A DNA stretch of 64,000 bases, taken from positions 72,768 to 136,767 of the IMG/VR virus record IMGVR_UViG_3300045988_119437; one strand, 5' to 3'. The DNA is from a virus. The position numbers and the translations under genes are program-made. A model generated the notes under the pieces. The model searched no databases and had not been told where the DNA came from. It worked only from the letters and a program-made list of their open reading frames with translations. Of the stretch, positions 1 through 64,000 are shown piece after piece (within the stretch, counting starts at the first letter, position 1; each line of letters starts with the position of its first letter).

Positions 1-63
1 AGTTTTTGAATAGCTGTGCAAATTACAAAACGGCTTAAAATCATGCTTTTATGAGGTTTGTTT

Positions 64-240
64 ATGACTGTTTCTGAATTTATTAAGAAGTTGAAAGAGT
101 TTGGCTATGACGAAAATACCGAATTGGTTTTTGGAATGTATACCAATACTGAATTCGGAGACTGGAAAGAACTTCAGGTCAGGGGGTGTCAAAGGGTGTG
201 TGTTTTTCTGACGAAGAAGCATATCCTGATGAGCCTTTGA
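64..240 (+). CDS. hypothetical protein (small)
   Basis: ORF with GAGGT RBS-like sequence 7 nt upstream of ATG at 64; track ORF begins at TTG 58. Confidence 0.4.
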   Translation: MTVSEFIKKLKEFGYDENTELVFGMYTNTEFGDWKELQVRGCQRVCVFLTKKHILMSL

Positions 241-273
241 TTTGCGTAACGATGGAGCAGGAGTAACAAAAAA

Positions 274-441
274 ATGAACATTCGGAGAGATTTTATTGAA
301 GCGTTTTGCTGGGAGTTTGGATGCACCAAAAAGAAAGCAAACGAAGTATTTTCGTTGCGAATTCATGACGATCCTGAGTATGTTCACGAGGTAATTGCAT
401 TCTACAAATGTCAGAATAAGAAAGCATTTTACGAAGATTGA
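274..441 (+). CDS. hypothetical protein (55 aa, below track cutoff)
   Basis: ATG preceded by GGAGCAGGAG; open to TGA at 439-441; fills gap between annotated ORFs. Confidence 0.4.
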   Translation: MNIRRDFIEAFCWEFGCTKKKANEVFSLRIHDDPEYVHEVIAFYKCQNKKAFYED

Positions 442-450
442 GGTGATAAT

Positions 451-684
451 ATGACTGAGAAAGATAAACGGATTCTAAAATACGCAATCGATAATCTTGT
501 TCTTAGAGAAATCGAATTATGCAAAGGAAGTTGTAAAAGCAACCTTGAAAACAAAGCGAACCGTGAACGAGATCGTGAATTGATTATTTATGGTATTCAC
601 AGCGTTTTATATGAGGTTGAGCGTCTTGAAGAACAAGAGAAAGAGATGCTGGAGAAAGTCAAACATGAAGTGGTTCAGTTTTGA
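451..684 (+). CDS. hypothetical protein
   Basis: ORF in tight + strand array; GAGGTGA RBS. Confidence 0.5.
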   Translation: MTEKDKRILKYAIDNLVLREIELCKGSCKSNLENKANRERDRELIIYGIHSVLYEVERLEEQEKEMLEKVKHEVVQF

Positions 685-1004
685 TTGAGGTGATAAAAAT
701 GGACGAAAGCAAAGTTGTGAAGCAGATTGCCGAATGGATGGTCAAAGAAGGTACAAAAAATACTACAGAAGGCAATTGGATTTTTCATATTGACGAAATC
801 ACAAAAGAATTTAACGTAAGCAAAATGTTTGTTGCGGCCTATTGTGGAGAGATTTTTGATTCACTTTATGAACACGAATCGGTTGCTGATGTGGAATGTA
901 CTCTACAAGAAGGCTCTAATTTTTATGTGAAAACTTTTGACGTTGATTTTTATACAAAATTTTGTCCCAATGTAGAGGATAAAAATTGGAGTGAGATTGT
1001 ATGA
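681..1004 (+). CDS. hypothetical protein; paralog of 4897..5214
   Basis: Shares FDVDFYT and overall pattern with ORF 4897; start overlaps previous stop (ATGA). Confidence 0.55.
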   Translation: MIEVIKMDESKVVKQIAEWMVKEGTKNTTEGNWIFHIDEITKEFNVSKMFVAAYCGEIFDSLYEHESVADVECTLQEGSNFYVKTFDVDFYTKFCPNVEDKNWSEIV

Positions 1005-1186
1005 CCAACACTGAAAAGAATATCGTTCTCGCAGCTCTTTCTTCATATCGGCGTAAGCTGATGGATCAGAGTGTTTCGTTCCTCAGAGCTGGCAATCACG
1101 AGGATGCAAGAGCAAGCACGATTGAAGCAGCCAACGTGAATGCGTTGGTGATTAAGTTTACAAGAGAAAAGGAGTTTGCAATATGA
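1001..1186 (+). CDS. hypothetical protein
   Basis: ORF, overlapping stop/start with neighbours. Confidence 0.45.
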   Translation: MTNTEKNIVLAALSSYRRKLMDQSVSFLRAGNHEDARASTIEAANVNALVIKFTREKEFAI

Positions 1187-1470
1187 GAAACCTGTCTAAA
1201 CAGAACCGCAAGAAAATTTTTGATTTGATCAAACGTGATTGCACATTTGTTGGCTCTTACGATTTGGAACATTCTGAAGAAAGTGTTTTGACTTATCTCC
1301 CGAAGCCAGGCACACAGATTCACAAAGATGTTGAAGAGGTTCGTGTCATAAAGAACCGCAAGACTGGAAACTGGGTTGAATCCGTTGTTGATGTGCGTTG
1401 GTATTACGGTATGACTTGCGCTGATGCAGAGATGATTGAACGCAAATATCAGTGCAAGTCTAATAAATGA
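1183..1470 (+). CDS. hypothetical protein
   Basis: ORF, GGAG RBS, ATGA overlap with upstream gene. Confidence 0.5.
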   Translation: MRNLSKQNRKKIFDLIKRDCTFVGSYDLEHSEESVLTYLPKPGTQIHKDVEEVRVIKNRKTGNWVESVVDVRWYYGMTCADAEMIERKYQCKSNK

Positions 1471-1482
1471 GATAGGTGGAAT

Positions 1483-1656
1483 ATGAAATACAAAAGAATG
1501 AAGATTGTTTATATTGATGGCTGGTATCATGTTGAACAAACATGGATGAGCGGCAAGGTTATTATTACTCCGTATAGATGGAAGGATAAAAGAATAGCTC
1601 AATCCTACGTTGTTGCTTTTTATGAAGCTGGGGAGGTGGCAGAAATTGACTGATCC
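1483..1656 (+). CDS. hypothetical small protein (57 aa)
   Basis: ATG after GGTGG RBS; not in track (<60 aa); overlaps start of next ORF. Confidence 0.3.
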
Positions 1657-1882
1657 ATGCCATTATTGCGTGGCACCGGAGCGTTATCCTGGTTGCCACG
1701 ACCATTGCAAAAAGCTGAAAGCCCATCGTGAAAGTGATGAGTATAAGAAGCTGTGTGAATATAAGAATACATACCTAAAAAGCCATTCGACAGCAAGCTC
1801 TTCTCAGATTAACAAAGCGATGCGGTATTTCAAATGTAAAGGTTATAGCCTTTATGGATTCAAGAATGTTGGGAGTGTGTAA
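1610..1882 (+). CDS. Cys/His-rich small protein
   Basis: ORF with CHYC...CHDHC motifs; true start uncertain (possibly TTG ~1646 after GGGGAGGTGG). Confidence 0.4.
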   Translation: MLLFMKLGRWQKLTDPCHYCVAPERYPGCHDHCKKLKAHRESDEYKKLCEYKNTYLKSHSTASSSQINKAMRYFKCKGYSLYGFKNVGSV

Positions 1883-1883
1883 A

Positions 1884-2063
1884 ATGAACGGCTATTACGT
1901 TACTATTGAAACAAGAGTTACTTACACAACGTTTGTAGAAGCAGACAACAAAGATGATGCTTATGAAATTGCGAAAGATAGATTTGTTGCCGGTGAGATT
2001 GAACCAGATAATCCGAATCCGACGGACATTGATAGTGTTACGGTAAAAGACGCAGAGGAGTGA
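1884..2063 (+). CDS. hypothetical protein (60 aa)
   Basis: ATG after GGGAGTG RBS. Confidence 0.45.
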   Translation: MNGYYVTIETRVTYTTFVEADNKDDAYEIAKDRFVAGEIEPDNPNPTDIDSVTVKDAEE

Positions 2064-2067
2064 TAAA

Positions 2068-2580
2068 ATGAGAGAATTTGAAGGTTTTATTTTTCCTAAC
2101 GGAAGAATTGTAGCGATTCCTGAAGAGGAATATATGGCAGCTATCGAAGCGGGAAAAGAAATTCTTGTGTTTTGTGGTGGATGGGCTGGTGGATACGCTA
2201 GAGCGTTTGGTGCAGATAAGGAACAGGATATTTATGAGCCTGATAAAACTTGTTACATGGTCTATTCGTATGATGTTATGGATAAGACCTTTACGCCAGA
2301 AGATATGAAGCGGTTCGCTAAAGTGATTGTCACAGATGGTATCCGTGTGTATATGAAAACAGGTGAGTCGGCCAGTGATTATTATTCTGGAACCTTCTGT
2401 GACTGTGGTACGAAAGACCGGCTCGAAGAACATTACCCTGACACTTGTAGTAATGATATTGAACAATACGATTTCAGTGATTGTCAGACAGTTGATTTTG
2501 ATATGACGGTTCGTATGCTGGGTGCCGATGATAAAGATTACGAAGGTATGGTAAAGATGCTCAAGGAGATTTTGAGGTGA
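2068..2580 (+). CDS. hypothetical protein (170 aa)
   Basis: ORF with GAGGAG RBS. Confidence 0.6.
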   Translation: MREFEGFIFPNGRIVAIPEEEYMAAIEAGKEILVFCGGWAGGYARAFGADKEQDIYEPDKTCYMVYSYDVMDKTFTPEDMKRFAKVIVTDGIRVYMKTGESASDYYSGTFCDCGTKDRLEEHYPDTCSNDIEQYDFSDCQTVDFDMTVRMLGADDKDYEGMVKMLKEILR

Positions 2581-2584
2581 TAAA

Positions 2585-2806
2585 ATGTGGGATCTAGTTG
2601 AAAATGAATATTCTAAAAAATATGGAATTGGGTGTGCAACCTTTTTTCGTGACAAACAATTAAAAACAGCAATGGTTATGTATAAATATAATGGCCGTAG
2701 CGTTATGTTTTGCTATTCCGAGTACGATAATAAGATTCTATCTGACGGTGATAAAGACGAAATTGAGATGACAATCAAAAAGAAACTCAACTTTTGGAAG
2801 GATTAA
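2585..2806 (+). CDS. MWDL-family small protein, copy 1
   Basis: N-terminus MWDLVENEYSKKYGIG; member of tandem triplet. Confidence 0.5.
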   Translation: MWDLVENEYSKKYGIGCATFFRDKQLKTAMVMYKYNGRSVMFCYSEYDNKILSDGDKDEIEMTIKKKLNFWKD

Positions 2807-2808
2807 CT

Positions 2809-3039
2809 ATGTGGGATTTAATTAAAGATGAATACTCTGAAGAATATAAAATCGGAAGAGCAAAGTTCAAGAACAAACAAACAGGTCATTACTTCACAAT
2901 CATGTATATGATACTTAGTTTTTGTATTTCTTTTTATTTTCCAGAGTATTCTTCCTTTTTTGTTCTTCCTACCGCAAGAGATAAAGAAGAAATGAAAGAA
3001 ATTATTATTTTAAGACATTCTAAAACTTTGGAGGATTAA
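2809..3039 (+). CDS. MWDL-family small protein, copy 2
   Basis: ATG 2809 after GGAAGGATTAACT; MWDLIKDEYSEEYKIG. Confidence 0.5.
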   Translation: MWDLIKDEYSEEYKIGRAKFKNKQTGHYFTIMYMILSFCISFYFPEYSSFFVLPTARDKEEMKEIIILRHSKTLED

Positions 3040-3041
3040 CT

Positions 3042-3290
3042 ATGTGGGATCTGAGAGAAGTCCACGCTTGTTTTGATGGTGAAAGTTGGGTTTGGAACGG
3101 ATCTTTCCATCACAAGGATGTATTTGTAGATGAGAACGAAAACCCGAGAGAAATCTTCTGGCAAGAATGTCAGATGTTCTTCCTTCAAGATTATCTTAAT
3201 AAGTGCGAAATCGTTGATGATGGTGATATTCTAGAACTTCAATTGAAGGATTCTGGCGAGCCGGTTCTTGCTATGATGATTGCAGAGTAA
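3042..3290 (+). CDS. MWDL-family small protein, copy 3
   Basis: Same GGAGGATTAACTATGTGGGAT start context as copy 2. Confidence 0.5.
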   Translation: MWDLREVHACFDGESWVWNGSFHHKDVFVDENENPREIFWQECQMFFLQDYLNKCEIVDDGDILELQLKDSGEPVLAMMIAE

Positions 3291-3303
3291 AGGAGAATGA
3301 ATT

Positions 3304-3576
3304 ATGACACGTTTTTATTTGGATGCGGGTACTCTTGGCCGTTGGATGCACCAGAATAAAGCACAATACACTGGTGCTTATGTTGAAGGTGTTCTGGTTG
3401 ATAGTTTTGTCGTTGAAACAAAGCGTGGAGTCGCAGCCATCTATGAACACTATCTGAATGAGTGGACAAGCAACTATTATGTTGAGTTCACTGATTACAA
3501 GAACGGTTTTAAGAATGGCGAGGTCGATAAGATTTGGTCTGATTGGTACGCTTTTGAAGAAAAGGCTAGTGCATAA
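3304..3576 (+). CDS. hypothetical protein
   Basis: ORF with AGGAGAATGAATT RBS context. Confidence 0.55.
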   Translation: MTRFYLDAGTLGRWMHQNKAQYTGAYVEGVLVDSFVVETKRGVAAIYEHYLNEWTSNYYVEFTDYKNGFKNGEVDKIWSDWYAFEEKASA

Positions 3577-3589
3577 GAGGTGATGGAAT

Positions 3590-3784
3590 ATGGAACTGCT
3601 TACTTTACTTTCAATTATTCCGGATGACATTAGCTTTACGCTTTGTGATTGTAATTCAGGCGAAGAAATTGAATGTTACAATAATAATTCTCTTCTTGAA
3701 ATTTCAGAAGCAAGACGCTACACGGTTGACTTCATCACACCAGAGTTCAATATGCTGATGATTTTTGTGAAAGAAAAAGATTGA
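3590..3784 (+). CDS. hypothetical protein
   Basis: ORF with GAGGTGATGG RBS. Confidence 0.45.
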   Translation: MELLTLLSIIPDDISFTLCDCNSGEEIECYNNNSLLEISEARRYTVDFITPEFNMLMIFVKEKD

Positions 3785-3803
3785 TAAAAGGGAGATTTTA
3801 AAT

Positions 3804-4004
3804 ATGGAAGAGGCAATGGAATATATTGAAGATAAATTTACATTAAGTAGTGGACTTTGTAGTCATATCATATCAGATATTTTATGTTTTTTGAAAAAAT
3901 CTTCTGGTTCTCGAATGGATAAAATCACTCTCCTTAATAATTTACTTAATTCACTTGGTCTTACGATAGAAGAAGAGAAACAGATTATTGATTGGCTCTT
4001 ATAA
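3804..4004 (+). CDS. hypothetical protein
   Basis: ORF with AAGGGAG RBS. Confidence 0.45.
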   Translation: MEEAMEYIEDKFTLSSGLCSHIISDILCFLKKSSGSRMDKITLLNNLLNSLGLTIEEEKQIIDWLL

Positions 4005-4022
4005 TGTAAGGAGATTTTAGAT

Positions 4023-4877
4023 ATGGAAAACTTATATTGCTACGATAATGAAATCATAAAATGGACTTACGGCGATAACCTATGTTGCTTACATATTCAG
4101 CACGACGACGTTGCAGACAATAACCCTCGTTGGTGGGATGACCATGATTCCGTGATGGCTTGTTTCCATTCTCGTTATCGTCTTGGTGATAAGATTGATG
4201 CGAGTACGGCAGAAGAGTTTTGGAACAATCTGGTTTATAAGTATTGTTCTGATGAAGAGATTGTGGATGCTTTAACGTGTATAAAACTGGAAGAGGTATG
4301 TGTGGTTATTGACAACGATAATAGTAGTATTGAAGAAACTCGTTATGCGATTTGTTGTCGTGAAGATCAAGACAATCCTTGGTACACCAATTTGAAATAC
4401 AATGAAATTGCGGTGTATGCTCGTGGCAATTTTTCTATTCGTGATTGTCAGATTCTTCTGGATAAGCATATTGCATGGCTTCCTCTTTGGTTGCGTGACC
4501 ATTCTGGTTTGTCTATGGATTGTGATACACGATTCAAAAGTTCGTGGGACGATAGCAATGTTGGTTGGATTGTGACCGCTGTTACGGATAGTTCGGATAA
4601 TACCAAAAATGAAGCAGAACGAATCATGCGTGATGAGGTAAAGACTTATAGCGATTATATTTCCGGTGAGAACTACGGCTATACGGTTTATCGAGAAGAA
4701 CACGGAGAATGGAAGGAAATTGACAGAGCATTCGGATTTATCGGTTCTGACGTGTTTGAAAACGGTATTGTGTACAGTGTTGGTTACGGTCTCGAAATAG
4801 CATTAAAGGAAGATCGGTGCCGTATTGGTGATGCAGAGAAGATTGTGACCGTTACTTACAGTTTTGATAAATGTTGA
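4023..4877 (+). CDS. hypothetical protein (284 aa)
   Basis: Long ORF with AAGGAG RBS; no recognisable motif. Confidence 0.6.
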   Translation: MENLYCYDNEIIKWTYGDNLCCLHIQHDDVADNNPRWWDDHDSVMACFHSRYRLGDKIDASTAEEFWNNLVYKYCSDEEIVDALTCIKLEEVCVVIDNDNSSIEETRYAICCREDQDNPWYTNLKYNEIAVYARGNFSIRDCQILLDKHIAWLPLWLRDHSGLSMDCDTRFKSSWDDSNVGWIVTAVTDSSDNTKNEAERIMRDEVKTYSDYISGENYGYTVYREEHGEWKEIDRAFGFIGSDVFENGIVYSVGYGLEIALKEDRCRIGDAEKIVTVTYSFDKC

Positions 4878-4896
4878 ATTTTAGGAGGGAAATACC

Positions 4897-5214
4897 ATGG
4901 ATGATAATATGATGGAACGTCAGATTGCTGATTATATGGTGAATTATGGCACTGAAAACACGAATTATGGCACATGGGTGTTTGAGGTCGATGAACTGGC
5001 GAAAAAGTTCAATATTACAGAGAAATGGATTCAGGAACATGAAGACGGTATTATGTCTGAGCTGTATCTCAGAGAAGAAGTAGCTGACGTTGAACGTGAA
5101 TTAAGCGGCAATGATATGACTATCACACTTTTTGATGTGGATTTCTACACCAACTATTGCCATAACTATATTGAAGACGAACAGGAAAAGGATGATGACG
5201 TAAATCAGTATTAG
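4897..5214 (+). CDS. hypothetical protein; paralog of 681..1004; ends at TAG followed by 58 further open codons (to 5391)
   Basis: AGGAGGG RBS; stop is TAG at 5212-5214; same frame stays open and protein-like to TAA 5389-5391. Confidence 0.5.
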   Translation: MDDNMMERQIADYMVNYGTENTNYGTWVFEVDELAKKFNITEKWIQEHEDGIMSELYLREEVADVERELSGNDMTITLFDVDFYTNYCHNYIEDEQEKDDDVNQY

Positions 5215-5394
5215 TTTGCTGAAACTCGTTGGTGTATCGATGACGTTATTGATGCAGCGAAGAAAAAAGGAATTGTATTGACTTCGCAACAAGCTGAGTC
5301 GTGGTGGAAAAAGAACGAAAAGTGGTTTAAGGATACTCTTACTGAATATGGTAATGAGATTCTTTTTAATGCAAATTTTAGTAAGGTATAAGTT

Positions 5395-5631
5395 ATGTGG
5401 TGTGTTATCAAATGTGGTTCTAAAGGTGAAATTTTTGAGCCTGAGTTTTTTCAAAACGAAAAAGAAGTTATGAAATATATCGTGGATGATTCGAAAGAAT
5501 GCCATGCAATGTATTCTGACCTTCCTAATGTTCTGGCTTATTATGATAGTGACGAACTCGAGGCACAGGTTTGGACGGATGAATTTGGTTTCAGATGGAA
5601 AGCATTTGATATTTCTAACAAATTGATGTAA
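5395..5631 (+). CDS. hypothetical protein
   Basis: ORF with AAGG RBS. Confidence 0.5.
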   Translation: MWCVIKCGSKGEIFEPEFFQNEKEVMKYIVDDSKECHAMYSDLPNVLAYYDSDELEAQVWTDEFGFRWKAFDISNKLM

Positions 5632-5646
5632 AAGGAGAGTTTTATT

Positions 5647-5844
5647 ATGAGAATTACTATAAAATATGACATTAAACAAATGACGGAGACGCTTTGCGAT
5701 GTAGCAGGTGTTGAGTATAACCTTGATTTAGAAAATTTGTTGCATTCGCTAGATATTATGGCACAAAATCCTTACAATGCTGATTTTCGTCGTAATGGTC
5801 TTGCTATCATTGCTAAAGTGTGCGAGGAGCTGAGAGAAAAATAA
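5647..5844 (+). CDS. hypothetical protein
   Basis: ORF with AAGGAGAG RBS. Confidence 0.45.
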   Translation: MRITIKYDIKQMTETLCDVAGVEYNLDLENLLHSLDIMAQNPYNADFRRNGLAIIAKVCEELREK

Positions 5845-6038
5845 TGTATTACCATCTTGAATACTCTGTCAGACACTTTATGTACGGCGATACATATAGA
5901 GGGCATGAAGTCTATCCTACAAAAGAGCTGCGTAACGCAGAACTTAACTGGATGAAAATGTGTTACAGCAAGCCGACAGAGCTTGTCTATGCAACGTATG
6001 AAACCGAAACGCTTGGTGAGGATAAGATAATAATATAA
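5844..6038 (+). CDS. hypothetical protein
   Basis: ATG overlaps previous TAA (ATAATG). Confidence 0.45.
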   Translation: MYYHLEYSVRHFMYGDTYRGHEVYPTKELRNAELNWMKMCYSKPTELVYATYETETLGEDKIII

Positions 6039-6062
6039 TGAGGAATTAAGGGAGTGAGAGTT

Positions 6063-6257
6063 ATGATTATCCAAAATTGCGGATGGGATCATTCAGTGGA
6101 CGAAGTTAAGGAAGCTCTTGATACACTTTCATATTGGTTAAGAGAAGGTGTGACAGTTGGTATTTTTAATGAAGAAACCAACAAATGTGAGTTACTAAAA
6201 CCTTTTGATTCAGAAAAAGCTTTTATTTTGGGGGCATTAACTTATGACGGCACGTGA
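6063..6257 (+). CDS. hypothetical protein
   Basis: ATG 6063 after AAGGGAGTGAGAG; track starts at GTG 6054. Confidence 0.45.
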   Translation: MIIQNCGWDHSVDEVKEALDTLSYWLREGVTVGIFNEETNKCELLKPFDSEKAFILGALTYDGT

Positions 6258-6561
6258 GATTGCAAGAGATTTTCTTTCTAAAATGAATCCTTCTGGATGG
6301 AATGGACGTGGATACAAACCGGATACATTTAATGATAAAGATCAGATTAAATATCATGTAGATGGTCACCCTGAAATTGATGTGGATGTTTATTATGAAT
6401 ATGATGCTGGCGATAATAGCTGGTGGCATTTTTGTGATGCACGTTACAATGCTTCTGGCGATAAAATTCTTGGTGTGTGTAATCCTAATGTTTGGTCTAT
6501 TGATGCGATTGAAGAATCTGCTAAATATTTATTTAGCAAAATGAATATTGAAATTAAATAA
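6244..6561 (+). CDS. hypothetical protein
   Basis: ORF overlapping upstream gene end. Confidence 0.5.
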   Translation: MTAREIARDFLSKMNPSGWNGRGYKPDTFNDKDQIKYHVDGHPEIDVDVYYEYDAGDNSWWHFCDARYNASGDKILGVCNPNVWSIDAIEESAKYLFSKMNIEIK

Positions 6562-6578
6562 AATCGAGGTTTTAGAAA

Positions 6579-6782
6579 ATGGAACGAACTATGAATGATA
6601 AACTCATGGAAGCAGCACAGGTTCTTATTGAAAATGGAATGAGTGCGGATGATGCGTATGTTGCTTTGCAGGCGCAGTGTTATATCCTTTTGGATATTGA
6701 GATCGACGATTATCTCACAGATGAAGATTATGAAGAACTCGAAGATTTTGAAAAGAAACTGAGTGAGACAGAGGAGAAATGA
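6579..6782 (+). CDS. hypothetical acidic protein
   Basis: ORF with GAGG RBS; highly acidic C-terminus. Confidence 0.5.
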   Translation: MERTMNDKLMEAAQVLIENGMSADDAYVALQAQCYILLDIEIDDYLTDEDYEELEDFEKKLSETEEK

Positions 6783-6991
6783 TTATGAATATCAACGAAA
6801 TTCGTTACTTTGAACGTAAGATGACCGACAGTGCATTTGATGATGCTGTGAAGTACGATCCAGCGATTGCAGTTCGTGCAAAGCGAGCATGGGTTATAAA
6901 AATACAAGGGCTGATTTCGTTCCGGGAGTACATTTCTTGCTTGCAAGATATTACCGGCAACGCACGAATCTTTTGGAAGTATCAGTTTTAA
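6779..6991 (+). CDS. hypothetical protein
   Basis: ATGA overlap with previous gene. Confidence 0.45.
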   Translation: MIMNINEIRYFERKMTDSAFDDAVKYDPAIAVRAKRAWVIKIQGLISFREYISCLQDITGNARIFWKYQF

Positions 6992-7005
6992 GAGGAGGAA
7001 ACAAA

Positions 7006-7266
7006 ATGTTTTTGCTTATCAATATTTATATTGCAAAAGGTGAGAATTCATTTCTCCCAGAAGTTGTTTATAAAAAGGGTTTTAATACGATTCTTGAGGC
7101 GGAAAATGAAATGAACAAACAAGTGGACGATATTCTTGTAAATCATTATTGTAAATATTATAAAGATGAAAACGGTGAACAGAATTTTAGTGTTTTGCGA
7201 TTAAAAGGTGATATTCGTATTGATGCTTGTGACGTATACGACTGGTGGAAAATCGTAGAGATTTGA
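7006..7266 (+). CDS. hypothetical protein
   Basis: ATG after AGAGGAGGAAAC RBS. Confidence 0.5.
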   Translation: MFLLINIYIAKGENSFLPEVVYKKGFNTILEAENEMNKQVDDILVNHYCKYYKDENGEQNFSVLRLKGDIRIDACDVYDWWKIVEI

Positions 7267-7295
7267 TAAAACAGTTCTTCTAAGGAGATAGTAAT

Positions 7296-7547
7296 ATGAA
7301 TGAAAAGAGATTTGAAATTGACACGCCCATCGGAAAACTGGTTGCTGAAGCTGGTGGAGATTATAAGGATTATCCAGGAATTTATATTTATCTTCAGAGA
7401 GAAGATGGCGTTCAAATTGATTTATCTTGTACGGAAATTGATAAAGAAACTGGCGAAGGCAGGGTCTTTATCTGGGAAAATACGTCTACGGATGAATACA
7501 CTAGGATGATGCGCTGGACTAAAGAACAACTTATGATTAAAGAGTGA
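7296..7547 (+). CDS. hypothetical protein
   Basis: ORF with AAGGAGATAG RBS. Confidence 0.5.
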   Translation: MNEKRFEIDTPIGKLVAEAGGDYKDYPGIYIYLQREDGVQIDLSCTEIDKETGEGRVFIWENTSTDEYTRMMRWTKEQLMIKE

Positions 7548-7566
7548 GCGGAGGGAGTAAAACAAA

Positions 7567-8868
7567 ATGACTACTAACAATTCTATGACTGTAATAACCT
7601 CTAAGCCATTCGGCGCACTGAATGTGGACGTGTACCAGAATGATAAACACCAGTATTATATGACCCGTGAACAGATTGGGCGAGCACTGGAATGTAAAGA
7701 ACCTCGGAAGTACATTGCGAAGATTCATGAGCGTAATGCAGACCGTCTTGACCCGTTGAGCTCGGTCGTCAATTTGACGACTGAGGTCGGAAATTATACG
7801 CAAGAACGTCAAACATATATGTACAGTTTGCGTGGTGTTATGGAAATCTGTCGTTTGTCTCGTCAGCCGAAGGCGGATGCGTTTATGGATTTCTGCTGGG
7901 ACATTATGGAATCTCTGATGCGTGGCGATTCCGTTCTGGCTACTCCTCAGATGGATGCTGCACTGAGTAAGGAGTTCATTGATGTAAGACTTCACGCTCT
8001 GTTTGATAGCATGAAGAACCTTCAGAGTGAACTTGATTCCACTCGCAAGGAGCTCGGTGACCAGATTGAGGAAGCTCGTGCTACTAGCAACGAAGCACTG
8101 AATATAATCAGCAGCGTGTCTCAGTGTGTCCATCAGATTAAGGATAAGCAGATGGATAATTCGATTCGTGCTAAGAGCTATACTCCTCGCAATGTGTTTC
8201 AGGATGAAATGAGTGACTGGCGTAAAGATTTGTATAGCAAGATTGGTGTGATTGCAAATACCAAAGGCTATACGAATAAGGAAACGCTTCACAAGATATA
8301 TGAATATCTGAATCGTAATTATGGTTTCGTTTTGGAAGACGCTCGTGCGAAGTATGTTAAAAGAACGAATCGTAGTGGGAAAATCTCTACGATTGATATT
8401 ATCGAAGAGGACTCCACTTGGAAATCCGTTATGGGTGCTGTTGTCGCAGATATGTACGCGGCATCTATTGAACGTCTGCATCAGAATCAGAATGAACTTC
8501 GTCTGACTCCAAAGGCTGTCGAAGCTGTTTCTGAAGTAAACGTGAGCGACGCTCCCGTGGTTGAGGTGGAAGCCAAGGAAGTTGTTAATGAGAAGCCTAA
8601 GAAGCAGAGTGAGACGGCAAAGATTCTTTTCCCAATTATGATGCCTCTGGCGGAAAACCTTGGTGATAGGCCGCAATACAAGCACACTTATACCCTAATC
8701 TATGAGTGTATTGGTTATAAGAAAATGAATAATTTGTTTATTGCTTACGAGAAGGCTCATGGTAAAGCACCAAGTCCGAAAACAAAGGTGTTTATCGAAA
8801 ACGAAAAGAATCTCGCACTGTTTAAAAAGGCTGTAAAGCAGCTGATGAAAGAACGGGAGAACAAGTAA
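7567..8868 (+). CDS. putative phage antirepressor-like protein (Bro-N/ORF6N-like N-terminus)
   Basis: 433-aa ORF; N-terminal FGALNVDVYQNDKHQYYMTREQIGRAL resembles antirepressor N-domains; by-eye assignment. Confidence 0.4.
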   Translation: MTTNNSMTVITSKPFGALNVDVYQNDKHQYYMTREQIGRALECKEPRKYIAKIHERNADRLDPLSSVVNLTTEVGNYTQERQTYMYSLRGVMEICRLSRQPKADAFMDFCWDIMESLMRGDSVLATPQMDAALSKEFIDVRLHALFDSMKNLQSELDSTRKELGDQIEEARATSNEALNIISSVSQCVHQIKDKQMDNSIRAKSYTPRNVFQDEMSDWRKDLYSKIGVIANTKGYTNKETLHKIYEYLNRNYGFVLEDARAKYVKRTNRSGKISTIDIIEEDSTWKSVMGAVVADMYAASIERLHQNQNELRLTPKAVEAVSEVNVSDAPVVEVEAKEVVNEKPKKQSETAKILFPIMMPLAENLGDRPQYKHTYTLIYECIGYKKMNNLFIAYEKAHGKAPSPKTKVFIENEKNLALFKKAVKQLMKERENK

Positions 8869-9492
8869 ATGTACGTAATATCGAACGGTCATAATTATAT
8901 TATGAAACGGAAAGGGGGTCGGATTTGTGCCACCTGTGATATTAACCTAGCATTACAGTTTGAATCTAAGGGTCTGGCGATTTGTGAAATCAACAAGCTT
9001 CCCGCCGGGTATAAGAATGGACACTATGTACCGAAATCAATGGATGAAATCGAAGCTGCAAATAAGAGTCCGAATATAACAAATCAGGTTGCAAAGCCGA
9101 ATACATACGCATTTCATATGAAAGATTCTGAATGGCTGATAGAGTTGAAGAAAAATCTTGAGGTCACAGACAAAACCATGGCCAGCCTCGATGATTTATA
9201 TGCCAAAGTCTACAGTGATTTAACTGCGGCTAGTGATGAGATTGCTGATATTGAACACGCAATTGAGTTCAAAACAGTGAACGCAGCGCAAGGTTATCAA
9301 CTTATGGCGGAATTAAAGAAGGCTCGTCGTAAGAGGAGAGAAGCCAAGGATGCAAAGTTTCTAATTGAAATTGCGATGAGTCATCGAAACAACAATGATT
9401 GGGGTCATAGTCGGCTTGAGACTGCCATTGAGCAACTTGACACTCGTCAGTTTACTCCGAAAGTTCGCAACGATCTGTTTGAAAAGAATTGA
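8869..9492 (+). CDS. hypothetical protein (207 aa)
   Basis: ORF starting at stop of previous gene (TAAATG). Confidence 0.55.
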   Translation: MYVISNGHNYIMKRKGGRICATCDINLALQFESKGLAICEINKLPAGYKNGHYVPKSMDEIEAANKSPNITNQVAKPNTYAFHMKDSEWLIELKKNLEVTDKTMASLDDLYAKVYSDLTAASDEIADIEHAIEFKTVNAAQGYQLMAELKKARRKRREAKDAKFLIEIAMSHRNNNDWGHSRLETAIEQLDTRQFTPKVRNDLFEKN

Positions 9493-9758
9493 GGTACATA
9501 AAAATGACGATTCATATTTTACATGAATGTATTGATTCTAGCGATTTCTACGCGGAAGGTAATATTATTACCATTAACAAAGATAAAGAGAAGTTGTCTG
9601 AAAAGATGTTCTCGCTTTATAAGGATTGCCGGGACTCGGAAGGAAATAGTGTGAACCAGGACGAAACGTGGTGTGATTCATGTGAGGCGTCCGTTGTTAG
9701 TGGGAGCTCTGGAAATTACTATCGACATCATTGGAAAATTGACAAGTTTGAGGTGTGA
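9489..9758 (+). CDS. hypothetical protein
   Basis: ORF, ATGA overlap. Confidence 0.5.
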   Translation: MRYIKMTIHILHECIDSSDFYAEGNIITINKDKEKLSEKMFSLYKDCRDSEGNSVNQDETWCDSCEASVVSGSSGNYYRHHWKIDKFEV

Positions 9759-9761
9759 ATT

Positions 9762-9986
9762 ATGATGGTATATGGAAACATAACGTGTAATCGCTGTGGC
9801 ATTACATGGTATGGCCCTAAATGTGGAAAGCTCTATTGTGATAAATGTCGTAAGATAATAAGAAATGAGGCATCCATTCGATGTAAGAACAAAAAGAAAC
9901 ATAAACCAACATTTGTTGAGATTGTAAGAATGGCAGATGCTGAAGGATTATCTTACGGTAAGTATTGTTTGAAGTATGGAGTTTGA
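9762..9986 (+). CDS. zinc-ribbon small protein
   Basis: CNRCG...CGKLYCDKC cysteine pairs. Confidence 0.45.
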   Translation: MMVYGNITCNRCGITWYGPKCGKLYCDKCRKIIRNEASIRCKNKKKHKPTFVEIVRMADAEGLSYGKYCLKYGV

Positions 9987-10845
9987 GGTGAATGTGATGA
10001 GTGCGCTTGAAAACGAAAAGAAAATCGAAAATACTGTTGCTCTTGATTTTTCTGACTACGATTCTTCTAACAAAGAAAAACGTCAGAACGTAGTTAAAAA
10101 GAATTATAGCCTAACTCGTATGGAAGCAAATCATGGGTCAGTTCAGCCAATTAAAGACAAAGAGGATATCAAACGTATTTCAGAATATTTTTGGATTAAA
10201 CGTCAGTACCGCAACTGGTGTTTGTTTAATGTAGGATGTTGCACAGGATTCAGAGCAAGTGATTTGCTTCGTTTGAAGGTTTCTGATGTAGCAGCTACAG
10301 ATATGAATGGAAAGGTTGTGGTGAATTTCAACGCAAAACTTCGTGTTAAGGAAAAGAAAACAAATAAGTATCGCATTCTTAAAGTTCCGGTCCCGGCACT
10401 AAAGTGTATTCAAACTTATATCAATATTGATGGATTGTCTTATGACGATTGGCTCTTCCCGTCTCGGCAAGGCAGTTGGAAGAACTCCATGAGAACAAAC
10501 GGTGGAACAAGCGTGAGTAAATCTGGTGTGTTCCGTAAGTATGATGCGAATCCAAAAGAAATGGGCGATCCGCTTGATGTAGATTCTTTTGGTAGAATCA
10601 TGCGTCAAGTTGGTAAGGAGTTAAATCTTTCTGTACAGCTTGGTTCTCATAGTTGCCGCAAAACTTTCGGATATCAGTTTATTGAATCTCATCCAAATGA
10701 CGTAAAAGCTCTTGCGTGGTTGCAGCATAGTCTGAATCACAGTAGTCAGGCAATTACGCTTCGCTATATTGGTCTGGATGAAGAAGTGGATGATGAATAC
10801 TACTCTGGGATTGATTATGGCGTGGACTGTCATGAAGACTCTTGA
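9976..10845 (+). CDS. tyrosine recombinase (phage integrase family), internal copy
   Basis: GFRASDLLRLK (Arg box), HSCRKTF (His-x-x-Arg box), LRYIG (catalytic Tyr) motifs. Confidence 0.7.
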   Translation: MEFEVNVMSALENEKKIENTVALDFSDYDSSNKEKRQNVVKKNYSLTRMEANHGSVQPIKDKEDIKRISEYFWIKRQYRNWCLFNVGCCTGFRASDLLRLKVSDVAATDMNGKVVVNFNAKLRVKEKKTNKYRILKVPVPALKCIQTYINIDGLSYDDWLFPSRQGSWKNSMRTNGGTSVSKSGVFRKYDANPKEMGDPLDVDSFGRIMRQVGKELNLSVQLGSHSCRKTFGYQFIESHPNDVKALAWLQHSLNHSSQAITLRYIGLDEEVDDEYYSGIDYGVDCHEDS

Positions 10846-11528
10846 GGTGTGTTATGTCTGATACTTATATTAAAATCTGGGATACTTATGAGAGCTACTT
10901 TGAGCCCCTTAGTGCTGCTGAGGTGGGGCGTCTAGTACTGGCGATGATGAAATATAAATCGTCTGGAATGGAGCCTGAACTCAACGGAAATGAGCGGTAT
11001 GTGTGGCCTGCTGTAAAGAGAGATTTAATTAAAGATGCCGAATACATCGAAGGTAAGAGGATTTCTGGTAAAGCTGGTGGCTCATCAAGCAAGCGTAAGC
11101 AAAACGAAGCAAACGCAAGCAAAACAAAGCTAGAAAAAGAAAAAGAGAAAGAAAAAGATAAGATATCGTCTTCGTCTTGTGATGAGACGACAACGACGAA
11201 ATCTATCGAGAATGTATTTCGAGAGAATATCGGGAAACTTGGTGCCACAGGAAAGAAGGCTTTGAATGGGTATGTTGAGCGCATGGGCGATGAACTTGTG
11301 CTTGCCGTGATTGGAAAGTGCTCTGATCTAGGCGGTAGCACATGGGCTTATGTGCGAAAAGCACTGGATGAAGCCGAATCTCTTGGCTGCAAGACTGTTG
11401 ATGATTACCGTCGAGTGTGTCCGATAGGTGGCGGTCGTAATCTTAGAGTGAGTAGGGAGATGCCCAGCGATGGTGATTGGCTGAAAAATGCGACGCATAG
11501 ACGTCCGCTAATAAAGAAAGATGCTTAA
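10842..11528 (+). CDS. DnaD-domain replication protein
   Basis: C-terminal ELVLAVIGKCSDLGGSTWAYVRKALDEAESLG resembles the DnaD/DnaB C-terminal domain; low-complexity KEKEKEK linker. Confidence 0.5.
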   Translation: MRCVMSDTYIKIWDTYESYFEPLSAAEVGRLVLAMMKYKSSGMEPELNGNERYVWPAVKRDLIKDAEYIEGKRISGKAGGSSSKRKQNEANASKTKLEKEKEKEKDKISSSSCDETTTTKSIENVFRENIGKLGATGKKALNGYVERMGDELVLAVIGKCSDLGGSTWAYVRKALDEAESLGCKTVDDYRRVCPIGGGRNLRVSREMPSDGDWLKNATHRRPLIKKDA

Positions 11529-11551
11529 AAGTAATATTTTAGGAGGTCGTT

Positions 11552-11743
11552 ATGGGTAATTGGTATAAAGTGTTTGTTAAAGTACAGGACAATCAACTTG
11601 AAGGATTCTCTGTTTTATATGAGACGGCAGTGACTTTGTTTTCGAAAAATAAATCTGAAGCAAAATCTTTGGCTGTTAAAAGCTTCAGTGAATACGATAA
11701 TTTTGTTGTAAAAAACGTTATGGGTGTTGAGGTTGTAGGATAA
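11552..11743 (+). CDS. hypothetical protein
   Basis: ORF with AGGAGG RBS. Confidence 0.45.
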   Translation: MGNWYKVFVKVQDNQLEGFSVLYETAVTLFSKNKSEAKSLAVKSFSEYDNFVVKNVMGVEVVG

Positions 11744-11944
11744 ATGACACAGATTGAACGAGTTTTAAGAGGTATTATACCTGAAAGTATTGAAGTTGTA
11801 TCGCTATTTTTAGGATATACACCAACAGACGAAGAGTTCACAAATATTCAATTACTTGAAGAATCTTTAGAAATGAGGTTGAAGAGTATGACAGATGATG
11901 AACTTTCGAGATGGGAAAAGTTTCTTGATTGGTATAATGATTGA
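11744..11944 (+). CDS. hypothetical protein
   Basis: Start overlaps previous stop (TAAATG). Confidence 0.45.
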   Translation: MTQIERVLRGIIPESIEVVSLFLGYTPTDEEFTNIQLLEESLEMRLKSMTDDELSRWEKFLDWYND

Positions 11945-11973
11945 TAAAAGAGTGATTTTAGGAGCGTGATTAT

Positions 11974-12159
11974 GTGAATGAAGATATCGTTTTGCGAGGC
12001 GATGAAGCAAAGCGGTTTGTGTATAATCTGCATCATCCCAATGTTGCTAAAATAGTGGAAGAGAATAGACGACGGGATAAGGCACTTGATGAAGTGAACT
12101 ATCAGGAAACAGATGATGGTTTTACGTTTGACATTGATAAAAGTAAATTGGAGGTATAA
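11974..12159 (+). CDS. hypothetical protein (GTG start)
   Basis: GTG after AGGAGCGTG; adjacent ATG would run straight into TGA. Confidence 0.4.
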   Translation: MNEDIVLRGDEAKRFVYNLHHPNVAKIVEENRRRDKALDEVNYQETDDGFTFDIDKSKLEV

Positions 12160-12162
12160 ATT

Positions 12163-12564
12163 ATGGGACTGTTACTTGGTTTGGGTCTGCTTGGTGCGGC
12201 ATTTGCGATTGATGGTGCGAAGCAAGCGCCGTTTGATAGAGCATATCGCCGTCTTGAGAATGAATGGGGAACTTGCACATCGGAAGAAAACAAGCGGTGT
12301 AATGCTCTTGAATACGCAGTCAAGAATGGTTTGTGTTTCGAGGATGAGAAGGAACCGGTTATTACATGGCAGAAGCTGAGGGATCTTCAGTGGAAGTATC
12401 AGCTGGCTGGCATCTCTTGGCCGAGAGAATCTGCGATTCGAGATGTGTGCCGTCTGGCGGCTCGTGACCGTGGATTTGAGTACAAAGGGTATCTGCGAAA
12501 CACATTGACGTTTGGTTATATCACTGATCCGAAAAATATTTGCAAGCTTGGTATTGTAGATTGA
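12163..12564 (+). CDS. hypothetical protein with N-terminal hydrophobic segment
   Basis: MGLLLGLGLLGAAFA signal/TM-like start; GGAGG RBS. Confidence 0.5.
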   Translation: MGLLLGLGLLGAAFAIDGAKQAPFDRAYRRLENEWGTCTSEENKRCNALEYAVKNGLCFEDEKEPVITWQKLRDLQWKYQLAGISWPRESAIRDVCRLAARDRGFEYKGYLRNTLTFGYITDPKNICKLGIVD

Positions 12565-12578
12565 GAGGAAATTTGAAA

Positions 12579-12884
12579 ATGAATAACACTCGTAGAAAAG
12601 CTATTAAGCAGACTATTGATCGTTTTGATTCCATCCGTAAGAAACTGGATGAGCTTGTTGCGGAGGTCGAAAGTGTAAAGTCCGATGTTGAGGACATCCA
12701 GTGGGAAGAAGAAGAGTATCGTGACAATATGCCGGAGAACCTACAGGGAAGTGAGCGGTATGACAAGGCAGACGAGGCATGTACAAATCTATCCGATGCG
12801 GTGGATGCTCTGGATGATATGATTGGTGTACTGGACTTCGATTTTGGTGATGTGACTACTTCTCTGGAGGAAGCGATGGAATGA
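12579..12884 (+). CDS. hypothetical acidic protein
   Basis: ATG 12579 after GAGAGGAAATTTG; track ORF starts earlier at a non-ATG. Confidence 0.5.
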   Translation: MNNTRRKAIKQTIDRFDSIRKKLDELVAEVESVKSDVEDIQWEEEEYRDNMPENLQGSERYDKADEACTNLSDAVDALDDMIGVLDFDFGDVTTSLEEAME

Positions 12885-13069
12885 TTAAGAATACAAACCC
12901 ATTAAAGAGAAGTGCATGGGCTGTGTTCTTATACAGGGGCAAGCAAGTTTGTTCGTATCTTTTGCGTAATAGCAATCTTGGGGACAAGGAACGCATGGTA
13001 GAGCTGCTGGCACGAAGGTACATGACAGAGCCTGAGAATATTGTTGTAGATATTGAATTTAGAGATTGA
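12881..13069 (+). CDS. hypothetical protein
   Basis: ATGA overlap with previous gene. Confidence 0.45.
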   Translation: MIKNTNPLKRSAWAVFLYRGKQVCSYLLRNSNLGDKERMVELLARRYMTEPENIVVDIEFRD

Positions 13070-13170
13070 GGTGATAGAGAATGACCGCGTTTGCAATGTT
13101 TGCTTTTAATGTGGCACTGATAATAACAGTGAATAGTAATCCATTTGCGTTTTGATTGAGAGGTGTGGAT

Positions 13171-13359
13171 ATGAGTATGTTGCAAGAAGAGTATAATTTG
13201 ACGGATGAAGGACTTAAACAGTTGCTTTATGATATTCGACATCCGAGTATGGAAGCTATTATATGTCGTGAAAAGATGTACAAAACATATTTATCGAATG
13301 TAGATGTTGAATATGATGGTGAATCAGAAGTGGTTGATTTTAAAGATTTAAATATTTGA
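13171..13359 (+). CDS. hypothetical protein
   Basis: ATG after GAGAGGTGTGG RBS. Confidence 0.5.
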   Translation: MSMLQEEYNLTDEGLKQLLYDIRHPSMEAIICREKMYKTYLSNVDVEYDGESEVVDFKDLNI

Positions 13360-13373
13360 CTGGAGGGGTAAAT

Positions 13374-13631
13374 ATGAATATTCTGAGTTTTAATGGAAAT
13401 GAAAATCCAAAAGGGAGAGATGGTGATGCCGTTATTAAGTTAAGCTACCAGGAATTGTTTAAGTTAAATAATATTTTATATCACGCTCAAAAAGGTGGTG
13501 AGATAAAGGACGTAGTGGACTTTAATATTCGAAGAAATTTTTACATGGCGCTTAATTTGGTTCAACATGGTAGTCTGGATTCTATTTCGTTAGAAATTAT
13601 GTTAAAACTTTATGAAAACAATAAAACCTAA
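13374..13631 (+). CDS. hypothetical protein
   Basis: ATG after TGGAGGGG RBS. Confidence 0.5.
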   Translation: MNILSFNGNENPKGRDGDAVIKLSYQELFKLNNILYHAQKGGEIKDVVDFNIRRNFYMALNLVQHGSLDSISLEIMLKLYENNKT

Positions 13632-13652
13632 ATTCTTTGGAGGGAAAATGAA

Positions 13653-14162
13653 ATGATTATTACTATGTATCGAAGAAAATGGAAGTTCTCAGTGATGAGT
13701 GCAGAAGATGCGGAAAACTTTATCCGACAGCCGCATTTCGAACGAATTCGGTTTATTTCAATTACTGAAGCTAATGGCTATCACATTGATTTTCATAAGT
13801 GTGAAGGTAACATCACATTCCTTCCATTGAAGTTTGATGATTGCACTACTGATCTGGAAGGTACATGTATTACGGATATTCAAGCTAGGAATATTGTGAA
13901 ATTTGTCTTGGATAACCACGAAGCAGATAAGACCGATTGGTTCTGCGTAAATTGTGCTGCTGGCGTATCGAGATCTGCAGCCGTGTGTGCTGCTATTATG
14001 AGAATTCTGTGTAATGACGATATGCCGGTATTCACCAACAGTCATTTTTGTCCAAATATGACAGTGTACCGTGAAGTGCTCAATGCTTGGATCAATCGCC
14101 TATCCGATAAGAACGACATGATTTCGACTGAGGTATGGAATGCTGTGAACCAGGATATGTAA
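13653..14162 (+). CDS. protein-tyrosine/dual-specificity phosphatase-fold protein (CX5R)
   Basis: WFCVNCAAGVSRSAAVCAAI contains the Cys-X5-Arg-Ser P-loop of cysteine phosphatases. Confidence 0.55.
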   Translation: MIITMYRRKWKFSVMSAEDAENFIRQPHFERIRFISITEANGYHIDFHKCEGNITFLPLKFDDCTTDLEGTCITDIQARNIVKFVLDNHEADKTDWFCVNCAAGVSRSAAVCAAIMRILCNDDMPVFTNSHFCPNMTVYREVLNAWINRLSDKNDMISTEVWNAVNQDM

Positions 14163-14179
14163 AACAAAGAAGTGAAAAA

Positions 14180-14422
14180 ATGACAAACACGAAAGAAAAA
14201 GAACTGCGGGCTGGTGTTATGAAAGTTGTCAGCTGGTTGGATAATAATTGGCGTTGGATTCATACCAATGATTTTGGAGATGAAGAAAAGGCAATGGATT
14301 CCGTTGAGATTTACCATACAGTCTTGAATACGATTGAGATGCTTGGTGGTGATTGGCAGCGTGACGAGAATGGAAAGCATCGGGTGTTTATCGCCGGAGT
14401 TGGTGGAAAGGCAGAAGAATAA
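14180..14422 (+). CDS. hypothetical protein
   Basis: ATG 14180 after AGAAGTGAAAAA; track start lies inside previous gene. Confidence 0.45.
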   Translation: MTNTKEKELRAGVMKVVSWLDNNWRWIHTNDFGDEEKAMDSVEIYHTVLNTIEMLGGDWQRDENGKHRVFIAGVGGKAEE

Positions 14423-14437
14423 AGGTGGTGAACAACA

Positions 14438-14653
14438 ATGAAGATTGATTTGACTCTCAATGAAGCACGAGTTATACAAGATGCGCTTGATGCGACGAGC
14501 TTGTGTCGGTCTGGATGCTATATTGGTTACAAGAGTGACGATGAGGATTTGTGTTTCAGACTTGATAAGAACGGAAACTATCGCTGTAGGCTGATGCGTG
14601 AAATCGATTCTATCAATGGCAAGATCGAAAATGCAATACACAATGGTCGATAA
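14438..14653 (+). CDS. hypothetical protein
   Basis: ORF with AAGGTGGTG RBS. Confidence 0.5.
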   Translation: MKIDLTLNEARVIQDALDATSLCRSGCYIGYKSDDEDLCFRLDKNGNYRCRLMREIDSINGKIENAIHNGR

Positions 14654-14758
14654 AATCCGGGTTCTTATGAAATTGCTGTAAAAAGCTTAACGACAACTGG
14701 TTATGCTGTTAAACTTTGCATAATCACAGAATGCGCAAGCATGGAATGAGGTGGACTT

Positions 14759-15058
14759 ATGAATTTACAAGGACTTGAAAATAAAAAATGGGACTTTAAT
14801 AAACAAGAGGAACTAGCTATCTCTTGGCTATTAAAACATGGCTTTGAGGTGAAATTGAAAAAACAGTATACATCAAAGGATATTTATACGGTAACAAAAG
14901 ATGGTATTTTAGATGAATTTATCTTTCCGAATAACCAGAAGAACATGAACGTTCGGGCTTTTATGGAAAGATATGAGAAAAATTTTGAAACAAAGAAAGA
15001 ACTCATAAAATTAAGAGCAGAGGCATCGGATAATGGTTTGATTAAAGAACGTAGTTGA
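14759..15058 (+). CDS. hypothetical protein
   Basis: ORF after 105-nt AT-rich intergenic region carrying promoter-like TTGCAT/CATAAT. Confidence 0.5.
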   Translation: MNLQGLENKKWDFNKQEELAISWLLKHGFEVKLKKQYTSKDIYTVTKDGILDEFIFPNNQKNMNVRAFMERYEKNFETKKELIKLRAEASDNGLIKERS

Positions 15059-15089
15059 TGTGATAAAAGTTAAGTTCTAGGAGGATTCT

Positions 15090-15305
15090 ATGAAATTCTA
15101 TGTAATTAAAACCACAAAAAATGGTATTGAGTACAAAAAATATAAATGTATAGATGGATGGACAAAAGAGAAAACGGCAAGTTGGCAATTTTCAAAACAA
15201 GGAGCGGAAAGGATCGCTAAAAGATTAAATGATTCTGTAAAAGGACACGAGCATGAAATTCATTACAATGTGTTAGCTGCTAAAAATGATTTGGATAACT
15301 TTTGA
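15090..15305 (+). CDS. hypothetical protein
   Basis: ORF with AGGAGG RBS. Confidence 0.5.
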   Translation: MKFYVIKTTKNGIEYKKYKCIDGWTKEKTASWQFSKQGAERIAKRLNDSVKGHEHEIHYNVLAAKNDLDNF

Positions 15306-15352
15306 GTGAAAAGGTATGTCTAATAAAAGCTGAGATTTAGGGAGACATAGTT

Positions 15353-15583
15353 ATGAGTGAATATAAATTAAAGCCGTGTCCTTTTTGTGGTGGAGAAGTT
15401 ACCGTTGCAGAGGGCAGTTATCGCCAAACACGATGGATGTATGTTACGAGAGGAAACAAAGAAAATAGGTGCAACTGCCATGTTTTCATGGAAAGCAAAA
15501 CTTACTACTTTGATTCCTCTGAAAAAGACAAGGAAAGAATCAAAGCCGACCTTATCGAAGCGTGGAATAAGCGAGTCGAATAA
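15353..15583 (+). CDS. Lar-family restriction alleviation-like protein
   Basis: N-terminal KLKPCPFCGG motif, 76 aa, typical of Lar-like proteins. Confidence 0.5.
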   Translation: MSEYKLKPCPFCGGEVTVAEGSYRQTRWMYVTRGNKENRCNCHVFMESKTYYFDSSEKDKERIKADLIEAWNKRVE

Positions 15584-15611
15584 AAACTAAGATTTAATGG
15601 AGGAAAATATT

Positions 15612-15815
15612 ATGAGCGAAACAAATCATGAAAAGAACAAACATGAAGTGACTCGACTTGACGCAATTAGAAAGATAGACATTATGGGGCTTGAAAAGTT
15701 TCTTGAGAACATTCAGAAGTATCCAGACCGTTATCCCAAGAATAAATTTGAATGGATTGTATGGTTACAGGAACCAGTTGAAGATAGAGTACATTTTGAT
15801 AATAAGGTGTTTTAA
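15612..15815 (+). CDS. hypothetical protein
   Basis: ATG 15612 after ATGGAGGAAAATATT; the earlier ATG lies inside the RBS. Confidence 0.45.
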   Translation: MSETNHEKNKHEVTRLDAIRKIDIMGLEKFLENIQKYPDRYPKNKFEWIVWLQEPVEDRVHFDNKVF

Positions 15816-15816
15816 A

Positions 15817-16152
15817 ATGATTTATACCGTAACAATGATTGACTCGTTTAAGAACGAGCAGAATGCGAAATTTAGTTCGCCAGTGTCAAATACCAAAGGC
15901 ATCTACTGGATGCCGGACGACAGTTGGATTGCTGGATTCTTTACAGATTTAGCAGAGGCTATTCGAGTTGTTAAGGAAAACGTGACTGACATCTTTGAAC
16001 ATTGTTACAACTACGCAGTCGTTGAAGGATACGAGGAAGGTCTGTATCCAAGACCAGAATTGACGAGGTGGTTTAAATATGATGCTGAGAGTGACACAGC
16101 ATTCGAGATTGAACCGCCGCTGCATAATAATGTGTGTGGATATGCGTTTTGA
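15817..16152 (+). CDS. hypothetical protein
   Basis: ATG after AAGGTG; track ORF started upstream inside previous gene. Confidence 0.45.
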   Translation: MIYTVTMIDSFKNEQNAKFSSPVSNTKGIYWMPDDSWIAGFFTDLAEAIRVVKENVTDIFEHCYNYAVVEGYEEGLYPRPELTRWFKYDAESDTAFEIEPPLHNNVCGYAF

Positions 16153-16169
16153 AGAAGGAGAATAAGACT

Positions 16170-16325
16170 ATGAGTAGTGTACTTATTGATCGGAACGCAG
16201 CTAAGAAGGTAGAATCTATCTTCGAGCATCCTGATAAGATCTATTCGGTGTATTTGAAGGCTGGCGGAGATGTCGTTTGGCTGCAAGGTGAAATTGAGCT
16301 GTATGAATTTTTGCGCAGCTTATAA
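16170..16325 (+). CDS. hypothetical small protein
   Basis: ATG after AAGGAGAATAAG RBS. Confidence 0.45.
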   Translation: MSSVLIDRNAAKKVESIFEHPDKIYSVYLKAGGDVVWLQGEIELYEFLRSL

Positions 16326-16346
16326 AACCAATATTTTTGAAGGGAA

Positions 16347-16973
16347 GTGATTTTCATTAACTCTAATTTGTTAATAAATTGTGAGCAAAGTGTTGCTATT
16401 GTGTGTATAATGTGCTTGCTGGCAGGGAATCTGGTATCGAAGATCAGCCCGGTAATTCAAAATCAGAGCAATTCGTACCTTTATAATAGTAGTCCTCCGG
16501 CAGTAAGTGTTGTGCAGCAAGAGGAAAAGGAACCAGAAGTCATCGTAAAAACTGTTATCGAAACGCGTGTGGTAAACTTCAGTCAGGGAAAGCGCGAACT
16601 CACTAATGATGAGCGTGCTCTTGCGGAGCAGATCGTTGCTTGTGAAGCAGGTGCTGATAGCCTAGAAGGTCAGATGGCTGTGGCTCAATGTCTTTATGAT
16701 TCTGCCGTACTTGATGGTCTAACCATCCAGCAGGTCTTTAAGAAGTATGGTTATAGTTCCTTATATAATAGGAAGGTGACGGCAGAGAACGAATTGGCTG
16801 TGTCTATGGTGTTTGATTACGGCGCTAAAATTTCAGACAAACCAATTCAATGGTTTGTGACCCCGGCGGCAGCTTCCGGCAGTTGGCACGAGCGCGGAGC
16901 AACGTTCGCTGGACAATTTGGCGCACATAGGTTCTATTACAACGCGGAACTGGTTGTGGATGATGCCGAGTGA
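16347..16973 (+). CDS. SleB-like cell-wall hydrolase domain protein with N-terminal membrane anchor
   Basis: ALAEQIVACEAGADSLEGQMAVAQCLYDS matches the SleB hydrolase core; hydrophobic N-terminus; start codon uncertain (GTG). Confidence 0.55.
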   Translation: MIFINSNLLINCEQSVAIVCIMCLLAGNLVSKISPVIQNQSNSYLYNSSPPAVSVVQQEEKEPEVIVKTVIETRVVNFSQGKRELTNDERALAEQIVACEAGADSLEGQMAVAQCLYDSAVLDGLTIQQVFKKYGYSSLYNRKVTAENELAVSMVFDYGAKISDKPIQWFVTPAAASGSWHERGATFAGQFGAHRFYYNAELVVDDAE

Positions 16974-17097
16974 ATGGCATCATCTAAAATTTTAAACTTT
17001 TACAACAACAAAAAGATGTATAATATATTGGCTAAAACAAAAAGATGTGTATAATATATCTTGAAAGTTGTCTAAATGAGTGGAGGGCGGTGTTTTA

Positions 17098-17424
17098 ATG
17101 CGTGAGAAAAAGGTTTTGGAAATTATACAGGTTGAAAACTTTTTGAAGTACATAAGAAAAAAGCGAGTGTGGGTCTGCTTTATTTGTAATGGTGTGGATG
17201 TTCACATGATCTGCAAGAAGATGAACGATATTGGTGTAGAGACACATGGGATTGTCAAAGGCATTGGATTTTTTGGAAACGAAAGTCATGTTGAGCTGCG
17301 GCAAGAATGCTACGAAGTAAGGAGGGTTGAGTTTAGGCCGGGCGATAAAGAGAAAGCGTATGAGATGATCTTCGATAACACCAGCGTGTTCGTATCAGAG
17401 AATCCAGAGTTGTACGGGCACTAA
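17098..17424 (+). CDS. hypothetical protein
   Basis: ATG after GAGTGGAGGGCGG; preceded by two tandem -10-like boxes (17003-17065). Confidence 0.5.
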   Translation: MREKKVLEIIQVENFLKYIRKKRVWVCFICNGVDVHMICKKMNDIGVETHGIVKGIGFFGNESHVELRQECYEVRRVEFRPGDKEKAYEMIFDNTSVFVSENPELYGH

Positions 17425-17443
17425 AAATATTTTCGAAAACCTA

Positions 17444-17472
17444 TTGACTTCTGTAAAGGTATCCTGTATAAT
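17444..17472 (+). promoter_or_regulatory. consensus sigma70-type promoter (TTGACT-17-TATAAT) carrying the GTATCCTGTATAATATAG motif
   Basis: TTGACT at 17444-17449, 17-nt spacer, TATAAT at 17467-17472; near-identical to the promoter at 42167. Confidence 0.6.
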
Positions 17473-17515
17473 ATAGCTATGGAACGGAGCTACACTATTA
17501 TAGAGGAGAAAGACT

Positions 17516-17935
17516 ATGGACAACAATATTGACCCAAAGGTCGGAGAGGTTTGGTTGGTTGATCTATCCAATGCGACAGGTCATCAGCAGCGCGGTATTC
17601 GACCGTTCGTTGTGACGAGTAACAATAAGCGCAACTTCTTCAGTCCCACAATCAAAGGGAATCCGTTGTCTTCCAGAACATACAAGCGTTCTCCGGTTCA
17701 TGTCCTGCTCTCAAAGGAAGATTGCGATTTCCTAGAGGTTGACAGTATCGTTCTCTGTGAAGAGACTGACACACTTAACAAAGGGCAGTTTATCAAAAAG
17801 CTTGGTGTCTTGTCTGAGCGTCATATGAATATGATCGCAATGGCCAGATGCAAGGATGAACCGTTTTTGATCTCGGCGTTCGTGAGCGGCGTACAACATA
17901 CTATGGAATTTCAGAATTTTGCCGCATTTGCTTGA
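17516..17935 (+). CDS. MazF/PemK-family toxin-like endoribonuclease (no cognate antitoxin seen)
   Basis: GEVWLVDLSNATGHQQRGIRPFVVTS matches the PemK/MazF N-terminal beta-strand motif; own promoter and GGAGGAG RBS. Confidence 0.6.
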   Translation: MDNNIDPKVGEVWLVDLSNATGHQQRGIRPFVVTSNNKRNFFSPTIKGNPLSSRTYKRSPVHVLLSKEDCDFLEVDSIVLCEETDTLNKGQFIKKLGVLSERHMNMIAMARCKDEPFLISAFVSGVQHTMEFQNFAAFA

Positions 17936-17988
17936 TTTTTTATAAGGGTTAATGGTACACTACATATAATAAGAAGGAGTGTGCCATT

Positions 17989-18915
17989 ATGCTTACTGAA
18001 GAAAAGATCAACGCTTTTGCTGAAAAGTATTCTGATAGAAGCGGCGAGTTTGTTATATCGACACTTAACCATGTTATGGACTACGAAGCGGAGTGCGGGT
18101 ATGAGTTATTCGACTTCACAAAAGATGATTTTGTAAAGATGTTTGCCAAATACAATTGGGTAAACTCAAGTCGTTCATTCAGAAATGTGAAATCGATAAT
18201 CACTGGTTATATCAAGAACGAAAATCGTACAAGCATGTATGATTTGGCTGAATTCTCAGAGAGCGATGTGAGTTCAGACAATATGTACGAGGACAAGTAT
18301 TTTGCATCGGTTGATGAGTTTGTTGGTTTCTTAAACAAGTATGAAGAAGCGTATCAGATTCGTATGAATGTGATTGCTGTTTTGTACTGGATCGGTCTTA
18401 CTTCTAGTGAGGTTTCTAATCTAACAATTAACGATGTAGACTTTGAATCTCGTACTGTCCTCGATAGGACTGATGTTGACGCAAGGTTGATGGATATCAT
18501 CAAGCAGTGTTATGAAATGAAACAGTATGATGCGCCCAATATGGGAGGATACAGAACATTTTATGTCATAAATGGTGATTACATTCTTCGTAAAACAGAG
18601 GATAGAACTGGTGTAGACAGCGACCCGAAGATGTCTGTAAATACAATCCATAGTTATTTTGTGAGGCTGAATGACATTCTCGAAAAAAGACATCATACAA
18701 AGATTTTAGATCGAAGACATCTGACCAGAAATGGTGAGTATGTGAAGGTCTACGATTACTGTAAGAGTAATTCAGAGTTCAACCTTGCGGAGCTTAGTTT
18801 CGGAAATGGTAAAAAACCTCTTGCAGACATTATTGGAAGAAAGTGTAGCAAGGTAGCTTACATTAGTTTCCGGCAGGGATACAAGGGCTGGGTCGAATAC
18901 TTCCACAAAAATTAA
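17989..18915 (+). CDS. hypothetical protein (308 aa)
   Basis: ORF behind TATAAT box at 17967 and AAGGAG RBS; weak integrase-like segment LYWIGLTSSEV. Confidence 0.55.
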   Translation: MLTEEKINAFAEKYSDRSGEFVISTLNHVMDYEAECGYELFDFTKDDFVKMFAKYNWVNSSRSFRNVKSIITGYIKNENRTSMYDLAEFSESDVSSDNMYEDKYFASVDEFVGFLNKYEEAYQIRMNVIAVLYWIGLTSSEVSNLTINDVDFESRTVLDRTDVDARLMDIIKQCYEMKQYDAPNMGGYRTFYVINGDYILRKTEDRTGVDSDPKMSVNTIHSYFVRLNDILEKRHHTKILDRRHLTRNGEYVKVYDYCKSNSEFNLAELSFGNGKKPLADIIGRKCSKVAYISFRQGYKGWVEYFHKN

Positions 18916-18920
18916 AAACA

Positions 18921-18944
18921 GGGGGCTTCGGCCCCTTGATTTTA
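18921..18944 (+). terminator. rho-independent terminator
   Basis: GGGGC-TTCG-GCCCC hairpin followed by TTGATTTTAAC. Confidence 0.6.
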
Positions 18945-18952
18945 ACATCATA

Positions 18953-18972
18953 ACTATATGACACAGGATACT
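18953..18972 (+). promoter_or_regulatory. conserved motif copy (AACTATATGACACAGGATAC)
   Basis: Reverse-orientation copy of GTATCCTGTRTWATATAG, about 80 nt upstream of gene 19050. Confidence 0.45.
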
Positions 18973-19049
18973 AAACTAAAATAGACATTTTATGAAGAAT
19001 TGGAAATAAATAAATAGCGATAATACGTTGATAAAAAGGAGAGAAAACG

Positions 19050-20276
19050 ATGAGAACTTTGCTTCTTTTCCGTGGAGCACCAGGATGCGGGAAGTCCACC
19101 TATATTAAAGAGCATGATCTGGAAAAGTATACGCTTAGTGCCGATACGATTCGCCTTATGTGTCAGGGTGGTCAGGAAACCCCGGCTGGCACAATGGAAA
19201 TCTCTCCCCAGAACGATGATGTTGTCTGGGATATGCTCTTTAAACTGTTGGAGGTTCGGATGTCTCACGGTGAATTTACCGTGATTGATGCAACGAACTC
19301 TAAAACTGTTGAAATCAATCGCTATAAGAATCTTGCAAAGCAGTACAGATACAGAATGTACATCATCGACATGACTGATTTGCCGATTGATGAGTGTAAA
19401 CGGCGTAATGCGCTTCGTGCTCCTCTGAAGCGAGTTCCAGATGCTGCTATTGATAAGATGTATGCGCGATTTGCTACACAGAAGATTCCGTCTGGTGTGA
19501 CTGTACTTTCGTCAGATATAAATGTCCTTGAGAAATTGAACTATGTTCCGCAGGACTTTAGCAACTGGAACAAAATTCATATCATCGGTGATGTACATGG
19601 ATGTTACAGTTGCTTGAAAGAGTACCTTGGTGACCTGAAGGATGATGAACTGTACATTTTTGTTGGTGATTATCTGGATCGCGGTATTGAGAATGTAGAG
19701 ATGTTCAAGTTCCTTTGTGATGTTGTAGACAATAATCGGAAGAATGTAATTCTCCTTGAAGGAAATCACGAACGGTGGCTGAACAAGTGGGGCCATGATG
19801 AACCGGTTCAGAGCGAGGAGTTCGCAAACTACACTCGTCCGCAGCTTTTCAAAGCAGGGATTGACCATAATACGGCTCGTAAGGTTTATTCGAGAGTAGG
19901 ACAGTGCTCCTATTTTGATTACGACGAGAAAAGATACTTCGTTAGCCATGGTGGTTTGAGTTATTTGCCTGAATTTCTACCATTCGTGTCTACTGACCAG
20001 ATGGTAAAGGGTGTTGGTCGCTATCCTGATATGCTAACCGTGGCTGAGTCTTGGGAAAAATCGATGCCGGATAGCTACATTCAGATATTCGGTCATCGAA
20101 ATGTGCAGGATGTTCCTATTGATATGGGGCATCGGTGCTACAACCTCGAAGGAAAAATCGAGTTTGGTGGATATCTCCGTTGCGTGGAACTTGAACACGG
20201 TCAGTCAATCAAATGTGTAGAAACAAAGAATGATGTGTTCCGAAAAGAGGAGTCAAAGACTGAAACTACCGTTTAA
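19050..20276 (+). CDS. polynucleotide kinase-phosphatase (Pnkp-like: P-loop kinase + calcineurin-type phosphoesterase)
   Basis: N-terminal FRGAPGCGKST Walker A; C-terminal GDVHGC, GDYLDRG, GNHE metallophosphoesterase motifs. Confidence 0.7.
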   Translation: MRTLLLFRGAPGCGKSTYIKEHDLEKYTLSADTIRLMCQGGQETPAGTMEISPQNDDVVWDMLFKLLEVRMSHGEFTVIDATNSKTVEINRYKNLAKQYRYRMYIIDMTDLPIDECKRRNALRAPLKRVPDAAIDKMYARFATQKIPSGVTVLSSDINVLEKLNYVPQDFSNWNKIHIIGDVHGCYSCLKEYLGDLKDDELYIFVGDYLDRGIENVEMFKFLCDVVDNNRKNVILLEGNHERWLNKWGHDEPVQSEEFANYTRPQLFKAGIDHNTARKVYSRVGQCSYFDYDEKRYFVSHGGLSYLPEFLPFVSTDQMVKGVGRYPDMLTVAESWEKSMPDSYIQIFGHRNVQDVPIDMGHRCYNLEGKIEFGGYLRCVELEHGQSIKCVETKNDVFRKEESKTETTV

Positions 20277-21260
20277 ATGAAAACTGAGTTCGATAACGCA
20301 GAACTTGTCAGTAAGATGCGTCAAAGCAAATATGTGTTTGAGAAGCGATTCGGAGATATTTCTTCTTTCAACTTCTCTCGTGAAGCATTTTATAAGAAGC
20401 ACTGGGATGAGGTTTCTACCAAAGCAAGGGGATTGTTCATTAACACAAAGACGAATAAGATTGTAGCTCGAAGCTATGATAAGTTCTTTGCGGTCGATGA
20501 GCGGAATGAAACGAGAATTGGAAACCTACAGAACACTTTGAAGTTCCCGGTGACTGCATATCTGAAGGAAAACGGATTTCTTGGCATTGTCTCGTATGAT
20601 GCAGAACAGGATGGTCTGTTCATTGCAAGTAAATCCACTCCTGAAGGGCCTTTTGCAGATATGTTCCGAAAGATTCTCATGGATACGACTTCTGATGAAG
20701 ACCGTAAGAATCTGAAGGAAGTTGCAAAAGAGAATGGTTCCATCATTTTTGAGGTGATTGATCCTGTAAATGATGCTCATATCATCGAATACAAGAAACC
20801 GCACATTGTTTTGCTGGATATTGTTGCGAATGATATGAACTTCAGTGTGATGGATTACGATGATCTGAAGCGTGCTGCTGAAAAGTGTCATTTGCAGATT
20901 AAGGAGAAGGTTAAAATCTTTGAGAGCTGGAGTGAATTCTATCCTTGGTACGAGGGAGTCATGAACGAGAACTATCTGCATCATGGCTTTGAACATATTG
21001 AAGGGTTTGTCCTTCTGGATAGCACGAACTTTATGTTCAAGCTGAAGCTTCCTTACTACAAACACTGGAAGTTTTTGCGTAGTGTTATGCAGAGCGTTCA
21101 AAAGCGTGGCTATTATGAAAATACCGCAAAGTTGTTTACTGCTGAGGATAACCTGTTCTATGGTTGGATGCGTGAGCAACGAGAGAAAGACCAGGAATCT
21201 TTTTGCAAGAAGGGTATTATTCAGTTACGGAATGAATTCTATGAGAATCGGCACGAATAA
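20277..21260 (+). CDS. ligase-like nucleotidyltransferase (putative RNA ligase partner of Pnkp)
   Basis: Start abuts the Pnkp stop (TAAATG); candidate motifs I KENG, IV EGFVLLD, V FKLKL. Confidence 0.45.
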   Translation: MKTEFDNAELVSKMRQSKYVFEKRFGDISSFNFSREAFYKKHWDEVSTKARGLFINTKTNKIVARSYDKFFAVDERNETRIGNLQNTLKFPVTAYLKENGFLGIVSYDAEQDGLFIASKSTPEGPFADMFRKILMDTTSDEDRKNLKEVAKENGSIIFEVIDPVNDAHIIEYKKPHIVLLDIVANDMNFSVMDYDDLKRAAEKCHLQIKEKVKIFESWSEFYPWYEGVMNENYLHHGFEHIEGFVLLDSTNFMFKLKLPYYKHWKFLRSVMQSVQKRGYYENTAKLFTAEDNLFYGWMREQREKDQESFCKKGIIQLRNEFYENRHE

Positions 21261-21329
21261 CTAAGATATTTTCTTCCTCCGAAAATGCCCTGCGCGGGGC
21301 TGACAGCCGGGAAAGACCGGCAATTATAT

Positions 21330-21419
21330 GCCCAAGTGATGGAATGAGGTAGACATGAAGCTCCCAAACAGCTTTGCGTGAGATATCGCGTGCGGTTTCG
21401 AATACCGCCTTGGGCACCA
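21330..21419 (+). tRNA. tRNA-Leu(CAA), type II, CCA encoded
   Basis: Acceptor GCCCAAG/CTTGGGC, anticodon stem AAGCT/AGCTT, loop CCCAAAC, variable arm, T arm GCGGT-TTCGAAT-ACCGC; C33 unusual. Confidence 0.65.
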
Positions 21420-21459
21420 GAGTCCGAATATTCACCTATTAAATACTGGAGGCAAGTTC

Positions 21460-22356
21460 ATGAAAAGAATTGAAAAATTTTCAAAAGAAGAGATCGAGCA
21501 GATTTTTAAAGAGAGCAACAACTGGGCTACTGTGGCTGAGAAACTTGGTTACAGCAAATTCGGAGGAAGCTCTAGGGATGTAATCCAAACATATGCAGAC
21601 GAAAATAATATTGACACTTCTCATTTTACGGGACAAGGTTAGAATAAAGGTAATATTGATTTGACAAGATTTAAACAGGGCGTTCCATTCAAAGGGTTAA
21701 GAGAATCGCTCTTACTCATAAGAGAACATAAATGTGAATGCTGTGGAAACAAGGAATAGATGGGAAAGGAAATTTCGTTAGAAGTTCATCATATTGATGG
21801 AGATAGGCTGAATAATGAGTTATCAAATCTCAAGCTACTGTGTCCTAATTGTCATTCACAAACAGAAAATTATTGCGGGAGAAATATTAAGAGACATAGA
21901 GCTGTATCCGATGAAGAGTTTGTAAAGGCGCTTAAAACATCGAAGTCTATTGGTGAGGCGTTAGGAAAAGTGGGAATAAATTACATAGCTAAAAGCTGGT
22001 ATGAAAAAGCACGAGAACTTATGCTTGAAAATGAAATCAAGTTCCCGAAGAAAGAAACAATACAAAAAGGAAAGAACGAACGCAAAAAGCGCGAGACAAA
22101 ATCTTGCGCAAAATGTGGGAAAGAATTGAGTCCAAGAACAAAAGGGACACTATGCAAAGAATGTCTTTATAGTCTTCCATACAGAAGATCTAAAGGGTTG
22201 CCAGAAAGAAGTCAGCTTGAAAAAGATATCCGTGTTATGTCATTTTCTAAAGTTGGAGAAAAGTATGGTGTAACAGGAACTTCTATTCGTAAGTGGTGTA
22301 AATACTATGGACTGCCTTATAGAAGATCCGATATAAACAATACTAGCAAAGAATAA
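21460..22356 (+). CDS. HNH homing endonuclease with NUMOD-like repeats, interrupted by two in-frame TAG codons (21640, 21757)
   Basis: Single frame reads ...HFTGQG-TAG-NKGN...HKCECCGNKE-TAG-MGKEISLEVHHIDGD...NLKLLCPNCHS; HNH motif spans the second TAG. Confidence 0.6.
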
Positions 22357-22398
22357 TTTCAAAAGAATGAAGCTGTATTTTATACAGCTTCTGTATAT

Positions 22399-22486
22399 GC
22401 CGCAGTGATGGAGTGACATACATTTCCCGCTTAAACCGGGACGCCTGAAACACGGATCGTGGGTTTGAATCCCACCTGCGGCACCA
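22399..22486 (+). tRNA. tRNA-Leu(TAA), type II, CCA encoded
   Basis: Acceptor GCCGCAG/CTGCGGC, anticodon stem TCCCG/CGGGA, loop CTTAAAC, T arm GTGGG-TTTGAAT-CCCAC. Confidence 0.65.
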
Positions 22487-22489
22487 TAT

Positions 22490-22563
22490 CCAGAATGTAG
22501 TGTAATGGCAGCACGCTGCGTTTGGGACGCAGAAGAGCGATTCGAATTCGACATTTTGGACCA
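22490..22563 (+). tRNA. tRNA-Pro(TGG)-like; weak T stem, possible pseudo-tRNA
   Basis: Acceptor CCAGAAT/ATTTTGG, anticodon stem CTGCG/CGCAG, loop TTTGGGA, T loop TTCGAAT; only 3 bp of T stem pair. Confidence 0.3.
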
Positions 22564-22564
22564 G

Positions 22565-22585
22565 TGGAGTATTCCACTTGCTTTT
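22565..22585 (+). terminator. possible terminator hairpin
   Basis: GTGGA-GTAT-TCCAC followed by TTGCTTTT. Confidence 0.35.
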
Positions 22586-22659
22586 CATGAATACCTTCCT
22601 ATTATTCTTGGCTCTCCAAAAAAAACGGAGCAGTAGGACGCAGCAAGCCAAGTTACATA

Positions 22660-22749
22660 ATGAGGGTTCGCCAAGTGGTAAATGGCATCTGGCTTTGACC
22701 CAGACAGCGTGCTTTATAGCCGATCGTCGGTTCGATCCCGACACCCTCA
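22660..22749 (+). tRNA. tRNA-Gln(TTG)-like with an enlarged 21-nt variable region
   Basis: U1-A72 acceptor TGAGGGT/ACCCTCA, D arm TCGCCAAGTGGTAAATGGCA, anticodon loop CTTTGAC, T arm GTCGG-TTCGATC-CCGAC. Confidence 0.4.
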
Positions 22750-22754
22750 ATTTA

Positions 22755-22844
22755 TGGACACGTGATGGAATCGCAGACATGAAAGATTTAGGCTCTTTTG
22801 CCGTTAACAACGGTGTGCCCGTTCAAATCGGGTCGTGTCCACCA
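22755..22844 (+). tRNA. tRNA-Leu(TAG), type II, CCA encoded
   Basis: Acceptor GGACACG/CGTGTCC, anticodon stem AAAGA/TCTTT, loop TTTAGGC, variable hairpin CCGTT-AAC-AACGG, T arm CCCG-TTCAAAT-CGGG. Confidence 0.65.
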
Positions 22845-22947
22845 TTATCAACTTATGGTTGCGTACCGTTTGTTGATCTCCTTTGACCACTATTATTCCC
22901 AGCTCGCCAGTGATGGTGCAGTAGTGTTTTGTAAGCTGGGTTTTCAT

Positions 22948-23022
22948 GCGGCGGTCGTACAACGGCTAGTACATCAGCCTTCCAAGCTGAGGATGAGGTT
23001 TCGACTACCTTTCGCTGCTCCA
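22948..23022 (+). tRNA. tRNA-Gly(TCC), CCA encoded
   Basis: Acceptor GCGGCGG/TCGCTGC (two G-U pairs), D stem GTAC/GTAC, anticodon stem TCAGC/GCTGA, loop CTTCCAA, T arm GAGGT-TTCGACT-ACCTT. Confidence 0.65.
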
Positions 23023-23174
23023 ATCTCGTATGGGTAGGATCTTTGGCGGTCAGATCTGGCCGCGCCTGTGCGAGATACCACCCCGAAAGGGGCGAGATAT
23101 AGGAAATGTGCATCGCTGTTATTCCTTCCTCGTCTATATGATATAGATGCAATAGTGTTTTATAAGGAAGGTGC

Positions 23175-23210
23175 CCAGTTGAATAGTTGCAGCTATTTAA
23201 CTGGTTTTTA
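23175..23210 (+). terminator. rho-independent terminator-like hairpin ahead of tRNA-Met
   Basis: CCAGTT...AACTGG stem followed by TTTTTA. Confidence 0.45.
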
Positions 23211-23211
23211 T

Positions 23212-23292
23212 GGGACATTATCTCAATTGGTTAGAGAACTCAGCTCATAACTGAGCATATGTATCACGGTTCAAGTCCGACATGTCCCACCA
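23212..23292 (+). tRNA. tRNA-Met/Ile2(CAT)-like, CCA encoded
   Basis: Acceptor GGGACAT/ATGTCCC, D stem TCTC/GAGA, anticodon stem CTCAG/CTGAG, loop CTCATAA; T stem only 3 bp. Confidence 0.5.
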
Positions 23293-23396
23293 GCCCGAAA
23301 GGGCGTACATAAAACCCGCTAGAACTTTTGTTTTATAAGCGAATGAATAATATGACGTTGATACGTCTATTATTTTTCGCTCATTTTTAAAGTTTT

Positions 23397-23416
23397 AGCT
23401 ATATAATACAGGATAC
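23397..23416 (+). promoter_or_regulatory. conserved motif copy (AGCTATATAATACAGGATAC) immediately upstream of the MTase RBS
   Basis: Near-exact reverse complement of the 17455 and 42182 motif; contains a TATAAT box. Confidence 0.5.
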
Positions 23417-23419
23417 TAA

Positions 23420-25003
23420 AAGGAGGAATGGGAACTGAAACATTACGGAGATATCACACAACTCCATGGTGACCAGATTGAACCTGTTGATTGTATCACT
23501 GGAGGTTCGCCCTGCCAAGACCTTTCAATTGCCGGTAAAAGAGCCGGTCTCGCAGGCGGTCGATCTGGTCTGTTTATGGAAATGATTCGTGTGATTCGAG
23601 AGATGAGGGAGGCAACGAATGGAGAATACCCAAAGTTCGTTATCTGGGAGAATGTTAGAGGAGCATTTAGCTCAAACAAAGGAGAAGACTTCCGATGTGT
23701 TTTGGAAGAATTTTCTCACCTTGCAGAGCCAGAAGTTTCAATTCCTCGACCTTCTGGAAAAGACGGAAAATGGTCAAAATCTGGCGCAATTTCCGGTAAT
23801 GGATGGTCTATCGCATGGCGATTGTTCGATGCTCAATACTGGGGAGTGCCCCAGCGTCGCCAAAGAATCGCGCTTGTCATGGATCTTGGAGGACAACGTG
23901 CCGCAGAAATATTATTTGAGCGCACGGGCGTGTCAGGGAATCCTGAACAGAGCATCCCGGCGTGGAAAGCCATTGCCAGATCTCCTGAAAAATGCACTTC
24001 TGGAAATGATCGAATGGTGGGAGAAGATTCCTTCTGCATCGCAGGACACGTTGCAGACCGAGATGTGAGTCAAAATGGTTTAGGTGTCACAAAGGATAAA
24101 TCATATACGCTCGATACCGTTGACAAACATTGTGTCGCCTACACTTTAAAGATTCGTTCCGGTTGCGAGGGTGGTGGAAAGGGTGCTCTGGTACAGACCG
24201 AAAAGAGCGCAACGCTATCCACACTACAGGATCAAACACTAATTTGTTTGGCAGAAAACACCTCTTTACATAATTTAAAACAAAAGATTTCCTCGGCGGT
24301 ATTCGAGAGTCACAGTCAAGACGCTCGATATACCCAGCAAGGAAATACAAGCCCGTCTTGTACAGCCCAGTGGGGAACTGGTGGTAATAATATGCCACTG
24401 GTCGCTGAAAAGAAAGCTTTTGCGATGCAGCGTATTGGAGAGTATAAGGAAAGTGAACAAGCAAGTGCAATGAAATCTCGTGATTACAAAGATGCAACTG
24501 ATCTTGTGATTGAGAAAAAAGACGTAAATTGTGCTGGGTTTCCTCTTGGTTTTAGACCGGAAAACACTCGTTGTTATGATGAATGTGCGACTACACTTTG
24601 TAATGGCACAAGACCAGGATGGACAACCGGGTGTGTTCTCAATTGGATTGTTCGTCGTTTGACTCCTGTTGAATGCGAACGGCTACAGGGTTTCCCTGAC
24701 GGATGGACTGATATTGGGGAATGGACTGATGAGAATGGGAAGAAGCATAAACCCGCTGATTCTCCTCGGTATAAGGCTCTCGGTAATTCGATTGCACTTC
24801 CTCAGTGGTTCTGGATTGCACAGAAAATGAAACCCTATCTTGGCGACGGTGCTACGCTTGGCAGTTTGTTTGATGGAATCTCCGGGTTCCCTTTGGTATG
24901 GACTGAGAGTTATGGCGAAGATACAGCACGTTGGAGCTCTGAGGTTGAACCCTATTGCATTGCTGTGGCAAAATATCATTTCCCAGAAAAAGAAATCTCA
25001 TAA
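23420..25003 (+). CDS. DNA (cytosine-5)-methyltransferase with rearranged motif order (IV-VI-VIII-TRD-IX-X then I)
   Basis: PCQDLS (IV), ENV (VI), QRRQR (VIII), GNSIALP (X); MKPYLGDGATLGSLFDGISGF...YHFPEKEIS at the C-terminus looks like a canonical N-terminus with motif I; no in-frame ATG before 23576. Confidence 0.65.
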   Translation, partial: KEEWELKHYGDITQLHGDQIEPVDCITGGSPCQDLSIAGKRAGLAGGRSGLFMEMIRVIREMREATNGEYPKFVIWENVRGAFSSNKGEDFRCVLEEFSHLAEPEVSIPRPSGKDGKWSKSGAISGNGWSIAWRLFDAQYWGVPQRRQRIALVMDLGGQRAAEILFERTGVSGNPEQSIPAWKAIARSPEKCTSGNDRMVGEDSFCIAGHVADRDVSQNGLGVTKDKSYTLDTVDKHCVAYTLKIRSGCEGGGKGALVQTEKSATLSTLQDQTLICLAENTSLHNLKQKISSAVFESHSQDARYTQQGNTSPSCTAQWGTGGNNMPLVAEKKAFAMQRIGEYKESEQASAMKSRDYKDATDLVIEKKDVNCAGFPLGFRPENTRCYDECATTLCNGTRPGWTTGCVLNWIVRRLTPVECERLQGFPDGWTDIGEWTDENGKKHKPADSPRYKALGNSIALPQWFWIAQKMKPYLGDGATLGSLFDGISGFPLVWTESYGEDTARWSSEVEPYCIAVAKYHFPEKEIS

Positions 25004-25031
25004 AAGGCTAATTCAAGTAAGAGGTGACACA

Positions 25032-25238
25032 ATGAACAGAAAAATTCCTATCAATGTAACCATTGCTTCCGGTTCCTTGAGCCTTCCGGCGAGTCCAATT
25101 TTCCAGAAGGAAAAGAACACATATCTCTGTCCGTTTTGTGTGACGAAGCTGGAAAAGCTTGAGCTGAAGTGCCCAGAGTGTCATCACAAGATGGATTGGA
25201 GTAGGTTTACTGAAAAGAAGGAGGAGATGTTTAGTTGA
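25032..25238 (+). CDS. zinc-ribbon small protein
   Basis: CPFC...CPEC motifs; AAGAGGTGACACA RBS. Confidence 0.5.
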   Translation: MNRKIPINVTIASGSLSLPASPIFQKEKNTYLCPFCVTKLEKLELKCPECHHKMDWSRFTEKKEEMFS

Positions 25239-25513
25239 ATATAGATTTCTTCCAACGGCGTAAGACTCAGCTTGAGGATACACTTCTTTTGAAAAATCAG
25301 GCAGTCGATATGCTTGATTATCTAAAGACGCACCGTATCAACAACGACCAGTATTGTGCCATTCGAGATTACATTGAAGAAGCTGCGAAGATTCTGGAGA
25401 GTGACCTCGAATATGTAAACAACAAATTGCAGTCCGCATTCAGACCTAAGTATGGTCGGAACAACAGACTGACTCGTGCTCAATCTAAAATGTTCCGTGA
25501 TAGAGAATATTAA
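25235..25513 (+). CDS. hypothetical protein
   Basis: Start codon overlaps the previous gene stop. Confidence 0.5.
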   Translation: MNIDFFQRRKTQLEDTLLLKNQAVDMLDYLKTHRINNDQYCAIRDYIEEAAKILESDLEYVNNKLQSAFRPKYGRNNRLTRAQSKMFRDREY

Positions 25514-25530
25514 AAATGGGGTGATGCCGT

Positions 25531-25743
25531 ATGAACACATGTAAAAAAATATGTAACTGGTGTGGTCGTGAAATCAAGCCGATAGGTAGCGAGCAGGGAA
25601 TCAGTTTTGAGCATCAATACTCTTATGGTAGCCAACTTGATGGTTTGTTTTTGAGTTTTAATTTATGTCCTGAGTGTTCAGAACGGTTTCCAGTAGTGCT
25701 CGGCGCAATGTTTGTACATAATCCTTTAAAGGACGATTTTTAA
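25531..25743 (+). CDS. zinc-ribbon small protein
   Basis: CNWCGRE...CPECSE motifs. Confidence 0.5.
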   Translation: MNTCKKICNWCGREIKPIGSEQGISFEHQYSYGSQLDGLFLSFNLCPECSERFPVVLGAMFVHNPLKDDF

Positions 25744-25889
25744 CGGCGAATGCCGTATAAAATATAAGCCATCAATAAGCCAAACGGAGGAGAATACATA
25801 AAATGAATAGTGCATGAATTGATTCAAGACAACAAAAAAGAAATATAAGTGATTATCAATGAAACAAAATTACATAAAGGAGACTTGAT

Positions 25890-26993
25890 ATGGCAGATAG
25901 AATTTTTAATCTTCCTCAGACCCGTGGTTCTTTTGAGATGGCTGGTAAGGTCACCGGCACCCAGCGTAGTAACTTCTATAACGAGAAGGAGACCAAGAGT
26001 GGCGCTATGCGCCGTGTCCTAAGCTTTGGCGTTCAGACTTCCAATGAAAACACTTTCTATATTGATCTGGCTGGTATGCCTCGTGATAAGGTTTACTTCT
26101 TCCGCCGTGCCGATAAGGACAAGGGCATCGAGAAGGATAAGAAGGAAGTCGCTTGGAAGGATCGTCTGACTTATGTTGCACCGGAAGGCTATGATATGAT
26201 TGGCGTTAAGGTCGGTGTTACCAAGAAGACGAATGAGTCTGGTAAGGTCGTCAATGATAACAAGACTCTGACCGACTTCGATGCAGCCAAGGAGATTTCC
26301 GAGAATCTGCATGACGGTGACAACGTGTATATCCGTGGCAACATCGAGTACAGCACTTACAACGGCAAGCACCAGATCCGCTTCGTTCCTACTCAGGTGT
26401 CTCTGAGCTCCAAGGAAATTGACTTCGATGCAGAGGGTTTCGAGGAGCTGGCTCTGTTTACTCAGACCATTATTTACACTGGTTGCCGCAAGAGCGATGA
26501 GTGCGATGAGGTAGTTGTCGATGCAAAGATCGTGAATTACAACACTATCGAGGATGCAGAGTTTTTCATTGACTATAAGGCAAACACTCAGAATAAGGTT
26601 CTGGCAGACTCTATTCGTAAGCGTTTGAAGCCCTATACCAGTTTTGAGTGCTTTGGCCCTATCGTTAATCAGCAGAAGGTTGAGGAAGTTGAGACCGAGA
26701 ATATCTGGGGTGGCCCCAACAAGATGAAGCGCCAGAGCACTCCGGCGGTTCGCAAGCTGTATATTGAGGGTGTTAACCCTGATTCCTTTGATCCGAACCC
26801 CGGCGAGAAGGATGCAGAGCCCACTTACACTGAGGACAATATCTCCGAGGCACGGGCAAAGATTGCTGCCAATGCTCAGGCAAAGAAGGACTTCGACGGT
26901 AAGGCCGCTGAGAACGACACTTCTTGGTGGGGTGATTCTAACAAGTCTACTGCAACTCCTGTAAACGAGGAAGAAGATGACTGGGGACTGTAA
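25890..26993 (+). CDS. putative ssDNA-binding/annealing protein (T7 gp2.5-like) with acidic C-terminal tail
   Basis: C-terminal NEEEDDWGL acidic-aromatic tail; N-terminus MADRIF...; C-ending codons typical of high expression; sits next to a Sak4-like ATPase. Confidence 0.4.
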   Translation: MADRIFNLPQTRGSFEMAGKVTGTQRSNFYNEKETKSGAMRRVLSFGVQTSNENTFYIDLAGMPRDKVYFFRRADKDKGIEKDKKEVAWKDRLTYVAPEGYDMIGVKVGVTKKTNESGKVVNDNKTLTDFDAAKEISENLHDGDNVYIRGNIEYSTYNGKHQIRFVPTQVSLSSKEIDFDAEGFEELALFTQTIIYTGCRKSDECDEVVVDAKIVNYNTIEDAEFFIDYKANTQNKVLADSIRKRLKPYTSFECFGPIVNQQKVEEVETENIWGGPNKMKRQSTPAVRKLYIEGVNPDSFDPNPGEKDAEPTYTEDNISEARAKIAANAQAKKDFDGKAAENDTSWWGDSNKSTATPVNEEEDDWGL

Positions 26994-27004
26994 TTTTTAG
27001 TCTT

Positions 27005-27024
27005 AGCTAAGTAATACAGGATAC
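27005..27024 (+). promoter_or_regulatory. conserved motif copy (TAGCTAAGTAATACAGGATAC)
   Basis: Reverse-orientation copy directly upstream of the RBS of gene 27039. Confidence 0.45.
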
Positions 27025-27038
27025 AGAGAGGGCTAGTT

Positions 27039-27332
27039 ATGCAAAATACTCTTGAATATACTGCCTATAATGGCATGAAGTTTTACATTGTTTATATTGA
27101 GACGCTTGAAAAAGAGCCAGAAGAAGATTCTCCCATGATGTCTATTTTGTTTACTACGCATCCTGAGATTATTGAAGAAGCTATAGCTTATGCGGAATGT
27201 AATGATAATGCTATTCCGGTAGGGTGTAAGGATATTCTGGCTGATAGTGTGGATAGCATTACCCGCCAGTTGGATTATATTGCTCATGCAGTTGAGACTG
27301 GTGATCCATGGTATGAGTGTTTGAAAGTTTAA
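27039..27332 (+). CDS. hypothetical protein
   Basis: ORF with AGAGAGGG RBS. Confidence 0.5.
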   Translation: MQNTLEYTAYNGMKFYIVYIETLEKEPEEDSPMMSILFTTHPEIIEEAIAYAECNDNAIPVGCKDILADSVDSITRQLDYIAHAVETGDPWYECLKV

Positions 27333-27365
27333 TAAAAGAAAAGATTTAGAGAGGAATTTACATAT

Positions 27366-28526
27366 ATGGCTATTGTTTGTGATGCATCTGCTATTCGTAA
27401 GAAGCTTCGTATGCTTGTGTATGGCGAGCAGGGAACTGGTAAGTCTCGATTTGCTATGCAGTTCTGCTACATGAAGACTCCTGAAGGTCGTCCGTTCCGT
27501 GTTCTGTATCTGGATACTGAGTCTGGTTCTATCGACGATTATCGTGAGGAACTGATGGATAATGGGCTCGACCCGATGAATCTCCGTATTGTTTACACTC
27601 AGTCTCTCGCAGAGGTACAGGATTTCATCCATACCGTTGCTGACAATGAGGACTTCGAGGATGAGGATGGTAATGTTTGGCTGGATGCTGACGGTAAGCC
27701 TTTCCGTGCTGACGCTATTGTTGTTGATTCCGCAACCATCCTTAATCTGACTACGAAACAGGGCTTGACTAATTTCTCGCAGAAGCGTGCAAAAGTTAAG
27801 GCTGCAGCACAGGGTCTGACCGGTGATGAGAAGTCGGTGAAGATCGAGGGTGCTGGTATGGAGTTGAAGGATTATCAGCAGCTGAACTTTAAGGGTCAGT
27901 CCCTGATCCTGGATTTGAATGCAACTGGCGTGAGCTACATCGTCATTTGCCGTGAGAAGGATGAGACTGAAACCAAGCTGGTGAATGGTTCTTCTGTGAG
28001 CGTTTCTACTGGCCGCAAGATTCCTGATGGCTTCAAGGGTCAGGAGTACAATGTCGGTACTGAGTTCCGTATGTATCATCCCAGCGATGATAAGTCTATC
28101 AACTTTGCTTACTTTGATAAGGATCGTACCGGTGTTCATAATGGCGGTGAGGTTGTAGAAGATTTGACTCTGCTTGAGTATCAGGAATATCTCGACCGTT
28201 CCGCAAAGAATCGTGAGGTCATTATCAAGAATGGTCTGAACGATGCAGTTAAGACCGAGATGAAGCTTCGTGCTCGTGAACTTGGTCTTGATGACAATGA
28301 TATCAGTGATGATGCTCCTGCAGAGAACACCTCCGAATCCAAGGAGCCTTCTCTGGATGACATTAAGGCAAAGCTGAATGATCTGATTGCTTCCGCTTCT
28401 CCTGTGAAGAAGAGTGCAGCGCAGAAGGCAGTTAAGGCGGCTGGCCTGTCTACCGCATTCCGTTCCATGACTGACATCGAGGAACTGAAGAAGGTTGCCG
28501 CAATCATGGAGAAGGAACTGGCTTAA
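27366..28526 (+). CDS. Sak4-like RecA-fold ATPase (AAA_24-type phage recombination protein)
   Basis: Walker A VYGEQGTGKSRFA near N-terminus; 386 aa. Confidence 0.5.
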   Translation: MAIVCDASAIRKKLRMLVYGEQGTGKSRFAMQFCYMKTPEGRPFRVLYLDTESGSIDDYREELMDNGLDPMNLRIVYTQSLAEVQDFIHTVADNEDFEDEDGNVWLDADGKPFRADAIVVDSATILNLTTKQGLTNFSQKRAKVKAAAQGLTGDEKSVKIEGAGMELKDYQQLNFKGQSLILDLNATGVSYIVICREKDETETKLVNGSSVSVSTGRKIPDGFKGQEYNVGTEFRMYHPSDDKSINFAYFDKDRTGVHNGGEVVEDLTLLEYQEYLDRSAKNREVIIKNGLNDAVKTEMKLRARELGLDDNDISDDAPAENTSESKEPSLDDIKAKLNDLIASASPVKKSAAQKAVKAAGLSTAFRSMTDIEELKKVAAIMEKELA

Positions 28527-29215
28527 TGGAAACCCGTAAATGCAAGATTTGCGGGAAGAACATTTTCATCGAGCGAGACCGTAGCACGTTTTTCTACGAC
28601 AAGACTGGTTTTTACCATAAGGATTGTTTTGTAGAAAAAAAGAAAAATCAAAAACGCCCTTGGACAGATGACCTGCTAAGGGCATTTTTTGACAAAGTGA
28701 AGCCCGCTACGGATAAAAAGGTCGATGATCTTCTTTCCAAAAAGAGAGAACAAGACCACAATCGTGAGCTTGCACAGATCAAACAGGAAGAAAAAAAGAT
28801 TCTTTTCGACCATATTCGAGATACATACGCCCCGGCGGTTGTTCCGGGTAGCTTCTACTCGAAACTTACGCAGTTGATTTCCGGTAATTATTACAAATAT
28901 AAAGGTTCGATTCCTCCGCTAGAACTTTACGATATGTGGGTTCTAGCGAAACCCCGACTAGATAAGATAATTGCCGAAAAAGAAGCAAAAGGTTTTGATA
29001 TGAGTCAGCGATGGAATTATGACTTGGCTGTTTTGCTGGCACAATATCCGAGTTATCTCGAACAAAAAGAAAGGCAAGCTTCGATTCGTAGTGAATGCGA
29101 AGGTAAAACAAAGGAAAATCTGACGGAAACAGTACTGAAACGGATGAAAACAGTACCAAAACAGAGCAAAAACGAGAATGAAATAGATATAAATGCAATT
29201 CTCGATGAGATATAA
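28526..29215 (+). CDS. hypothetical zinc-finger protein
   Basis: KCKICGK...HKDCF; start overlaps previous stop (TAATG). Confidence 0.5.
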   Translation: METRKCKICGKNIFIERDRSTFFYDKTGFYHKDCFVEKKKNQKRPWTDDLLRAFFDKVKPATDKKVDDLLSKKREQDHNRELAQIKQEEKKILFDHIRDTYAPAVVPGSFYSKLTQLISGNYYKYKGSIPPLELYDMWVLAKPRLDKIIAEKEAKGFDMSQRWNYDLAVLLAQYPSYLEQKERQASIRSECEGKTKENLTETVLKRMKTVPKQSKNENEIDINAILDEI

Positions 29216-29237
29216 AAGTATAGAGGGAGGTGGATGA

Positions 29238-30761
29238 GTGGAACTCATTTCAAATATCCCGAACGAAATTCTATTTGTCGGCGCAATTTACAAGCATCCT
29301 GACTATTTGGTCGAGTATGGGCATTATGTCAAGAGTAAGTACGATTTTGCTGATGAAGCAACAAAATTTTTCTACGATGCAGCGTTAATTATTTATGAAA
29401 CGCGGACTCAAGAATTCAATAAAACGTCTGTTTTAACGTTTATGGCTGAAGACGAGTCCAGATTGTCACAATACAAGCGGCTGAAGGGCTGGTCAACCAT
29501 TGAATACTACATGAGCCTTGCGAATGACGATGATATCAAGGGATACTTCAATATCCTGAAGAAATATTCGCTACTTCGTGAGTATCAGAGAAACGGTTTT
29601 AACATTGAAGGAATCTTGAAGCATCGACAGTTTGAAATGTTTGGCGCTCAGGACATTTACAAATTGATTCGTGGCAAGGCCGACAAGATCAATACGGTTA
29701 TCATCACAAACGATGATGCTGAGATTTTGAATAATGGTCTGCTGCCAATGGTCAATGAACGTCTGAGTGTTCCTGATATGGGTTTGCCGTTCCAGTATCC
29801 TATCATGAATGATTTGTTTCGAGGATTGAAGCTGGGCACTGTGATGTTCAATGGTATGCCATCTAACGCTGGTAAGACTAGATACATGATGGCGATTGTT
29901 GCATACGTCACATTGGTTCAAAAGCAGAAAGCTCTTTTGCTGCTGAATGAGATGGATCTTGAGTCAGTCCGGTATTGCTTGCTAGTCACCGCCATCAATA
30001 ATCCTGAGTTTCAAGAGTTGCATGGTCATCGTTTCCATAAGGACGAGCGAGAAATCACCCTTGGGATGTACCGGGATGCAAATGGAAACTTCATCTTCAG
30101 AAAACAAAACGAAGACGGAGAATACATAGAAAGCATTGATGAGTTTACCGCCCGTGTCTATGAGGAAAGCGAAGAGTACCGCAATGTACTTGATGTTTGC
30201 CAGTGGATTGAGAGCGAATCACAAGGCTTGATTATCGCAAAAGATGTTTCTGCTGATTATAGTGATAAGTCCCTGCGATTTGAAATCCAGAAGGCAGCTC
30301 TCACTCAGGGAGTTAAGTATGTGTTTTATGATACTCTAAAGAACGACATTGCATCTATTGGTGAATGGGCAGCGTTCAAGGTCACGGCCACCGAGCTTGA
30401 AGAGATTGCGAAGAATCTGAAGATTTTCATCTACGGTAGTATCCAGTTGGCTGAAAATGCTCATGAGTATCTCCCTGATGAGCTGAATTCAAACAATATT
30501 GCTGAGTCAAAAATGATTAAGCATGTTGCTTGGACGATGGTTCTATTCAAGGAGATTCCGAAAGATAAGTTCGCAAAGTATCAATACATCTTTCATGACC
30601 CTGAATGGGGCGGCGACTGTGCTCATCGGTTAAATCCAGACAAACGGTACTATGTTGGAAACATTGACAAGAACCGTTTTGGCGAGAAGAAGAAAATCAT
30701 GTTTGAAGTGAATTTGAACCAGAATGTCTGGAAAGAGGTCGGTGTCTGCACCAGAAAGTAA
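29238..30761 (+). CDS. DnaB-like replicative DNA helicase
   Basis: GTG start after GAGGGAGGTGG; DnaB-like N-domain; Walker A GMPSNAGKT with RecA-fold C-domain. Confidence 0.65.
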   Translation: MELISNIPNEILFVGAIYKHPDYLVEYGHYVKSKYDFADEATKFFYDAALIIYETRTQEFNKTSVLTFMAEDESRLSQYKRLKGWSTIEYYMSLANDDDIKGYFNILKKYSLLREYQRNGFNIEGILKHRQFEMFGAQDIYKLIRGKADKINTVIITNDDAEILNNGLLPMVNERLSVPDMGLPFQYPIMNDLFRGLKLGTVMFNGMPSNAGKTRYMMAIVAYVTLVQKQKALLLLNEMDLESVRYCLLVTAINNPEFQELHGHRFHKDEREITLGMYRDANGNFIFRKQNEDGEYIESIDEFTARVYEESEEYRNVLDVCQWIESESQGLIIAKDVSADYSDKSLRFEIQKAALTQGVKYVFYDTLKNDIASIGEWAAFKVTATELEEIAKNLKIFIYGSIQLAENAHEYLPDELNSNNIAESKMIKHVAWTMVLFKEIPKDKFAKYQYIFHDPEWGGDCAHRLNPDKRYYVGNIDKNRFGEKKKIMFEVNLNQNVWKEVGVCTRK

Positions 30762-30770
30762 GGAACTACA

Positions 30771-31793
30771 ATGGTAAATATCGCAGATCTGAAAAATTAT
30801 ATTCTTGAAGAACAGCAGATTGAACCAATTTTGGAGGAGCTTGGTTGTCATCATATTAGTCATAAAGCTGGATATTATCAGTGTGCGAATCCAGATGGTG
30901 ACAATAGGACGGCACTCTGTATCTACGAGAATGAAAATCTTACTGCGGTAGATTACACACGAGACATTGTCAATGGAAAGACCAGTTATGATTTGATTTC
31001 TGTCGTCCAGTTCTTTCTGGAACTGTCTTTCCCAAAAGCTATTAAGCAAATCTGCGAATGGGTTGGACTTGACTACTATCACAACTTCGAGGAAGACCTT
31101 CCTAAAAGTATGTTGATTCTAAAAGAACTCATCACCATGCAAAATGAAGGTGAAGAACACGAGGATGACCGTCCGATAGTCCCCATCTCCGAAGCCATCC
31201 TCGGTTATTACAAACCTTATGTTAACCAGATTTTTGCTGACGATGGGATATCTTACGAGACACAACGGGAGTTTGAGATTGGTTTTGATGAACTAACAAA
31301 TAGAATCACGATTCCAATCAGAGATGAAATTGGTACTTTGGTTGGTGTAAAGGGAAGATATTTTGGTAAGCCGCCTGAAGGTGAATTAAAGTATCTATAT
31401 CTTGAGCCGTGTGCCAGAAACCGTATTCTGTATGGCCTGTATAAGACAGAGCCGTACATTAAGAATGAAGGTCTGGTATATGTTGGTGAAGCTGAAAAGT
31501 CTGTCATGCAGATGTGGAACATGGATGTCTACAACTGTGTGGCGACTGGCGGTAAGAAGGTTTCACAGAATCAAATTGAAATTTTAACACGTCTTTGCGT
31601 TGATATTTGTTTTGTATTTGATAAAGACGTTCAGCTTAGTGAGCTTATGGTTCTCGCTAATCGATTTGTCGATGGCGTAAGTGTGTATGCTGTAGTAGAT
31701 GATAAAGGGATTCTGGATGAAAAGGAAGCCCCGACTGATAATCCTGAAAAATTTAAGGCATTGATTGAAAACTGTGTTAGGAGAATTAAATGA
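30771..31793 (+). CDS. DnaG-like DNA primase
   Basis: Zinc-binding CHHISHKAGYYQC and Toprim-like VYVGEAEKS...VFDKD. Confidence 0.6.
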   Translation: MVNIADLKNYILEEQQIEPILEELGCHHISHKAGYYQCANPDGDNRTALCIYENENLTAVDYTRDIVNGKTSYDLISVVQFFLELSFPKAIKQICEWVGLDYYHNFEEDLPKSMLILKELITMQNEGEEHEDDRPIVPISEAILGYYKPYVNQIFADDGISYETQREFEIGFDELTNRITIPIRDEIGTLVGVKGRYFGKPPEGELKYLYLEPCARNRILYGLYKTEPYIKNEGLVYVGEAEKSVMQMWNMDVYNCVATGGKKVSQNQIEILTRLCVDICFVFDKDVQLSELMVLANRFVDGVSVYAVVDDKGILDEKEAPTDNPEKFKALIENCVRRIK

Positions 31794-33514
31794 ATGTAAA
31801 ACTCTGGAAGGGGAGTAGGAACGACCTATCAGACCCGATTGGAACGATTATGGAGAACAGAGGGGTCAAGGATTATAAGACCTACATGAATCTGGATGAT
31901 TCTTGCTTGAATTCTCCGTGGGAATTGGACAATATCGAGTATGCTGTCATGATGTTGAATAAACACCTTTGGAAAAAATCTATCATCTCTATCCTTGTAG
32001 ACTGTGATGTGGACGGTTTTACAAGTGCTTCGATGATGTTTCAGTATTTGAAAGCGATTGGTTATTTTGGAAAAATCAATGTTCTGCATCATAGTGGCAA
32101 GGAACATGGACTCTCTAAAGAAATTGAGGTTCCACCTGAAACTACCTTGCTGATTATCCCTGATGCTGGTAGTAACGATGTTGAGCAGTGCAAGGAACTT
32201 CGTGATAAGGGCATCGATATTCTGATTCTTGACCATCACATCTGCGACAGAGAGAATCCTTACGCAGTAATCGTTAATAACCAGAATGGTACATATCCTA
32301 ACAAGGAACTGTCTGGTGCTGGCGTGGTATATAAGTTCCTTCAAGCCGTTGATGAAGATAATTGGACTGATGTTGCAGACAGGTATCTTGATTTAGTGGC
32401 AGTCGGAAATATCGGTGACGTTATGGATATGCACTCGCATGAGACAAAGCGCCTTTGCACAAAAGGTCTTGCACGAATTGTAAATCCGATGATTTGTGCT
32501 CTGGTTGAGGCGAATAGTTTCAACATCAAGGGTGACCCGACTATCAATGATATTCAGTTCTACATCGTTCCGATGATGAACGCACTGATTCGTGTTGGCT
32601 CATCCGAGCAAAAGAAGCGGATGTTCCGTGCGATGGTCGGTGAGGAACAGACGTTCCAGTACACTCCGACTCGTGGCAAGAATGCCGGTGTCACGATTGA
32701 CGAGACTCTGGCACAGCATGTGGCTCGTGAGTGTTCGTCTTGTAAATATCAGCAAAACAAAACTAAGGATAAGGCTGTTGCAGAGTTGCAGGAACTGATT
32801 GAAAAGCATGGTGCAGACCAGAATAAGATTCTCTTCTGCAACTCCACTGGCATTCTTGATAACACTCTGACTGGTGTTGTGGCAATCAAGCTGGCCGAAA
32901 TGTATGCAAAACCGTGCGTATTGCTTCGTACTTTTGCTGATGAACCGGACTATTACGGTGGTTCAATGAGAAATCCTGACGGCTCTCCGATTGAAAGTTT
33001 AAAGGAGTTCCTGATGAGTACCGGAGATTTTGAGTCAGTTCTTGGTCATGATAATGCTGCTGGTGTGAAAATCAAGAAAGAAAACGTGCCAAAGGCGATT
33101 GCGGATTGTAATGAGCTGCTTAAAGATGTCACGATGAGCAAAGCAATCGTGGTTGACTTTGATTTTGACTATAGTAGGCTGACTGTTGCATTGCCGAAGA
33201 CCATGTATGAAATGCATAAAATCTGGGCACAGGGAATCTCAGAGCCATATTTCTACATTAAAAATATTCCGCTGATTCATAGTGGATGTGCTCCGATGGG
33301 CAAGAACGGCAATATGTGGAAGTATTCTGATGAAGAAAAAGGCATTGATTTTGTGTGCTTTGCAGATAATGGCCGGATGATTGGCTGGATCAATAATGAC
33401 TTCTATGGTGATCAGGAAGAAAAATACATCAATGCTGTATGCCGGTTGTCTTTAAATCAGTACGGAAACAAAGTTACTCCGCAGGCGCAGATTGTTGATT
33501 TTGAGGTGATTTGA
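31790..33514 (+). CDS. RecJ-like DHH-family ssDNA exonuclease
   Basis: VDCDVDGFTS, IPDAGSND and ILDHH motifs characteristic of DHH phosphoesterases. Confidence 0.65.
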   Translation: MNVKLWKGSRNDLSDPIGTIMENRGVKDYKTYMNLDDSCLNSPWELDNIEYAVMMLNKHLWKKSIISILVDCDVDGFTSASMMFQYLKAIGYFGKINVLHHSGKEHGLSKEIEVPPETTLLIIPDAGSNDVEQCKELRDKGIDILILDHHICDRENPYAVIVNNQNGTYPNKELSGAGVVYKFLQAVDEDNWTDVADRYLDLVAVGNIGDVMDMHSHETKRLCTKGLARIVNPMICALVEANSFNIKGDPTINDIQFYIVPMMNALIRVGSSEQKKRMFRAMVGEEQTFQYTPTRGKNAGVTIDETLAQHVARECSSCKYQQNKTKDKAVAELQELIEKHGADQNKILFCNSTGILDNTLTGVVAIKLAEMYAKPCVLLRTFADEPDYYGGSMRNPDGSPIESLKEFLMSTGDFESVLGHDNAAGVKIKKENVPKAIADCNELLKDVTMSKAIVVDFDFDYSRLTVALPKTMYEMHKIWAQGISEPYFYIKNIPLIHSGCAPMGKNGNMWKYSDEEKGIDFVCFADNGRMIGWINNDFYGDQEEKYINAVCRLSLNQYGNKVTPQAQIVDFEVI

Positions 33515-33515
33515 T

Positions 33516-33857
33516 ATGGGAAATTGGAAACGTGCTATCGCCATCGACTTTGATGGCACTCTCTGTGAGAATAATTATCCTGATATCGGTGAACCAAACT
33601 GGAATGTCATTTATCAAGCAATTCAGGAACAGAAGCACGGTGCTGGTCTGATTCTCTGGACTTGTCGGGAAGGAAAGCTTTTGTATGATGCAATGGAGGC
33701 TTGCTTTGATTGGGGTATTCAGTTTGATGCCATCAATGAGAGTCTTCCTGAGTGGAAAGAGCATTTTGGCACTGCTCCTAGAAAGGTTGGGGCTGATGAA
33801 TATTGGGACGATAAGGCTGTAAAAATAAAGAATGGAGAGTTGGTTGACAATGAATAA
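33516..33857 (+). CDS. HAD-like hydrolase motif protein (short)
   Basis: IAIDFDGTL (DxDGT motif I). Confidence 0.4.
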   Translation: MGNWKRAIAIDFDGTLCENNYPDIGEPNWNVIYQAIQEQKHGAGLILWTCREGKLLYDAMEACFDWGIQFDAINESLPEWKEHFGTAPRKVGADEYWDDKAVKIKNGELVDNE

Positions 33858-34155
33858 AGTTGGTAATTACGATTTGCCATTAAATTTGCTTGACAAAGCA
33901 CATCAATCACTTGCACATACTATTGCAGATTTAGAACCACTTCGGGAAGGTACAGCATTTAATCAGATTTTAAATGATGGTGCTCATATTATTGAACCGG
34001 ATGAATTGACTCATATTCTTGATAAATTTGCAGAGCAGCATCCAGATTGGGAGATTTGTATCGAAACTGACCACGGATCGGTTAGTGAGAAATTTAAGAT
34101 GGATCATGTTTTCTATGAAGGTATGGGAGATATGATTGTTCTTGATTTTGAATGA
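33850..34155 (+). CDS. hypothetical protein
   Basis: ATG 33850 after GGAGAG; the earlier in-frame ATG lies inside the RBS. Confidence 0.45.
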   Translation: MNKVGNYDLPLNLLDKAHQSLAHTIADLEPLREGTAFNQILNDGAHIIEPDELTHILDKFAEQHPDWEICIETDHGSVSEKFKMDHVFYEGMGDMIVLDFE

Positions 34156-34158
34156 AAA

Positions 34159-34407
34159 ATGGAAAAACGACGATATAGATATTACAAAATTGATTACCGT
34201 ACATATAATTATACGCTCAAGAAATATCACAACTTACACAGAGAAATCTACGCTGAAAATGCAAGAGATGCAGTTAAAATGCTAAAAAGCAAAGAGTGTA
34301 ATCGTAAGTTTGAGGTTGTTAAAGTCTACTTTGTTGATATTTTCGGTGATAGAAACGATAGGTTTTATCCACGAACTTATGTGATTGATAAAGAAGATTT
34401 TGAGTGA
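34159..34407 (+). CDS. hypothetical protein
   Basis: ORF. Confidence 0.5.
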   Translation: MEKRRYRYYKIDYRTYNYTLKKYHNLHREIYAENARDAVKMLKSKECNRKFEVVKVYFVDIFGDRNDRFYPRTYVIDKEDFE

Positions 34408-34416
34408 GGTGAGTAT

Positions 34417-35178
34417 ATGGTTTATATTACAGGCGATATTCACGGCGACTTTAATCGTCTCTTAAAGCTAAATAAGTTTTGCATTAGACACAATCTTGGA
34501 AAGAATGATTGGATTATCTGCCTTGGCGATGTTGGTTTGAATTACTACGGCAAGGATGATTCTCGTGAATGGAGCATTAAGACCATTGCTGCGGACATCC
34601 CTGCGAATTTATTCTGCATTCATGGAAATCACGAACGCCGCCCGTCTCGTAAGGATGGCTATAAGACAAAGGAAATCAGTGGAGATATTTGCGGAAAAGT
34701 GTGGCATGACCCACATTATCCCAATCAGTATTTTGCTATTGATGGCGAAGTTTACCAGATTCTTGCTGATAGGGAAATTCTGAACTGTCTTGTTTGCGGC
34801 GGAGCTTATTCCGTAGATAAATATTATCGGTTGGAACGTGGATGGAACTGGTGGCCGAATGAACAGCCGAGTGAAAAGACTAAGAAAAAGATCTGGAATA
34901 TTACACATGACCCTCAAATCGATGATATTGATGTTATGCTCACGCATACCTGTCCATTCCGGTTCATTCCAACTGAATTGTTTATCGGTGGTATTGATCA
35001 AAGCACAGTAGACCAGTCAACTGAAATATTCTTTGATGATATATACGAATGTTATCCTAACGATTGTAAACCGTTCTGGTATTTTGGTCACTTCCATGGA
35101 AATAAATACACTGATGACTATGTGATGCTTTTTGATGACATTATTAAGTTTGGAGACAAGGTGAAGAGTGATGGTTAA
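34417..35178 (+). CDS. calcineurin-like metallophosphoesterase
   Basis: GDIHGD, GDVG and GNHER motifs. Confidence 0.65.
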   Translation: MVYITGDIHGDFNRLLKLNKFCIRHNLGKNDWIICLGDVGLNYYGKDDSREWSIKTIAADIPANLFCIHGNHERRPSRKDGYKTKEISGDICGKVWHDPHYPNQYFAIDGEVYQILADREILNCLVCGGAYSVDKYYRLERGWNWWPNEQPSEKTKKKIWNITHDPQIDDIDVMLTHTCPFRFIPTELFIGGIDQSTVDQSTEIFFDDIYECYPNDCKPFWYFGHFHGNKYTDDYVMLFDDIIKFGDKVKSDG

Positions 35179-35502
35179 AGATAGAAATAAAGGTCTGCGA
35201 GTCCTTGATTATATCGACGAGAATGAAATTTTAGCGCAGTTGTCAGAAGAGGCTTCTGAAGTTGCAAAGGCGGCATTAAAGCTTCGCCGGGCTCGTGATA
35301 GAAAAGAACCCTACACCAGTAAGTATTCGTGAAGCGTGGGCTGATTTGAATGAAGAATATGGCGATGTACTCAATTGCCTATATGCGTTGTTTGATGACG
35401 ACGATGACCGTATTTATGATTTTTTTTGAACACGCAAATATTACTGCCGATGAAAAGCGCAAGCGTTGGATTAAGCGCCTGAAGGAACGTAATCAGTTTT
35501 AA
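35171..35502 (+). CDS. hypothetical protein, apparently frameshifted twice at homopolymers (A4 at 35302, T8 at 35420)
   Basis: Three consecutive protein-like frames; removing one base from each homopolymer gives one ~108-aa ORF. Confidence 0.3.
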
Positions 35503-35519
35503 TGGTGGAAGGAGAATAG

Positions 35520-38500
35520 ATGTCAGATAATTTTGTAAATCTTCATGTACATACAGCGCAGGGTTCGTTACTTGACTCTATTCTTACCGTCAAGGAACTT
35601 GTAAACTTTGCCAAAGAAAATGGCCAGAAAGCAATCGCGGTTACAGACCACGGAAAAATGCACTCTTTTGTTGACCAAGTTAAGGCTTGCAAGGAAGCAG
35701 GTATTAAGCCTATCATCGGCTGTGAAGTCTATGAAGTAGATAATCAGGCAGAGAAAGCCGATACAAAAGACTATAAACAACCTCGTTACCATCTTGTTTT
35801 ACTAGCAAAGAACGAGACCGGTTTAAAAAATCTATTTAAGATTGTTTCAAATGCTTGCGTTGATGGTATGTATAAAAAGCCTCGAACTTCTTTGAACATT
35901 ATTGAACAGAACGAGTGGGGTAAAGGTATCATCTGTCTTACAGCCTGTCAAGTTGGTCGAATGAGTAGATTACTTGTTGATGGCAACGAGACTGAAGCAT
36001 GGCAGTTATGGAACAAACTGGAATGGATCTTTGATGACGTGTTTATGGAAGTACAGTCACATGATACGCCAGATCAAGCTGAGGCCAATGCAAAAATTGC
36101 GGCGTTTATTAGGAAATACGACTTGCCGTATACCATTACGACCGATGCTCACATGCTTTCTAAAGAAGATATTGATGCACACTCTGTCTTTGTTGAGATT
36201 GGAGAAGGCCGAGAAGTTGGTGAAAGCTACGTTGACTGCTATCTTCAGACTGAAAACGATGTTTTGAGAACGCTATCAAAGCAGTTTGATGAGGACTTTA
36301 TCAAAAAAGGCTGTGAGATGTCTGTGAAAATCGCAGACATGATTGATGATATCGATATCGGTCTTGGACAGCCGAACCAGATGCCAGAAGTGAAAATTGA
36401 GGGAAAATTTGATTCTCATTTTGATTATCTTCGGCACCTTGTATATGCCACTTTTAATAAAAAATTCGGGTGGATGAGTGAAGTGGAACAGCAAACCCGG
36501 CGGAATCGTATTGAGATGGAACTGGATGTTTTGAAGTATGTTGATTATATTGACTATTTCATTATGCTGTATATGCTTTGCAAAAAGGCTGATGAACGCA
36601 AAATTCCTCGTGGGTACTCTCGTGGTTCTGGCGCAAATTGTCTTTGCCTTTTTATGGAGAATGTTACTCAGATTGACTCTGTTCGTTGGGATCTTGACTT
36701 CTCTCGCTTTGCAAACAAAGGTAGAAAGAGCCTGGCCGACTTCGACTTCGATGTCTCTAAACGTCGTCGAAAGGAACTTATTGCTATTGCAGAAGAACTT
36801 TTCGGCAAAGAAAATGTTGCTCCTATCGCTACGTTTAACTCTTTGTCTACAAAAGTTGCCATCAAAGATATTGGCAAAGTTCTGAACGAAGACCCAGAAA
36901 GCCCGTATTATATGCAGATTCCGTATGAATTACGTAATGAGGTCGCCAAGTTAATTCCGACTGTAAAAACGCTGGATGATCTTGGCGAAGAAGTTGAAAA
37001 GGAAGTTCTACTAAAGGATATCCTCGGAAAGAGTGAACAGCTTTCTAATGTATATGACAAGTTTCCTCTATGGTTCAAATACGTTATGCGTCTTGAGGGT
37101 CTGCCTAAGAGTATGGGTCGCCATGCTGCCGGTACATTGATTACGCCCAAGCCTGTCATTGAATATTGTCCTCTTTGTATGGACAGAGAAGGCAATCAGA
37201 TGTGCCAACTTGAGATGCACAATGCCATGGATGATTTGTCGCTGGTCAAGATGGACTTCCTTGGTCTTGAGAATCTGGACATTATTGACGATACGTTAAA
37301 GATGGCTGGATTAACATGGGAAGATGTCGATATCAACCATCTTGATCTAAGTGATAAGGCTGTCTATGATACCGTCTACAAGTCGGGCAACACAATTGGC
37401 ATTTTCCAGATGGAATCTGCAGAAGCACGAAAGATGTGTGTTGAAGCAAAGTGCGATAATGCTGAGGATATCATTGTTGTGAACGCAGCGAATCGTCCTG
37501 GTACTAAGGACAGCTTCCCGACGTATTGCTCCAATAAACTTCATCCAGAGACTATCAAACTACTCCATCCTGACATCAAACAGCTTTTTGCTAAGACGCA
37601 ATACATTCTTCTTTATCAGGAACAGGCACTAGCGGTATTCCGCTATGCAGGATTCCCTGAAACTGAGGTTGACAATGCTCGTCGTGCTATCGGCAAGAAA
37701 AAGAAAGATGTTATGGCATCCTTGGAAGTTCAGTTCCGAGATGGTCTTCACAAGAAAGGATGGAATGATTACCAGATTTCTGAGATGTGGGCACTAATCT
37801 TGAAGCAGGCTTCTTATTCCTTTAATAGAGGCCACGCAGTTGCGTATGGACTTCTTTCTTACCTGACGGCTTACCTGAAAACTCATTATACTGAGTATTT
37901 CATGGCTGCGTGTATGATTACCAAGGAAGACGATTCTGGCAAAATGGGTGTGTTTATCAACGAATGCGACCGTCTACATATTCGTGTCCTTCCTCCAAGT
38001 GTCAACAAGTCTGATATGGAATTTAAGGCTGATGCGGAAAAGCACACAATCCTGTTTGGTTTGAAAGCCATTAAGGGAATGGGTGAGAGTGTCGCTTCAG
38101 GAGTGATTGCAGACCGTCCATATTCTGGACTGGCAGACTTTGTTCAGAGAGCAAACGGTGGTAAGATTGGAACCTCAAATGTTGTCAAGTTGATTAAGGC
38201 TGGCGCTATCCCGACAAAGGATAAGAAAAAAATCTTAATCACTTTTGCAAATATGGTTTTTGAGAATGAGTATAAAGAGAAAGGATTCCATGAGATGGCG
38301 TCTCTCCCTAAGATTTCCATTCTTAAAGACGAATACGGCATTGATACGGACTCTGTTAAAGACAAACCAACCAGACTTGCCTTATATAATAAGGTAAGAA
38401 GGGAGCGCTGGGAAGCGGGCACATGGAATCGAAAGAAAGAAAAAGACAAAAAGCGGAATGCATTTATGCAGGCGTTTGCTGAAAAGTATATGCAAGACGA

Positions 38501-38864
38501 GCACATGTGGGAATTTGAAACTCTTTCAATGTTTTTGACTAGCAATCCCATTAAGGATGCTTGCACCTATATTGATGCTGGTCTTGATACTGTAGAGGAT
38601 GGCGGTAAGGCAACTGCTATTTGTGTCATCGTAGATATCCAAAAAAAGAAGGATAAACGTGGCAACCAGTTTGCGTACTTACATGTTTACACGACAGGTG
38701 GTATTGTCGAAATGATTTGTTGGGCATCTCAGTATGCACGATATTCAAGTCTGATTTCAAAGGGTAACGATCTTGCAATCCTTTGCAAGAGAAAAGAAAA
38801 TTCGTACATTGTTGAGAAGATGAAGCCTTATAAGCAGTGGCTGCATGATAGAGAGATAGCGTAA
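35520..38864 (+). CDS. DNA polymerase III alpha subunit (PHP + polymerase core)
   Basis: PHP motif NLHVHTAQGSLLDS, catalytic LADFDFDV, 1114 aa. Confidence 0.85.
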   Translation: MSDNFVNLHVHTAQGSLLDSILTVKELVNFAKENGQKAIAVTDHGKMHSFVDQVKACKEAGIKPIIGCEVYEVDNQAEKADTKDYKQPRYHLVLLAKNETGLKNLFKIVSNACVDGMYKKPRTSLNIIEQNEWGKGIICLTACQVGRMSRLLVDGNETEAWQLWNKLEWIFDDVFMEVQSHDTPDQAEANAKIAAFIRKYDLPYTITTDAHMLSKEDIDAHSVFVEIGEGREVGESYVDCYLQTENDVLRTLSKQFDEDFIKKGCEMSVKIADMIDDIDIGLGQPNQMPEVKIEGKFDSHFDYLRHLVYATFNKKFGWMSEVEQQTRRNRIEMELDVLKYVDYIDYFIMLYMLCKKADERKIPRGYSRGSGANCLCLFMENVTQIDSVRWDLDFSRFANKGRKSLADFDFDVSKRRRKELIAIAEELFGKENVAPIATFNSLSTKVAIKDIGKVLNEDPESPYYMQIPYELRNEVAKLIPTVKTLDDLGEEVEKEVLLKDILGKSEQLSNVYDKFPLWFKYVMRLEGLPKSMGRHAAGTLITPKPVIEYCPLCMDREGNQMCQLEMHNAMDDLSLVKMDFLGLENLDIIDDTLKMAGLTWEDVDINHLDLSDKAVYDTVYKSGNTIGIFQMESAEARKMCVEAKCDNAEDIIVVNAANRPGTKDSFPTYCSNKLHPETIKLLHPDIKQLFAKTQYILLYQEQALAVFRYAGFPETEVDNARRAIGKKKKDVMASLEVQFRDGLHKKGWNDYQISEMWALILKQASYSFNRGHAVAYGLLSYLTAYLKTHYTEYFMAACMITKEDDSGKMGVFINECDRLHIRVLPPSVNKSDMEFKADAEKHTILFGLKAIKGMGESVASGVIADRPYSGLADFVQRANGGKIGTSNVVKLIKAGAIPTKDKKKILITFANMVFENEYKEKGFHEMASLPKISILKDEYGIDTDSVKDKPTRLALYNKVRRERWEAGTWNRKKEKDKKRNAFMQAFAEKYMQDEHMWEFETLSMFLTSNPIKDACTYIDAGLDTVEDGGKATAICVIVDIQKKKDKRGNQFAYLHVYTTGGIVEMICWASQYARYSSLISKGNDLAILCKRKENSYIVEKMKPYKQWLHDREIA

Positions 38865-38876
38865 GAGGGTTATAAA

Positions 38877-41800
38877 GTGGCAGATAAAAAATTCAATGAA
38901 AATATGATCCGTTGCTACATCAGGATAAAACGAGTCTTTTATCCGAAAGATGGGAGGGAGGTGGAGCCCGGCGGCTTCGCCACTTTCTCTGCCGAGGTGG
39001 TAAAAGTCAAGCAGGGAAATCCTGTTATGAGTCGATACAGTGACCTCCGGTTAAAGGGCAACGTTCCTAGCCTCGATATGAATAAAACTTATTCGTTCTG
39101 TGGTGAGTATGTTCATCATGAAAAGTTTGGTGACCAGTATAAAATCATTTATATGAATGAGTTTCAAGAGATTACTGACCCGGAAGAACAGAAAAGCTTT
39201 CTCCATTATATCCTGACCGACCATCAGTTTGAGATACTTTATGAAGCATTCGAAAATCCGTATGAGATTATCAAGAATGGTGATATCAAGTCGCTTTGCA
39301 CTGTTAGTGGTATTACGGAAGGCAGAGCTCAAAAGATCATTGATACTTATGAAAACAACATTGATAACAGTGATGCGTACACAAAGCTAATTGAGTACGG
39401 TCTGACCCCTAGTGCTATTGAAAAGCTTGTCCGTCAATATCATGGTGCAGACACTCTGGTGAGAAAGATTGAAGAGAATCCTTACGTCCTGATTGACGAT
39501 GTGTATGGCATCGGCTGGAAGAAGGCTGACGCTCTAGCTCTGAATATGGGGTTGAAACACAATTCGCAATTTAGAATTGAAGCTTACGTCATGCACTTTC
39601 TTGCTGGCCGTGCCGAAGAAGGCAACTCTATCATCTCGGCAAACCAGACAATCAATAGCTGTATTAAGGAACTTGATTTGAATGAGGGTGACCAAGAAGT
39701 CATCAAAAGGGCACTTTTCCATTTGCATGATGCTCGTGAAACGCTTTGGTGGAGCGATGACCGTCAGGAATTTGCTTTAACTAGAGTGTGGAATCTGGAA
39801 GATAGTATTGCGAAGGAAATCAAGCGTCTGGCGGATGTTCCTGTTGAGCCGATTGGTCGAAATATGGATGCAGCAATCAATGAGGCCGAGGATGAACTTG
39901 GTATCGAGTACACTGAAGAGCAGAGAGATGCTATTAAAAAGGTATGCTCTAGCAACGTCTGTATCTTAACAGGTTACGGCGGATGCCTTGATGCAGAGAT
40001 GGAGTTCTTTAATGGTATCCAATGGAAAAAAATAAAAGATTATGTTAAGGGCGACAAAGTTCTTCAATATAATGAAAATGGGACTACAACGCTTGTTGAG
40101 CCTGAGAAATATGTAAAATTTAAATGTGAATATCTATATCACATGAAAAACAAGTCGGGCAGTATCAATCAACTATTGAGTGCAGAGCATAATGTTGTTT
40201 ACTTGACCAGCAAAAACAATTTAGCTAAAATCCCAATGTGGGAGTTGTATCAAAGAAATGTTAAACGAAAGTCTGGGTTTAACGGACATTTTATAACAAC
40301 GTTCAATTATGATGGTCCAGGAATCGATTTGAGCGATGCTGATATTAGACTAATGTGTGCTGTTATTTGCGATGGGTCGTTTTTGAAGGATCATAAATCA
40401 GCTTGGTGTAGAGTAAACGTAAAAAAAGAGCGAAAGAAACTTCGCATGAGAAGACTTCTTTTGGAAAGTGGTAGATACTTTGATGAGCATCAGTGGAATC
40501 CAAAAGACTTGGAATATTCGAACTTTGTCTTTTATGCTCCAAGAAAAGAAAAAAGATTTACTTCGTATTGGTATAGCTGTAATCATCATCAGCTAGAGGT
40601 GATTTGCGATGAGATTCTAAATTGGGACGGTCACGTAAAAGAGGGGAGACGGAAAGATTTTAGTACACTGATTAAAGAAACGGCAGATTTTGTTCAGTTC
40701 GCATTTTCTTCTTGTGGTTATCGTTCTGTTGTACATGAATCAAATATTGAACGGCACGGTAGAATGGTCACAGAGTATAATGTTCATATTGTGCAACACT
40801 CGAATGGAAAAGTTTCTCTTATGACAAAAGGCAGTAAAAGCGATATTGATATTGTTCGTTCAAGCGATGGATATAAGTATTGTTTTACGGTTCCGTCTCA
40901 TATGTTTCTGATAAGATATAATGGAAGAATTTGTGTCACAGGCAACACCGGTAAAAGTACCGTTGTCGCTGGTGTTCTAAAGGTCCTTCACGGTAAGTCT
41001 TTCGCTCAGACTGCACTCTCTGGACGTGCCGCAGCTCGTATGCAGGAGATTACTGGTCAGGACGGGAAGACCATTCATCGTCTTCTTGGTTATGATATTG
41101 AGAATGGTGGTTTCATTCATAACAAGGACAATCCTCTTGAAGAAGATATTATCATTCTGGATGAGACATCTATGGTTGGAGCTCAGTTGTTCTATGACTT
41201 GATTCAGGCAATCGAGACCGGAAAGCGATTCATCATGATTGGTGATGACGGACAGCTTGAGAGCATCGGTATGTGTAACATTTTCAAGGATATGCTTGCA
41301 TCTAAGGTTGTTCCTGTGGCTCGGTTGACTAAGATCCATCGTCAGGCAGCTAAGTCTGCAATTATCACGGAGAGCATCAAGGTTCGCAATGCTACGCAAT
41401 TGGTGCCTTATGGCTGGGCTGGTAGTGAGATTCGTGGTGAACTTCGTGATTTGGAGCTTGATATCTATAAAGATGCAAGTGAGTCATTCAATCACATCAT
41501 CAATCAGTACCGTACCTTATATAATAAGGTAGGGAATGATAGTGCGAAGATTCAGATTGTACTTCCACAGAAGCTGCGTGGTAGTATCTGTACTTATGAA
41601 GTCAATAATGCTATTCAGGAAATTGTGAATCCGAGTCGTGGTCAAGCAGAAGCAAAGGTCACAATCTATGGTGATGGCAAGGATAGAGTGTATACTCTGC
41701 GTGAGGGCGATCAAGTCATTATCAACAAGAACAATTATGAACTTCACACATACAATCTCAAGACAAAGAAAAAGGAAGAGAAGTGTCCGGTGTTCAACGG

Positions 41801-42170
41801 AAACCGTGGCATTATCCGAAAGATTGAGACTAGTTTTATTCTGGTTGATTTTGACCAATGGGGAACGATCTTCATTCCGCATTACTTTGGTGGGAATAAC
41901 ATCTGGGCAACGCTTGAACTTGCTTATGCTTTAAGTTGTCATAAACTACAGGGCAGTGAGGCTCCGTATGTGATTGTTGGTATGGACAACTCTGCATACC
42001 TGATGCTGACGAGAGAATGGCTCTATACGGCCATTACTCGTGCCAAGAAGTATTGTGTGATTTGCGCCGAAACTCATGCTCTTGATCGGGCTGTAAAGAC
42101 TTCGAGGGTGCCATACAAGCGGACGTTCTTGAAGGAATTTTTACGGAAAGAATTTTCAGAAAAGCATTGA
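38877..42170 (+). CDS. RecD2-like SF1 DNA helicase with HhH N-domain; Walker A interrupted by an intein
   Basis: GTG start; GIGWKKADALA HhH; ILTGYGG|intein|TGKSTVV rebuilds GxxGxGKST; C-terminal helicase motifs. Confidence 0.75.
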   Translation: MADKKFNENMIRCYIRIKRVFYPKDGREVEPGGFATFSAEVVKVKQGNPVMSRYSDLRLKGNVPSLDMNKTYSFCGEYVHHEKFGDQYKIIYMNEFQEITDPEEQKSFLHYILTDHQFEILYEAFENPYEIIKNGDIKSLCTVSGITEGRAQKIIDTYENNIDNSDAYTKLIEYGLTPSAIEKLVRQYHGADTLVRKIEENPYVLIDDVYGIGWKKADALALNMGLKHNSQFRIEAYVMHFLAGRAEEGNSIISANQTINSCIKELDLNEGDQEVIKRALFHLHDARETLWWSDDRQEFALTRVWNLEDSIAKEIKRLADVPVEPIGRNMDAAINEAEDELGIEYTEEQRDAIKKVCSSNVCILTGYGGCLDAEMEFFNGIQWKKIKDYVKGDKVLQYNENGTTTLVEPEKYVKFKCEYLYHMKNKSGSINQLLSAEHNVVYLTSKNNLAKIPMWELYQRNVKRKSGFNGHFITTFNYDGPGIDLSDADIRLMCAVICDGSFLKDHKSAWCRVNVKKERKKLRMRRLLLESGRYFDEHQWNPKDLEYSNFVFYAPRKEKRFTSYWYSCNHHQLEVICDEILNWDGHVKEGRRKDFSTLIKETADFVQFAFSSCGYRSVVHESNIERHGRMVTEYNVHIVQHSNGKVSLMTKGSKSDIDIVRSSDGYKYCFTVPSHMFLIRYNGRICVTGNTGKSTVVAGVLKVLHGKSFAQTALSGRAAARMQEITGQDGKTIHRLLGYDIENGGFIHNKDNPLEEDIIILDETSMVGAQLFYDLIQAIETGKRFIMIGDDGQLESIGMCNIFKDMLASKVVPVARLTKIHRQAAKSAIITESIKVRNATQLVPYGWAGSEIRGELRDLELDIYKDASESFNHIINQYRTLYNKVGNDSAKIQIVLPQKLRGSICTYEVNNAIQEIVNPSRGQAEAKVTIYGDGKDRVYTLREGDQVIINKNNYELHTYNLKTKKKEEKCPVFNGNRGIIRKIETSFILVDFDQWGTIFIPHYFGGNNIWATLELAYALSCHKLQGSEAPYVIVGMDNSAYLMLTREWLYTAITRAKKYCVICAETHALDRAVKTSRVPYKRTFLKEFLRKEFSEKH
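39984..40946 (+). mobile_element. intein (321 aa) with LAGLIDADG-type homing endonuclease core
   Basis: Starts with Cys after GYGG, block B SAEHN, LMCAVICDGSF LAGLIDADG-like motif, ends ...VTGN followed by T. Confidence 0.65.
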
Positions 42171-42195
42171 CAATTATATTCGTATCCTGTATAAT
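42167..42195 (+). promoter_or_regulatory. perfect-consensus sigma70 promoter (TTGACA-17-TATAAT) carrying the GTATCCTGTATAATATAG motif
   Basis: TTGACA 42167-42172 overlaps the helicase stop; TATAAT 42190-42195. Confidence 0.6.
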
Positions 42196-42201
42196 ATAGT
42201 T

Positions 42202-42304
42202 ATAAAAAGTCTCCATCCCGTAGGCTTAAAATTCTCTCTTTAGATGCATAACACAGGATACGAGAAAGAGAAGGCTTGCTCGTAACGACAAGCCTTTCTT
42301 TATT
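42202..42304 (+). ncRNA. candidate ~100-nt small RNA between consensus promoter and terminator
   Basis: Lies between the promoter at 42167 and the terminator hairpin at 42271; no credible ORF or RBS; contains an ACAGGATAC motif copy. Confidence 0.3.
42271..42304 (+). terminator. rho-independent terminator
   Basis: AAGGCTTG-loop-CAAGCCTT stem followed by TCTTTATT. Confidence 0.6.
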
Positions 42305-42330
42305 AGCTATAACTATATAACACAGGATAC
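42305..42330 (+). promoter_or_regulatory. conserved motif copy (AGCTATAACTATATAACACAGGATAC) upstream of the ligase RBS
   Basis: Reverse-orientation motif copy; an additional core copy sits at 42253-42261. Confidence 0.45.
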
Positions 42331-42343
42331 ACAAGGAGGCTTT

Positions 42344-43657
42344 ATGACAGATAAAGAGCTCATAGGTAAGCTTGATGCGATGGTTAAGGCATTGCAGAAA
42401 GCAAAGAAAAAGACGGACAAGACCCGCATTTTGCTGGATGCACGTAAGGATTTTGGAGATGAAGCTGATGAGTTAATGGCATTCTTCCGATTCCTGCTTG
42501 ACCCGGCAATTGTTACTGGCCTGTCTAATGCAAAGATCAATAAGAAGGTAACCGCAAGGCCGGATTTCGATGTTCAGTATCTCAGCTGCGGATACCTTTA
42601 TATTATGGGTGCTAGTCACAATACAGGCTCTGATACATCCATCGCAACAATCCAGAATTATTTACATAAAAATCCTGAATACGAAGAGTTTCTGAAACGA
42701 CTGTTCACTAAGAACCTGCCGATCGGAGTCGAGGCAGCTACCATCAATAAGGTGTACGGCGAAGAGATTGTTCCTGTCTGGGAGGTACAGCAGGGATATC
42801 CGATTGACAAGGTTAAACTGAAGCGGGATGAAATGATTTTTGTATCGCGCAAATTAAATGGAGTGCGCGGCACCTTTATCAATGGTCAGTTCATTTCCAG
42901 ACAGGCGCAAAAGTTTACTGGACTTGACCACATTATCAACGATATTAAAAATACTGGCTATTTTGGTTATGTATTTGATGGAGAGTTAATTCGTAAGAAT
43001 GTCGATGGTCTGTCAGATAACAAAAATTTCGTTGTTGGGACAGGCATTATTAACAGCGATTCTACAGATAAGAGCTGCATCAAGTTCGTAATTTTCGATA
43101 TGGTTCTACAGAGACAGTTTGAAAATGACGAATGTGTTGAACGGTATTCAGTTCGTAAACAGCGGCTTCTTGAGCTGAAAGAGAAAATCAAGCAGCACAA
43201 TCTTCAAAACATTGAAGTTGTCGAGATGGTCTACGAAGGAACCGACCATTCACAGATTGCTAAATGGCTTGATTATGCTGTTGCAAATGACTGGGAAGGA
43301 CTTGTCTGTAACAGAGATGTCCCTTACCGCCGGGCACGACATAATGGATGCCTGAAAGTAAAACGTTTTTATACTGTTGACCTGCGAATCATCGCGATTG
43401 AGGAAGGTCAGAACCGTCTGGCTGGCACGACGGGAGCTCTCGTTGTGGACTACAAGGGTAATGAGCTACGCATTGGCTCTGGCTTTGATGACGCTACGAG
43501 AGCTACTGTGTGGGCGAATCCTGATGACTACATTGGCAAGATTGTTGAGTGTAAATACAAAGAGGTCAGCTGTGACAAGAAAACTGGCGCTGAGTCCCTG
43601 CAATTCCCGACCTTTGTAAGATTTAGAGATGACAAGAACGAGGTGTCTTATGCCTAA
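42344..43657 (+). CDS. ATP-dependent DNA ligase
   Basis: Motif I KLNGVR (KxDGxR-type), III FDGEL, IV FVIFDM, V EGLVC, VI LKVKR. Confidence 0.7.
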   Translation: MTDKELIGKLDAMVKALQKAKKKTDKTRILLDARKDFGDEADELMAFFRFLLDPAIVTGLSNAKINKKVTARPDFDVQYLSCGYLYIMGASHNTGSDTSIATIQNYLHKNPEYEEFLKRLFTKNLPIGVEAATINKVYGEEIVPVWEVQQGYPIDKVKLKRDEMIFVSRKLNGVRGTFINGQFISRQAQKFTGLDHIINDIKNTGYFGYVFDGELIRKNVDGLSDNKNFVVGTGIINSDSTDKSCIKFVIFDMVLQRQFENDECVERYSVRKQRLLELKEKIKQHNLQNIEVVEMVYEGTDHSQIAKWLDYAVANDWEGLVCNRDVPYRRARHNGCLKVKRFYTVDLRIIAIEEGQNRLAGTTGALVVDYKGNELRIGSGFDDATRATVWANPDDYIGKIVECKYKEVSCDKKTGAESLQFPTFVRFRDDKNEVSYA

Positions 43658-43734
43658 AAACAAGTTAAAAGATTCCTTTTATTGGATGGGTGGAAACGAT
43701 AAGAATGAAGTAAGCTACGGCTAAGGAGAGGATT

Positions 43735-44139
43735 ATGAAAACTTATTACGCAGTAACCGAAGGTAAATATTCAAATTATCGAATTATTACTATTACTGAA
43801 GATAAAGAAAAAGCGGGAAGAATCGCTGCAGCTTACGACGGTGATGTCGAAGAGTACGAGGATTGTATTATAAATCCGATTGGCGTTTGGAAGGTTTATC
43901 ACTACGAAAAAAATAGAGACTGGCTCGTAATCCGTTCCCATAGAGATGTTGAAGATATTAAAGACAAAGAATGGGAACCTAATTATTTTGATTCGGCTCC
44001 TTACGACAAGGAAATGGTATGGACTATTTATGTAACCGCTGAGAATAGAGAGCTTGCCCAAAAGATTGCTTATGATAAGTATGCTCAGTGGAAAGCTGAA
44101 CGGGAGGGCTGGCATGAATCTTTCCAAGAAGTCTATTAA
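43735..44139 (+). CDS. hypothetical protein
   Basis: ORF with AAGGAGAGG RBS. Confidence 0.55.
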   Translation: MKTYYAVTEGKYSNYRIITITEDKEKAGRIAAAYDGDVEEYEDCIINPIGVWKVYHYEKNRDWLVIRSHRDVEDIKDKEWEPNYFDSAPYDKEMVWTIYVTAENRELAQKIAYDKYAQWKAEREGWHESFQEVY

Positions 44140-44392
44140 ACACATTCTTCGGATTCTGGATAACAAATGTGTTGAGAATCCATCCAAAACCACAACAATT
44201 AGCTTCAGCGGCAATCGAATTCCAACTCGTGAATTCACGCCTAAGAATAAAGAAGCGTATGGATGGTGGACTATTGTTTACGCTCCATCCGAAGGTTACT
44301 TTTGGGGAATCAAGAATGAAATGTCTAAGGAGTTTGGGATGGATTTGGATAGTCCAGATATCAATTCTCCTGCACAGCTTGCAGATTTGTGA
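44114..44392 (+). CDS. hypothetical protein
   Basis: ATG 44114 after GGGAGGG; overlaps the upstream gene end. Confidence 0.45.
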   Translation: MNLSKKSIKHILRILDNKCVENPSKTTTISFSGNRIPTREFTPKNKEAYGWWTIVYAPSEGYFWGIKNEMSKEFGMDLDSPDINSPAQLADL

Positions 44393-44401
44393 GGTTTTAC
44401 A

Positions 44402-44626
44402 ATGTTTATTTTAACACAGAATCAAACCGGAGTTGTTGACACCGGTAAATGTTTTGGAATCCATATTGTAGATGAATCAGCAGTAATCAGAGCGTATACC
44501 TTTGATGAAGATGGATGGATGAGACTTGGTAAATATAAAACAGTAGAACGAGCAAAAGAAGTAATCCAAGAAATTAATACTGCTCTTTGTGAGAGCCGTG
44601 TTAGTTTCGATATGCCGGAGGACTAA
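44402..44626 (+). CDS. hypothetical protein; paralog of 44628..44843
   Basis: Shared MxxLTQ start and MPE(D/E) end. Confidence 0.5.
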   Translation: MFILTQNQTGVVDTGKCFGIHIVDESAVIRAYTFDEDGWMRLGKYKTVERAKEVIQEINTALCESRVSFDMPED

Positions 44627-44627
44627 A

Positions 44628-44843
44628 ATGCTACTTTTAACGCAAGGTGGAGAAATTATAAATCTTGACCGCATGGCAATCATTGATGCCGCAAACCTTA
44701 ATGTTTACGCAAGGCAAGGTATGGGAGAACGCGGAATTGTTCTTGGTAGTTATAATACTGCGTCAAGATGCTACGAGATTATCGGAAACATTTTTGACGA
44801 CTATTGTTGTGATGAGAGGATTTTTAAAATGCCGGAGGAATAA
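44628..44843 (+). CDS. hypothetical protein; paralog of 44402..44626
   Basis: ATG after GGAGGACTAAA RBS. Confidence 0.5.
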   Translation: MLLLTQGGEIINLDRMAIIDAANLNVYARQGMGERGIVLGSYNTASRCYEIIGNIFDDYCCDERIFKMPEE

Positions 44844-45083
44844 ATGAACGACTTCCGAAAACTAGCCATCCCAAAGAAAGAACGACTTGAAGTTCAACTT
44901 ATGGATGGTACAGAAGAACACAATATCATTTACGTGATTACATCTCTAGCCACTATTAAAGGTGCTGAGATTTTTAAAAATTTTCGTTTGTATTCTGTAG
45001 GCTCCGCCGGGGAGCTCAACTTATTAGAGAAGCGAGACGGCGATCCCTACTTTGATAAGCTGAAAGGAACAGAATATGAGTAA
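44844..45083 (+). CDS. hypothetical protein
   Basis: Start overlaps previous stop (TAAATG). Confidence 0.5.
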   Translation: MNDFRKLAIPKKERLEVQLMDGTEEHNIIYVITSLATIKGAEIFKNFRLYSVGSAGELNLLEKRDGDPYFDKLKGTEYE

Positions 45084-45423
45084 TTCGATGAATCGAGAAG
45101 ACCGGCGCAGAGAGCAGCGTAAAGCACGAATCCTTGCCAGGCGAATCAAGAAGGCTGGTGGGCCCGATTTTCTTGCTGGAATGCCAGTTGAAGAGTGGGA
45201 ACCAAAGATTGGTGATGAGGTCACTATTAAGGTAAAGAGGATTCAGGGTAAGAAAGATTTCTTTAAGATGAGTCCTCAGTATCAGGACTTTATCAATAGC
45301 CTTGAAGACAGAAAGCCTTACAAAATCACCAGTACCGGTATGAAGGGTCAGGTTTACGGCATTGACGCACATCCTTATTTTCAGATTTGGAAGGGTGATA
45401 TGGAACCCTACAAGGAGCTCTAA
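45076..45423 (+). CDS. hypothetical basic protein
   Basis: ORF. Confidence 0.5.
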   Translation: MSNSMNREDRRREQRKARILARRIKKAGGPDFLAGMPVEEWEPKIGDEVTIKVKRIQGKKDFFKMSPQYQDFINSLEDRKPYKITSTGMKGQVYGIDAHPYFQIWKGDMEPYKEL

Positions 45424-45671
45424 TGAGGATGTACTTCAGAACGGACTATAAAGAGTGGGGCCCGGCAGAAGCCACTTTGCAGAAAGGACACTGGTATAAG
45501 GTTCTTTGTGATGCTGGCGACTTCTACATAATTGACAACAGACCAGAAAGTAACAAGTGCGGTCTGCGGCTAGGAGAAATATCGTTTGTTGATAAAGAAG
45601 ATCTCGAAGATGACATCTATGTCGTGACCGGAAAGAGTGAAGAATTTGAGGAAGGAGGTGGGGCGATATGA
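45423..45671 (+). CDS. hypothetical protein
   Basis: TAATG overlap. Confidence 0.5.
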   Translation: MRMYFRTDYKEWGPAEATLQKGHWYKVLCDAGDFYIIDNRPESNKCGLRLGEISFVDKEDLEDDIYVVTGKSEEFEEGGGAI

Positions 45672-45871
45672 TTGGTATTGACCATCGTGAGCAGGGTCGT
45701 AAGGAACGAGCCCTTGCAGAGTATTATAGAATCTTAGCTCGATATCCCACTGAATGTGGAGATCCGATTACATATCAGTTGTCAGAAGAGCAGCTTAAAC
45801 AGGTTCTCTGTGGAGAGGTTACTGTGGATGAGTTGATTGAAAGAGGTGAGGTAAATGAGAGACAGGATTAA
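45668..45871 (+). CDS. hypothetical protein
   Basis: ATGA overlap. Confidence 0.5.
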   Translation: MIGIDHREQGRKERALAEYYRILARYPTECGDPITYQLSEEQLKQVLCGEVTVDELIERGEVNERQD

Positions 45872-46019
45872 GATGTGGATCGCTTTCATTAAGATTTTTA
45901 AGGATTATCTTATTGCGGTCGGAATCATGATTGCGTTGTGGCTATTATCTTGTCTTATCAAATATTGGATTTCAGTATCAAGCTTCCCAGATTGGTTTAA
46001 GTTTGCACTTCTAAAGTAA
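45855..46019 (+). CDS. small membrane protein (54 aa)
   Basis: Hydrophobic IAVGIMIALWLLSCLI segment; GAGGTGAGG RBS. Confidence 0.35.
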   Translation: MRDRIKMWIAFIKIFKDYLIAVGIMIALWLLSCLIKYWISVSSFPDWFKFALLK

Positions 46020-46030
46020 AGGAGGATTAA

Positions 46031-46255
46031 ATGGTAACCGATATTCTTAATAGAGAAATTCATATTGGCGACACAGTTCTTAGAGCTAGAACTCGAAAAG
46101 GTCGCGGAGTTCTTTGGAGCATTCATAAAGTTGTCTCCATTATGAACGTAATGATTAAAGTTCAAGATGGAAAGTACACTTTAAATGTCGCACCTAAAAA
46201 TTGCATCGTAATTGGTGAGAACGACATTCCTGAAAACTGGCAGGACGAATATTAA
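46031..46255 (+). CDS. hypothetical protein
   Basis: AAGGAGG RBS. Confidence 0.5.
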   Translation: MVTDILNREIHIGDTVLRARTRKGRGVLWSIHKVVSIMNVMIKVQDGKYTLNVAPKNCIVIGENDIPENWQDEY

Positions 46256-46265
46256 GGAGAGTTGA

Positions 46266-46982
46266 ATGACTGTTGATTTGATTGCGTACACACAGCGAGT
46301 TGTTCCTACAAATGATAAGAATCCTTTAGATATTGTAGAGGAAGCTGCGAGTATTTGTTATGATTCTTCAATGACTGACGATTATAAGATTGCTAAGGGA
46401 TGTAAGGCCAGCGGTCATTATTCTGTGCTTGAACACATCAACTTTACGTTCTATGTCAAAGATGTGAGTCGCGCACTTCTGGCACAGATTAGTCGTCATC
46501 GACATATTAGCATGAGCTGCCGCAGCCAGCGTTATTGCAGCGAGGATGGATTCAAGTATGTAAATCCGTTTACCGGTGAAGATGCTGATGTTTTCGATAA
46601 TATGATGTCGGACATTGATACCGATTATCAGATTCTCAAGAAGTATCATAATGCCAAAAACGAAGACGCTCGTGCAGTTCTGCCAAATGCTTGCTGTACA
46701 GAATTCTACATCACGATGAACGCTCGTGCTTTGATTGAGATGAGTCATCTTCGACTTTGTTCTAGGGCTCAAAAAGAAATCCGCGAGATGTTCACAGAAA
46801 TGAAGAAGGAAGTTGCACAGGTTTGTCCTGAAGTAGCAAACTGGATGGTTCCTTCCTGTGAGGCTAATCCGAAGTATCCGTTCTGTCCAGAAGGTCGTGG
46901 CTGCTGTGGCCGTCATCCTCGGTTGGCAGATGTTTATAAGCCTATTGAAAAAAACAAGGAGGTTATTGATGCAAACACTTGA
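46266..46982 (+). CDS. thyX: flavin-dependent thymidylate synthase ThyX
   Basis: ThyX signature ISRHRHISMSCRSQRY (RHRxxS...R). Confidence 0.75.
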   Translation: MTVDLIAYTQRVVPTNDKNPLDIVEEAASICYDSSMTDDYKIAKGCKASGHYSVLEHINFTFYVKDVSRALLAQISRHRHISMSCRSQRYCSEDGFKYVNPFTGEDADVFDNMMSDIDTDYQILKKYHNAKNEDARAVLPNACCTEFYITMNARALIEMSHLRLCSRAQKEIREMFTEMKKEVAQVCPEVANWMVPSCEANPKYPFCPEGRGCCGRHPRLADVYKPIEKNKEVIDANT

Positions 46983-47409
46983 CGAAATCAAGAAGAACGT
47001 CGAGCACCCGTCTTATTACGGCGGTGCAGACAATCCCTATGAGGCAATCAAAGTGCTACGGGAGTGGCAGTTAGACAAGGATGCTTATCTTTGGAATGTT
47101 GGTAAGTATCTGAGCCGGGCAGGTCACAAAGATGGCAATTCTCAGCTTCAAGATTTGACGAAGGCACGTTGGTATTTGGACTATAAAATCCGGCTTTTAG
47201 AGGAACAGCAGAAGGTTGCTGAAAGTGTCGTAGATACGCTCAAGAAAGTCCCTAACGAGGTAACTGATAAGCTGACTACGATGTCGGATTACATTCCTCG
47301 TCATGCAAAGCCCGACTATACGGATGATTTGGTTTTCTGTCCAGAAATCCATGCTCCAAACATCGAAACTGCCGTGGTCCCTGATTGTGCCGATGAGGTC
47401 AAGTTTTAA
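46970..47409 (+). CDS. DUF3310-like phage protein
   Basis: HPSYYGG...EAIKVL...WNVGKYLSRAGHK pattern; ATG after AAGGAGG. Confidence 0.45.
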
Positions 47410-47534
47410 GAGGTTTACATAAATGAGAATGAGATACAACTGGGAAGAACCATTTGCGGCATTTGCCCTGTTTGTTACAATGTTGATTTTTGGCTTTGCC
47501 AAATTTGTTTTAAGATAATCAAGGAGAAAAATAC

Positions 47535-49058
47535 ATGAATATGATGTTTATTGCAATTCCTGTCGTTGTTGTCTTTCTGATCGCCTTTGCATTTACTTGC
47601 TATAAGAAGGCTCCTCCTACTCAGGCAATCGTCGTAACAGGTTTTGGACTGTCTAAGCCGAAAGTTATCTGTGGTCGTGGCGTGTTCGTCCTTCCGGTTA
47701 TTCAGCGAGCTGACCGTCTGAATATGCGATTGCTCAAGATTGATGTCAAGACTCCTGAAACCGGTGTAAAGACTAAAGAGGGTGTTTCTCTGTGGCTGGA
47801 CTCTGTTGTTACTGTTCAGGTTTACTCTGAGAACTCTACTGTAACTGATGATGAGATTAAGAGTGCCGGTTGTGAGGATGCAAAGACTTATATTAGTGCT
47901 CGTCAGCAGGCTGCTATTTCCAACTTCCTTGGCATGAGTGAAGATGGCATTAACGAAAAGATCAACGATGTCCTTCAGGGCAATCTGCGAGAGATTGTTT
48001 CTGAGATGACTGTCAATGATATCCTGACCAATCGTAAACAGATGGCAATTTCCGTTGTTGAGAATGCTCGTCCTGATTTAGCAAAGATGGGTCTGGAAGT
48101 TGTTACTTTCAATGTTCAGGATATTAAGGATGCTATTGATGCTCAGGGTCATAATCATGGTGTCATTGAGGCAATTGGTGTTCAGCAGGAAGAGCTGGTG
48201 AAGAAACAGGCAGAGATTGCTAAGGCCGAAGCCGCTCGTGATATTGCTCGTGCTAAGGCGGATACTGCTCGTGAATCAAATGAAAAGGAAATTGAATCCA
48301 AGACCGCTATTGCACAGCGCAACAATGAGTATCTTCTGACTCAGGCCGCTCTGAAGGCGGAGGCTGATAAGGCAAATGCTGATGCAGAAGCTGCTGGTGA
48401 GATTCAAATGAATCTGCGTGATAAGGAAATTAAGGAAGCTGAAGCTGACGCAGCTATTGCAAAGCAGAAGAAGATGGTTGAGTTGGCCGCTCAGGAAGCA
48501 GAAGTTCGTCAGCAAAAGCTGGATGCGGAGATTCGCAAGCAGGCAGACGCCGACCTGTATAAGCGTCAGAAGGAAGCTGAAGCAAAGAAGTACGAAGCAG
48601 AGCGTTCTGCAGAATCCGCAAAGTTCGCTAAGGAACAGGAGGCAGAAGGCATCCGTATGGTTGGCATGGCGGAAGCTGAGGCCATCAGGCAGAAGGGTCT
48701 TGCTGAAGCAGAAGCTATGCTGAAGAAGGCCGAAGCTTACAAGCAGTACAATGGTGCGGCTATGGGTGAAATGATCATTAAGATTCTTCCTAGCATTGCA
48801 GCTGAGGTTGCAAAGCCGCTGGCGTCCATTGACAAGGTTTCCATCATTGGCAGTAACGCAAATGGTGTTTCTGAGATTTCCGGCAATGTCCCAGCAGTCA
48901 TGGCTCAGACTTTTGAGGCCGTTCGTGAAGCAACTGGCATTGATATGAAGGAAATTGTCCGTGCCAACAGTTACGATGCAAAGGTCACTAAGAATGTGAA
49001 CCTTGTAAGCGATTCGACGATTGTTTCTGAAAAGAACGATGCGCAGGATGCTGAGTAA
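47535..49058 (+). CDS. flotillin-like SPFH/band-7 protein
   Basis: N-terminal TM segment, SPFH domain, long EA-rich coiled coil (EAEAEAIRQKGLAEAEAM). Confidence 0.65.
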   Translation: MNMMFIAIPVVVVFLIAFAFTCYKKAPPTQAIVVTGFGLSKPKVICGRGVFVLPVIQRADRLNMRLLKIDVKTPETGVKTKEGVSLWLDSVVTVQVYSENSTVTDDEIKSAGCEDAKTYISARQQAAISNFLGMSEDGINEKINDVLQGNLREIVSEMTVNDILTNRKQMAISVVENARPDLAKMGLEVVTFNVQDIKDAIDAQGHNHGVIEAIGVQQEELVKKQAEIAKAEAARDIARAKADTARESNEKEIESKTAIAQRNNEYLLTQAALKAEADKANADAEAAGEIQMNLRDKEIKEAEADAAIAKQKKMVELAAQEAEVRQQKLDAEIRKQADADLYKRQKEAEAKKYEAERSAESAKFAKEQEAEGIRMVGMAEAEAIRQKGLAEAEAMLKKAEAYKQYNGAAMGEMIIKILPSIAAEVAKPLASIDKVSIIGSNANGVSEISGNVPAVMAQTFEAVREATGIDMKEIVRANSYDAKVTKNVNLVSDSTIVSEKNDAQDAE

Positions 49059-49069
49059 GAGGTGATTAC

Positions 49070-51271
49070 ATGGAATATGTGATTAAACGCGATGGAACGG
49101 AAGTCCCTTTTGATAAAAGTAAGATTGTGAATGCAGTCGAGAAGGCGATGACCTGTACACCGGGTAGTATCGACGCTCGTGTGTCGAATGCGATTGCTGA
49201 CTATATCGCAGACATGCCGGGCATTCTTTCTGTTGAGCAGATTCAGGATATCGTAGTGGACAGTCTAGCAAATAGCCCGTTTATTGACGTTGCAAATGCA
49301 TATAGTCAGTGGCGGCAGTATCGTCAGGAAATTCGAGATAAAGAGAAAACCAACGCAAGTATTCTTGAAATTCTTGATGCCCAGAACGACGCAATCAATC
49401 AGGAAAACAGTAATAAGAACGCAACCATCAATAGCACGCAACGTGATTACATGGCCGGAGAGGTATCTAAGGAACTAACTGACAGACTTCTACTTCCAAA
49501 GGATATCCGAGATGCACACAAAAGTGGTTTAATTCATGTGCATGATAAAGATTATTTTGTGATGCACTGCCATAATTGCGATCTGGTCAATCTTGAAGAT
49601 ATGCTCCAGAACGGCACCGTCATCTCCGGCACCTATATTGAAAAACCTCACAGCTTTTCCACCGCCTGCAACATTGCCACCCAGATCATTGCACAGGTAG
49701 CTTCGATGCAATTTGGAGGTCAGAGTATTACACTTTCACATCTGGCTCCATTCGTAGATGTTTCCCGCAAGAAGATCACAAGTGAAGTACACCAAGAATT
49801 TTACGAGATGGTTCAGAATAATGAAATCGATAAGATGCCGGAGTCTGAAACTATCAATCGAATTGTAGAAGATCGTTTACATAAAGAAATTGCTCGTGGC
49901 GTGCAGACCATCCAGTATCAGGTTGTCACTTTGATGACGACAAACGGCCAGGCCCCTTTTATCACCGTGTTTATGTACCTCGATGAAGTTCCAGAAGGTC
50001 AAACTCGTGATGATTTGGCTCTAATTGTTGAAGAAGTGTTAAAACAGCGCATTCAGGGTGTAAAGAATGAAGTTGGTGTATGGGTCACTCCGGCCTTCCC
50101 AAAGCTCATTTATGCTCTTGATGAGGATAACATTCATTCTGATTCTAAGTATTATTACCTGACTGAGCTGGCAGCTAAGTGTACTGCCAAGCGAATGGTT
50201 CCTGATTATATTTCCGCAAAGGTTATGAAGGAGCTTAAAGGCGGTGTGTGGCCTAGCATGGGCTGTAGATCCTTCCTTACTCCTGACCGCACCACTGAGA
50301 ACGTAGCTAGTGCCAAGAATTGGGTTAAGGGGCATAAGTATTATGGCCGCTTCAATCAGGGCGTCGTGACCATCAATCTGGTGGACGTGGCTTGCAGTTC
50401 AGAAGGGGACAAGGATAAATTCTGGAAAATCTTCGATGAACGACTCGAATTGTGTCATCGAGCTCTACAGATTCGTCACAAGCGTCTACTCGGCACTTCT
50501 TCTGATATGGCCCCTATCCTGTGGCAGTACGGTGCATTAGCTCGTCTAAAGAAGGGCGAGAAGATCGACAAGTTGCTCTTCGGCGGCTACTCCACCATCA
50601 GCCTGGGTTATGCCGGTCTGTATGAGTGTGTGAAGTATATGACCGGCAAGAGCCACACCGATCCTGATGCTAAACCTTTTGCTCTCGAAATTATGCGGCA
50701 CATGAATGATAAGTGTAACGAGTGGAAGGCCGCTGAAAACATCGATTACTCTCTGTATGGTACTCCTTTGGAGTCCACTACATATGAATTTGCACGTTGC
50801 TTGCAGAAGCGGTTTGGTATGATTCCAGATATTACTGACCATGACTACGTAACAAATTCTTATCATGTCGTTGTCCGTGAACATATCGATGCTTTCACTA
50901 AGCTAAAGTTTGAGAGCGAGTTCCAGAAGCTTTCTCCAGGAGGGGCGATTAGCTATATCGAGGTGCCAAATCTGCAGCAGAACATTCCTGCGGTGCTTAG
51001 TGTTATGCAGTTCATTTACGACAACATCATGTATGCGGAGCTGAACACCAAGTCCGACTACTGCCAGTGCTGCGGCTACGACGGCGAAATTAAAATTGTA
51101 GAAGATGAGAAAAACCACAAGCTTATATGGGAGTGCCCGAATTGTGGTAATCGTGACCAGAACAAAATGAATGTCGTAAGACGTACTTGTGGTTACCTGG
51201 GAACCAATTTTTGGAATCAGGGGCGCACTCAGGAAATTCGAGATCGAGTGGTTCATTTGAGCGACAATTAA
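49070..51271 (+). CDS. nrdD: anaerobic ribonucleoside-triphosphate reductase NrdD (class III)
   Basis: N-terminal ATP-cone, C-terminal zinc ribbon CQCCGY...CPNCGN and glycyl-radical motif RTCGYLG. Confidence 0.85.
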   Translation: MEYVIKRDGTEVPFDKSKIVNAVEKAMTCTPGSIDARVSNAIADYIADMPGILSVEQIQDIVVDSLANSPFIDVANAYSQWRQYRQEIRDKEKTNASILEILDAQNDAINQENSNKNATINSTQRDYMAGEVSKELTDRLLLPKDIRDAHKSGLIHVHDKDYFVMHCHNCDLVNLEDMLQNGTVISGTYIEKPHSFSTACNIATQIIAQVASMQFGGQSITLSHLAPFVDVSRKKITSEVHQEFYEMVQNNEIDKMPESETINRIVEDRLHKEIARGVQTIQYQVVTLMTTNGQAPFITVFMYLDEVPEGQTRDDLALIVEEVLKQRIQGVKNEVGVWVTPAFPKLIYALDEDNIHSDSKYYYLTELAAKCTAKRMVPDYISAKVMKELKGGVWPSMGCRSFLTPDRTTENVASAKNWVKGHKYYGRFNQGVVTINLVDVACSSEGDKDKFWKIFDERLELCHRALQIRHKRLLGTSSDMAPILWQYGALARLKKGEKIDKLLFGGYSTISLGYAGLYECVKYMTGKSHTDPDAKPFALEIMRHMNDKCNEWKAAENIDYSLYGTPLESTTYEFARCLQKRFGMIPDITDHDYVTNSYHVVVREHIDAFTKLKFESEFQKLSPGGAISYIEVPNLQQNIPAVLSVMQFIYDNIMYAELNTKSDYCQCCGYDGEIKIVEDEKNHKLIWECPNCGNRDQNKMNVVRRTCGYLGTNFWNQGRTQEIRDRVVHLSDN

Positions 51272-51375
51272 ATAATGTATAAGCGGTGGGTTGGTGGGGT
51301 TATATAAAATGAAAATTTTAGCGTAAATGTGTTAATAAAATATAACGTGTTATCGTTAGAAATAGAGGTGATAAA

Positions 51376-51594
51376 TTGAACGCATGGAAAAATTTCTTTA
51401 AGGCACTTGGTTTTTTTCTGGGAATCGTTCTGATTCTGGCAGCTACATATTTTACCTCGTGGATTATCACGATTGGTATTATTTGGCTGATTTTTAAGCT
51501 GCTGAATATCACTTTTACCGTTAAAGTGGCGACAGGCATCTGGCTGGCTCTAGTTTTTCTGGAACGATTCATTAAGGGTAGCCGAGGTAAGTAA
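51376..51594 (+). CDS. small membrane protein
   Basis: Two hydrophobic segments; upstream AACGTGTTATCG motif. Confidence 0.45.
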   Translation: MNAWKNFFKALGFFLGIVLILAATYFTSWIITIGIIWLIFKLLNITFTVKVATGIWLALVFLERFIKGSRGK

Positions 51595-51774
51595 ATAAAC
51601 AAGCAGGGTGGGTGTGGTGGCATGAAAACATGGATGTGGAACGTATACGTCAGTTGATTCTCGAAATTATTCGAGTCATACAACAAGCGAACAATATTAG
51701 TCAAAATGAAATGGAAGATATTATTTCTGATGTTGAGTTTGATTTTTATAACGGTCGATAAAGAAAGGAGTCTT

Positions 51775-51951
51775 ATGGATTATTGGTCTGTTGAAGTAAT
51801 GTACTACGATGATGGGAATCAGGCATTCAATACATATATGGTAAAGGCGCAGGATCAGAATGATGCTATAAACAAGGCGCATTATCGCTTTGAAAAGGCT
51901 CATCCTAACATGAGCTGTATGATTCAGAGCATTGAAAAGGCAGGTGGCTGA
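51775..51951 (+). CDS. hypothetical protein
   Basis: ATG after AAAGAAAGGAG; a possible 44-aa ORF at 51636-51763 precedes it. Confidence 0.4.
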   Translation: MDYWSVEVMYYDDGNQAFNTYMVKAQDQNDAINKAHYRFEKAHPNMSCMIQSIEKAGG

Positions 51952-51952
51952 G

Positions 51953-52294
51953 ATGGACTTCAAATGTAAGTGTGGCAGTGAATCCTTCTTTATCCAGAGT
52001 AAAGGTAGCCAGATTGGTCTGTATTGCTCTGCTTGTGGTAAGTGGCAGAAATGGCTCACCAAGAATGAAGTGAAACAGTTTGAGTACGAGACGAATATGT
52101 TGGATTCGAAAGAAAACAATCCTGATGATGATTTTTATAAAAAATTCGCCTTAACTCCATGGGGCTGCCTACACTGTGCTTTTAGAGATTTTGGACTAGA
52201 TCTTCCTGAAATTCCTGGTAAGATGGCTGATGCCATTATGGAAGATTTCTTCGAGACTATGGAAAGGGCTGATATTATTGAGAAGAAGGAGTAA
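51953..52294 (+). CDS. zinc-ribbon protein
   Basis: CKCGS...CSACGK motifs; ATG after GGTGG. Confidence 0.5.
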   Translation: MDFKCKCGSESFFIQSKGSQIGLYCSACGKWQKWLTKNEVKQFEYETNMLDSKENNPDDDFYKKFALTPWGCLHCAFRDFGLDLPEIPGKMADAIMEDFFETMERADIIEKKE

Positions 52295-52296
52295 AG

Positions 52297-52449
52297 ATGA
52301 TTAAGTTCTTGAAACGTCTACTCCGTTGGTTCCTTCCAGAATGCAGTAGATGTGGTGGAATAATGCTTTATGATGATAACCACAGCTTGCACGATAAATG
52401 GCACTTTGTCTGTGATACCTGCGGTCGTGAAAAGTGGGGTAATTTATGA
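52297..52449 (+). CDS. zinc-ribbon small protein (50 aa)
   Basis: CSRCGG...CDTCGR; AAGGAG RBS. Confidence 0.35.
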   Translation: MIKFLKRLLRWFLPECSRCGGIMLYDDNHSLHDKWHFVCDTCGREKWGNL

Positions 52450-52697
52450 GTGTTGAGTCAAAATGTTACTTTAATATTGAGCATCTATTTAACCCATCAT
52501 ACAAGGAAATGCTCATTATCGAAACCGACAATTGGGCGTCTTGCGAGATTGTAAATGAAAACACTTATTATGAAGTGGAGAGTACAATAAGATATAATCG
52601 ATGCAATAATAATCCATATGAAATAAAATATATTGAAGGAAAAAAGATAAATGGAATTCCGTTGAAAAATCTTTGGATGGAAGTTCATTCACGATAA
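52446..52697 (+). CDS. hypothetical protein
   Basis: ATGA overlap. Confidence 0.5.
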   Translation: MSVESKCYFNIEHLFNPSYKEMLIIETDNWASCEIVNENTYYEVESTIRYNRCNNNPYEIKYIEGKKINGIPLKNLWMEVHSR

Positions 52698-52722
52698 AAG
52701 TGCCGTTTTGTGAGGTAAATAT

Positions 52723-53121
52723 ATGAAGAAATGGACAAAAAAGCAGCTTGAGGCTGAAGGATACGAAATTTGGAATGCAGAAATTAAGAATGTGTTTCTT
52801 AGTATGGAAGATCACGCTTGCCTTGTTTCTTATCTGAGTCTTGATGGTCATGGCCCTTGTTGTTGCTATGGTGGCTACGTCCTTGGTAAAGGATATGTAG
52901 GAGCAAAAGACTTTAAAGGTTATGCTTCCGGCATTGAGGCCATCATGCGGATTATGGATACGGTTGGCTGTAGTACGTATGAGGGCAAGAAAGGGAAATA
53001 CGTCCGTGTTGCAACTAAAGGTTGGGGCAGTACAGTAAAGATTATCGGCAATATTCTTGAGGATAAGTGGTTTGATTATGAATCTTTTTTTGATGATAAA
53101 GAGAAAGAGGAGGCTGGCTAA
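52723..53121 (+). CDS. hypothetical protein
   Basis: ORF with GAGG RBS. Confidence 0.55.
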   Translation: MKKWTKKQLEAEGYEIWNAEIKNVFLSMEDHACLVSYLSLDGHGPCCCYGGYVLGKGYVGAKDFKGYASGIEAIMRIMDTVGCSTYEGKKGKYVRVATKGWGSTVKIIGNILEDKWFDYESFFDDKEKEEAG

Positions 53122-53122
53122 T

Positions 53123-53491
53123 ATGGATGCGGATGAGTTCATTATTAACGTAATTGCAAAGAAAAACAACGGAACAATTGAACTCTCTGTTCCTGATGAT
53201 GTATTCAATCAAGCTGAACGTATTCTTTTGAAAAACGAACAAGGCGTATTTTGCAAGACTTTCCAAGCGGAATCCTTTGGCAGTGATTCGTGGATTAGCG
53301 TAAAAGAAGATTTGCCCAAAACTAATCCAAAGACTTGTGAAAGCGAGCCTGTTCTTGTTTATGACCCAGAAATGGGGAAGGCGGTAGTATTTTATCACGA
53401 GAATGGGCACTGGTATGATATTGTTGACCGTAATTGGTGTCGTGTAGAGCCAACTCGTTGGATGTTTTTGCCCGATGATCCACAGGAGTAA
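53123..53491 (+). CDS. hypothetical protein
   Basis: ATG after GAGGAGGCTGGC. Confidence 0.5.
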   Translation: MDADEFIINVIAKKNNGTIELSVPDDVFNQAERILLKNEQGVFCKTFQAESFGSDSWISVKEDLPKTNPKTCESEPVLVYDPEMGKAVVFYHENGHWYDIVDRNWCRVEPTRWMFLPDDPQE

Positions 53492-53496
53492 TTGAC

Positions 53497-53751
53497 ATGG
53501 AAAAGAAATACGTAAAAATTTTTAAATGCCGTGGATGTGATCGCTACATCACTTTTTATGATGTTGATTTATCTGCTGTTGAGGAATGGACTCTTTCCGA
53601 AATGTTTAGAGATGGGCGTAAACCCGCTGAAGTATCTGGTGGATCTAGGCTTTCTGGACAAAATAAATTCTTGCTCCACAGATGTGATCCAGAAAAGCTT
53701 TGTGTTTGTGATTTTATTGGATGGAAAGAAATCGAGGCTGAACATGATTAA
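53497..53751 (+). CDS. hypothetical protein
   Basis: ORF. Confidence 0.5.
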   Translation: MEKKYVKIFKCRGCDRYITFYDVDLSAVEEWTLSEMFRDGRKPAEVSGGSRLSGQNKFLLHRCDPEKLCVCDFIGWKEIEAEHD

Positions 53752-54082
53752 CAATCCTTTTGTAGAGGAAGGCATTATCGCTTGCCAGTATTGTGGCAGC
53801 GGCGAGTATCTTTGTAATGAAGATGGGAATCGAAATAGTTATTGCGGTCAGTGTGGCACTCGAATTGACTGGCCGGAAACTAAGTTGGATGACTGGAATG
53901 TCCCGACGATAAATCTTCCGAAGCCTTATAGCACTGTCATAGCAAAATACGGAGAACGAGAAACTAGAGTGTGGTATTCAAAGCAAGGAAATTGGATGCC
54001 GGACGGTGTGCTTGATTATTTAAAAGTGCCTGATGCATGGCGGTATTTAAAGGAGAATGAACGTGAAGAAAGTGACCATTAA
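53744..54082 (+). CDS. zinc-ribbon protein
   Basis: CQYCGS...CGQCGT; ATG after GGAAAGAAATCGAGG. Confidence 0.5.
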   Translation: MINNPFVEEGIIACQYCGSGEYLCNEDGNRNSYCGQCGTRIDWPETKLDDWNVPTINLPKPYSTVIAKYGERETRVWYSKQGNWMPDGVLDYLKVPDAWRYLKENEREESDH

Positions 54083-54386
54083 ACTTTTAGTTGATGAGAT
54101 CGATAAAGAAAATATTAAGTCCATTGAAGATGATGTTCGTATGGAACTTTCCAATTGTTATCATAGCATCGAGATTTCATCCTATAAGGAAGTTGATTAT
54201 GATCCACGGTGGATTCGAGTAAAAGATAGAGAACCAGTGGTAAATAATAAACTTTGTTCTGATAATGTCTACATCAGATACGGTAATGATGGACCATCAG
54301 AAATTGGTTTTATGGGCTGGAACACTCAATGGTACGATTTAAATTGCGATGTTATCGACAAGCCTGATTATTGGCGATGCATGTGA
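54057..54386 (+). CDS. hypothetical protein
   Basis: ATG after AAGGAG; overlaps upstream gene by 26 nt. Confidence 0.45.
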   Translation: MNVKKVTIKLLVDEIDKENIKSIEDDVRMELSNCYHSIEISSYKEVDYDPRWIRVKDREPVVNNKLCSDNVYIRYGNDGPSEIGFMGWNTQWYDLNCDVIDKPDYWRCM

Positions 54387-54493
54387 CAGGGGATGAAAAC
54401 AATCCTGATTTTAGTTAAATTTAATCAACGTGTTATCGCAATAAGTTTTTGGCGATTTTTAATAGAATCCCGCTTTTATTAGAAAGGAAAAGT

Positions 54494-54802
54494 ATGTTTA
54501 AGACTTTCAAAAATACTGCCGTATGTGTACTTCTAGCAGCGATTATACTGACTGGATGCAGTACAAGTGTGAAAGACTCAGTAGGGAATGTAGCTGTAGA
54601 GAATGGTTGGTTCTATCGTATCGGTGACACTCCTATGGTGTACGACAAGGATACACACATCATGTATTATTTGTTCGGAAAAGGTGCAGGCTACACAGGC
54701 TACGGCTATATGTCTCCTTATTATAATAAGCACGGTCAGATGTGCTACTACGTTGATGGTCAGATTATTCCTATCGAGGAGGTGCTAATCGATGCTGATT
54801 GA
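54494..54802 (+). CDS. putative lipoprotein
   Basis: Signal peptide with lipobox ILTGC; ATG after GAAAGGAAAAGT; upstream AACGTGTTATCG motif. Confidence 0.55.
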   Translation: MFKTFKNTAVCVLLAAIILTGCSTSVKDSVGNVAVENGWFYRIGDTPMVYDKDTHIMYYLFGKGAGYTGYGYMSPYYNKHGQMCYYVDGQIIPIEEVLIDAD

Positions 54803-54998
54803 GATTGTTTGGCTACTTGTTAAATCGTATATCATTTTGATTCTTACAGCCGCAGTTATCCGCTCTGAAGAAATTCTATACGATTTCTTACGTAATACTG
54901 TAATGTACGACATCAAACTTAAATATGTAAAGTGGACTGTCGTTGCACTGAATATTCTTATTATCGTATGTGCGAGTCTATGGACGAGGTTTATTTAA
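54792..54998 (+). CDS. small membrane protein
   Basis: Hydrophobic ORF. Confidence 0.4.
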   Translation: MLIEIVWLLVKSYIILILTAAVIRSEEILYDFLRNTVMYDIKLKYVKWTVVALNILIIVCASLWTRFI

Positions 54999-55015
54999 GA
55001 TGAATTACATGAAAA

Positions 55016-56028
55016 TTGAAAGGATGTGATTTTATAGACTCAAAAGATGTGTTAAAAACCGAATCTGAGCCAGTAGGTTATATTTATATTACAGAAAATT
55101 TAGTTGATGGAAGAAAATACATAGGCCAACATCATTCAAAAGAATTCGATCCATATTATAAAGGATCTGGAAAAATATTAAAACAGGCATTTGATAAATA
55201 TGGATTTAGTAACTTTAAAACGACGATTTTGGAATGGTGCTACTCGGATGAGGAACTAAACGAAAAAGAACGTTATTGGATAAAAGAAAACAATGCAGTA
55301 GAAGATAGATTATTTTACAATATTTTGCCGGGTGGTCTTGGTGTTCAGATGTTTGGGCCAGACAATCATATGTATGGAAAGCACCATACAGAAGAAGCAA
55401 AAGAAAAAATGTCAGATGCTTTGAAGGGGAAAATGGCAGGAGAGAATAATCCAATGTATGGAGTCCATCTTACATACACTCAAGAACAAAAAGATAAAAT
55501 GAGCGAACGAAACAAACGAATGGGGAGATGGGTAGGAGAAGATAATCCTTGGTATGGAAAACCATCACCATTTAAAGGGAAAAAACGTAGTGAAGAGTGG
55601 TGTAAGAAATCTTCTGAAGCTCACAAAGGAATTCACCCTAATATTTCAGAAGAAACAAGAGCTCGTTTAAGTAAAATGCGAAGCGAATGGATGTCTGGAG
55701 AGAAAAACCATTGGTATGGGAAAAGAGGGGCAGAACTTCCATGGTATGGGGAAAAAAGACACCGGAAGAGATAGAAAAGCTAAGACAAGCAAGTTTAGGA
55801 AAGAGAAAAGGAAAAGATAACCCCGCATCTAAGCCTATCTATTCAATGGACGGAAGGTATTTGTTTTGGACAATACAAGAGGTGGCTGACTTTTTAGGAA
55901 AGACATACGGGCAAGCAAGACATGCAATCGACCATGAAAAACAAGTTGACTGTAACGGAGAACAAATAATTTTCACAAGAGACAAATCTAAAGTAAAGGA
56001 GAAGAATTTTCAGGATGAACTACGCTAA
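55016..56028 (+). CDS. GIY-YIG homing endonuclease with NUMOD3 repeats; frameshifted at A6 run (55752-55757)
   Basis: GYIYITENLVDGRKYIGQH...YKGSG GIY-YIG motif; repeated NxxYG(K/V)xH(T/S)EE modules; the -1 frame continues the repeats and the C-terminal DNA-binding region. Confidence 0.7.
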
Positions 56029-56560
56029 AATCGTTCCATGTGATATAGCAAATGGGCCGTCGGTGCGCGTCACACTTTTCGTGCAGGGTTGTGATCATCA
56101 TTGTCCCGGCTGTCAGAATCCTACTACATGGGACCCGAATGGTGGTCAGCCATTCACAGATGAAACGCTTGATAAAATTGTAGATTTACTTCGACCTGAT
56201 TACATTCAGGGACTGACTCTCACTGGTGGAGATCCACTCTTGCCGGAGAATAGAACTACAATCTTTCGTATCTGCAAATGTGTTTACAAAGAGTTTGGGC
56301 GAAAAAAAGATATCTGGTTATGGACGGGGTACACATATGAAGAACTGCGACAAGAATGGATGGAATCATGGGATAGCGTCATTCTTGTCAACATTTTTTC
56401 ATACACAACAGTTCTTGTTGATGGTCCTTTTATTGAGGCGAAAAAAGATATTTCTCTTCCATATATGGGAAGCTCAAATCAGAGGGTGATTGATATTTGG
56501 AGGAGCGCAGGAAAAGATAATCCAGTCCTTTGGTGGACTCCAGAAGAGAAAGGAAAATAA
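56015..56560 (+). CDS. nrdG: anaerobic RNR activating protein NrdG (radical SAM)
   Basis: CDIANGPSVRVTLFVQGCDHHCPGCQN Cys cluster; ATGA overlap. Confidence 0.8.
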   Translation: MNYAKIVPCDIANGPSVRVTLFVQGCDHHCPGCQNPTTWDPNGGQPFTDETLDKIVDLLRPDYIQGLTLTGGDPLLPENRTTIFRICKCVYKEFGRKKDIWLWTGYTYEELRQEWMESWDSVILVNIFSYTTVLVDGPFIEAKKDISLPYMGSSNQRVIDIWRSAGKDNPVLWWTPEEKGK

Positions 56561-56561
56561 T

Positions 56562-57095
56562 ATGGATTTAGGAAACACAACTACTAATCTTGGCTATGGC
56601 ATGAGTCGGATGCCGTATCGCCCCAACATTAAAATCAATAAACTGCACGAAGATGCTCATCTGCCGACTTATGGCTCAAAAAACGCTGCTTGTGCAGACC
56701 TGTATGCTTATATCGGGTTTGATGATGCAACGATGGTAAACAAGAATGGTGACCGCTGCATCATGATTCAGCCGGGTGAAACCGTTAAGGTTCATACTGG
56801 TCTGCGAATGGCTCCGCCGGAAGGTTGGTATGTCGCTATCTATGCTCGCAGCGGTATGGCAACTAAGCTTGGACTTGCTCCTGCGAACAAAATTGGCGTG
56901 TGCGATCAAGATTACCGTGGAGAGTATATCGTTGCGCTACATAACCACTCCAATATCCCGCAGATGATTACTCATGGTGATCGCATTGCTCAGATGGCAG
57001 TTGTTCCATTTTGGCAGGCTGATTTTAAAGAAGTTTCCGAATTGGACGAAACTGAGCGCGGAGCCGGTGGTTTTGGAAGTACCGGAAAACAGTAA
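56562..57095 (+). CDS. dut: dUTP diphosphatase
   Basis: dUTPase motifs SKNAACADL, ARSGMA, RGAGGFGSTG; ATG after AAAGGAAAATAAT. Confidence 0.8.
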   Translation: MDLGNTTTNLGYGMSRMPYRPNIKINKLHEDAHLPTYGSKNAACADLYAYIGFDDATMVNKNGDRCIMIQPGETVKVHTGLRMAPPEGWYVAIYARSGMATKLGLAPANKIGVCDQDYRGEYIVALHNHSNIPQMITHGDRIAQMAVVPFWQADFKEVSELDETERGAGGFGSTGKQ

Positions 57096-57161
57096 GAGAA
57101 TAAAGCTGATGTTTTAAAGAGGGTTAAAGCTAAGGACAGCATCAAGTAAGGAGAATATATA

Positions 57162-57485
57162 ATGAAGTATTATATTATCGAATCTCATTACGAGAAAGAA
57201 GCTCCATTTGGAATTGCATGGCAAGTAAAGCTGTTTGACGAGCACACGCTTTTGGAAGAGTACGACCACATCTTCTATAACGAGATTGCCGGTTACTGTA
57301 AATGTCTTGAGGACATTGGGTTTATTGAAAATGTCGAAGTGAAAGTTGATATTAAAAGCGAATTGAAGAAATTGCAGGAATTCCAGAAGAGCATCGGTGA
57401 AATTATCGCATCGGCTGCAACGCTGGAGAATCCTGCAAAAAGTGTAGAAACACCTTCGATTAGAACGAAATATTCATTCCGGTAA
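57162..57485 (+). CDS. hypothetical protein
   Basis: AAGGAG RBS. Confidence 0.5.
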   Translation: MKYYIIESHYEKEAPFGIAWQVKLFDEHTLLEEYDHIFYNEIAGYCKCLEDIGFIENVEVKVDIKSELKKLQEFQKSIGEIIASAATLENPAKSVETPSIRTKYSFR

Positions 57486-57532
57486 AAGGTAAATTTTATG
57501 GGTGGGTGGGAGGAATAAGAGGATGTGAATGA

Positions 57533-58270
57533 ATGGAACTTTATAATGATGATTGTTTGAAAATTATGCCACAAATCACAGATAAATCTATCGATATGAT
57601 TCTTTGTGACTTGCCCTATGGTGTCACTCATAATAAATGGGATTCTGTGATTCCTTTCGATAAGCTGTGGGAACAATACAACCGAATCATTAAGGATAAT
57701 GGTGCAATCTGTCTATTCGCTGATGGCATGTTTATGGCCGATCTTATGGAAAGCAATCGTAAGATGTGGCGATATAATCTTGTTTGGGACAAAGTTCTTT
57801 CTTCTGGGTTCTTGAATGCAAAGAGAATGCCGCTTCGTAGTACAGAAGAAATCGTAGTCTTTTATAGAAAGCTTCCTACATATAATCCTCAATTCACTGA
57901 AGGCGAGCCACTTCATGGTATGGGAACCAAGTATAAAGAAGGCAACCGTAAAAATAACAATTATGGGAATTTCGATTCTACAAATCAAGCCTCCGCAATG
58001 AGAGTAGGAGATACGAAGAAGTATCCGAAATCGCTGGTGACATTCCAAAGAGCACACAGCTCCGTTATGCTCCATCCAACCGAGAAACCGGTGGCTTTAA
58101 TGGAGTGGCTTATCAACACTTACACAAATAAGGGTGAAACCATTCTTGATAACTGCATGGGAGTTGGAGGAAGCGGTATTGCTGCTAAAAATCTTGAACG
58201 AAATTACATTGGTATAGAACTTGACCAAAAATATTTTAAGATTGCTAAAGAAAGAATCGAGGCGGCATGA
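57533..58270 (+). CDS. DNA N6-adenine/N4-cytosine methyltransferase (beta-class, DPPY)
   Basis: DLPYG catalytic motif near the N-terminus; AdoMet motif CMGVGGSG near the C-terminus. Confidence 0.75.
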   Translation: MELYNDDCLKIMPQITDKSIDMILCDLPYGVTHNKWDSVIPFDKLWEQYNRIIKDNGAICLFADGMFMADLMESNRKMWRYNLVWDKVLSSGFLNAKRMPLRSTEEIVVFYRKLPTYNPQFTEGEPLHGMGTKYKEGNRKNNNYGNFDSTNQASAMRVGDTKKYPKSLVTFQRAHSSVMLHPTEKPVALMEWLINTYTNKGETILDNCMGVGGSGIAAKNLERNYIGIELDQKYFKIAKERIEAA

Positions 58271-58479
58271 AAGCACATATTCGAGAAGAAAAGAAACCAA
58301 TTGAGCTTGGGAAGGGAACACTGTTCGTTAAGAATGACGGAGAGTTTAACAAGCTCTGCGATACAGCAGAATATGATGAAACGCATACTGACGATGAAGT
58401 TATCAAGGTTTCTTTATCTGAAGAAAATATGATTGTTGGGGAGAACTTTTTTAGTGCCCCATTTGTGTTTGTAGATTGA
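58267..58479 (+). CDS. hypothetical protein
   Basis: ATGA overlap. Confidence 0.45.
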   Translation: MKAHIREEKKPIELGKGTLFVKNDGEFNKLCDTAEYDETHTDDEVIKVSLSEENMIVGENFFSAPFVFVD

Positions 58480-58488
58480 GGTATTAGT

Positions 58489-58719
58489 ATGCATAAAACT
58501 GACAGCTTGAAAAATCCAGTAATTGTATTCCCTTGTAAGAACTGCGGTTGTACAACTAAGATTAGAGTAGCTTCTTTTGAAAATCCTGACTTGGATATTC
58601 CTGAGAATAATGTGATTGGATGCTATAGATGTAGAGCAGAAGTTGCCGGGACTGAGTTTATTTCTTGGAAAGAAGCAAACAAAAATATTTTTACCGTGGA
58701 GGTGCCTGATGGCAACTAA
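58489..58719 (+). CDS. zinc-ribbon small protein (paralog family)
   Basis: CKNCGC...CYRC. Confidence 0.5.
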   Translation: MHKTDSLKNPVIVFPCKNCGCTTKIRVASFENPDLDIPENNVIGCYRCRAEVAGTEFISWKEANKNIFTVEVPDGN

Positions 58720-59042
58720 AATTGTAAAGCGCGGCCACGAGCAAGAACCTCAAAAATTTGCAGTTGAATTCAAGTGTCCTCATTGTCATTGTGATTTTTA
58801 TGCTGACGACACATTTCGACTCAATCTATAAGGACTATTATGCTACAGCTGCCAATTTTGAGTTGCGATACACTTGTCCTGAATGTGGTGAAACCGCAAA
58901 GCAAATTGATATTGCAGATTATAATGAAGTATTTGGCAAGCAGACCTTCTTTGAATGGCTGAGGTCTATTTTTGAAACACCGCTAGGTAGATACTATAGG
59001 ATTCAGAAAGTCTTAAAGAGTTTGAGCGAAGGAGAAGAATAA
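58709..59042 (+). CDS. zinc-ribbon small protein (paralog), apparently frameshifted at T5 run (58795-58799)
   Basis: CPHCHCDFYADD in frame a and YTCPECGETAKQ in frame a+1 together match the layout of paralog 59042. Confidence 0.4.
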
Positions 59043-59257
59043 TGGCAATCAAAATTATTGAACACAGAAAGGAACCGGTAAAGCTGGCGTATCATTTTGT
59101 ATGTGATTGCGGGTGTGAGTTTTGGTCTGATAATAGTGAAGATATGTTGATGGCACGAAGTCTTGACCCGTACTATGAAATTAAATGCCCGGAGTGTGAA
59201 CACTGGGTAAGAAGTTATGATCGTCCTATTTTAAGAAGCGAAATCTTTGGGAATTAA
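59042..59257 (+). CDS. zinc-ribbon small protein (paralog family)
   Basis: CDCGCEF...CPECEHW; TAATG overlap. Confidence 0.5.
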   Translation: MAIKIIEHRKEPVKLAYHFVCDCGCEFWSDNSEDMLMARSLDPYYEIKCPECEHWVRSYDRPILRSEIFGN

Positions 59258-59280
59258 AATGTATGTTTTAGGAGAATTCG

Positions 59281-59517
59281 ATGTGGATAAAAACTGAAGA
59301 CGAACCAATCCCTGCTTATGGACAGAACAACAAAACATTTCGGCTACTACTTCAATTTCACGAATATTATGGGTATGAACCATACGGGAATGATAATATT
59401 TGTGTCATGGCAATTTGGGATAGTACAAATGAATGCTTCTTTGAAAAAGAAACTAGATTGCGAATCCGAAATGAAGATATTTATATGTGGTGGAAAAATG
59501 AGCAAACATTGGTATGA
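59281..59517 (+). CDS. hypothetical protein
   Basis: AGGAG RBS. Confidence 0.45.
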   Translation: MWIKTEDEPIPAYGQNNKTFRLLLQFHEYYGYEPYGNDNICVMAIWDSTNECFFEKETRLRIRNEDIYMWWKNEQTLV

Positions 59518-59821
59518 CGAGTGGGAAATCACTGGTGTCACATTCGATACATCTGATAATCTAAATAAGAAATTTTTCAAGCCGGTTTATATAATGCCAG
59601 ATGGGGACATCGTGGCTTGCGATGGAACTCACGATTTTAATTATGATCCTAACAAAGAAATTCAAATTGTCCCAAAAGAATCTATTCCATTTTATGGTAA
59701 GCCGACAGAACCTGCCGTTTATCGTGATGATTATGGCAACTGTGTGGATGTTGACGGTAGTCCTCTCGGTATGAAATGGGACGACTTTATGGAGAAACGG
59801 TTACGAATGGTAAATAAATAA
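59498..59821 (+). CDS. hypothetical protein
   Basis: ATG 59498 after GTGGTGGAAAA; overlaps upstream gene end. Confidence 0.45.
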   Translation: MSKHWYDEWEITGVTFDTSDNLNKKFFKPVYIMPDGDIVACDGTHDFNYDPNKEIQIVPKESIPFYGKPTEPAVYRDDYGNCVDVDGSPLGMKWDDFMEKRLRMVNK

Positions 59822-59885
59822 CGTATCATCGCTATAAAAATTAGCGAAAAATACGGTAAAACTAGACTTTTATGAGGTAGATTGA

Positions 59886-60347
59886 ATGGACAATAGATTT
59901 TCAATCGAAAAGAATCACTGGGAAATACAAAATCCAGAATGGGAAAGCTATTCTCATTTCATCTGCACTAAAGACCATTATTGGACTGGTGTACACGGTA
60001 TCAGCAACTATTTTCTTCAATATAAGAATTTTGGCAGAAGTAAACCAGTCGAACGATTTTCTGTAGAATGGCCGAACTTCGTAGAGCACATGTGGTTTAT
60101 CCATTGGCGTGGCCCATGGGATTATATTTTTGCTTCATATAAATTATCCGAAATCAAACGATTTTTAGAACTTGATATTGATGCTATTAAAAAGAACCAT
60201 TGGCCGGATGGCCGCTGCACTTGCTACAGTATTTATGACTACGTGACGAAAAAATGGTACTATTTTAAAATCGAAAATTTGGGAACATTTTATGGATGCA
60301 CGTGGCCGTTGGGTGATGATACGGGGGAGGTGATTAGTTGTGACTAA
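59886..60347 (+). CDS. hypothetical protein (Trp-rich)
   Basis: GAGG RBS. Confidence 0.55.
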   Translation: MDNRFSIEKNHWEIQNPEWESYSHFICTKDHYWTGVHGISNYFLQYKNFGRSKPVERFSVEWPNFVEHMWFIHWRGPWDYIFASYKLSEIKRFLELDIDAIKKNHWPDGRCTCYSIYDYVTKKWYYFKIENLGTFYGCTWPLGDDTGEVISCD

Positions 60348-60831
60348 ACAAATAGGCTATTATAGATCCGACTGGTACATTATGGGCATCGACGGAAAAT
60401 ATAACAACGCCTGTATCTCACATACAGAATCGCAGCTTCGATATACAGTTCCAAGGTCGCCAGAATGGACTATCAATGGATTGAGTTTTACTTACCTTAG
60501 AGAACATGGATTTGAAGATTATCCTGAACTCTATGGTATTGTATTCTATGATATGGAATGGTGGCGAAGAAAACGCTATCCGGGTGACTTTTATGTAGAG
60601 ATACCAATTTGTGATTTGTGTGCAGATGCATTTCATTTAAAATGGTGTTGCAAGGAATTTCGTGTACATCAATGGTCTAACTTGCGTAAAGAAACAAAAT
60701 GGGTGAAAGGCAGAAGCAGTTACACTATTTGTGAACTTGCACATAAGTTGCCACACGAAGAATTTATAGAATATCTTAAAGACAACGGCATCTATATTGT
60801 AAACGAAGGTGGTGTTGAACTTGGATGGTAA
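60340..60831 (+). CDS. hypothetical protein
   Basis: Overlapping start. Confidence 0.55.
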   Translation: MTKQIGYYRSDWYIMGIDGKYNNACISHTESQLRYTVPRSPEWTINGLSFTYLREHGFEDYPELYGIVFYDMEWWRRKRYPGDFYVEIPICDLCADAFHLKWCCKEFRVHQWSNLRKETKWVKGRSSYTICELAHKLPHEEFIEYLKDNGIYIVNEGGVELGW

Positions 60832-61024
60832 AGAATTAGGGTTTTATAAAGACCAAACAGAATATTATAAAAGATCAATCGAAGATCTACTGCACCATTA
60901 TACTGATAGCTGTGGCATGTGTACGGTTAATTTAGATTGCAGTGAATGCGTTGTTGATGGTTTTATCAATCAGCTACGAAATATTCTGTATAGTAGTAGT
61001 GAGTATAAAGGAGAAAACATATGA
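60809..61024 (+). CDS. hypothetical Cys-rich protein
   Basis: ORF. Confidence 0.45.
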   Translation: MVLNLDGKELGFYKDQTEYYKRSIEDLLHHYTDSCGMCTVNLDCSECVVDGFINQLRNILYSSSEYKGENI

Positions 61025-61431
61025 AGCTGCTTTTACAGTCTAATGGAGGATTTTCTGGATTCTATAGTAGATTTATTTTGATTGATACAGACCTACACAA
61101 AATGGTAAAAACGGATAGCCTCATGAAAGATGGTCTAACTGGAATAAAATATATTTGGGACTATATCGATAATGAGAAGATTCCAGATATTGATGATTTT
61201 GGTAAATCTCTTTGTCAGGATTTCAATTATGATATTTCATTACTTGAATGTTTTTTACCGACCGCCAAAGTTGTCACTAATGAGTCCATCATAATGAACG
61301 ACATCAATTATGATGTTTATCTATCATCTGAAAACGTTCCGTACAGAAAGTTCAGATTGAATTCTTCATCATATCTTGAAAATGACGCTCTCAGCGCAAA
61401 GCTTAGGAAACTATTTCAGACATTCTTATAA
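61021..61431 (+). CDS. hypothetical protein
   Basis: ATGA overlap. Confidence 0.5.
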   Translation: MKLLLQSNGGFSGFYSRFILIDTDLHKMVKTDSLMKDGLTGIKYIWDYIDNEKIPDIDDFGKSLCQDFNYDISLLECFLPTAKVVTNESIIMNDINYDVYLSSENVPYRKFRLNSSSYLENDALSAKLRKLFQTFL

Positions 61432-61443
61432 AGGAGACTCACA

Positions 61444-62262
61444 ATGATTATTGACTGCAAATCTATCGCACAGGATATCAAAAATAAAATCAAGAATGTC
61501 ATCGCAGAAGATGACTATGCTCCTATTTTACATATTTATCAAGTAGGGGACAACCCTGCATCCAATGCTTATATTCGCGGCAAGCTGCGTGACTGTGAAG
61601 AGGTTGGAATCGGAGTGGAGCTTGTCAAACTGCCAGAAAATATTACCGAAGATGAATTGAACAACAAGATCTTAGAAGATTATAATTGGGAATATGTGGA
61701 CGGTATCATTGTTCAGCTTCCGTTGCCAAAACATATCGACCCTAAAAATATTTGTATTCCAGATGAACTTGACGTTGATGGCTTTAATTCTACATCTAAA
61801 TTTCAGCCCTGCACTCCGCTGGGCGTTATGAAGATTTTTGACTCCATCGGTTACGATCTGGATGGCAAGAATGTACTCGTATGCGGTCAATCTGATATTG
61901 TTGGTCGTCCGCTGGTTGATATGCTGATTAAACGGCACTGTAATGTGATCTCTGTGAATAGCACGGGTTCCCGCATGAAGGCCACTACTCTTGGATTTGA
62001 AATGGTCGATGTGGTCATCTCTGCTGTGGGCAAGCGCAACTTTATCACACCGTTTGGTCTTGATCGGGTTGAAGTCTGCATCGATGTTGGCATCAACTAT
62101 GACGAGAACGGAAAGCAACACGGCGACTGTGCCGATGATATTTATGAGATGGAAGATATCAAAGTAACCCCTCGTATCGGCGGAGTTGGCCTTATGACAC
62201 GTGCTATGCTACTTTACAATGTATGTGTGGCAAGGTATGGAGAAGAGAAGATGGAGAGGTGA
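61444..62262 (+). CDS. folD: bifunctional methylenetetrahydrofolate dehydrogenase/cyclohydrolase FolD
   Basis: YQVGDNPASNAYIRGKLRDCEEVGI, DVDGF and PCTPLGV signature segments. Confidence 0.8.
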   Translation: MIIDCKSIAQDIKNKIKNVIAEDDYAPILHIYQVGDNPASNAYIRGKLRDCEEVGIGVELVKLPENITEDELNNKILEDYNWEYVDGIIVQLPLPKHIDPKNICIPDELDVDGFNSTSKFQPCTPLGVMKIFDSIGYDLDGKNVLVCGQSDIVGRPLVDMLIKRHCNVISVNSTGSRMKATTLGFEMVDVVISAVGKRNFITPFGLDRVEVCIDVGINYDENGKQHGDCADDIYEMEDIKVTPRIGGVGLMTRAMLLYNVCVARYGEEKMER

Positions 62263-62266
62263 TTGA

Positions 62267-62461
62267 ATGAAGGAAGTCCCAATTTGGGAAAAGACGACCC
62301 TGACGTTAGATGAAGCGGCTGCTTACACGGGGATTGGGGTCTGCCGACTAAGAGCGATTACTGATGATGAAAACTGTCCATTGGTACTTTGGGTGGGGAA
62401 TAAACGTCTTATCAAACGTAAAGCTCTCGAAAAATATATAGATCAAACGTATTCTGTTTGA
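62267..62461 (+). CDS. xis: excisionase-family DNA-binding protein (Xis-like)
   Basis: 64 aa; LTLDEAAAYTGIGVCRLRAI helix-turn-helix typical of Tn916/phage Xis. Confidence 0.6.
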   Translation: MKEVPIWEKTTLTLDEAAAYTGIGVCRLRAITDDENCPLVLWVGNKRLIKRKALEKYIDQTYSV

Positions 62462-62534
62462 AATATAGGCTCTGATGTGGTATACTCATGGTGTCACACC
62501 AGAGCTTCTTATATAACGTAAGGAGTTCTGCATC

Positions 62535-63701
62535 ATGATAAGACGTAAAGATAATAATGGCAAAGTTTTAAAAGACGGCGAGAGCCAGAGAAAGGATGGG
62601 AGATACCAATATAGATGGACAAACAAACTTGGAAAACGCTCAATAATATACGCCACTTCACTTAAAGAATTGAGAGAAAAAGAAGCTGAAATCCAAGAAA
62701 AACTTAATTTGGGTATAACGTCTACTTCAAAAATCACAGTGTACCAATTAGCAAAAAGACATCTCGAAGAAACAAAACTTACTATTAGGCCAAGCAGCTA
62801 TAAAACAAAATCGCAGAATTTGAAAATCTTTCAGAATCACCTAATTGGGGAAATGAATGCAACTGATATTTTAGTGCGCGATGTAAAACAATTTGCACGA
62901 GAATTGGATAACGAAGGATATTGTTATACAACAATCAGAGATGTCATGTCTTTAGCTAGACCGGCATTTCAAGAAATGTTTGATGAGAATATAATTCCTA
63001 GAAATCCATTCGTTTTTAAATTAAATACAGTTGTCAAATGTGACTCAAAAGAAAAAGAAATATTAACAGAAGAGCAGTATCAAAATCTGATCAAGTTCAT
63101 GAAATCTAGTCGAGTATATAAAAGGCATGTTGGCATGGTGATGCTTTTGCACGAGACCGGACTTCGAGCAGGAGAATTATGCGGGCTAACAAAAAAGTCA
63201 TTTGATTTTGATAACAACACTGTTACTATATCTCATCAGATGGTGTACGATGGAAAGAGCGGCGGGCTGTATTTAGCACCTACAAAAACAGAAAGTGGGA
63301 TAAGGACTATCCCATTATCTAAAGACGCCATCATTGCTTTTGAAGAAGCGATAAAACAACGTCCGATTGTAAAAGCAGAGAGAATAATAGATGGGCAAGC
63401 CGACTTCTTGTTCATAGCAAAAACTGGAAGGCCCTATACGAATAAAAACCTTGTTAGAATTTTTGAAGGACTAATCAAAGCCTATAATAGTTGCCATGAT
63501 GAACCATTGCCTGAAGTCACTGCCCATAGTATGCGCCACGAATATTGTACACGGCTTGTCAAAGCCAAGATGGATGTTAAATCGGTTCAATACCTCATGG
63601 GACATTCGTCGCCCGATATAACCTTGAAAGTGTATACTCATATCTTAAAAGAAGAGACCGAAGCAGAGGCAATCAAACAGTTTAATAGGATTGTTTCCTA
63701 A
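62535..63701 (+). CDS. int: tyrosine integrase (Tn916/phage Int family) with N-terminal arm-binding domain
   Basis: N-terminal RKDGRYQYRWT; catalytic LRAGELCGL, HSMRHEY, LKVYTH. Confidence 0.8.
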   Translation: MIRRKDNNGKVLKDGESQRKDGRYQYRWTNKLGKRSIIYATSLKELREKEAEIQEKLNLGITSTSKITVYQLAKRHLEETKLTIRPSSYKTKSQNLKIFQNHLIGEMNATDILVRDVKQFARELDNEGYCYTTIRDVMSLARPAFQEMFDENIIPRNPFVFKLNTVVKCDSKEKEILTEEQYQNLIKFMKSSRVYKRHVGMVMLLHETGLRAGELCGLTKKSFDFDNNTVTISHQMVYDGKSGGLYLAPTKTESGIRTIPLSKDAIIAFEEAIKQRPIVKAERIIDGQADFLFIAKTGRPYTNKNLVRIFEGLIKAYNSCHDEPLPEVTAHSMRHEYCTRLVKAKMDVKSVQYLMGHSSPDITLKVYTHILKEETEAEAIKQFNRIVS

Positions 63702-63704
63702 TTA

Positions 63705-63727
63705 TTTGACACCAATTTTGACACCAA
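63705..63727 (+). repeat. tandem direct repeat TTTGACACCAA x2 immediately after int
   Basis: Two adjacent 11-mers at 63705-63715 and 63717-63727. Confidence 0.5.
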
Positions 63728-63740
63728 ATCTTCAAAAGAT

Positions 63741-63848
63741 ATATAGACTTACGGAGATTTGCATAGAGTCCATTTTGGAATGGCAAAAACGACTTCGAAA
63801 TAATGTCGCAATATCGATAAATATAGACTTATAGAGATTTGCATAGAC
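63741..63848 (+). repeat. pair of 28-nt imperfect direct repeats (candidate Int arm-type sites / att region)
   Basis: ATATAGACTTACGGAGATTTGCATAGAG (63741-63768) and ATATAGACTTATAGAGATTTGCATAGAC (63821-63848). Confidence 0.5.
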
Positions 63849-63852
63849 CATC

Positions 63853-63881
63853 TTGAAAAAAAGTAGGAAGTAAGGTATAAT
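63853..63881 (+). promoter_or_regulatory. sigma70-type promoter (TTGAAA-17-TATAAT) for the downstream gene
   Basis: TTGAAA 63853-63858, TATAAT 63876-63881, then AGCAGGAGG RBS. Confidence 0.5.
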
Positions 63882-63925
63882 ATACCTAATTTTGAAACTC
63901 ACACAGATAAGCAGGAGGTCTTACC

Positions 63926-64000
63926 ATGGCTTCAAAGAGTACCAAAGGAGAAATCCTCGCCAAGTTTTTTGATGACGGGGAATACACCGCTCTGTTTGCG
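63926..64000 (+). CDS. partial CDS (5' end only)
   Basis: ATG after GCAGGAGG; runs off the window. Confidence 0.4.
   Translation, partial: MASKSTKGEILAKFFDDGEYTALFA

Follow-up and report, generated by a model that had tools for sequence, protein, structure and literature searches.

The two in-frame TAG codons of the HNH endonuclease gene studied here are probably explained by TAG-to-Trp suppression, and the gut phages to which the gene belongs, a family with genomes of ~125-140 kb, seem from codon and tRNA comparisons to use a sparse and polymorphic TAG-to-Trp recoding. Specifically, UAG would be decoded as tryptophan by a phage-encoded amber-suppressor tRNA, itself apparently derived from the phage's own tRNA-Trp through an anticodon change from CCA to CUA. 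The original prediction had proposed TAG read-through in this gene; the view that TAG is decoded and that the genes are not dead survives, supported by selection on the protein, whereas glutamine as the inserted residue, the origin of TAG from CAG, and the role given to a tRNA-Gln appear to be wrong.

The window (the whole 64,000-nucleotide stretch analyzed, positions 72,768 to 136,767 of IMG/VR record IMGVR_UViG_3300045988_119437) covers the early and replication half of the genome, with all genes on one strand, including those for DnaE, a RecD2-like helicase, ligase, NrdD, methylases, and two integrases. Members of its family are abundant among gut phage contigs in IMG/VR; the DnaE is 47% identical to that of Clostridium phage Amboise and the terminase is 25-30% identical to those of SPbeta-like phages, and by these comparisons the family is a distant relative of SPbeta and has no close kin among known phages. 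A megablast of the HNH/tRNA region against cultured phages returned no match, nor did a terminase search for a host or lysogen across 185,579 species genomes. The features at the center of the analysis are as follows.

21460-22356, + strand: free-standing HNH homing-endonuclease gene of 298 codons, two of them TAG (translation, Pfam HNH and HNH_3, homologues)
21640-21642, + strand: in-frame TAG, codon 61, in the motif HFTGQG-W-NKG (alignment and codon comparison)
21757-21759, + strand: in-frame TAG, codon 100, in CCGNKE-W-MGK, between the CxxC knuckle and the LEVHHIDGD core

That this frame is open over 897 nt save for TAG at 21640 and 21757, as first noted from the sequence, is confirmed by translation, in which these two codons are the sole interruptions of 298 sense codons, and by the Pfam HNH match (PF01844), which covers residues 92-136 and spans the second TAG (E=7e-6, above the cut-off). 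The best match of the full-length conceptual protein is a database protein of 298 aa (E=5e-188), so the open frame is not due to chance, and homologues number in the thousands. The core and the flanking Cys pairs of HNH homing endonucleases (PF01844 / PF13392) are present, and in an alignment with 16 homologues, C92, C95, H110, H111, N123, C128, C131, and H132 are invariant or nearly so.

Both TAG columns are tryptophan across this wider family, in the motifs HFTGQG-W-NKG and CGNxE-W-xGK, the column of codon 61 being W in all distant homologues except one with H. At the codon level, codon 61 is TAG in the window and in relatives L001, L002, L005, and L007 and TGG in L003, while codon 100 is TAG in the window, L001, L005, and L007 and TGG in L002 and L003; translations add TAG at both codons in L004, L006, L008, and L009. 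Across copies from 10 assemblies that are 53-99% identical, TAG occurs at five columns (22, 61, 100, 139, and 180), at all of which other copies have TGG (column 139 also TAT), and TAG density is highest in this gene, with 2-4 of the 5-6 Trp-family columns affected. The gene is mobile as well as free-standing, in that both its presence and its insertion site vary (Leu-CAA/Leu-UAA in the window and L004-L006, Leu-UAG/Gly in L007 and L009), and a scan of the family's contigs in IMG/VR found only six full-length copies and two remnants.

The further claim that TAG is practically never used as a terminator was upheld by a census of the 118 non-overlapping + strand ORFs of at least 60 aa in the window, of which 69 end in TAA, 45 in TGA, and 4 in TAG. 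Two of these four are the read-through cases, namely the HNH gene and a small gene that begins at 4897; a third (22798-23037) is spurious and overlies tRNA genes; and the fourth (55016-55774) proved by three-frame translation to be the out-of-frame end of a frameshifted GIY-YIG gene, the TAG at 55772 being a consequence of the frameshift and not a selected terminator.

4897-5391, + strand: 164-codon small gene, interrupted once by an in-frame TAG (ORF of 164 aa without interruption in relatives)
5212-5214, + strand: in-frame TAG, codon 106, a TGG-to-TAG change limited to one lineage (codon comparison with relatives)
55016-56028, + strand: GIY-YIG/NUMOD3 endonuclease gene with a frameshift near 55720-55750 (Pfam, three-frame translation)

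No convincing TAG terminator is left in the ~115 window genes, against an expected TAG share of 12.4% from off-frame stop triplets (binomial P ~2e-7 for zero in ~115 genes); one possible TAG stop, backed by TAG-TGA stops, occurs in a late gene of relative L370. Sense TAGs are few, with three per ~20,000 codons / 64 kb of the window and <1% of Trp codons, and under the standard code the window displays neither marked gene fragmentation nor a marked loss of coding density.

If TAG is decoded, a decoder should be encoded somewhere, and the window itself carries the following tRNA genes.

21330-23292, + strand: tRNA array consisting of Leu-CAA, (the HNH gene), Leu-UAA, Pro-UGG, Gln-UUG, Leu-UAG, Gly-UCC, and Met-CAU (ARAGORN, Rfam)
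22661-22750, + strand: 90-nt tRNA-Gln(UUG) with an enlarged variable region (ARAGORN; Rfam tRNA model, 52.8 bits)

The aberrant tRNA-Gln(UUG) gene of this island is therefore real, being called by ARAGORN and scoring 52.8 bits with Rfam. A CUA-anticodon tRNA was found in relatives, in a second cluster outside the window, and in the window itself by none of ARAGORN, Rfam, regex, or a custom covariance model; the last, built from suppressor/Trp tRNAs and run with filters off, recovered known tRNAs only (6/7). On an upstream walk through the relatives, genes switch strand and a second tRNA cluster then appears where the packaging and late-gene block begins, immediately ahead of the terminase genes. 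In the nearest relative, the CUA tRNA of this cluster lies ~19 kb upstream of the equivalent of window position 1. The makeup of the cluster downstream of tRNA-Ser(UGA) varies among genomes, which have there a CUA tRNA, a tRNA-Trp(CCA) in a similar place, a tRNA-Lys(UUU) together with a CUA tRNA missed by ARAGORN, or none of these. A possible association of TAG with the tRNA-Lys(UUU) slot was abandoned once the suppressor of type D had turned up immediately downstream of this tRNA.

The CUA tRNAs of the relatives comprise at least five sequence types (ARAGORN and regex). Like the CCA tRNAs, they have discriminator G73 and an acceptor stem GCGCCYRT/GGGCGT (with GGACGT in the CCA tRNAs); the loop CUCYAAA, common to both kinds, reads CUCUAAA in the CUA tRNAs and CUCCAAA in the phage tRNA-Trp. 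Types B, C, D, and E, four of the five, have phage tRNA-Trp as their nearest relative, at 68-79% identity. Their cloverleaf has 98% of cells paired, with compensatory changes at 17/21 pairs, and type D, the one that ARAGORN missed, scores 45.3 bits on the Rfam tRNA model. A pattern scan matched CUA tRNAs in >114 IMG/VR contigs and gave only two matches, both unrelated, in 185,579 bacterial species genomes, which indicates that this tRNA family is phage-specific. Taken together, the CUA tRNAs appear to be functional tRNA genes derived from phage tRNA-Trp. Pyrrolysine was rejected as the inserted residue: the label "tRNA-Pyl" given by ARAGORN reflects the anticodon alone, and the molecules are relatives of tRNA-Trp with an ordinary cloverleaf. 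Beside the suppressors tested, Rfam detected no ribozyme or other RNA family (E up to 0.01).

The CUA tRNA is polymorphic within the family, being present in 44/77 of the contigs fetched, and its distribution can be set against that of in-frame TAG. Among the relatives, the large terminase has TAG at W63 in 26/80 loci and at W56 in 3 loci, and the portal has TAG at W338 in 2 loci. Over the 77 related contigs, a first test of association with TAG at terminase W56/W63 or portal W338, which ignores phylogeny, counted 31 contigs with both tRNA and TAG, 13 with the tRNA only, 0 with TAG only, and 33 with neither (31/44 with the tRNA vs 0/33 without it; Fisher P = 1.7e-11). The TAG-bearing terminase was found alongside four suppressor types. 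A second survey, which reaches 10 kb further into the late genes and comprises 428,113 aligned codons, found that all in-frame stops were TAG, the one exception being a TAA at terminase codon 170 (six loci), which we interpret as the border of an insertion that interrupts the terminase gene of some relatives. Three of the TAG sites in this survey are single-genome sites elsewhere, and eight are Trp columns, at the following codons.

Terminase: 56, 63
523-aa protein: 147
341-aa protein: 69, 89
329-aa protein: 188
815-aa protein: 365, 492

With loci linked to contigs by exact sequence overlap, and again with phylogeny ignored, this survey counted 30 with both CUA tRNA and TAG, 6 with the tRNA only, 1 with TAG only, and 20 with neither (P = 3e-9). 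The lone exception, contig 111249, has TAG at a late-gene Trp codon and a suppressor gene truncated just after the anticodon. The HNH gene fits this distribution, in that all six IMG/VR contigs with a full-length TAG-bearing copy hold a CUA tRNA; in contig 103228 (L237, 925-999), whose HNH gene is 99% identical to that of the window, the two are ~40 kb apart.

Which amino acid is inserted is best approached through the codons that TAG has replaced. TAG occurs at ~13 recurrent or conserved Trp sites in the HNH and late genes, with further single-genome sites in early genes, and all three window TAGs align with TGG in homologues. The comparison of the HNH and 4897 genes with related phages, put forward at the outset as a choice between CAG and TGG, thereby came out as TGG, and the window TAGs would be former Trp codons, arisen by a G-to-A change in TGG and not by a C-to-T change in CAG, as had been supposed. 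In the four conserved genes compared (HNH, terminase, portal, and the 341-aa late gene), 10/10 TAG sites are Trp columns despite 46 CAG vs 20 Trp codons (P ~6.5e-6 if CAG and TGG are equally likely sources), and none of these 10 recurrent sites aligns with CAG or CAA. Part of the bias toward Trp sites is mutational, as TGG to TAG is a single transition. Under glutamine insertion, silent CAG-to-TAG changes should dominate, and they are absent from the recurrent sites; this absence, together with the apparent descent of the tRNAs from tRNA-Trp, points to tryptophan.

Glutamine insertion, whether through a recoding of the code-15 type or through near-cognate read-through, at TAGs derived from CAG, is on this evidence improbable. 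The tRNAs do offer it some room, as the U35, G73, and weak 1-72 pair of the suppressors could attract GlnRS, these being GlnRS identity features as well, where the host has a GlnRS. A comparable case is E. coli su7 (supU), in which the same CCA-to-CUA anticodon change turned tRNA-Trp into an amber suppressor, yet su7 is a laboratory/host mutant charged largely (mis-charged) with Gln, whereas the codon evidence in the phages points to Trp. The sequence of the tRNA alone cannot settle Trp vs Gln. Also in favor of glutamine, a few single-genome TAGs align with Q, and public gene callers already translate the HNH TAGs as Q: the closest database HNH proteins have Q at the TAG columns, though the underlying DNA is TAG, a result of the callers having applied code 15. 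Further, TAG to Gln is the sole amber reassignment reported for phages with a non-host code (Borges et al. preprint). Against these points, the window TAGs and the 10 recurrent sites align with TGG though CAG is >2x as frequent, the HNH TAG columns are near-invariant W in distant homologues, and the suppressors have their paralogue in tRNA-Trp(CCA) and not in the phage tRNA-Gln. The tRNA-Gln(UUG) at 22661-22750, which the original prediction had cast as a near-cognate reader of UAG, is not needed and was rejected as the decoder: the TAG-bearing HNH gene is retained in relatives whose tRNA-Gln is of the normal 74 nt, and also in L008, in which no tRNA-Gln was called in the surrounding 20.9 kb. 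Moreover, near-cognate reading of 2-4 UAGs per gene would be expected to leave almost no product.

Decay of the genes, in which the HNH and 4897 genes would be dead and their TAGs ordinary nonsense mutations from TGG, is to our judgment just as improbable as glutamine. Homing endonuclease genes do often decay, and signs of this are at hand: L016 and L017 retain truncated remnants of the HNH gene, the copy in L008 has a C-terminal frameshift, and the GIY-YIG gene of the window is frameshifted. Sporadic nonsense changes of all kinds are found in the phage family as well, a survey of the early region of the relatives having revealed single-genome TAA, TGA, and Gln-to-TAG events, and ordinary nonsense mutations or assembly errors thus exist in the data. 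Relaxed selection, mixed stop types, and frameshifts are, however, not what the HNH gene of the window presents. Its frame is intact through 35-47% amino-acid divergence; 6/7 full-length copies read have no stop besides TAG, and apart from the C-terminal frameshift of L008, the copies have no in-frame TAA or TGA and no frameshift. All of the HNH stops are TAG at Trp columns, with catalytic and zinc-binding residues invariant. Past the second TAG, pN is 0.20-0.38 and pS 0.66-0.89 per site, with synonymous sites saturated, and this low pN relative to saturated pS denotes protein-level selection, from which it follows that the HNH gene is translated through its TAGs; it is under strong purifying selection downstream of them. 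Essential genes (terminase and portal) carry TAG in dozens of genomes as well, and only with a CUA tRNA.

The statement that 4897-5214 ends in TAG (at 5212) with the same frame open on to 5391 holds, and relatives have an uninterrupted 164-aa ORF. The codon 106 column of the relatives is TGG in 35, TAT in 16, and TAC in 1, with TAG in only one (L075, 99.8% identical), and the N-terminal 95 aa are paralogous to the ORF at 681-1004, whose length is close to that of the 105-aa product that termination at 5212 would give. This single-lineage TAG is probably a recent instance of the same TAG-for-Trp kind as the HNH TAGs, but given the sporadic single-genome TAA, TGA, and Gln-to-TAG events of the early region, it could be an ordinary nonsense mutation or an assembly error.

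Less probable still is that the HNH frame holds independent small ORFs, or undergoes termination and reinitiation, and yields a 60-aa N-terminal product and a 198-aa product from the ATG at 21760 that function as separate polypeptides. This ATG directly follows the second TAG, with AAGGA a few bases upstream, and the ORF 21760-22356 contains the HH...N...H core. The Met is nevertheless a residue of the conserved E-W-[MLF]-G-K motif, and relatives have L or F in its place; such a split would strand one half of the zinc site, the CxxC, on a 32-aa fragment; and in other copies, the part that corresponds to the 198-aa product is itself interrupted by TAG, at codons 139 and 180. A sequencing or assembly artefact is next to negligible as an explanation: these are metagenome assemblies, in which single-genome stop codons occur, but the same TAGs at the HNH positions recur in independent Logan, ENA, and IMG/VR assemblies.

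In the TAG-to-Trp reading that we favor, the phage would express tRNA-Trp(CUA) from the cluster that heads the packaging and late block, and the host TrpRS would charge it with Trp. The genome of the window would itself carry such a tRNA, as its relatives do, and since the window contains no CUA tRNA, the suppressor link for the window rests on these relatives; a search of IMG/VR with the GIY-YIG insertion unique to the window gave no match. The suppressor would then compete with release factor 1 for UAG in phage messages and insert Trp there, and with it around, genomes would have purged TAG as a terminator, while TGG-to-TAG changes would be tolerated and either drift in or be selected. The expected result is sparse TAG, with a few per genome located at Trp codons of the large terminase, portal, and head-region genes, and densest in the HNH gene, which would be intact and would need both UAGs to be read as Trp to yield a full-length active product. 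The TAG density of the HNH gene would make the nuclease strictly suppressor-dependent and lower its dose. Suppressor dependence of the HNH and late proteins may be regulatory, in timing or dose, or may reflect tolerated drift.

The mechanism would be that of the stop-codon-recoded gut phages, without the Gln alignment and the large-scale recoding of the code-15 type. As in code-15 gut phages (crAss-like, Lak, and others, in which TAG is Gln), relatives of the window encode a CUA tRNA and have in-frame TAG in late or essential genes such as the terminase, and the early region of code-15 phages avoids TAG altogether, a likeness that extends to the phages herein. Unlike in those phages, TAG aligns with Trp and not Gln, its use is sparse and leaves standard-code coding density almost unaffected, and the trait is polymorphic inside one family. 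Phages with TGA-to-Trp recoding (code 4, with a tRNA-Sup(UCA)) likewise have a suppressor tRNA that captures a stop codon for Trp. The stop codon differs, and their UCA anticodon keeps C35, whereas CUA alters the middle anticodon base, a major identity element for TrpRS. The assignment of TAG to Trp has a counterpart in genetic code 32 of the Balanophoraceae plastid, which is evolutionarily unconnected with these phages and is a genome-wide reassignment in a parasitic plant's plastid.

Among phages, the recoding observed thus far is limited to TAG to Gln and TGA to Trp (Borges et al. preprint), and later surveys of recoded phages consider tables 15 and 4 only. Our literature searches found no codon-level report of Trp-type amber recoding in phages. 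Trp-type amber suppressors have been hinted at in phages only by the output of an isotype model, which assigned 19.4% of 180 phage suppressor tRNAs to "Trp" in a study that described suppressor tRNAs beside theta ribozymes in gut phages and mentioned code 32 (Kienbeck et al. 2024, PMC10879173). These Trp-isotype suppressors could include the CUA tRNAs of this SPbeta-distant gut family, although that study offers an isotype prediction only and its suppressors adjoin theta ribozymes, whereas no ribozyme family was found here.

Surveys of recoded phages explain the limit to TAG-to-Gln and TGA-to-Trp by which host synthetases can be hijacked. If our reading is true, a TAG-to-Trp phage family widens this picture, with a decoder that visibly comes from tRNA-Trp. 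There are practical consequences, in that gene callers render TAG as Gln (code 15) or split the genes, leaving public terminase, portal, and endonuclease entries wrong, and the CUA tRNAs may be candidates for orthogonal Trp-type suppressors.

A bolder extension, which we regard as possible and a good deal less likely than the suppression itself, is that an amber-to-Trp reassignment has been caught while polymorphic, with the suppressor and the TAG-bearing terminase acting as a genetic lock. In this scenario, a duplicated tRNA-Trp would have gained CUA, TAG terminators would have been lost, and TAG would have entered the packaging and head genes and the endonuclease. Such a lock would make the synthesis of late and nuclease proteins conditional on the phage expressing its own tRNA, and recombinants with a TAG allele and without the tRNA would be inviable, amounting to an incompatibility barrier inside the phage population. 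Genomes with and without the system coexist in one phage family, and the family would, if the reading is true, provide a natural series for codon capture, from stop loss through suppressor gain to the spread of the codon into essential genes.

The recurrent in-frame amber codons of this phage family lie at tryptophan positions. Public entries for homologues of the window HNH endonuclease (P0001 and P0004 to P0009) give glutamine at sites that are TAG in the DNA, as a check of P0004 and P0005 showed. The entries were translated by gene callers under code 15, which reads TAG as glutamine, and they are thus probably mistranslated at tryptophan positions. The type B suppressor tRNA, one of the CUA-anticodon paralogues of the phage tRNA-Trp, is broken off directly 3' of the anticodon in the related loci L171 and L168 (13541-13576); contig 111249, the source of L171, nevertheless retains a TAG in its 341-aa late gene, at W89. 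The system may have been disabled recently, or the phage may be defective. In another relative, L370, a late gene (18928-19554) reads NPE-TAG near its 3' end, followed by eight codons and then TAG-TGA, and the TAG after NPE may be a genuine terminator with back-up stops. A further relative, L008, carries a phage-borne tmRNA gene (6357-6739) with the tag peptide ANNNSYRCAA.

Inserted and split genes, together with two integrase-type genes, occur in the window and its relatives:

Window 9976-10845, second integrase-like gene
Window 55016-56028, GIY-YIG/NUMOD3 endonuclease gene, with a frameshift near 55720-55750
Window 62535-63701, integrase gene
L178 17281-18270, 329-aa ORF between the terminase halves

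No counterpart of the GIY-YIG/NUMOD3 insertion was found among the fetched relatives or in IMG/VR. The large terminase gene is in two pieces in some relatives (L178, 16693-19836; L302, reverse strand, 3653-5898), and the inserts that split it differ, with the gap in L302 holding only a 101-aa ORF; either insert could be an intron or a homing-element insertion. Most related IMG/VR contigs stop 3 to ~270 bases beyond the integrase gene at 62535-63701, which suggests that the genomes share an end here or that the pipeline placed a provirus boundary at this point.

The tRNA array and the genes that adjoin it comprise the following window features:

19050-21260, kinase-phosphatase (AAA_33 plus Metallophos, Pnkp-like) and Rnl1-type RNA ligase (Pfam)
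21330-21419, tRNA-Leu(CAA) (ARAGORN; below the Rfam tRNA gathering score)
22661-22750, tRNA-Gln(UUG), 90 nt (ARAGORN, Rfam)
22756-22844, tRNA-Leu(UAG) (ARAGORN; below the Rfam tRNA gathering score)
23212-23292, tRNA-Met(CAU), at the end of the array

The variable region of the tRNA-Gln(UUG) holds ~16-19 additional bases; the 90-nt form recurs in L004, L016, and L017, and other relatives have a normal tRNA-Gln of 71-74 nt. The TAGs are not linked to this tRNA. Both tRNA-Leu genes may be degenerate or unusual tRNAs, and, by eye, position 33 of the CAA form seems to be C rather than the usual U. In L001, L003, L016, and L017, the place of the tRNA-Met(CAU) is taken by a tRNA-Ile(UAU), a one-base anticodon difference.

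The array lies immediately 3' of the kinase-phosphatase and ligase genes, which look like a tRNA repair pair of the T4 kind. Such a T4-style pair would suggest that host anticodon nucleases exert pressure on this phage.

Follow-up and report, generated by a model that had tools for sequence, protein, structure and literature searches.

The window analysed here, a stretch of 64,000 nucleotides from a viral genome, contains seven tRNA genes on the + strand. Together with a homing endonuclease gene, they lie in the order Leu-CAA, homing endonuclease, Leu-UAA, Pro-UGG, Gln-UUG, Leu-UAG, Gly-UCC and CAU. CCA is encoded in six of the seven, the exception being the Gln gene. An earlier sequence-only reading of this DNA had proposed ARAGORN and covariance models as checks: ARAGORN calls all seven genes tRNAs, and the covariance-model check is passed by six, the seventh giving no match. 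With the Rfam tRNA model (gathering score 29), six genes reach 44-54 bits (Gly 53.6; Gln 52.8; Leu-UAA 47; CAU 46.2; Pro 45.2; Leu-UAG 44.1) and Leu(CAA) is missed.

Two adjacent genes immediately upstream of the array encode a putative RNA end-healing and end-sealing pair. The first (19050..20276, + strand) is polynucleotide kinase-phosphatase-like (Pfam AAA_33, 1.7e-21; Metallophos, 2.2e-16), with a P-loop kinase matching PDB 4GP7/4JST and a calcineurin-type metallophosphoesterase matching the lambda/PP2A phosphatase fold. The second (20277..21260, + strand) is an Rnl1-family RNA ligase (Pfam RNA_lig_T4_1, 4.6e-39) whose PDB matches are tRNA ligases and T4 RNA ligase 1. The relatives used for comparison are 80 gut-phage contigs found via the Rnl1 gene, and counts of arrays are given out of 81. 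Rnl1 adjoins the tRNA array in 80 of these 80 relatives, which were found through Rnl1 itself, with 91-100% amino acid identity. The best cultured relative by polymerase is a [Clostridium] innocuum phage (47%), and when the array was compared by megablast with 50,697 phage records, the sole match was one of 73 nt in an unannotated gut phage. An integrase is encoded further on in the window, at 62535-63701.

The spacers of the array are themselves structured. Alignments and folds revealed an RNA motif in three + strand copies, at 22600..22652, 22891..22940 and 23117..23171, whose outer stems are CTTGGCT/AGCCAAG, CCCAGCT/AGCTGGG and CCTTCCT/AGGAAGG, respectively; the first copy consists of TATTATT, the 7-bp outer stem, an inner hairpin and a conserved GCAGTAG. 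The motif is present in 66 of the 81 arrays, with compensatory changes. Directly 3' of tRNA-Gly lies a structured trailer (23023..23104, + strand; fold z -3.12), made up of one long hairpin and, after it, a small one of GC pairs, which was found in 43 loci with compensatory changes and gives a 97% match to gut phage MT835676. Directly 5' of the last tRNA, a 13-bp hairpin followed by TTTTTAT (23175..23204, + strand) is conserved among those relatives whose CAU slot holds a canonical tRNA.

Variant tRNA architectures

The tRNA-Gln(UUG) gene (22661..22750, + strand, 90 nt; ARAGORN) was placed one base upstream, at 22660-22749, by the sequence-only reading, whose description of it as a Gln-like gene with a U1-A72 pair, an E. 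coli Gln-like D arm and a 21-nt insert is otherwise borne out. The gene has U1-A72, A73, no encoded CCA and a D arm typical of tRNA-Gln (GCCA/AGTGGTAAA/TGGC). The 21-nt segment between the anticodon and T stems (22705-22725) forms a bulged 5-bp hairpin, and the minimum-energy fold given by RNAfold is a cloverleaf plus this extra arm. A pattern search for such long arms in viral contigs showed that 98 of the 100 matches listed are called tRNAs and that 93 of these are Gln(ttg) of 80-95 nt, which sets the size of the class at no less than 93 viral matches. Because the arms lack a common register, each sequence was folded against shuffles in place of a covariance model. Among the 32 distinct variable regions of the class, 28 form hairpins of 3 bp or more, and the mean z is -1.56. 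The Gln gene belongs to this class, which is widespread in phages and carries its hairpin after C44-A45 in a tRNA-Gln that is otherwise of the usual bacterial kind.

With a variable region that exceeds 10 nt and forms a stem-loop between the anticodon and T stems, this tRNA has the class II architecture known from tRNA-Leu, -Ser and -Tyr, yet it does not belong to the Leu/Ser/Tyr/Sec families. Class I tRNAs containing a V-arm have been described in nematodes and other eukaryotes (Hamashima et al. 2016, as cited in PMC5389517). Unlike these and unlike class II tRNAs, the phage gene has the body, anticodon and identity nucleotides of a bacterial tRNA-Gln, the arm being set after C44-A45. In the open-access literature searched, we found no published report of a long-arm tRNA-Gln class. 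The long-arm gene is carried by phages and, in gut Clostridia, by prophage-like regions. An origin as the host's own tRNA was rejected, as a scan of one genome per species over 185,579 species gave about 7 true matches; the scan required the exact pattern, which divergent host copies could escape. Those of the matches that were examined are located within phage-like tRNA arrays or next to large proteins that have no Pfam match.

In class II tRNAs, the long variable arm is a feature used for recognition (reviewed in PMC7609411), and the arm of the Gln gene might signal a switch of amino acid identity, with SerRS or LeuRS, for instance, as the charging enzyme. Against such a switch, the gene retains the D arm typical of tRNA-Gln along with U35-G36-A37 and a weak pair 1-72, the long-arm allele alternates in the same slot with a canonical 71-nt tRNA-Gln, and the discriminator base varies within the class (G, A or U). 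The enzymes that charge tRNA-Gln belong to the class I synthetases and dock on the side opposite the variable region, which would explain why an extra arm is tolerated.

The tRNA-Pro(UGG) gene (22490..22563, + strand, 74 nt, CCA encoded; ARAGORN and Rfam alignment register) deviates in another way. Read in the canonical 7/5 register, its T stem AGCGA/TCGAC has three Watson-Crick pairs, as had been claimed for both the Pro and the Met-like (CAU) genes. The gene is best read with an 8-bp acceptor (CCAGAATG/CATTTTGG), a UA linker and a T stem of four layers (G.A, C-G, G-C, A-U), together with A53-U61, a 4-nt variable loop and a 4-bp D stem with a 7-nt loop; RNAfold lengthens the acceptor to 9 bp and prefers a 9/3 layout (U9-A64). 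In viral contigs, 45 distinct sequences are of the 8/4 type. Their eighth acceptor pair is GC in 42, CG in two and AT in one, and is never unpaired; the outer T layer is G.A in 43 and A.G in two, and the three inner T pairs are Watson-Crick and covary. Relatives of canonical 7/5 layout that share the D arm exist as well and serve as controls. The Pro gene falls into this class, which is widespread in phages; its 8-bp acceptor and a T stem read as four layers would together restore the 12-layer acceptor/T helix measured by the translation and processing machinery.

Phage tRNA-Ser and tRNA-His of 8/4 layout, along with allo-tRNAs, were reported by Mukai et al. (2017, PMC5389517), and the 8/4 branch was found compatible with bacterial translation (PMC5389517). 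The Pro gene resembles these 8/4 tRNAs in its long acceptor and its occurrence in phage clusters and, in the 8/4 reading, would also resemble them in its 12-layer branch with a shortened T stem. It differs from them in being a tRNA-Pro(UGG) whose D stem has the normal 4 bp and whose variable loop has 4 nt, and in that the fourth T layer of its class is a conserved G.A or A.G, not a Watson-Crick pair. Unlike allo-tRNAs, it has neither a long variable arm nor a long D stem.

The three tRNA-Leu genes share the D-arm pattern TGATGGA...ACAT pointed out by the sequence-only reading, which corresponds to a D stem ATG/CAT with A10-U25, and their stems are fully paired. Leu(CAA) (21330..21419, + strand, 90 nt, CCA encoded; ARAGORN), which that reading had placed within 22399-23292 although it lies outside this span, does have the claimed C33, in the anticodon loop CCCAAAC, as well as U53-A61, the D stem ATG/CAT and a 5-bp variable arm. 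Its minimum-energy structure in RNAfold is a full five-arm cloverleaf (z -2.45), and no Rfam tRNA match was obtained at E<=10, including in a 121-nt search. Leu(UAA) (22399..22486, + strand, 88 nt, CCA encoded; ARAGORN) has a D loop, GAGTGACATA, without GG, paired with the T loop TTTGAAT (U56), and its sister alleles covary, with D-loop GA accompanying U56 and GG accompanying C56. Leu(UAG) (22756..22844, + strand, 89 nt, CCA encoded; ARAGORN) likewise lacks GG in its D loop, GAATCGCAGA, where C stands in place of the usual G18; its variants preserve the pairing of the variable arm.

The tRNA-Gly(UCC) gene (22948..23022, + strand, 75 nt; ARAGORN) has U73 and U53-A61. The CAU gene (23212..23292, + strand, 81 nt, CCA encoded; ARAGORN) has a T stem, CACGG/CCGAC, of three pairs flanked by C.C and A.A, and a 9-nt variable region. 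This allele is known from two genomes only, that of the window and L153, between which it is identical, with zero variation. The slot is probably that of an AUA-reading tRNA-Ile2; six arrays carry Ile(UAU) in it.

Allele diversity and the homing endonuclease

Throughout the phage family, neither the anticodon set nor the order of the genes changes: the same order is common to all 80 relatives and the anticodon of each slot is invariant. The tRNA bodies, in turn, form a hypervariable island of ancient alleles reshuffled among genomes that are about 94% identical. Each slot has 15-26 distinct alleles, several of them deeply divergent, and its median identity is 0.64-0.73, versus 0.94 for the adjacent Rnl1 DNA. 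The tRNA fold is kept by every allele, those of the window included, through compensatory changes; stem cells are 96-100% paired, double compensatory changes occur at 9-16 of the 17 scored pairs per slot, and no indel or truncation was found in any slot. The alleles of the window recur in independent contigs, and their architectures in many unrelated viral contigs, so the odd features cannot be attributed to chance. In the independent genome L153, Pro-74, Gln-90 and Met-81 are identical to those of the window, with flanks that differ at 25 of 950 sites.

Among the nucleotides generally regarded as universal that were tested (U33, G18G19, U54-A58, C56 and G53-C61), the Gln and CAU genes of the window keep all, and the Leu-CAA, Leu-UAA, Leu-UAG, Pro and Gly genes depart from some. 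These positions vary as coordinated pairs and not randomly; A54/U58 swaps, for instance, are found in 18 alleles.

The homing endonuclease gene between Leu(CAA) and Leu(UAA) (21460..22356, + strand; Pfam HNH_3/HNH) belongs to a set of polymorphic insertions of 266-987 nt found in 15 of the 81 arrays, which comprise endonuclease genes of two types plus remnants. All 15 arrays have a C33 Leu-CAA, in one of two alleles that differ by compensated stems; put the other way, an insertion lies downstream of Leu(CAA) in 15 of 15 C33 arrays and in none of the 66 U33 arrays. C33 is therefore better explained by linkage to the homing-endonuclease insertion, with which the C33 alleles are inherited en bloc.

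The endonuclease ORF is under purifying selection and contains two in-frame TAG codons (21640-21642 and 21757-21759), both at conserved Trp columns, and TAG terminates just 2 of 70 ORFs. These observations would fit a tRNA of the array that reads stop codons, one form of the altered decoding that the sequence-only reading had considered and that gains no direct support here, as anticodons are invariant per slot and a CUA anticodon is absent from the window, the 80 arrays and the 10 kb upstream. An Rfam search at E<=5 over the 64 kb for a hidden suppressor or an extra tRNA returned only the six known tRNA matches; in a search for a Trp-like CUA suppressor, GGTCTCTAAAACC was found in 89 viral stretches, none of them on contigs of the phage family. 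Window-wide stop recoding was rejected since ORF coverage barely moves when TAG is taken as sense, and the 10 kb upstream of the window show neither recoding nor a tRNA. Two candidate TAG readers were also discarded: the C33 Leu(CAA), because a TGG version of the endonuclease gene also adjoins a C33 allele, and the long-arm Gln, because TAG versions of the endonuclease gene co-occur with both long-arm and short Gln alleles.

Origin and function of the array

We favour, with a probability of roughly 0.6, the view that the array is made of working variant tRNAs in a diversifying cassette, whose odd architecture is probably kept against tRNA-cleaving nucleases. Since the odd shapes are conserved and structurally compensated across related and unrelated phages, the genes are mostly working variants and not dying ones; the sequence-only reading had left open the choice between decay and functional but structurally deviant tRNAs, and architectures conserved with covariation across dozens of phage sequences argue for the latter. 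The tRNAs of the array would be expressed, processed and charged, and in infected cells would read UUR, CUN, CCN, CAR, GGN and AUA codons. Being built unusually, they would survive the removal of ordinary tRNAs, most likely by tRNA-cleaving defence nucleases of the host or of competitors, a threat that the repair enzymes encoded next door would likewise counter. The homing endonucleases of the array would promote the shuffling of alleles.

Escape from tRNA-cutting nucleases is plausible by analogy, given the adjoining healing and sealing pair, the hypervariable tRNA bodies and published precedents. Insensitivity to anticodon nucleases was proposed for phage tRNAs (van den Berg et al. 2023, PMC10264068), and tRNAs of mycobacteriophages and T5 have been set against VapC, PrrC, PARIS and retron effectors (PMC10264068, PMC11464382, PMC11555353). 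Septu cleaves tRNA-Tyr in its variable loop (PMC13096335). Published counter-defence tRNAs differ from those of the host at positions needed by the nuclease, and an RNA ligase co-occurs in some of the phages. Yet these cases are anticodon-loop substitutions, whereas the changes in the array are architectural and polymorphic within one family.

T4 provides a further parallel. Its Pnkp and Rnl1 repair PrrC-cleaved tRNA-Lys, according to work cited in PMC10264068, and SegB lies in its tRNA cluster (PMC2330249). As in T4, a free-standing homing endonuclease sits between tRNA genes, flanking alleles are preferentially co-inherited and the phage encodes predicted healing and sealing enzymes. Unlike SegB, a GIY-YIG enzyme, the endonuclease of the window is of the HNH type, with an ORF containing TAG codons; the phosphatase part of the kinase-phosphatase is calcineurin-type, like that of Clostridium thermocellum Pnkp, instead of the T4 DxD type; and the repair genes abut the array.

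Plain tRNA supply combined with selfish shuffling is a possible but distinctly less probable account. The odd structures would be near-neutral and the alleles dragged by homing endonucleases between co-infecting phages, with no defence nuclease involved; endonuclease-driven recombination alone, without defence-related selection, could indeed yield hypervariability. Strictly conserved anticodons on varying bodies, the perfect linkage of endonuclease genes and remnants to the C33 Leu(CAA), spacers conserved enough to be usable as recombination arms and the SegB precedent (PMC2330249) all agree with it. Nevertheless, the codons served are a minority in the phage's own genes, CAA making up 27% of Gln codons and ATA 7% of Ile codons. 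Classical codon compensation is consequently weak as an explanation on the phage's own usage, and the minor status of these codons neither requires nor excludes a supply role. Supply and shuffling also sit poorly with universal positions that change in coordinated pairs, with the adjacent RNA repair genes and with the conservation of long-arm Gln and 8/4 Pro in many unrelated phage families, which indicates selection for the architecture itself.

That the genes are decaying pseudo-tRNAs, relics no longer used, is improbable. This would suit the lack of an Rfam match for Leu(CAA), the universal nucleotides missing in several genes, the rare CAU gene with its three T-stem pairs and expanded variable region, and the private G3.U70 of tRNA-Gly. 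The comparisons contradict it for the Gln, Pro and three Leu genes, whose alleles recur unchanged in several genomes and, where they diverge within a slot, keep their stems paired by compensatory change. No pair is missing from the stems of Gln, Leu(CAA) and the other Leu genes, dozens of distinct sequences retain the architectures, no slot has an indel or truncation, and Pro-74, Gln-90 and Met-81 are unchanged in L153 despite its diverged flanks. From these comparisons, we reject decay for most of the genes, the CAU gene not being among them. Altered decoding, whether by an identity switch or by stop reading tied to the TAG codons of the endonuclease, is very improbable in view of the Gln identity features and the missing CUA anticodon.

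Phage tRNAs have lately been recast as counter-measures against tRNA-cleaving immunity, the known escapes being point changes in the anticodon loop. The present locus suggests a second escape route, namely altered tRNA architecture, and offers cases, both concrete and widespread, on which to test it, namely a class-II-like tRNA-Gln, a tRNA-Pro of 8/4 layout and paired swaps of "universal" tertiary nucleotides. As these variants segregate as alleles in one phage family beside RNA repair genes, they are directly testable. Covariance models miss or under-score such genes; current phage tRNA inventories are consequently biased.

More speculatively, alternative tRNA architectures in phages of gut Firmicutes could be self/non-self marks against nucleases directed at the canonical shape, which would make the array a diversifying counter-defence locus, and the TAG-containing endonuclease could reveal amber suppression; we hold this only tentatively. 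Such marks may comprise the extra arm (in Gln and, among relatives, in Ile/Met and Trp), the 8/4 Pro and the swapped tertiary pairs, the nucleases evaded may be the host's or the phage's own, and amber suppression, possibly with TAG read as Trp, may operate in the phage or in the host.

A natural tRNA-Gln with an extra arm would be informative on recognition by GlnRS, GluRS and GatCAB, and may find use in the engineering of orthogonal tRNAs. For tRNA-Gly, and as a point against the favoured view, G3.U70, private to the window's genome where relatives have A3-U70, could lead to mischarging.

tRNA genes of the window and their variation across related arrays

ARAGORN identified seven tRNA genes in the window, all on the plus strand: tRNA-Leu(caa) (21330-21419), tRNA-Leu(taa) (22399-22486), tRNA-Pro(tgg) (22490-22563), tRNA-Gln(ttg) (22661-22750), tRNA-Leu(tag) (22756-22844), tRNA-Gly(tcc) (22948-23022) and tRNA-Met(cat) (23212-23292). 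The Rfam tRNA model supports six of the seven at 44-54 bits (threshold 29) but not Leu(caa), which gave no match even with a 121-nt search space and E<=10. The oddities listed by the sequence-only reading are present. A 21-nt segment separates the anticodon and T stems of tRNA-Gln (coordinates corrected to 22661-22750), the canonical T-stem register of the Pro and Met genes gives just three Watson-Crick pairs, the three Leu genes share the D-arm string TGATGGA...ACAT, and Leu(caa) carries C33 in a CCCAAAC anticodon loop, although this gene lies about 1 kb upstream of the span in which it had been placed. Further departures include U53-A61 or A53-U61 at pair 53-61 in Leu(caa), Gly and Pro, D loops without GG in Leu(taa) and Leu(tag), and U56 in Leu(taa). 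Gln is the only gene of the seven that lacks an encoded CCA. The tRNA-Gly(UCC) gene (22948-23022) has G3.U70, the classic alanine identity pair, where all relatives, including the near-identical independent genome L153, have A3-U70.

A ligase 91-100% identical in amino acids to the adjacent one occurs on 80 viral contigs of roughly 110-139 kb. Anticodon order is identical in all 80: Leu-caa, Leu-taa, Pro-tgg, Gln-ttg, Leu-tag, Gly-tcc (one or two copies) and cat or tat, with an odd His-like gene between Leu-tag and Gly-tcc in some. At this position a 74-nt tRNA-like gene, called His(atg) by ARAGORN, was observed in arrays L002, L003 and 14 others; it has an 8-bp acceptor stem and a TGATGAA anticodon loop (G at position 33). 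Each slot holds 15-26 distinct sequences, in deeply divergent alleles that differ in length (71, 72, 74, 75, 77, 88 or 90 nt for Gln). Median pairwise identity is 0.64-0.73 in six of the seven tRNA slots (0.96 in the CAU slot), compared with a DNA identity of 0.94 for the Rnl1 ligase gene next door. Since tRNA genes normally rank among the most conserved genes, and are here mostly less conserved than the ligase gene, the array is a hypervariable island.

Pairing is retained across alleles at 96-100% of acceptor, anticodon and T-stem positions, and double compensatory changes were found at 9-16 of the 17 scored pairs per slot. Sister Leu(taa) alleles have either GA in the D loop and U56 in the T loop, or GG and C56; U54-A58 is swapped to A54-U58 in 18 of 138 distinct alleles of the related arrays, and D-stem pair 10-25 is G-C, A-U or C-G. 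As judged from these sequences, the variation fits selection for the tRNA fold rather than decay. The window carries a linked allele block (Leu-90, Leu-88, Pro-74, Gln-90, Leu-89, named by amino acid and length) that recurs in several contigs, and although L153 differs from the window at 25 of 950 aligned positions, Pro-74, Gln-90 and Met-81 are identical in both. The swap is seen in many alleles absent from the window, in T loops such as ATCATGA and ATCGTGC. Three alleles among the related arrays have C55, and in two arrays the last slot is taken by a 91-nt gene called Tyr(ata).

Long-arm tRNA-Gln and 8/4 tRNA-Pro

Public viral contigs were scanned for a tRNA-Gln D arm and UUG anticodon loop followed by a long gap before the T loop. 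At least 100 viral stretches match, and 93 of those listed are tRNA-Gln(ttg) genes of 80-95 nt according to ARAGORN. The matches listed represent many families unrelated in sequence, and their contigs range from about 25 kb to more than 200 kb; in one family of ~45-kb contigs the long-arm gene is the sole tRNA found in the loci checked. Among these matches, 32 distinct variable regions were found, most of which start with CA and end with C; 28 of the 32 can fold into hairpins of 3 bp or more, whose stems differ considerably in sequence. Compared with shuffled versions, they fold with a mean z-score of -1.56. Within the phage family of the window, a second divergent arm-bearing allele (88 nt) shares the arm base CAGCG...CG(G/A)TC, and long-arm and common canonical 71-nt tRNA-Gln genes alternate at one slot. 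When one genome from each of 185,579 species was searched, the same pattern occurred at 16 places, about seven of which are true long-arm tRNA-Gln genes, all from gut Clostridia or unclassified MAGs and located in phage-like tRNA arrays or beside large proteins without a Pfam match. The 21-nt insert thus identifies a class-II-like tRNA-Gln that is widespread and carried mostly by phages. A search of open-access papers found no description of such a tRNA, which may still have been reported.

GlnRS and GluRS, as class I synthetases, contact the tRNA on the face opposite its variable region, which would explain why an arm is tolerated on tRNA-Gln. Other long-arm genes in the fetched loci, with CAU (Ile/Met), Ile(UAU), Trp(CCA) and Trp-like CUA anticodons, are in line with this tolerance; Thr(UGU) genes with long arms, and isolated long genes of various other kinds, were also present. 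Long arms on tRNAs that normally have short variable loops were noted in L005, L007, L040 and others among the related arrays, and in phage loci L142, L143, L104 and L204. Lengths of 92 nt for Trp(cca), 88-92 nt for Ile(tat) and 82-87 nt for Thr(tgt) were observed, and a 92-nt CAU allele occupies the slot corresponding to the last one of the window in 11 arrays.

The canonical register gives the window tRNA-Pro a linker of 3 nt and leaves two mismatches where its T stem begins on the outer side. An alternative register provides an 8-bp acceptor stem (CCAGAATG/CATTTTGG), the usual U8-R9 linker and a T stem of three Watson-Crick pairs plus a G.A layer, giving a 12-layer acceptor/T branch. The Rfam alignment takes this 8/4 register (acceptor/T-stem layers) while RNAfold extends it to 9/3. 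A scan with the Pro D arm and anticodon returned 77 viral stretches containing 45 distinct sequences of the 8/4 type. Their eighth acceptor pair is G-C in 42, C-G in two and A-U in one; G.A forms the outer T layer of 43 sequences, A.G that of the two with a C-G eighth pair, and the inner three T-stem pairs covary freely. Two relatives sharing the Pro D arm have the ordinary 7/5 layout. Mukai et al. described phage 8/4 tRNA-Ser and tRNA-His and reported tRNAs of this kind to be functional in bacterial translation (PMC5389517); the tRNA-Pro type would be a further member of this architecture. Phage tRNAs with non-canonical structure are already known; long-arm tRNA-Gln and 8/4 tRNA-Pro appear under-described, and both are architecture classes that are easy to test.

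C33 alleles and the inserted endonucleases

The CCCAAAC loop is found in 15 of the 81 arrays, as two alleles (90 and 85 nt) that share a T arm with U53-A61 and show fully compensated differences in the acceptor, D and anticodon stems. In all 15 C33 arrays, and in none of the 66 U33 arrays, Leu(caa) is separated from Leu(taa) by an insertion (266-987 nt), which is either of two endonuclease genes or a gene remnant; in the window it is an HNH endonuclease gene (21460-22356). On this sequence association, the simplest reading is that C33 alleles travel with a homing endonuclease, and some of the changes in these alleles may keep the DNA target from being cut. T4 SegB in the tRNA cluster of T4 offers a parallel (PMC2330249). 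The second endonuclease-like ORF (~250 aa; insertion 765-774 nt) was observed at this site in arrays L049, L072, L077 and L078, also linked to C33.

The HNH ORF of the window contains two in-frame TAG codons (21640-21642 and 21757-21759). In other arrays, divergent homologues inserted at this site (compared in L001, L013, L020, L026, L066 and L075) retain TAG at both columns. Three divergent lineages carry these TAGs, and one of the three has an additional TAG; in one homologue all three columns, which are conserved Trp positions, read TGG. The TAG-bearing lineages differ by 0.18-0.35 non-synonymous changes per site against saturated synonymous change (0.67-0.87), a pattern that holds before, between and after the TAGs, and no other stops or frameshifts were present in the ORF. 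This suggests that translation of the gene continues through TAG, or that the gene evolved in a setting with TAG as a sense codon. Of the 70 plus-strand window ORFs of at least 100 codons, only 2 stop at TAG (TAA 39, TGA 29), which hints that TAG is avoided as a terminator; one of these two is a second homing-endonuclease gene (55016-55774). The window, the related arrays and the 10 kb upstream yielded no tRNA with a CUA anticodon. CUA tRNAs with a tRNA-Trp-like anticodon arm (GGTCTCTAAAACC), some long-armed, were observed in 89 viral stretches (loci L261, L219 and L264-L343), none on contigs of the phage family of the window.

Possible role and genomic setting of the array

Two genes lie directly upstream of the array. 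The first (19050-20276) encodes a P-loop kinase, similar to PDB 4GP7/4JST, joined to a calcineurin-type phosphoesterase; the second (20277-21260) encodes an Rnl1-family RNA ligase similar to tRNA ligases and T4 RNA ligase 1. As a pair they are predicted to heal and seal RNA ends. The remainder of the window has only early genes and genes for replication and nucleotide metabolism, with an integrase at its right end. Among cultured relatives, the DNA polymerase III alpha protein is closest to that of a [Clostridium] innocuum phage (47%), so the host is probably a gut Firmicute. Almost all related contigs stop 0-270 nt beyond the tyrosine-integrase gene (62535-63701), which points to the boundary of a prophage or to a genome end at a fixed position.

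The decoding set is conserved, its alleles are structurally maintained and the deviant architectures are kept in many phages; the array is linked to endonucleases and adjoins RNA repair genes. We propose that the array tRNAs would be expressed and used, and that their deviant shapes may persist by escaping something that removes ordinary tRNAs, with tRNA-targeting defence nucleases as the main candidate. We assign a probability of about 0.6 to the combined statement of functional, maintained variant tRNAs and nuclease escape. Taken alone, the view that the variant tRNAs are functional and maintained is likely in our judgement; escape as the driver of the deviant shapes is a tentative proposal to which we give somewhat less than even odds. 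Such evasion, already suggested by the sequence-only reading, is plausible because RNA repair genes adjoin the array, because the tRNA bodies diversify, and because the set consists mostly of U34 tRNAs that can decode full Leu, Pro, Gly and Gln codon boxes and whose codons are minor in the phage's own genes. Phage tRNAs insensitive to anticodon nucleases have been proposed before (PMC10264068). That tRNA supply and endonuclease-driven shuffling, with no defence involved, would account for the array seems unlikely to us. Decay, the other reading first offered for the deviant genes, is highly improbable overall and fails for most of them, as stems stay paired with compensatory changes across alleles; the deviant-but-functional reading is supported. 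Altered decoding is slightly less credible still.

The CAU gene is a separate case. Its slot probably serves AUA codons, given that the common allele closely resembles E. coli tRNA-Ile2 and that Ile(UAU) replaces CAU at the last slot in six arrays. The 81-nt allele occurs only in the window and L153, with zero differences between them, and its acceptor/T branch reaches 12 layers only when C.C and A.A count. It may be a young functional variant; that it is on its way out is a lesser but appreciable prospect.

The spacers of the array are also structured. A repeated motif upstream of the Gln, Gly and CAU genes (22600-22652, 22891-22940 and 23117-23171) consists of T(A/G)TTATT, a 7-bp outer stem, an inner hairpin and a conserved GCA(G/A)TAG, with compensatory changes between copies in both stems; it has no Rfam match and is found in 66 of the 81 related arrays. 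Directly after the CCA of tRNA-Gly, a stable hairpin element (23023-23104; fold z -3.1) occurs in 43 fetched loci with compensatory changes such as CTCG/CGAG to CTTG/CAAG, and is 97% identical to a stretch of the unannotated gut phage MT835676.

Follow-up and report, generated by a model that had tools for sequence, protein, structure and literature searches.

A probable phage DNA cytosine-5 methyltransferase naturally permuted between motifs II and III

The window, a 64-kb stretch of gut-phage DNA, carries a gene that probably (at roughly 78%) encodes a solitary DNA cytosine-5 methyltransferase (C5-MTase) and a natural circular permutant of this enzyme, whose activity, CUG initiation, targets and role we infer. 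By alignment, the protein is a circular permutation with its break between the equivalents of M.HhaI residues 56 and 57, that is, between motif II (…HFP) and motif III (HYGDIT). Here we set out the motif order, the evidence that it is real, its conservation and predicted fold, its start, its spread and decay among phages and bacteria, and its likely origin.

Motif order and position of the cut

The reading frame is open from 23420, just after the preceding stop (TAA, 23417–23419), to the TAA that ends the gene (Table 1; residues are numbered from the CTG at 23435). Its product scores above the curated cut-offs of both DNA (cytosine-5) methyltransferase profiles, PF00145 of Pfam (123.9 bits, cut-off 22) and TIGR00675 (118.8 bits, cut-off 100.65). 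Alignment against M.HhaI and a canonical-order relative places the C5-MTase motifs in one frame in the order III-IV-V-VI-VIII-TRD-IX-X-I-II, where TRD is the variable target-recognition region; the canonical linear order I to X is absent. The Pro-Cys of motif IV (P26-C27), the ENV of motif VI (E72-N73-V74) and the QxRxR of motif VIII (Q140-R141-R142-Q143-R144) are all present, as are the cofactor motifs (F479-D-G481-I-S-G484, E503 and G450-N451-S452), with motifs I and II at the C terminus. The motif IX stretch RRLTPVECERLQGFPDGW spans residues 407–424, and in the linker region Q463, M465, P467 and Y468 are conserved (alignment A1). No second copy of motifs I-II was found in the 64-kb window. 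The allele in the window has Ser at residue 483 of motif I, where Gly is usual (FDGISGF compared with FDGIGGF).

Table 1 Features of the permuted gene and its upstream region (positions in the window)
Feature	Position	Strand	Evidence or remark
Promoter-like motif TTAGCTATATAATAC, contains TATAAT	23395..23409	+	Upstream of gene; putative
Shine–Dalgarno AAGGAGG	23420..23426	+	Conserved throughout groups A and B
Out-of-frame ATG	23428..23430	+	1 nt past Shine–Dalgarno; opens 14-codon overlapping frame; kept in 55/55 lineage members
Probable start CTG	23435..23437	+	CTG in 55/55 IMG/VR loci of lineage
Whole permuted C5-MTase CDS	23435..25003	+	522 codons plus TAA; profile and alignment evidence
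Motif III GDIT	23447..23458, residues 5–8	+	Matches M.HhaI 57–62 region; new N terminus 4 residues upstream
Motif IV GGSPCQDLS	23501..23527, residues 23–31	+	Catalytic Cys27 = 23513–23515
Motif VI ENV	23648..23656, residues 72–74	+	Invariant residues
Motif VIII QRRQR	23852..23866, residues 140–144	+	Matches M.HhaI 161–165
Variable target-recognition region, ~235 aa	23927..24634, residues about 165–400	+	Blocks differ between relatives
Motif IX (WIVRRLTPVECERLQGFPDGWT)	24644..24709	+	Matches M.HhaI 261–290
Motif X (YKALGNSIALPQW), then helix X	24770..24808	+	YKALGNSIALP = residues 446–456
Linker from helix X to relocated strand 1 (QKMKPYLGDGAT), 12 residues	24821..24856	+	Conserved positions
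Relocated motif I LGSLFDGISGFP, F-x-G-x-x-G	24857..24892, residues 475–486	+	Invariants; 53% identity to canonical P0328 N terminus
Relocated motif II WSSEVEPYCIAVAKYHFP with Glu503	24932..24985, residues 500–517	+	E503 invariant
Stop TAA	25001..25003	+	Shortly past HFP, which precedes motif III in canonical enzymes

The cut was located by comparison with two enzymes of canonical order. In phmmer, residues 3–91, 126–148, 396–461 and 476–519 of the query pair with M.HhaI 57–138, 147–169, 261–314 and 15–56, respectively, the last of these stretches scoring −0.4 bits and not being significant alone. As the tail by itself also has no Pfam match, its identity rests on family relatives: in BLASTP against the canonical-order protein P0328, residues 475–517 match P0328 3–43 (53% identity, E = 3e-9) and residues 1–466 match P0328 45–480 (E = 9e-102). 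Residue 1 corresponds to P0328 residue 45 (M.HhaI about 55–57) and residue 517 to P0328 residue 43 (M.HhaI 54–56).

The alignments with both enzymes agree with the proposal of an earlier note, made from the letters of this DNA, that joining the C terminus to the N terminus rebuilds a standard enzyme, and the break, which separates motifs II and III within the catalytic domain, is distinct from the M.BssHII-type cut, as that note also held. Its statement that motif I alone had been relocated needs amending: the relocation is real but motif II moved too, so that the tail comprises strand 1, helix A, strand 2 and helix B. Nor does the tail seem to carry an initiator Met, as had been proposed; Met 465 lies 10 residues before LGSLFDG, compared with the 2–3 residues at which canonical relatives start, and therefore probably belongs to the helix X/linker region rather than marking an ancestral start. 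The N terminus lies between motifs II and III with the native termini joined, as in Type B of Albert et al. (2018), whereas the features of Type H (M.BssHII-type) are missing in that motifs IX-X come after motif VIII and the TRD, and the TRD is uninterrupted.

Agreement among assemblies

The earlier note had named an assembly chimera or collapsed duplicate, or a canonical gene at this place in related phages, as outcomes that would undo its reading. The window is metagenome-type sequence, and a collapsed tandem repeat of a canonical gene could yield reads across an X-I-II junction; that the order is such an artefact, or stems from two ordinary methyltransferase genes joined into a chimera, is nevertheless hardly credible. 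Eight contigs are on record with the product called from ATG 23576, and in the four of these that were compared (one from ENA, of 134,597 bp, and three from Logan, from different runs) the segment 23395–25003 (1609 nt) is identical, including the CTG and the out-of-frame ATG, despite different samples and assemblers. Neither a chimera nor a base error near 23428 is compatible with four independent assemblies that agree exactly. A sequencing error near ATG 23428 was likewise rejected, the frame relationship also being the same in 55/55 lineage members. The permuted order moreover occurs in the cultured phages FP_Toutatis and Lelie and in isolate genomes, and both the stop after motif II and the promoter and Shine–Dalgarno sequence before motif III are conserved. 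No related locus examined has a canonical gene here.

Conservation and predicted fold

Across 89 diverse permuted sequences, the invariant residues are G24, P26, C27 and Q28 in motif IV; E72, N73 and V74 in motif VI; R407, R408, E413 and L417 in motif IX; G450, N451 and S452 in motif X; and F479, G481, G484, F485 and E503 in motifs I and II. G5 and D6 of motif III and Q140, R142 and R144 of motif VIII are invariant in alignment A3. The signatures of motifs IV, VI and VIII thus hold without change in 66–89 permuted relatives. In the lineage of the window (group A, 40 unique sequences), dN/dS by the Nei–Gojobori method is 0.09 for codons 2–27, 0.15 for the core, 0.20 for the variable region, 0.07 for IX-X and 0.10 for the relocated tail; by these ratios, the tail and codons 2–27 are both under purifying selection.

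An AlphaFold2 model built from a 66-sequence alignment (an earlier input of 15 close sequences gave a mean pLDDT of 36) has pLDDT values of 83–97 at residues 1–30, 45–160 and 410–519, about 90 in a helix at 455–469 and below 50 in the variable region. The best PDB match in Foldseek is M.HhaI (E = 2.4e-8). The tail is modelled as strand 475–478, helix 484–493, strand 498–502 and helix 506–515, with pLDDT 91–95 for the strand and helix of motif I, which is the pattern expected of strand 1, helix A, strand 2 and helix B. Structure prediction, which had been suggested as a check on whether the relocated segment docks into the Rossmann fold, thus gives a confident strand-helix-strand-helix tail; that the tail docks we infer from the high pLDDT and the secondary structure, not from measured contacts.

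Translation start and upstream signals

No ATG, GTG or TTG lies in frame ahead of ATG 23576, and the early ATG at 23428 is out of frame, both in line with what had been read from the sequence before. Judging from the surrounding signals, translation most likely starts at CTG 23435. The AAGGAGG lies 8 nt before this codon, and GGAGG-to-start spacing in the window peaks at 6–9 nt. The aligned start codon is GTG in group B, and ATG or GTG in group C, in phages of ~55 kb and in bacterial-genome copies; with a conserved CTG where relatives have GTG or ATG, the resequencing of 23420–23440 that the earlier note thought necessary to fix the start is superfluous. Further upstream, the promoter-like motif has 9 copies in the window (at up to 3 mismatches) compared with 2.0 expected by chance, and a consensus scan found no good −35 partner for it. 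CTG is a rare and weak start codon in bacteria, and initiation at 23435 would be expected to keep expression low.

Two other accounts of this region have to be weighed against CUG initiation. Gene callers begin the product at MEMIRV (P0001 and P0002), the sister lineage is clearly pseudogenised and many relatives in bacterial genomes are disrupted, all of which would suit a decaying or silent gene in which motifs III-IV are untranslated and any product would start at ATG 23576, lack the Cys and have no methyltransferase activity. We consider this unlikely given that codons 2–27, besides their low dN/dS, have a coding-like third-position bias (6/5/19 variable sites at the first, second and third codon positions) and, at Ser25, a switch between the codon families AGT and TCT/TCG, that all 40 unique group A sequences are free of frameshifts and nonsense mutations, and that the Shine–Dalgarno sequence is optimally spaced to the CTG, with none ahead of ATG 23576.

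The other account has ribosomes start at ATG 23428 and undergo a programmed +1 frameshift within two codons into the methyltransferase frame. Retention of this ATG in 55/55 members despite its being out of frame would fit, as would the sequence ATG-AAA-A-CTG in 43/55, on which Lys-tRNA could slip +1. We nonetheless judge it very improbable: the 4-nt spacer behind the ATG varies (AAAA, AACT, AAAC, GAAA, GGAA, AAGA) with no conserved slippery site, being non-slippery in 12/55 loci that still have intact genes, including the window (GGAA); the ATG stands 1 nt past GGAGG, a spacing found in 1 of 20 genes of the window; and group B has GTG at the position of the CTG and lacks ATG 23428. As the spacer is variable and not slippery in the window, CUG initiation is favoured over frameshifting.

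Distribution of the family and decay in a sister lineage

The C-terminal motif I-II tail is present in 120/120 of the closest homologues, all of which end within a few residues of the stop seen in the window. In IMG/VR, 80 loci have the permuted order at the matching genomic position behind the tRNA island, intact in about 50 and frameshifted in group B; the arrangement does recur in related phages (about 70 phage loci), where the earlier note had advised looking. A scan of 1.84 billion cluster representatives (50%-identity clusters) gave 4474 matches below 1e-30; among the best 150 of these, 116 are permuted (with PC near residue 24 and motif I ~40 residues from the C terminus) and 16 canonical. 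The best 80 loci in species-representative bacterial genomes comprise 16 intact permuted genes (isolates among them include Gemmiger sp. An87, Acutalibacter sp. 1XD8-33 and Intestinibacillus massiliensis) and 47 canonical relatives, mostly from Lachnospiraceae and Anaerotruncus; many of the relatives in bacterial genomes are disrupted. At the nucleotide level, megablast against deposited phages returned one partial match of 78%, and the family is seen through protein-level searches.

The cultured Faecalibacterium phages FP_Toutatis and Lelie have the permuted order in a frameshifted gene, with the match split in two in both and the FP_Toutatis gene annotated as two CDS. In group B, a sister lineage of 28 loci, a 4-nt TAGC insertion follows the Cys codon, and 7/28 loci have acquired additional nonsense mutations, in three independent events; from its sequence, the group B gene is decaying. 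Given the insertion and the extra nonsense mutations, some phages of this type, at least, can do without the gene. Programmed recoding of the TAGC insertion (a stop plus +1) was rejected as the main reading in view of the 7/28 loci with further nonsense mutations. The 27-codon piece upstream of the insertion in group B still looks constrained.

A bolder reading, which we offer tentatively and regard as rather doubtful, is that this is the first recognised natural Type B C5-MTase family with deliberately throttled or switched output, the invariant CUG start limiting it in the lineage of the window and in-gene poly-G tracts of 8–11 bases toggling the frame elsewhere; the family would then be an epigenetic on/off switch, multispecific and carried by phages, in gut Clostridia.

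Such genes are also prone to mishandling, with gene callers either truncating the lineage of the window at the internal ATG, which loses the catalytic Cys, or calling the gene in frameshifted form; as the profiles then match just a part of the protein, the enzymes are easily misjudged in databases.

Origin of the permutation

The topology most likely arose by tandem duplication of a canonical gene. We propose that the duplication was in frame, that translation of the upstream copy then came to begin at an internal Met codon ahead of motif III, and that the downstream copy lost everything beyond motif II. Canonical relatives read …HFPxM(L/K)H(L/V)GDIT…, most of them with ATG at the future start position, and because of this Met codon an in-frame tandem duplicate would already hold a usable start before motif III. 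One protein, P0402, has motifs I-II at both ends; known from a single metagenome contig, it calls for some caution. Tandem duplication plus truncation was the route envisaged in the earlier note, and it gains support from the double-ended P0402 and the canonical Met at the permuted start. Two further proteins (P0310 and P0383) have the Type H-like order TRD-IX-X-I-II-III…VIII-TRD. Genome loci L189 and L211, considered as both-ended, turned out to be regex false positives with canonical order. On whether the permutation arose once or several times, a neighbour-joining tree of a 157-residue core (131 permuted and 61 canonical sequences) implies 9 state changes, a count from a short alignment with no bootstrap and with recombination likely. 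Because related phages and prophages contain canonical, permuted and double-ended forms alongside one another, the family offers material for the permutation-by-duplication model.

Proposed enzyme and role

The chain would begin with motif III, run through the catalytic motifs IV-VIII, the long modular target-recognition region and motifs IX-X, and close with motifs I and II. In the proposed fold, the tail supplies the first strand-helix-strand-helix of the Rossmann-like, S-adenosylmethionine-binding domain and is tied to helix X by the short linker; as helix X adjoins the N terminus in canonical enzymes, the folded protein should resemble an ordinary C5-MTase. Cys27 would attack C6 of the flipped-out cytosine and Glu72 of the ENV motif would protonate N3, with the cofactor presumably held by F479-x-G481-x-x-G484, Glu503 and Asp6.

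The variable region holds TL-type modules (SYTLDT, SATLST, SPSCTAQWGTGGNNMPLV and ATTLCNG). Its blocks are gained and lost among relatives, and its segments match methyltransferases of different phages piecewise, a pattern that suggests more than one target specificity. The gene lies behind the tRNA island, as the earlier note had it, with seven tRNA genes and an HNH homing-type endonuclease inside the island ahead of it; downstream are three small unannotated ORFs and then a replication module encoding a helicase, a RecJ-like exonuclease and a DNA polymerase. None of the flanking genes resembles a restriction enzyme, as a restriction–modification system would have it, and the gene is therefore taken to encode a solitary phage methyltransferase that most plausibly serves restriction evasion. 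The enzyme would probably protect phage DNA from host restriction by methylating it, perhaps at more than one kind of site. Phages of Oscillospirales and other gut Clostridia commonly carry a member of the family, which therefore probably influences how they evade restriction.

Comparison with known systems

Clostridia prophages encode canonical-order C5-MTases, such as P0328 and locus L211 of Anaerotruncus colihominis DSM 17241, that share 39% identity with the protein over the whole core and have the same TRD modules (LNDQGG…GTLRA… and GTGGNN.PLV). They differ in that motifs I-II are N-terminal and the chain ends after helix X, their N terminus being 53% identical to the relocated tail. The Bacillus phage enzymes M.SPRI, M.Phi3TI and M.Rho11sI are solitary and multispecific, with long variable regions of tandem target-recognising modules, and have canonical order; no TRD similarity to the Bacillus phage multispecific C5-MTases was detectable in the phage collection. 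Plant DRM2 and tobacco NtDRM, which appear as weak PDB matches through motif IV, are likewise C5-MTases with rearranged motifs, but they are eukaryotic and have another cut point. Their motif order places VI-X ahead of I-V.

A parallel arrangement, motif IV, TRD and then motif I, is found in the class beta amino-methyltransferases (M.PvuII, M.RsrI and CcrM), which differ in exocyclic N-methylation, a DPPY-type motif IV and obligate dimerization (PMC7544214), and which have no sequence relationship to the gene beyond the common fold. The Type H enzymes (M.BssHII, M.Alw26I, M2.Eco31I, M.Esp3I and M2.BsaI) are, like the enzyme described here, natural permutations of the C5-MTase fold for which a duplication model also applies; their break, however, lies in the variable region, with IX-X before I-VIII and both domains intact, whereas ours falls within the catalytic domain. 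In the REBASE search of Albert et al. (2018), every one of the 27 natural permuted C5-MTases that turned up had its break in the variable region (PMC5944983), and a 2020 review still spoke of 'one alternative permutation' (PMC7544214). In the literature that we searched, with incomplete coverage and REBASE not included, we found no later report of natural Type B enzymes.

The nearest counterparts in topology are engineered. Among the permutants that Albert et al. (2018) made from the CG-specific mycoplasma enzymes M.MpeI and M.SssI, those cut between motifs II and III (Type or Class B; cp62M.MpeI and cp58M.SssI) were by far the most active of ten active topologies (PMC5944983). They share with our gene an N terminus that lies between motifs II and III and a former C-terminal helix fused to the former N terminus; they are laboratory constructs, whereas the gene described here is natural and phage-borne, with a much longer variable region and an unrelated TRD. 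The same study reported Type B as seemingly absent from natural enzymes and suggested weaker cofactor binding as a reason (PMC5944983). By its motif order, the gene in the window is a natural Type B enzyme, and a large natural family with the II/III cut contradicts the stated absence and makes the idea of weaker cofactor binding testable on natural enzymes. The covalent tie between the C-terminal helix and the cofactor-binding strand, which engineers had wanted for split-enzyme targeted methylation, is one that these natural permutants have.

Genomic surroundings of the methyltransferase gene

The RNA repair enzyme, a polynucleotide kinase-phosphatase / RNA ligase, is split in the window into two ORFs whose junction reads …GTT TAA ATG…, and relatives encode it as a single ORF of 736 residues. 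The surroundings of the integrase-like ORF further upstream otherwise look like a large lytic-type replication region. Within the tRNA island, tRNA-Gln(TTG) and tRNA-Met(CAT) are both unusually long for their types according to ARAGORN (90 nt and 81 nt, respectively).

The earlier note described a conserved promoter-like motif ahead of the methyltransferase gene, a description that fits the repetition of TTAGCTATATAATAC in the window, where nine copies occur with at most three mismatches versus 2.0 expected by chance.

Features of the window and of related loci (L-numbers)
Feature	Sequence	Position	Detail
Integrase-like ORF	window	17989-18915	phrog_5830, E 2e-12; upstream of RNA repair genes
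RNA repair gene, split	window	19050-21260	abutting ORFs, 408 and 327 aa
RNA repair gene, single ORF	L001	267-2477
tRNA island	window	21330-23292	seven genes: Leu x3, Pro, Gln, Gly, Met
HNH endonuclease ORF	window	21760-22356	within tRNA island
Hairpin and T-run	window	23175-23204	13-bp stem, immediately ahead of tRNA-Met
Hairpin GACGTTGATACGTC, then T-run	window	23354-23376	between tRNA-Met and methyltransferase promoter-like motif
TTAGCTATATAATAC copies	window	17466, 27003, 42189, 42309, 63875 and others
4-nt insertion	L001	4069-4076	example from sister lineage
Poly-G tract	L006	about 2821-2830	compared with L005
Motif IX insertion	L066-L068	4168-4695
P0402 gene	L088	561-2303

Broken reading frames in related lineages

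In the sister lineage (group B), which shares the roughly 135-kb phage type of the window's lineage, the methyltransferase gene has a proper GTG start and carries a 4-nt insertion (TGT TAG C CAA) straight behind the catalytic Cys codon, introducing a stop and a frameshift in 28 loci (among them L001-L004, L008-L012 and L014-L024). Additional nonsense mutations, from three independent events, are present in 7 of these 28, and gene callers assign the gene a spurious N terminus (MEVFARL…).

Permuted methyltransferase genes of several lineages contain internal poly-G tracts of 8-11 bases, exactly at which the reading frame is broken (cultured Faecalibacterium phage FP_Toutatis, L006, and loci L149, L157, L170, L181, L185 and L222). 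The tract is G9 in FP_Toutatis and G10 at the same place in an intact relative; these breaks look like phase variation by slippage. The longest G run in the window allele is at most 4.

Insertions and alternative architectures

Mobile elements in relatives of the methyltransferase lie in conserved motifs: a LAGLIDADG intein interrupts motif VI of the related protein P0107 (ENV|C…HN|C), and an in-frame, 176-residue insertion with HNH_3 and helix-turn-helix occupies motif IX at three loci.

Alternative architectures also occur within the family. In P0402, motifs I-II are present at each terminus of the protein. P0244, with 286 residues, lacks the target-recognition region (TRD) and motif IX, and its motif X is mostly missing as well. 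The motif order of P0310 and P0383 resembles that of BssHII and runs TRD-IX-X-I-II-III…VIII-TRD. Reference sets already contain fragments of permuted genes, unrecognised: positions 109-220 of phrog_16427, an existing PHROGs phage protein family (235 positions) annotated as DNA methyltransferase, match window methyltransferase residues 401-517, and motifs IX-X-I-II are therefore contiguous in that family.
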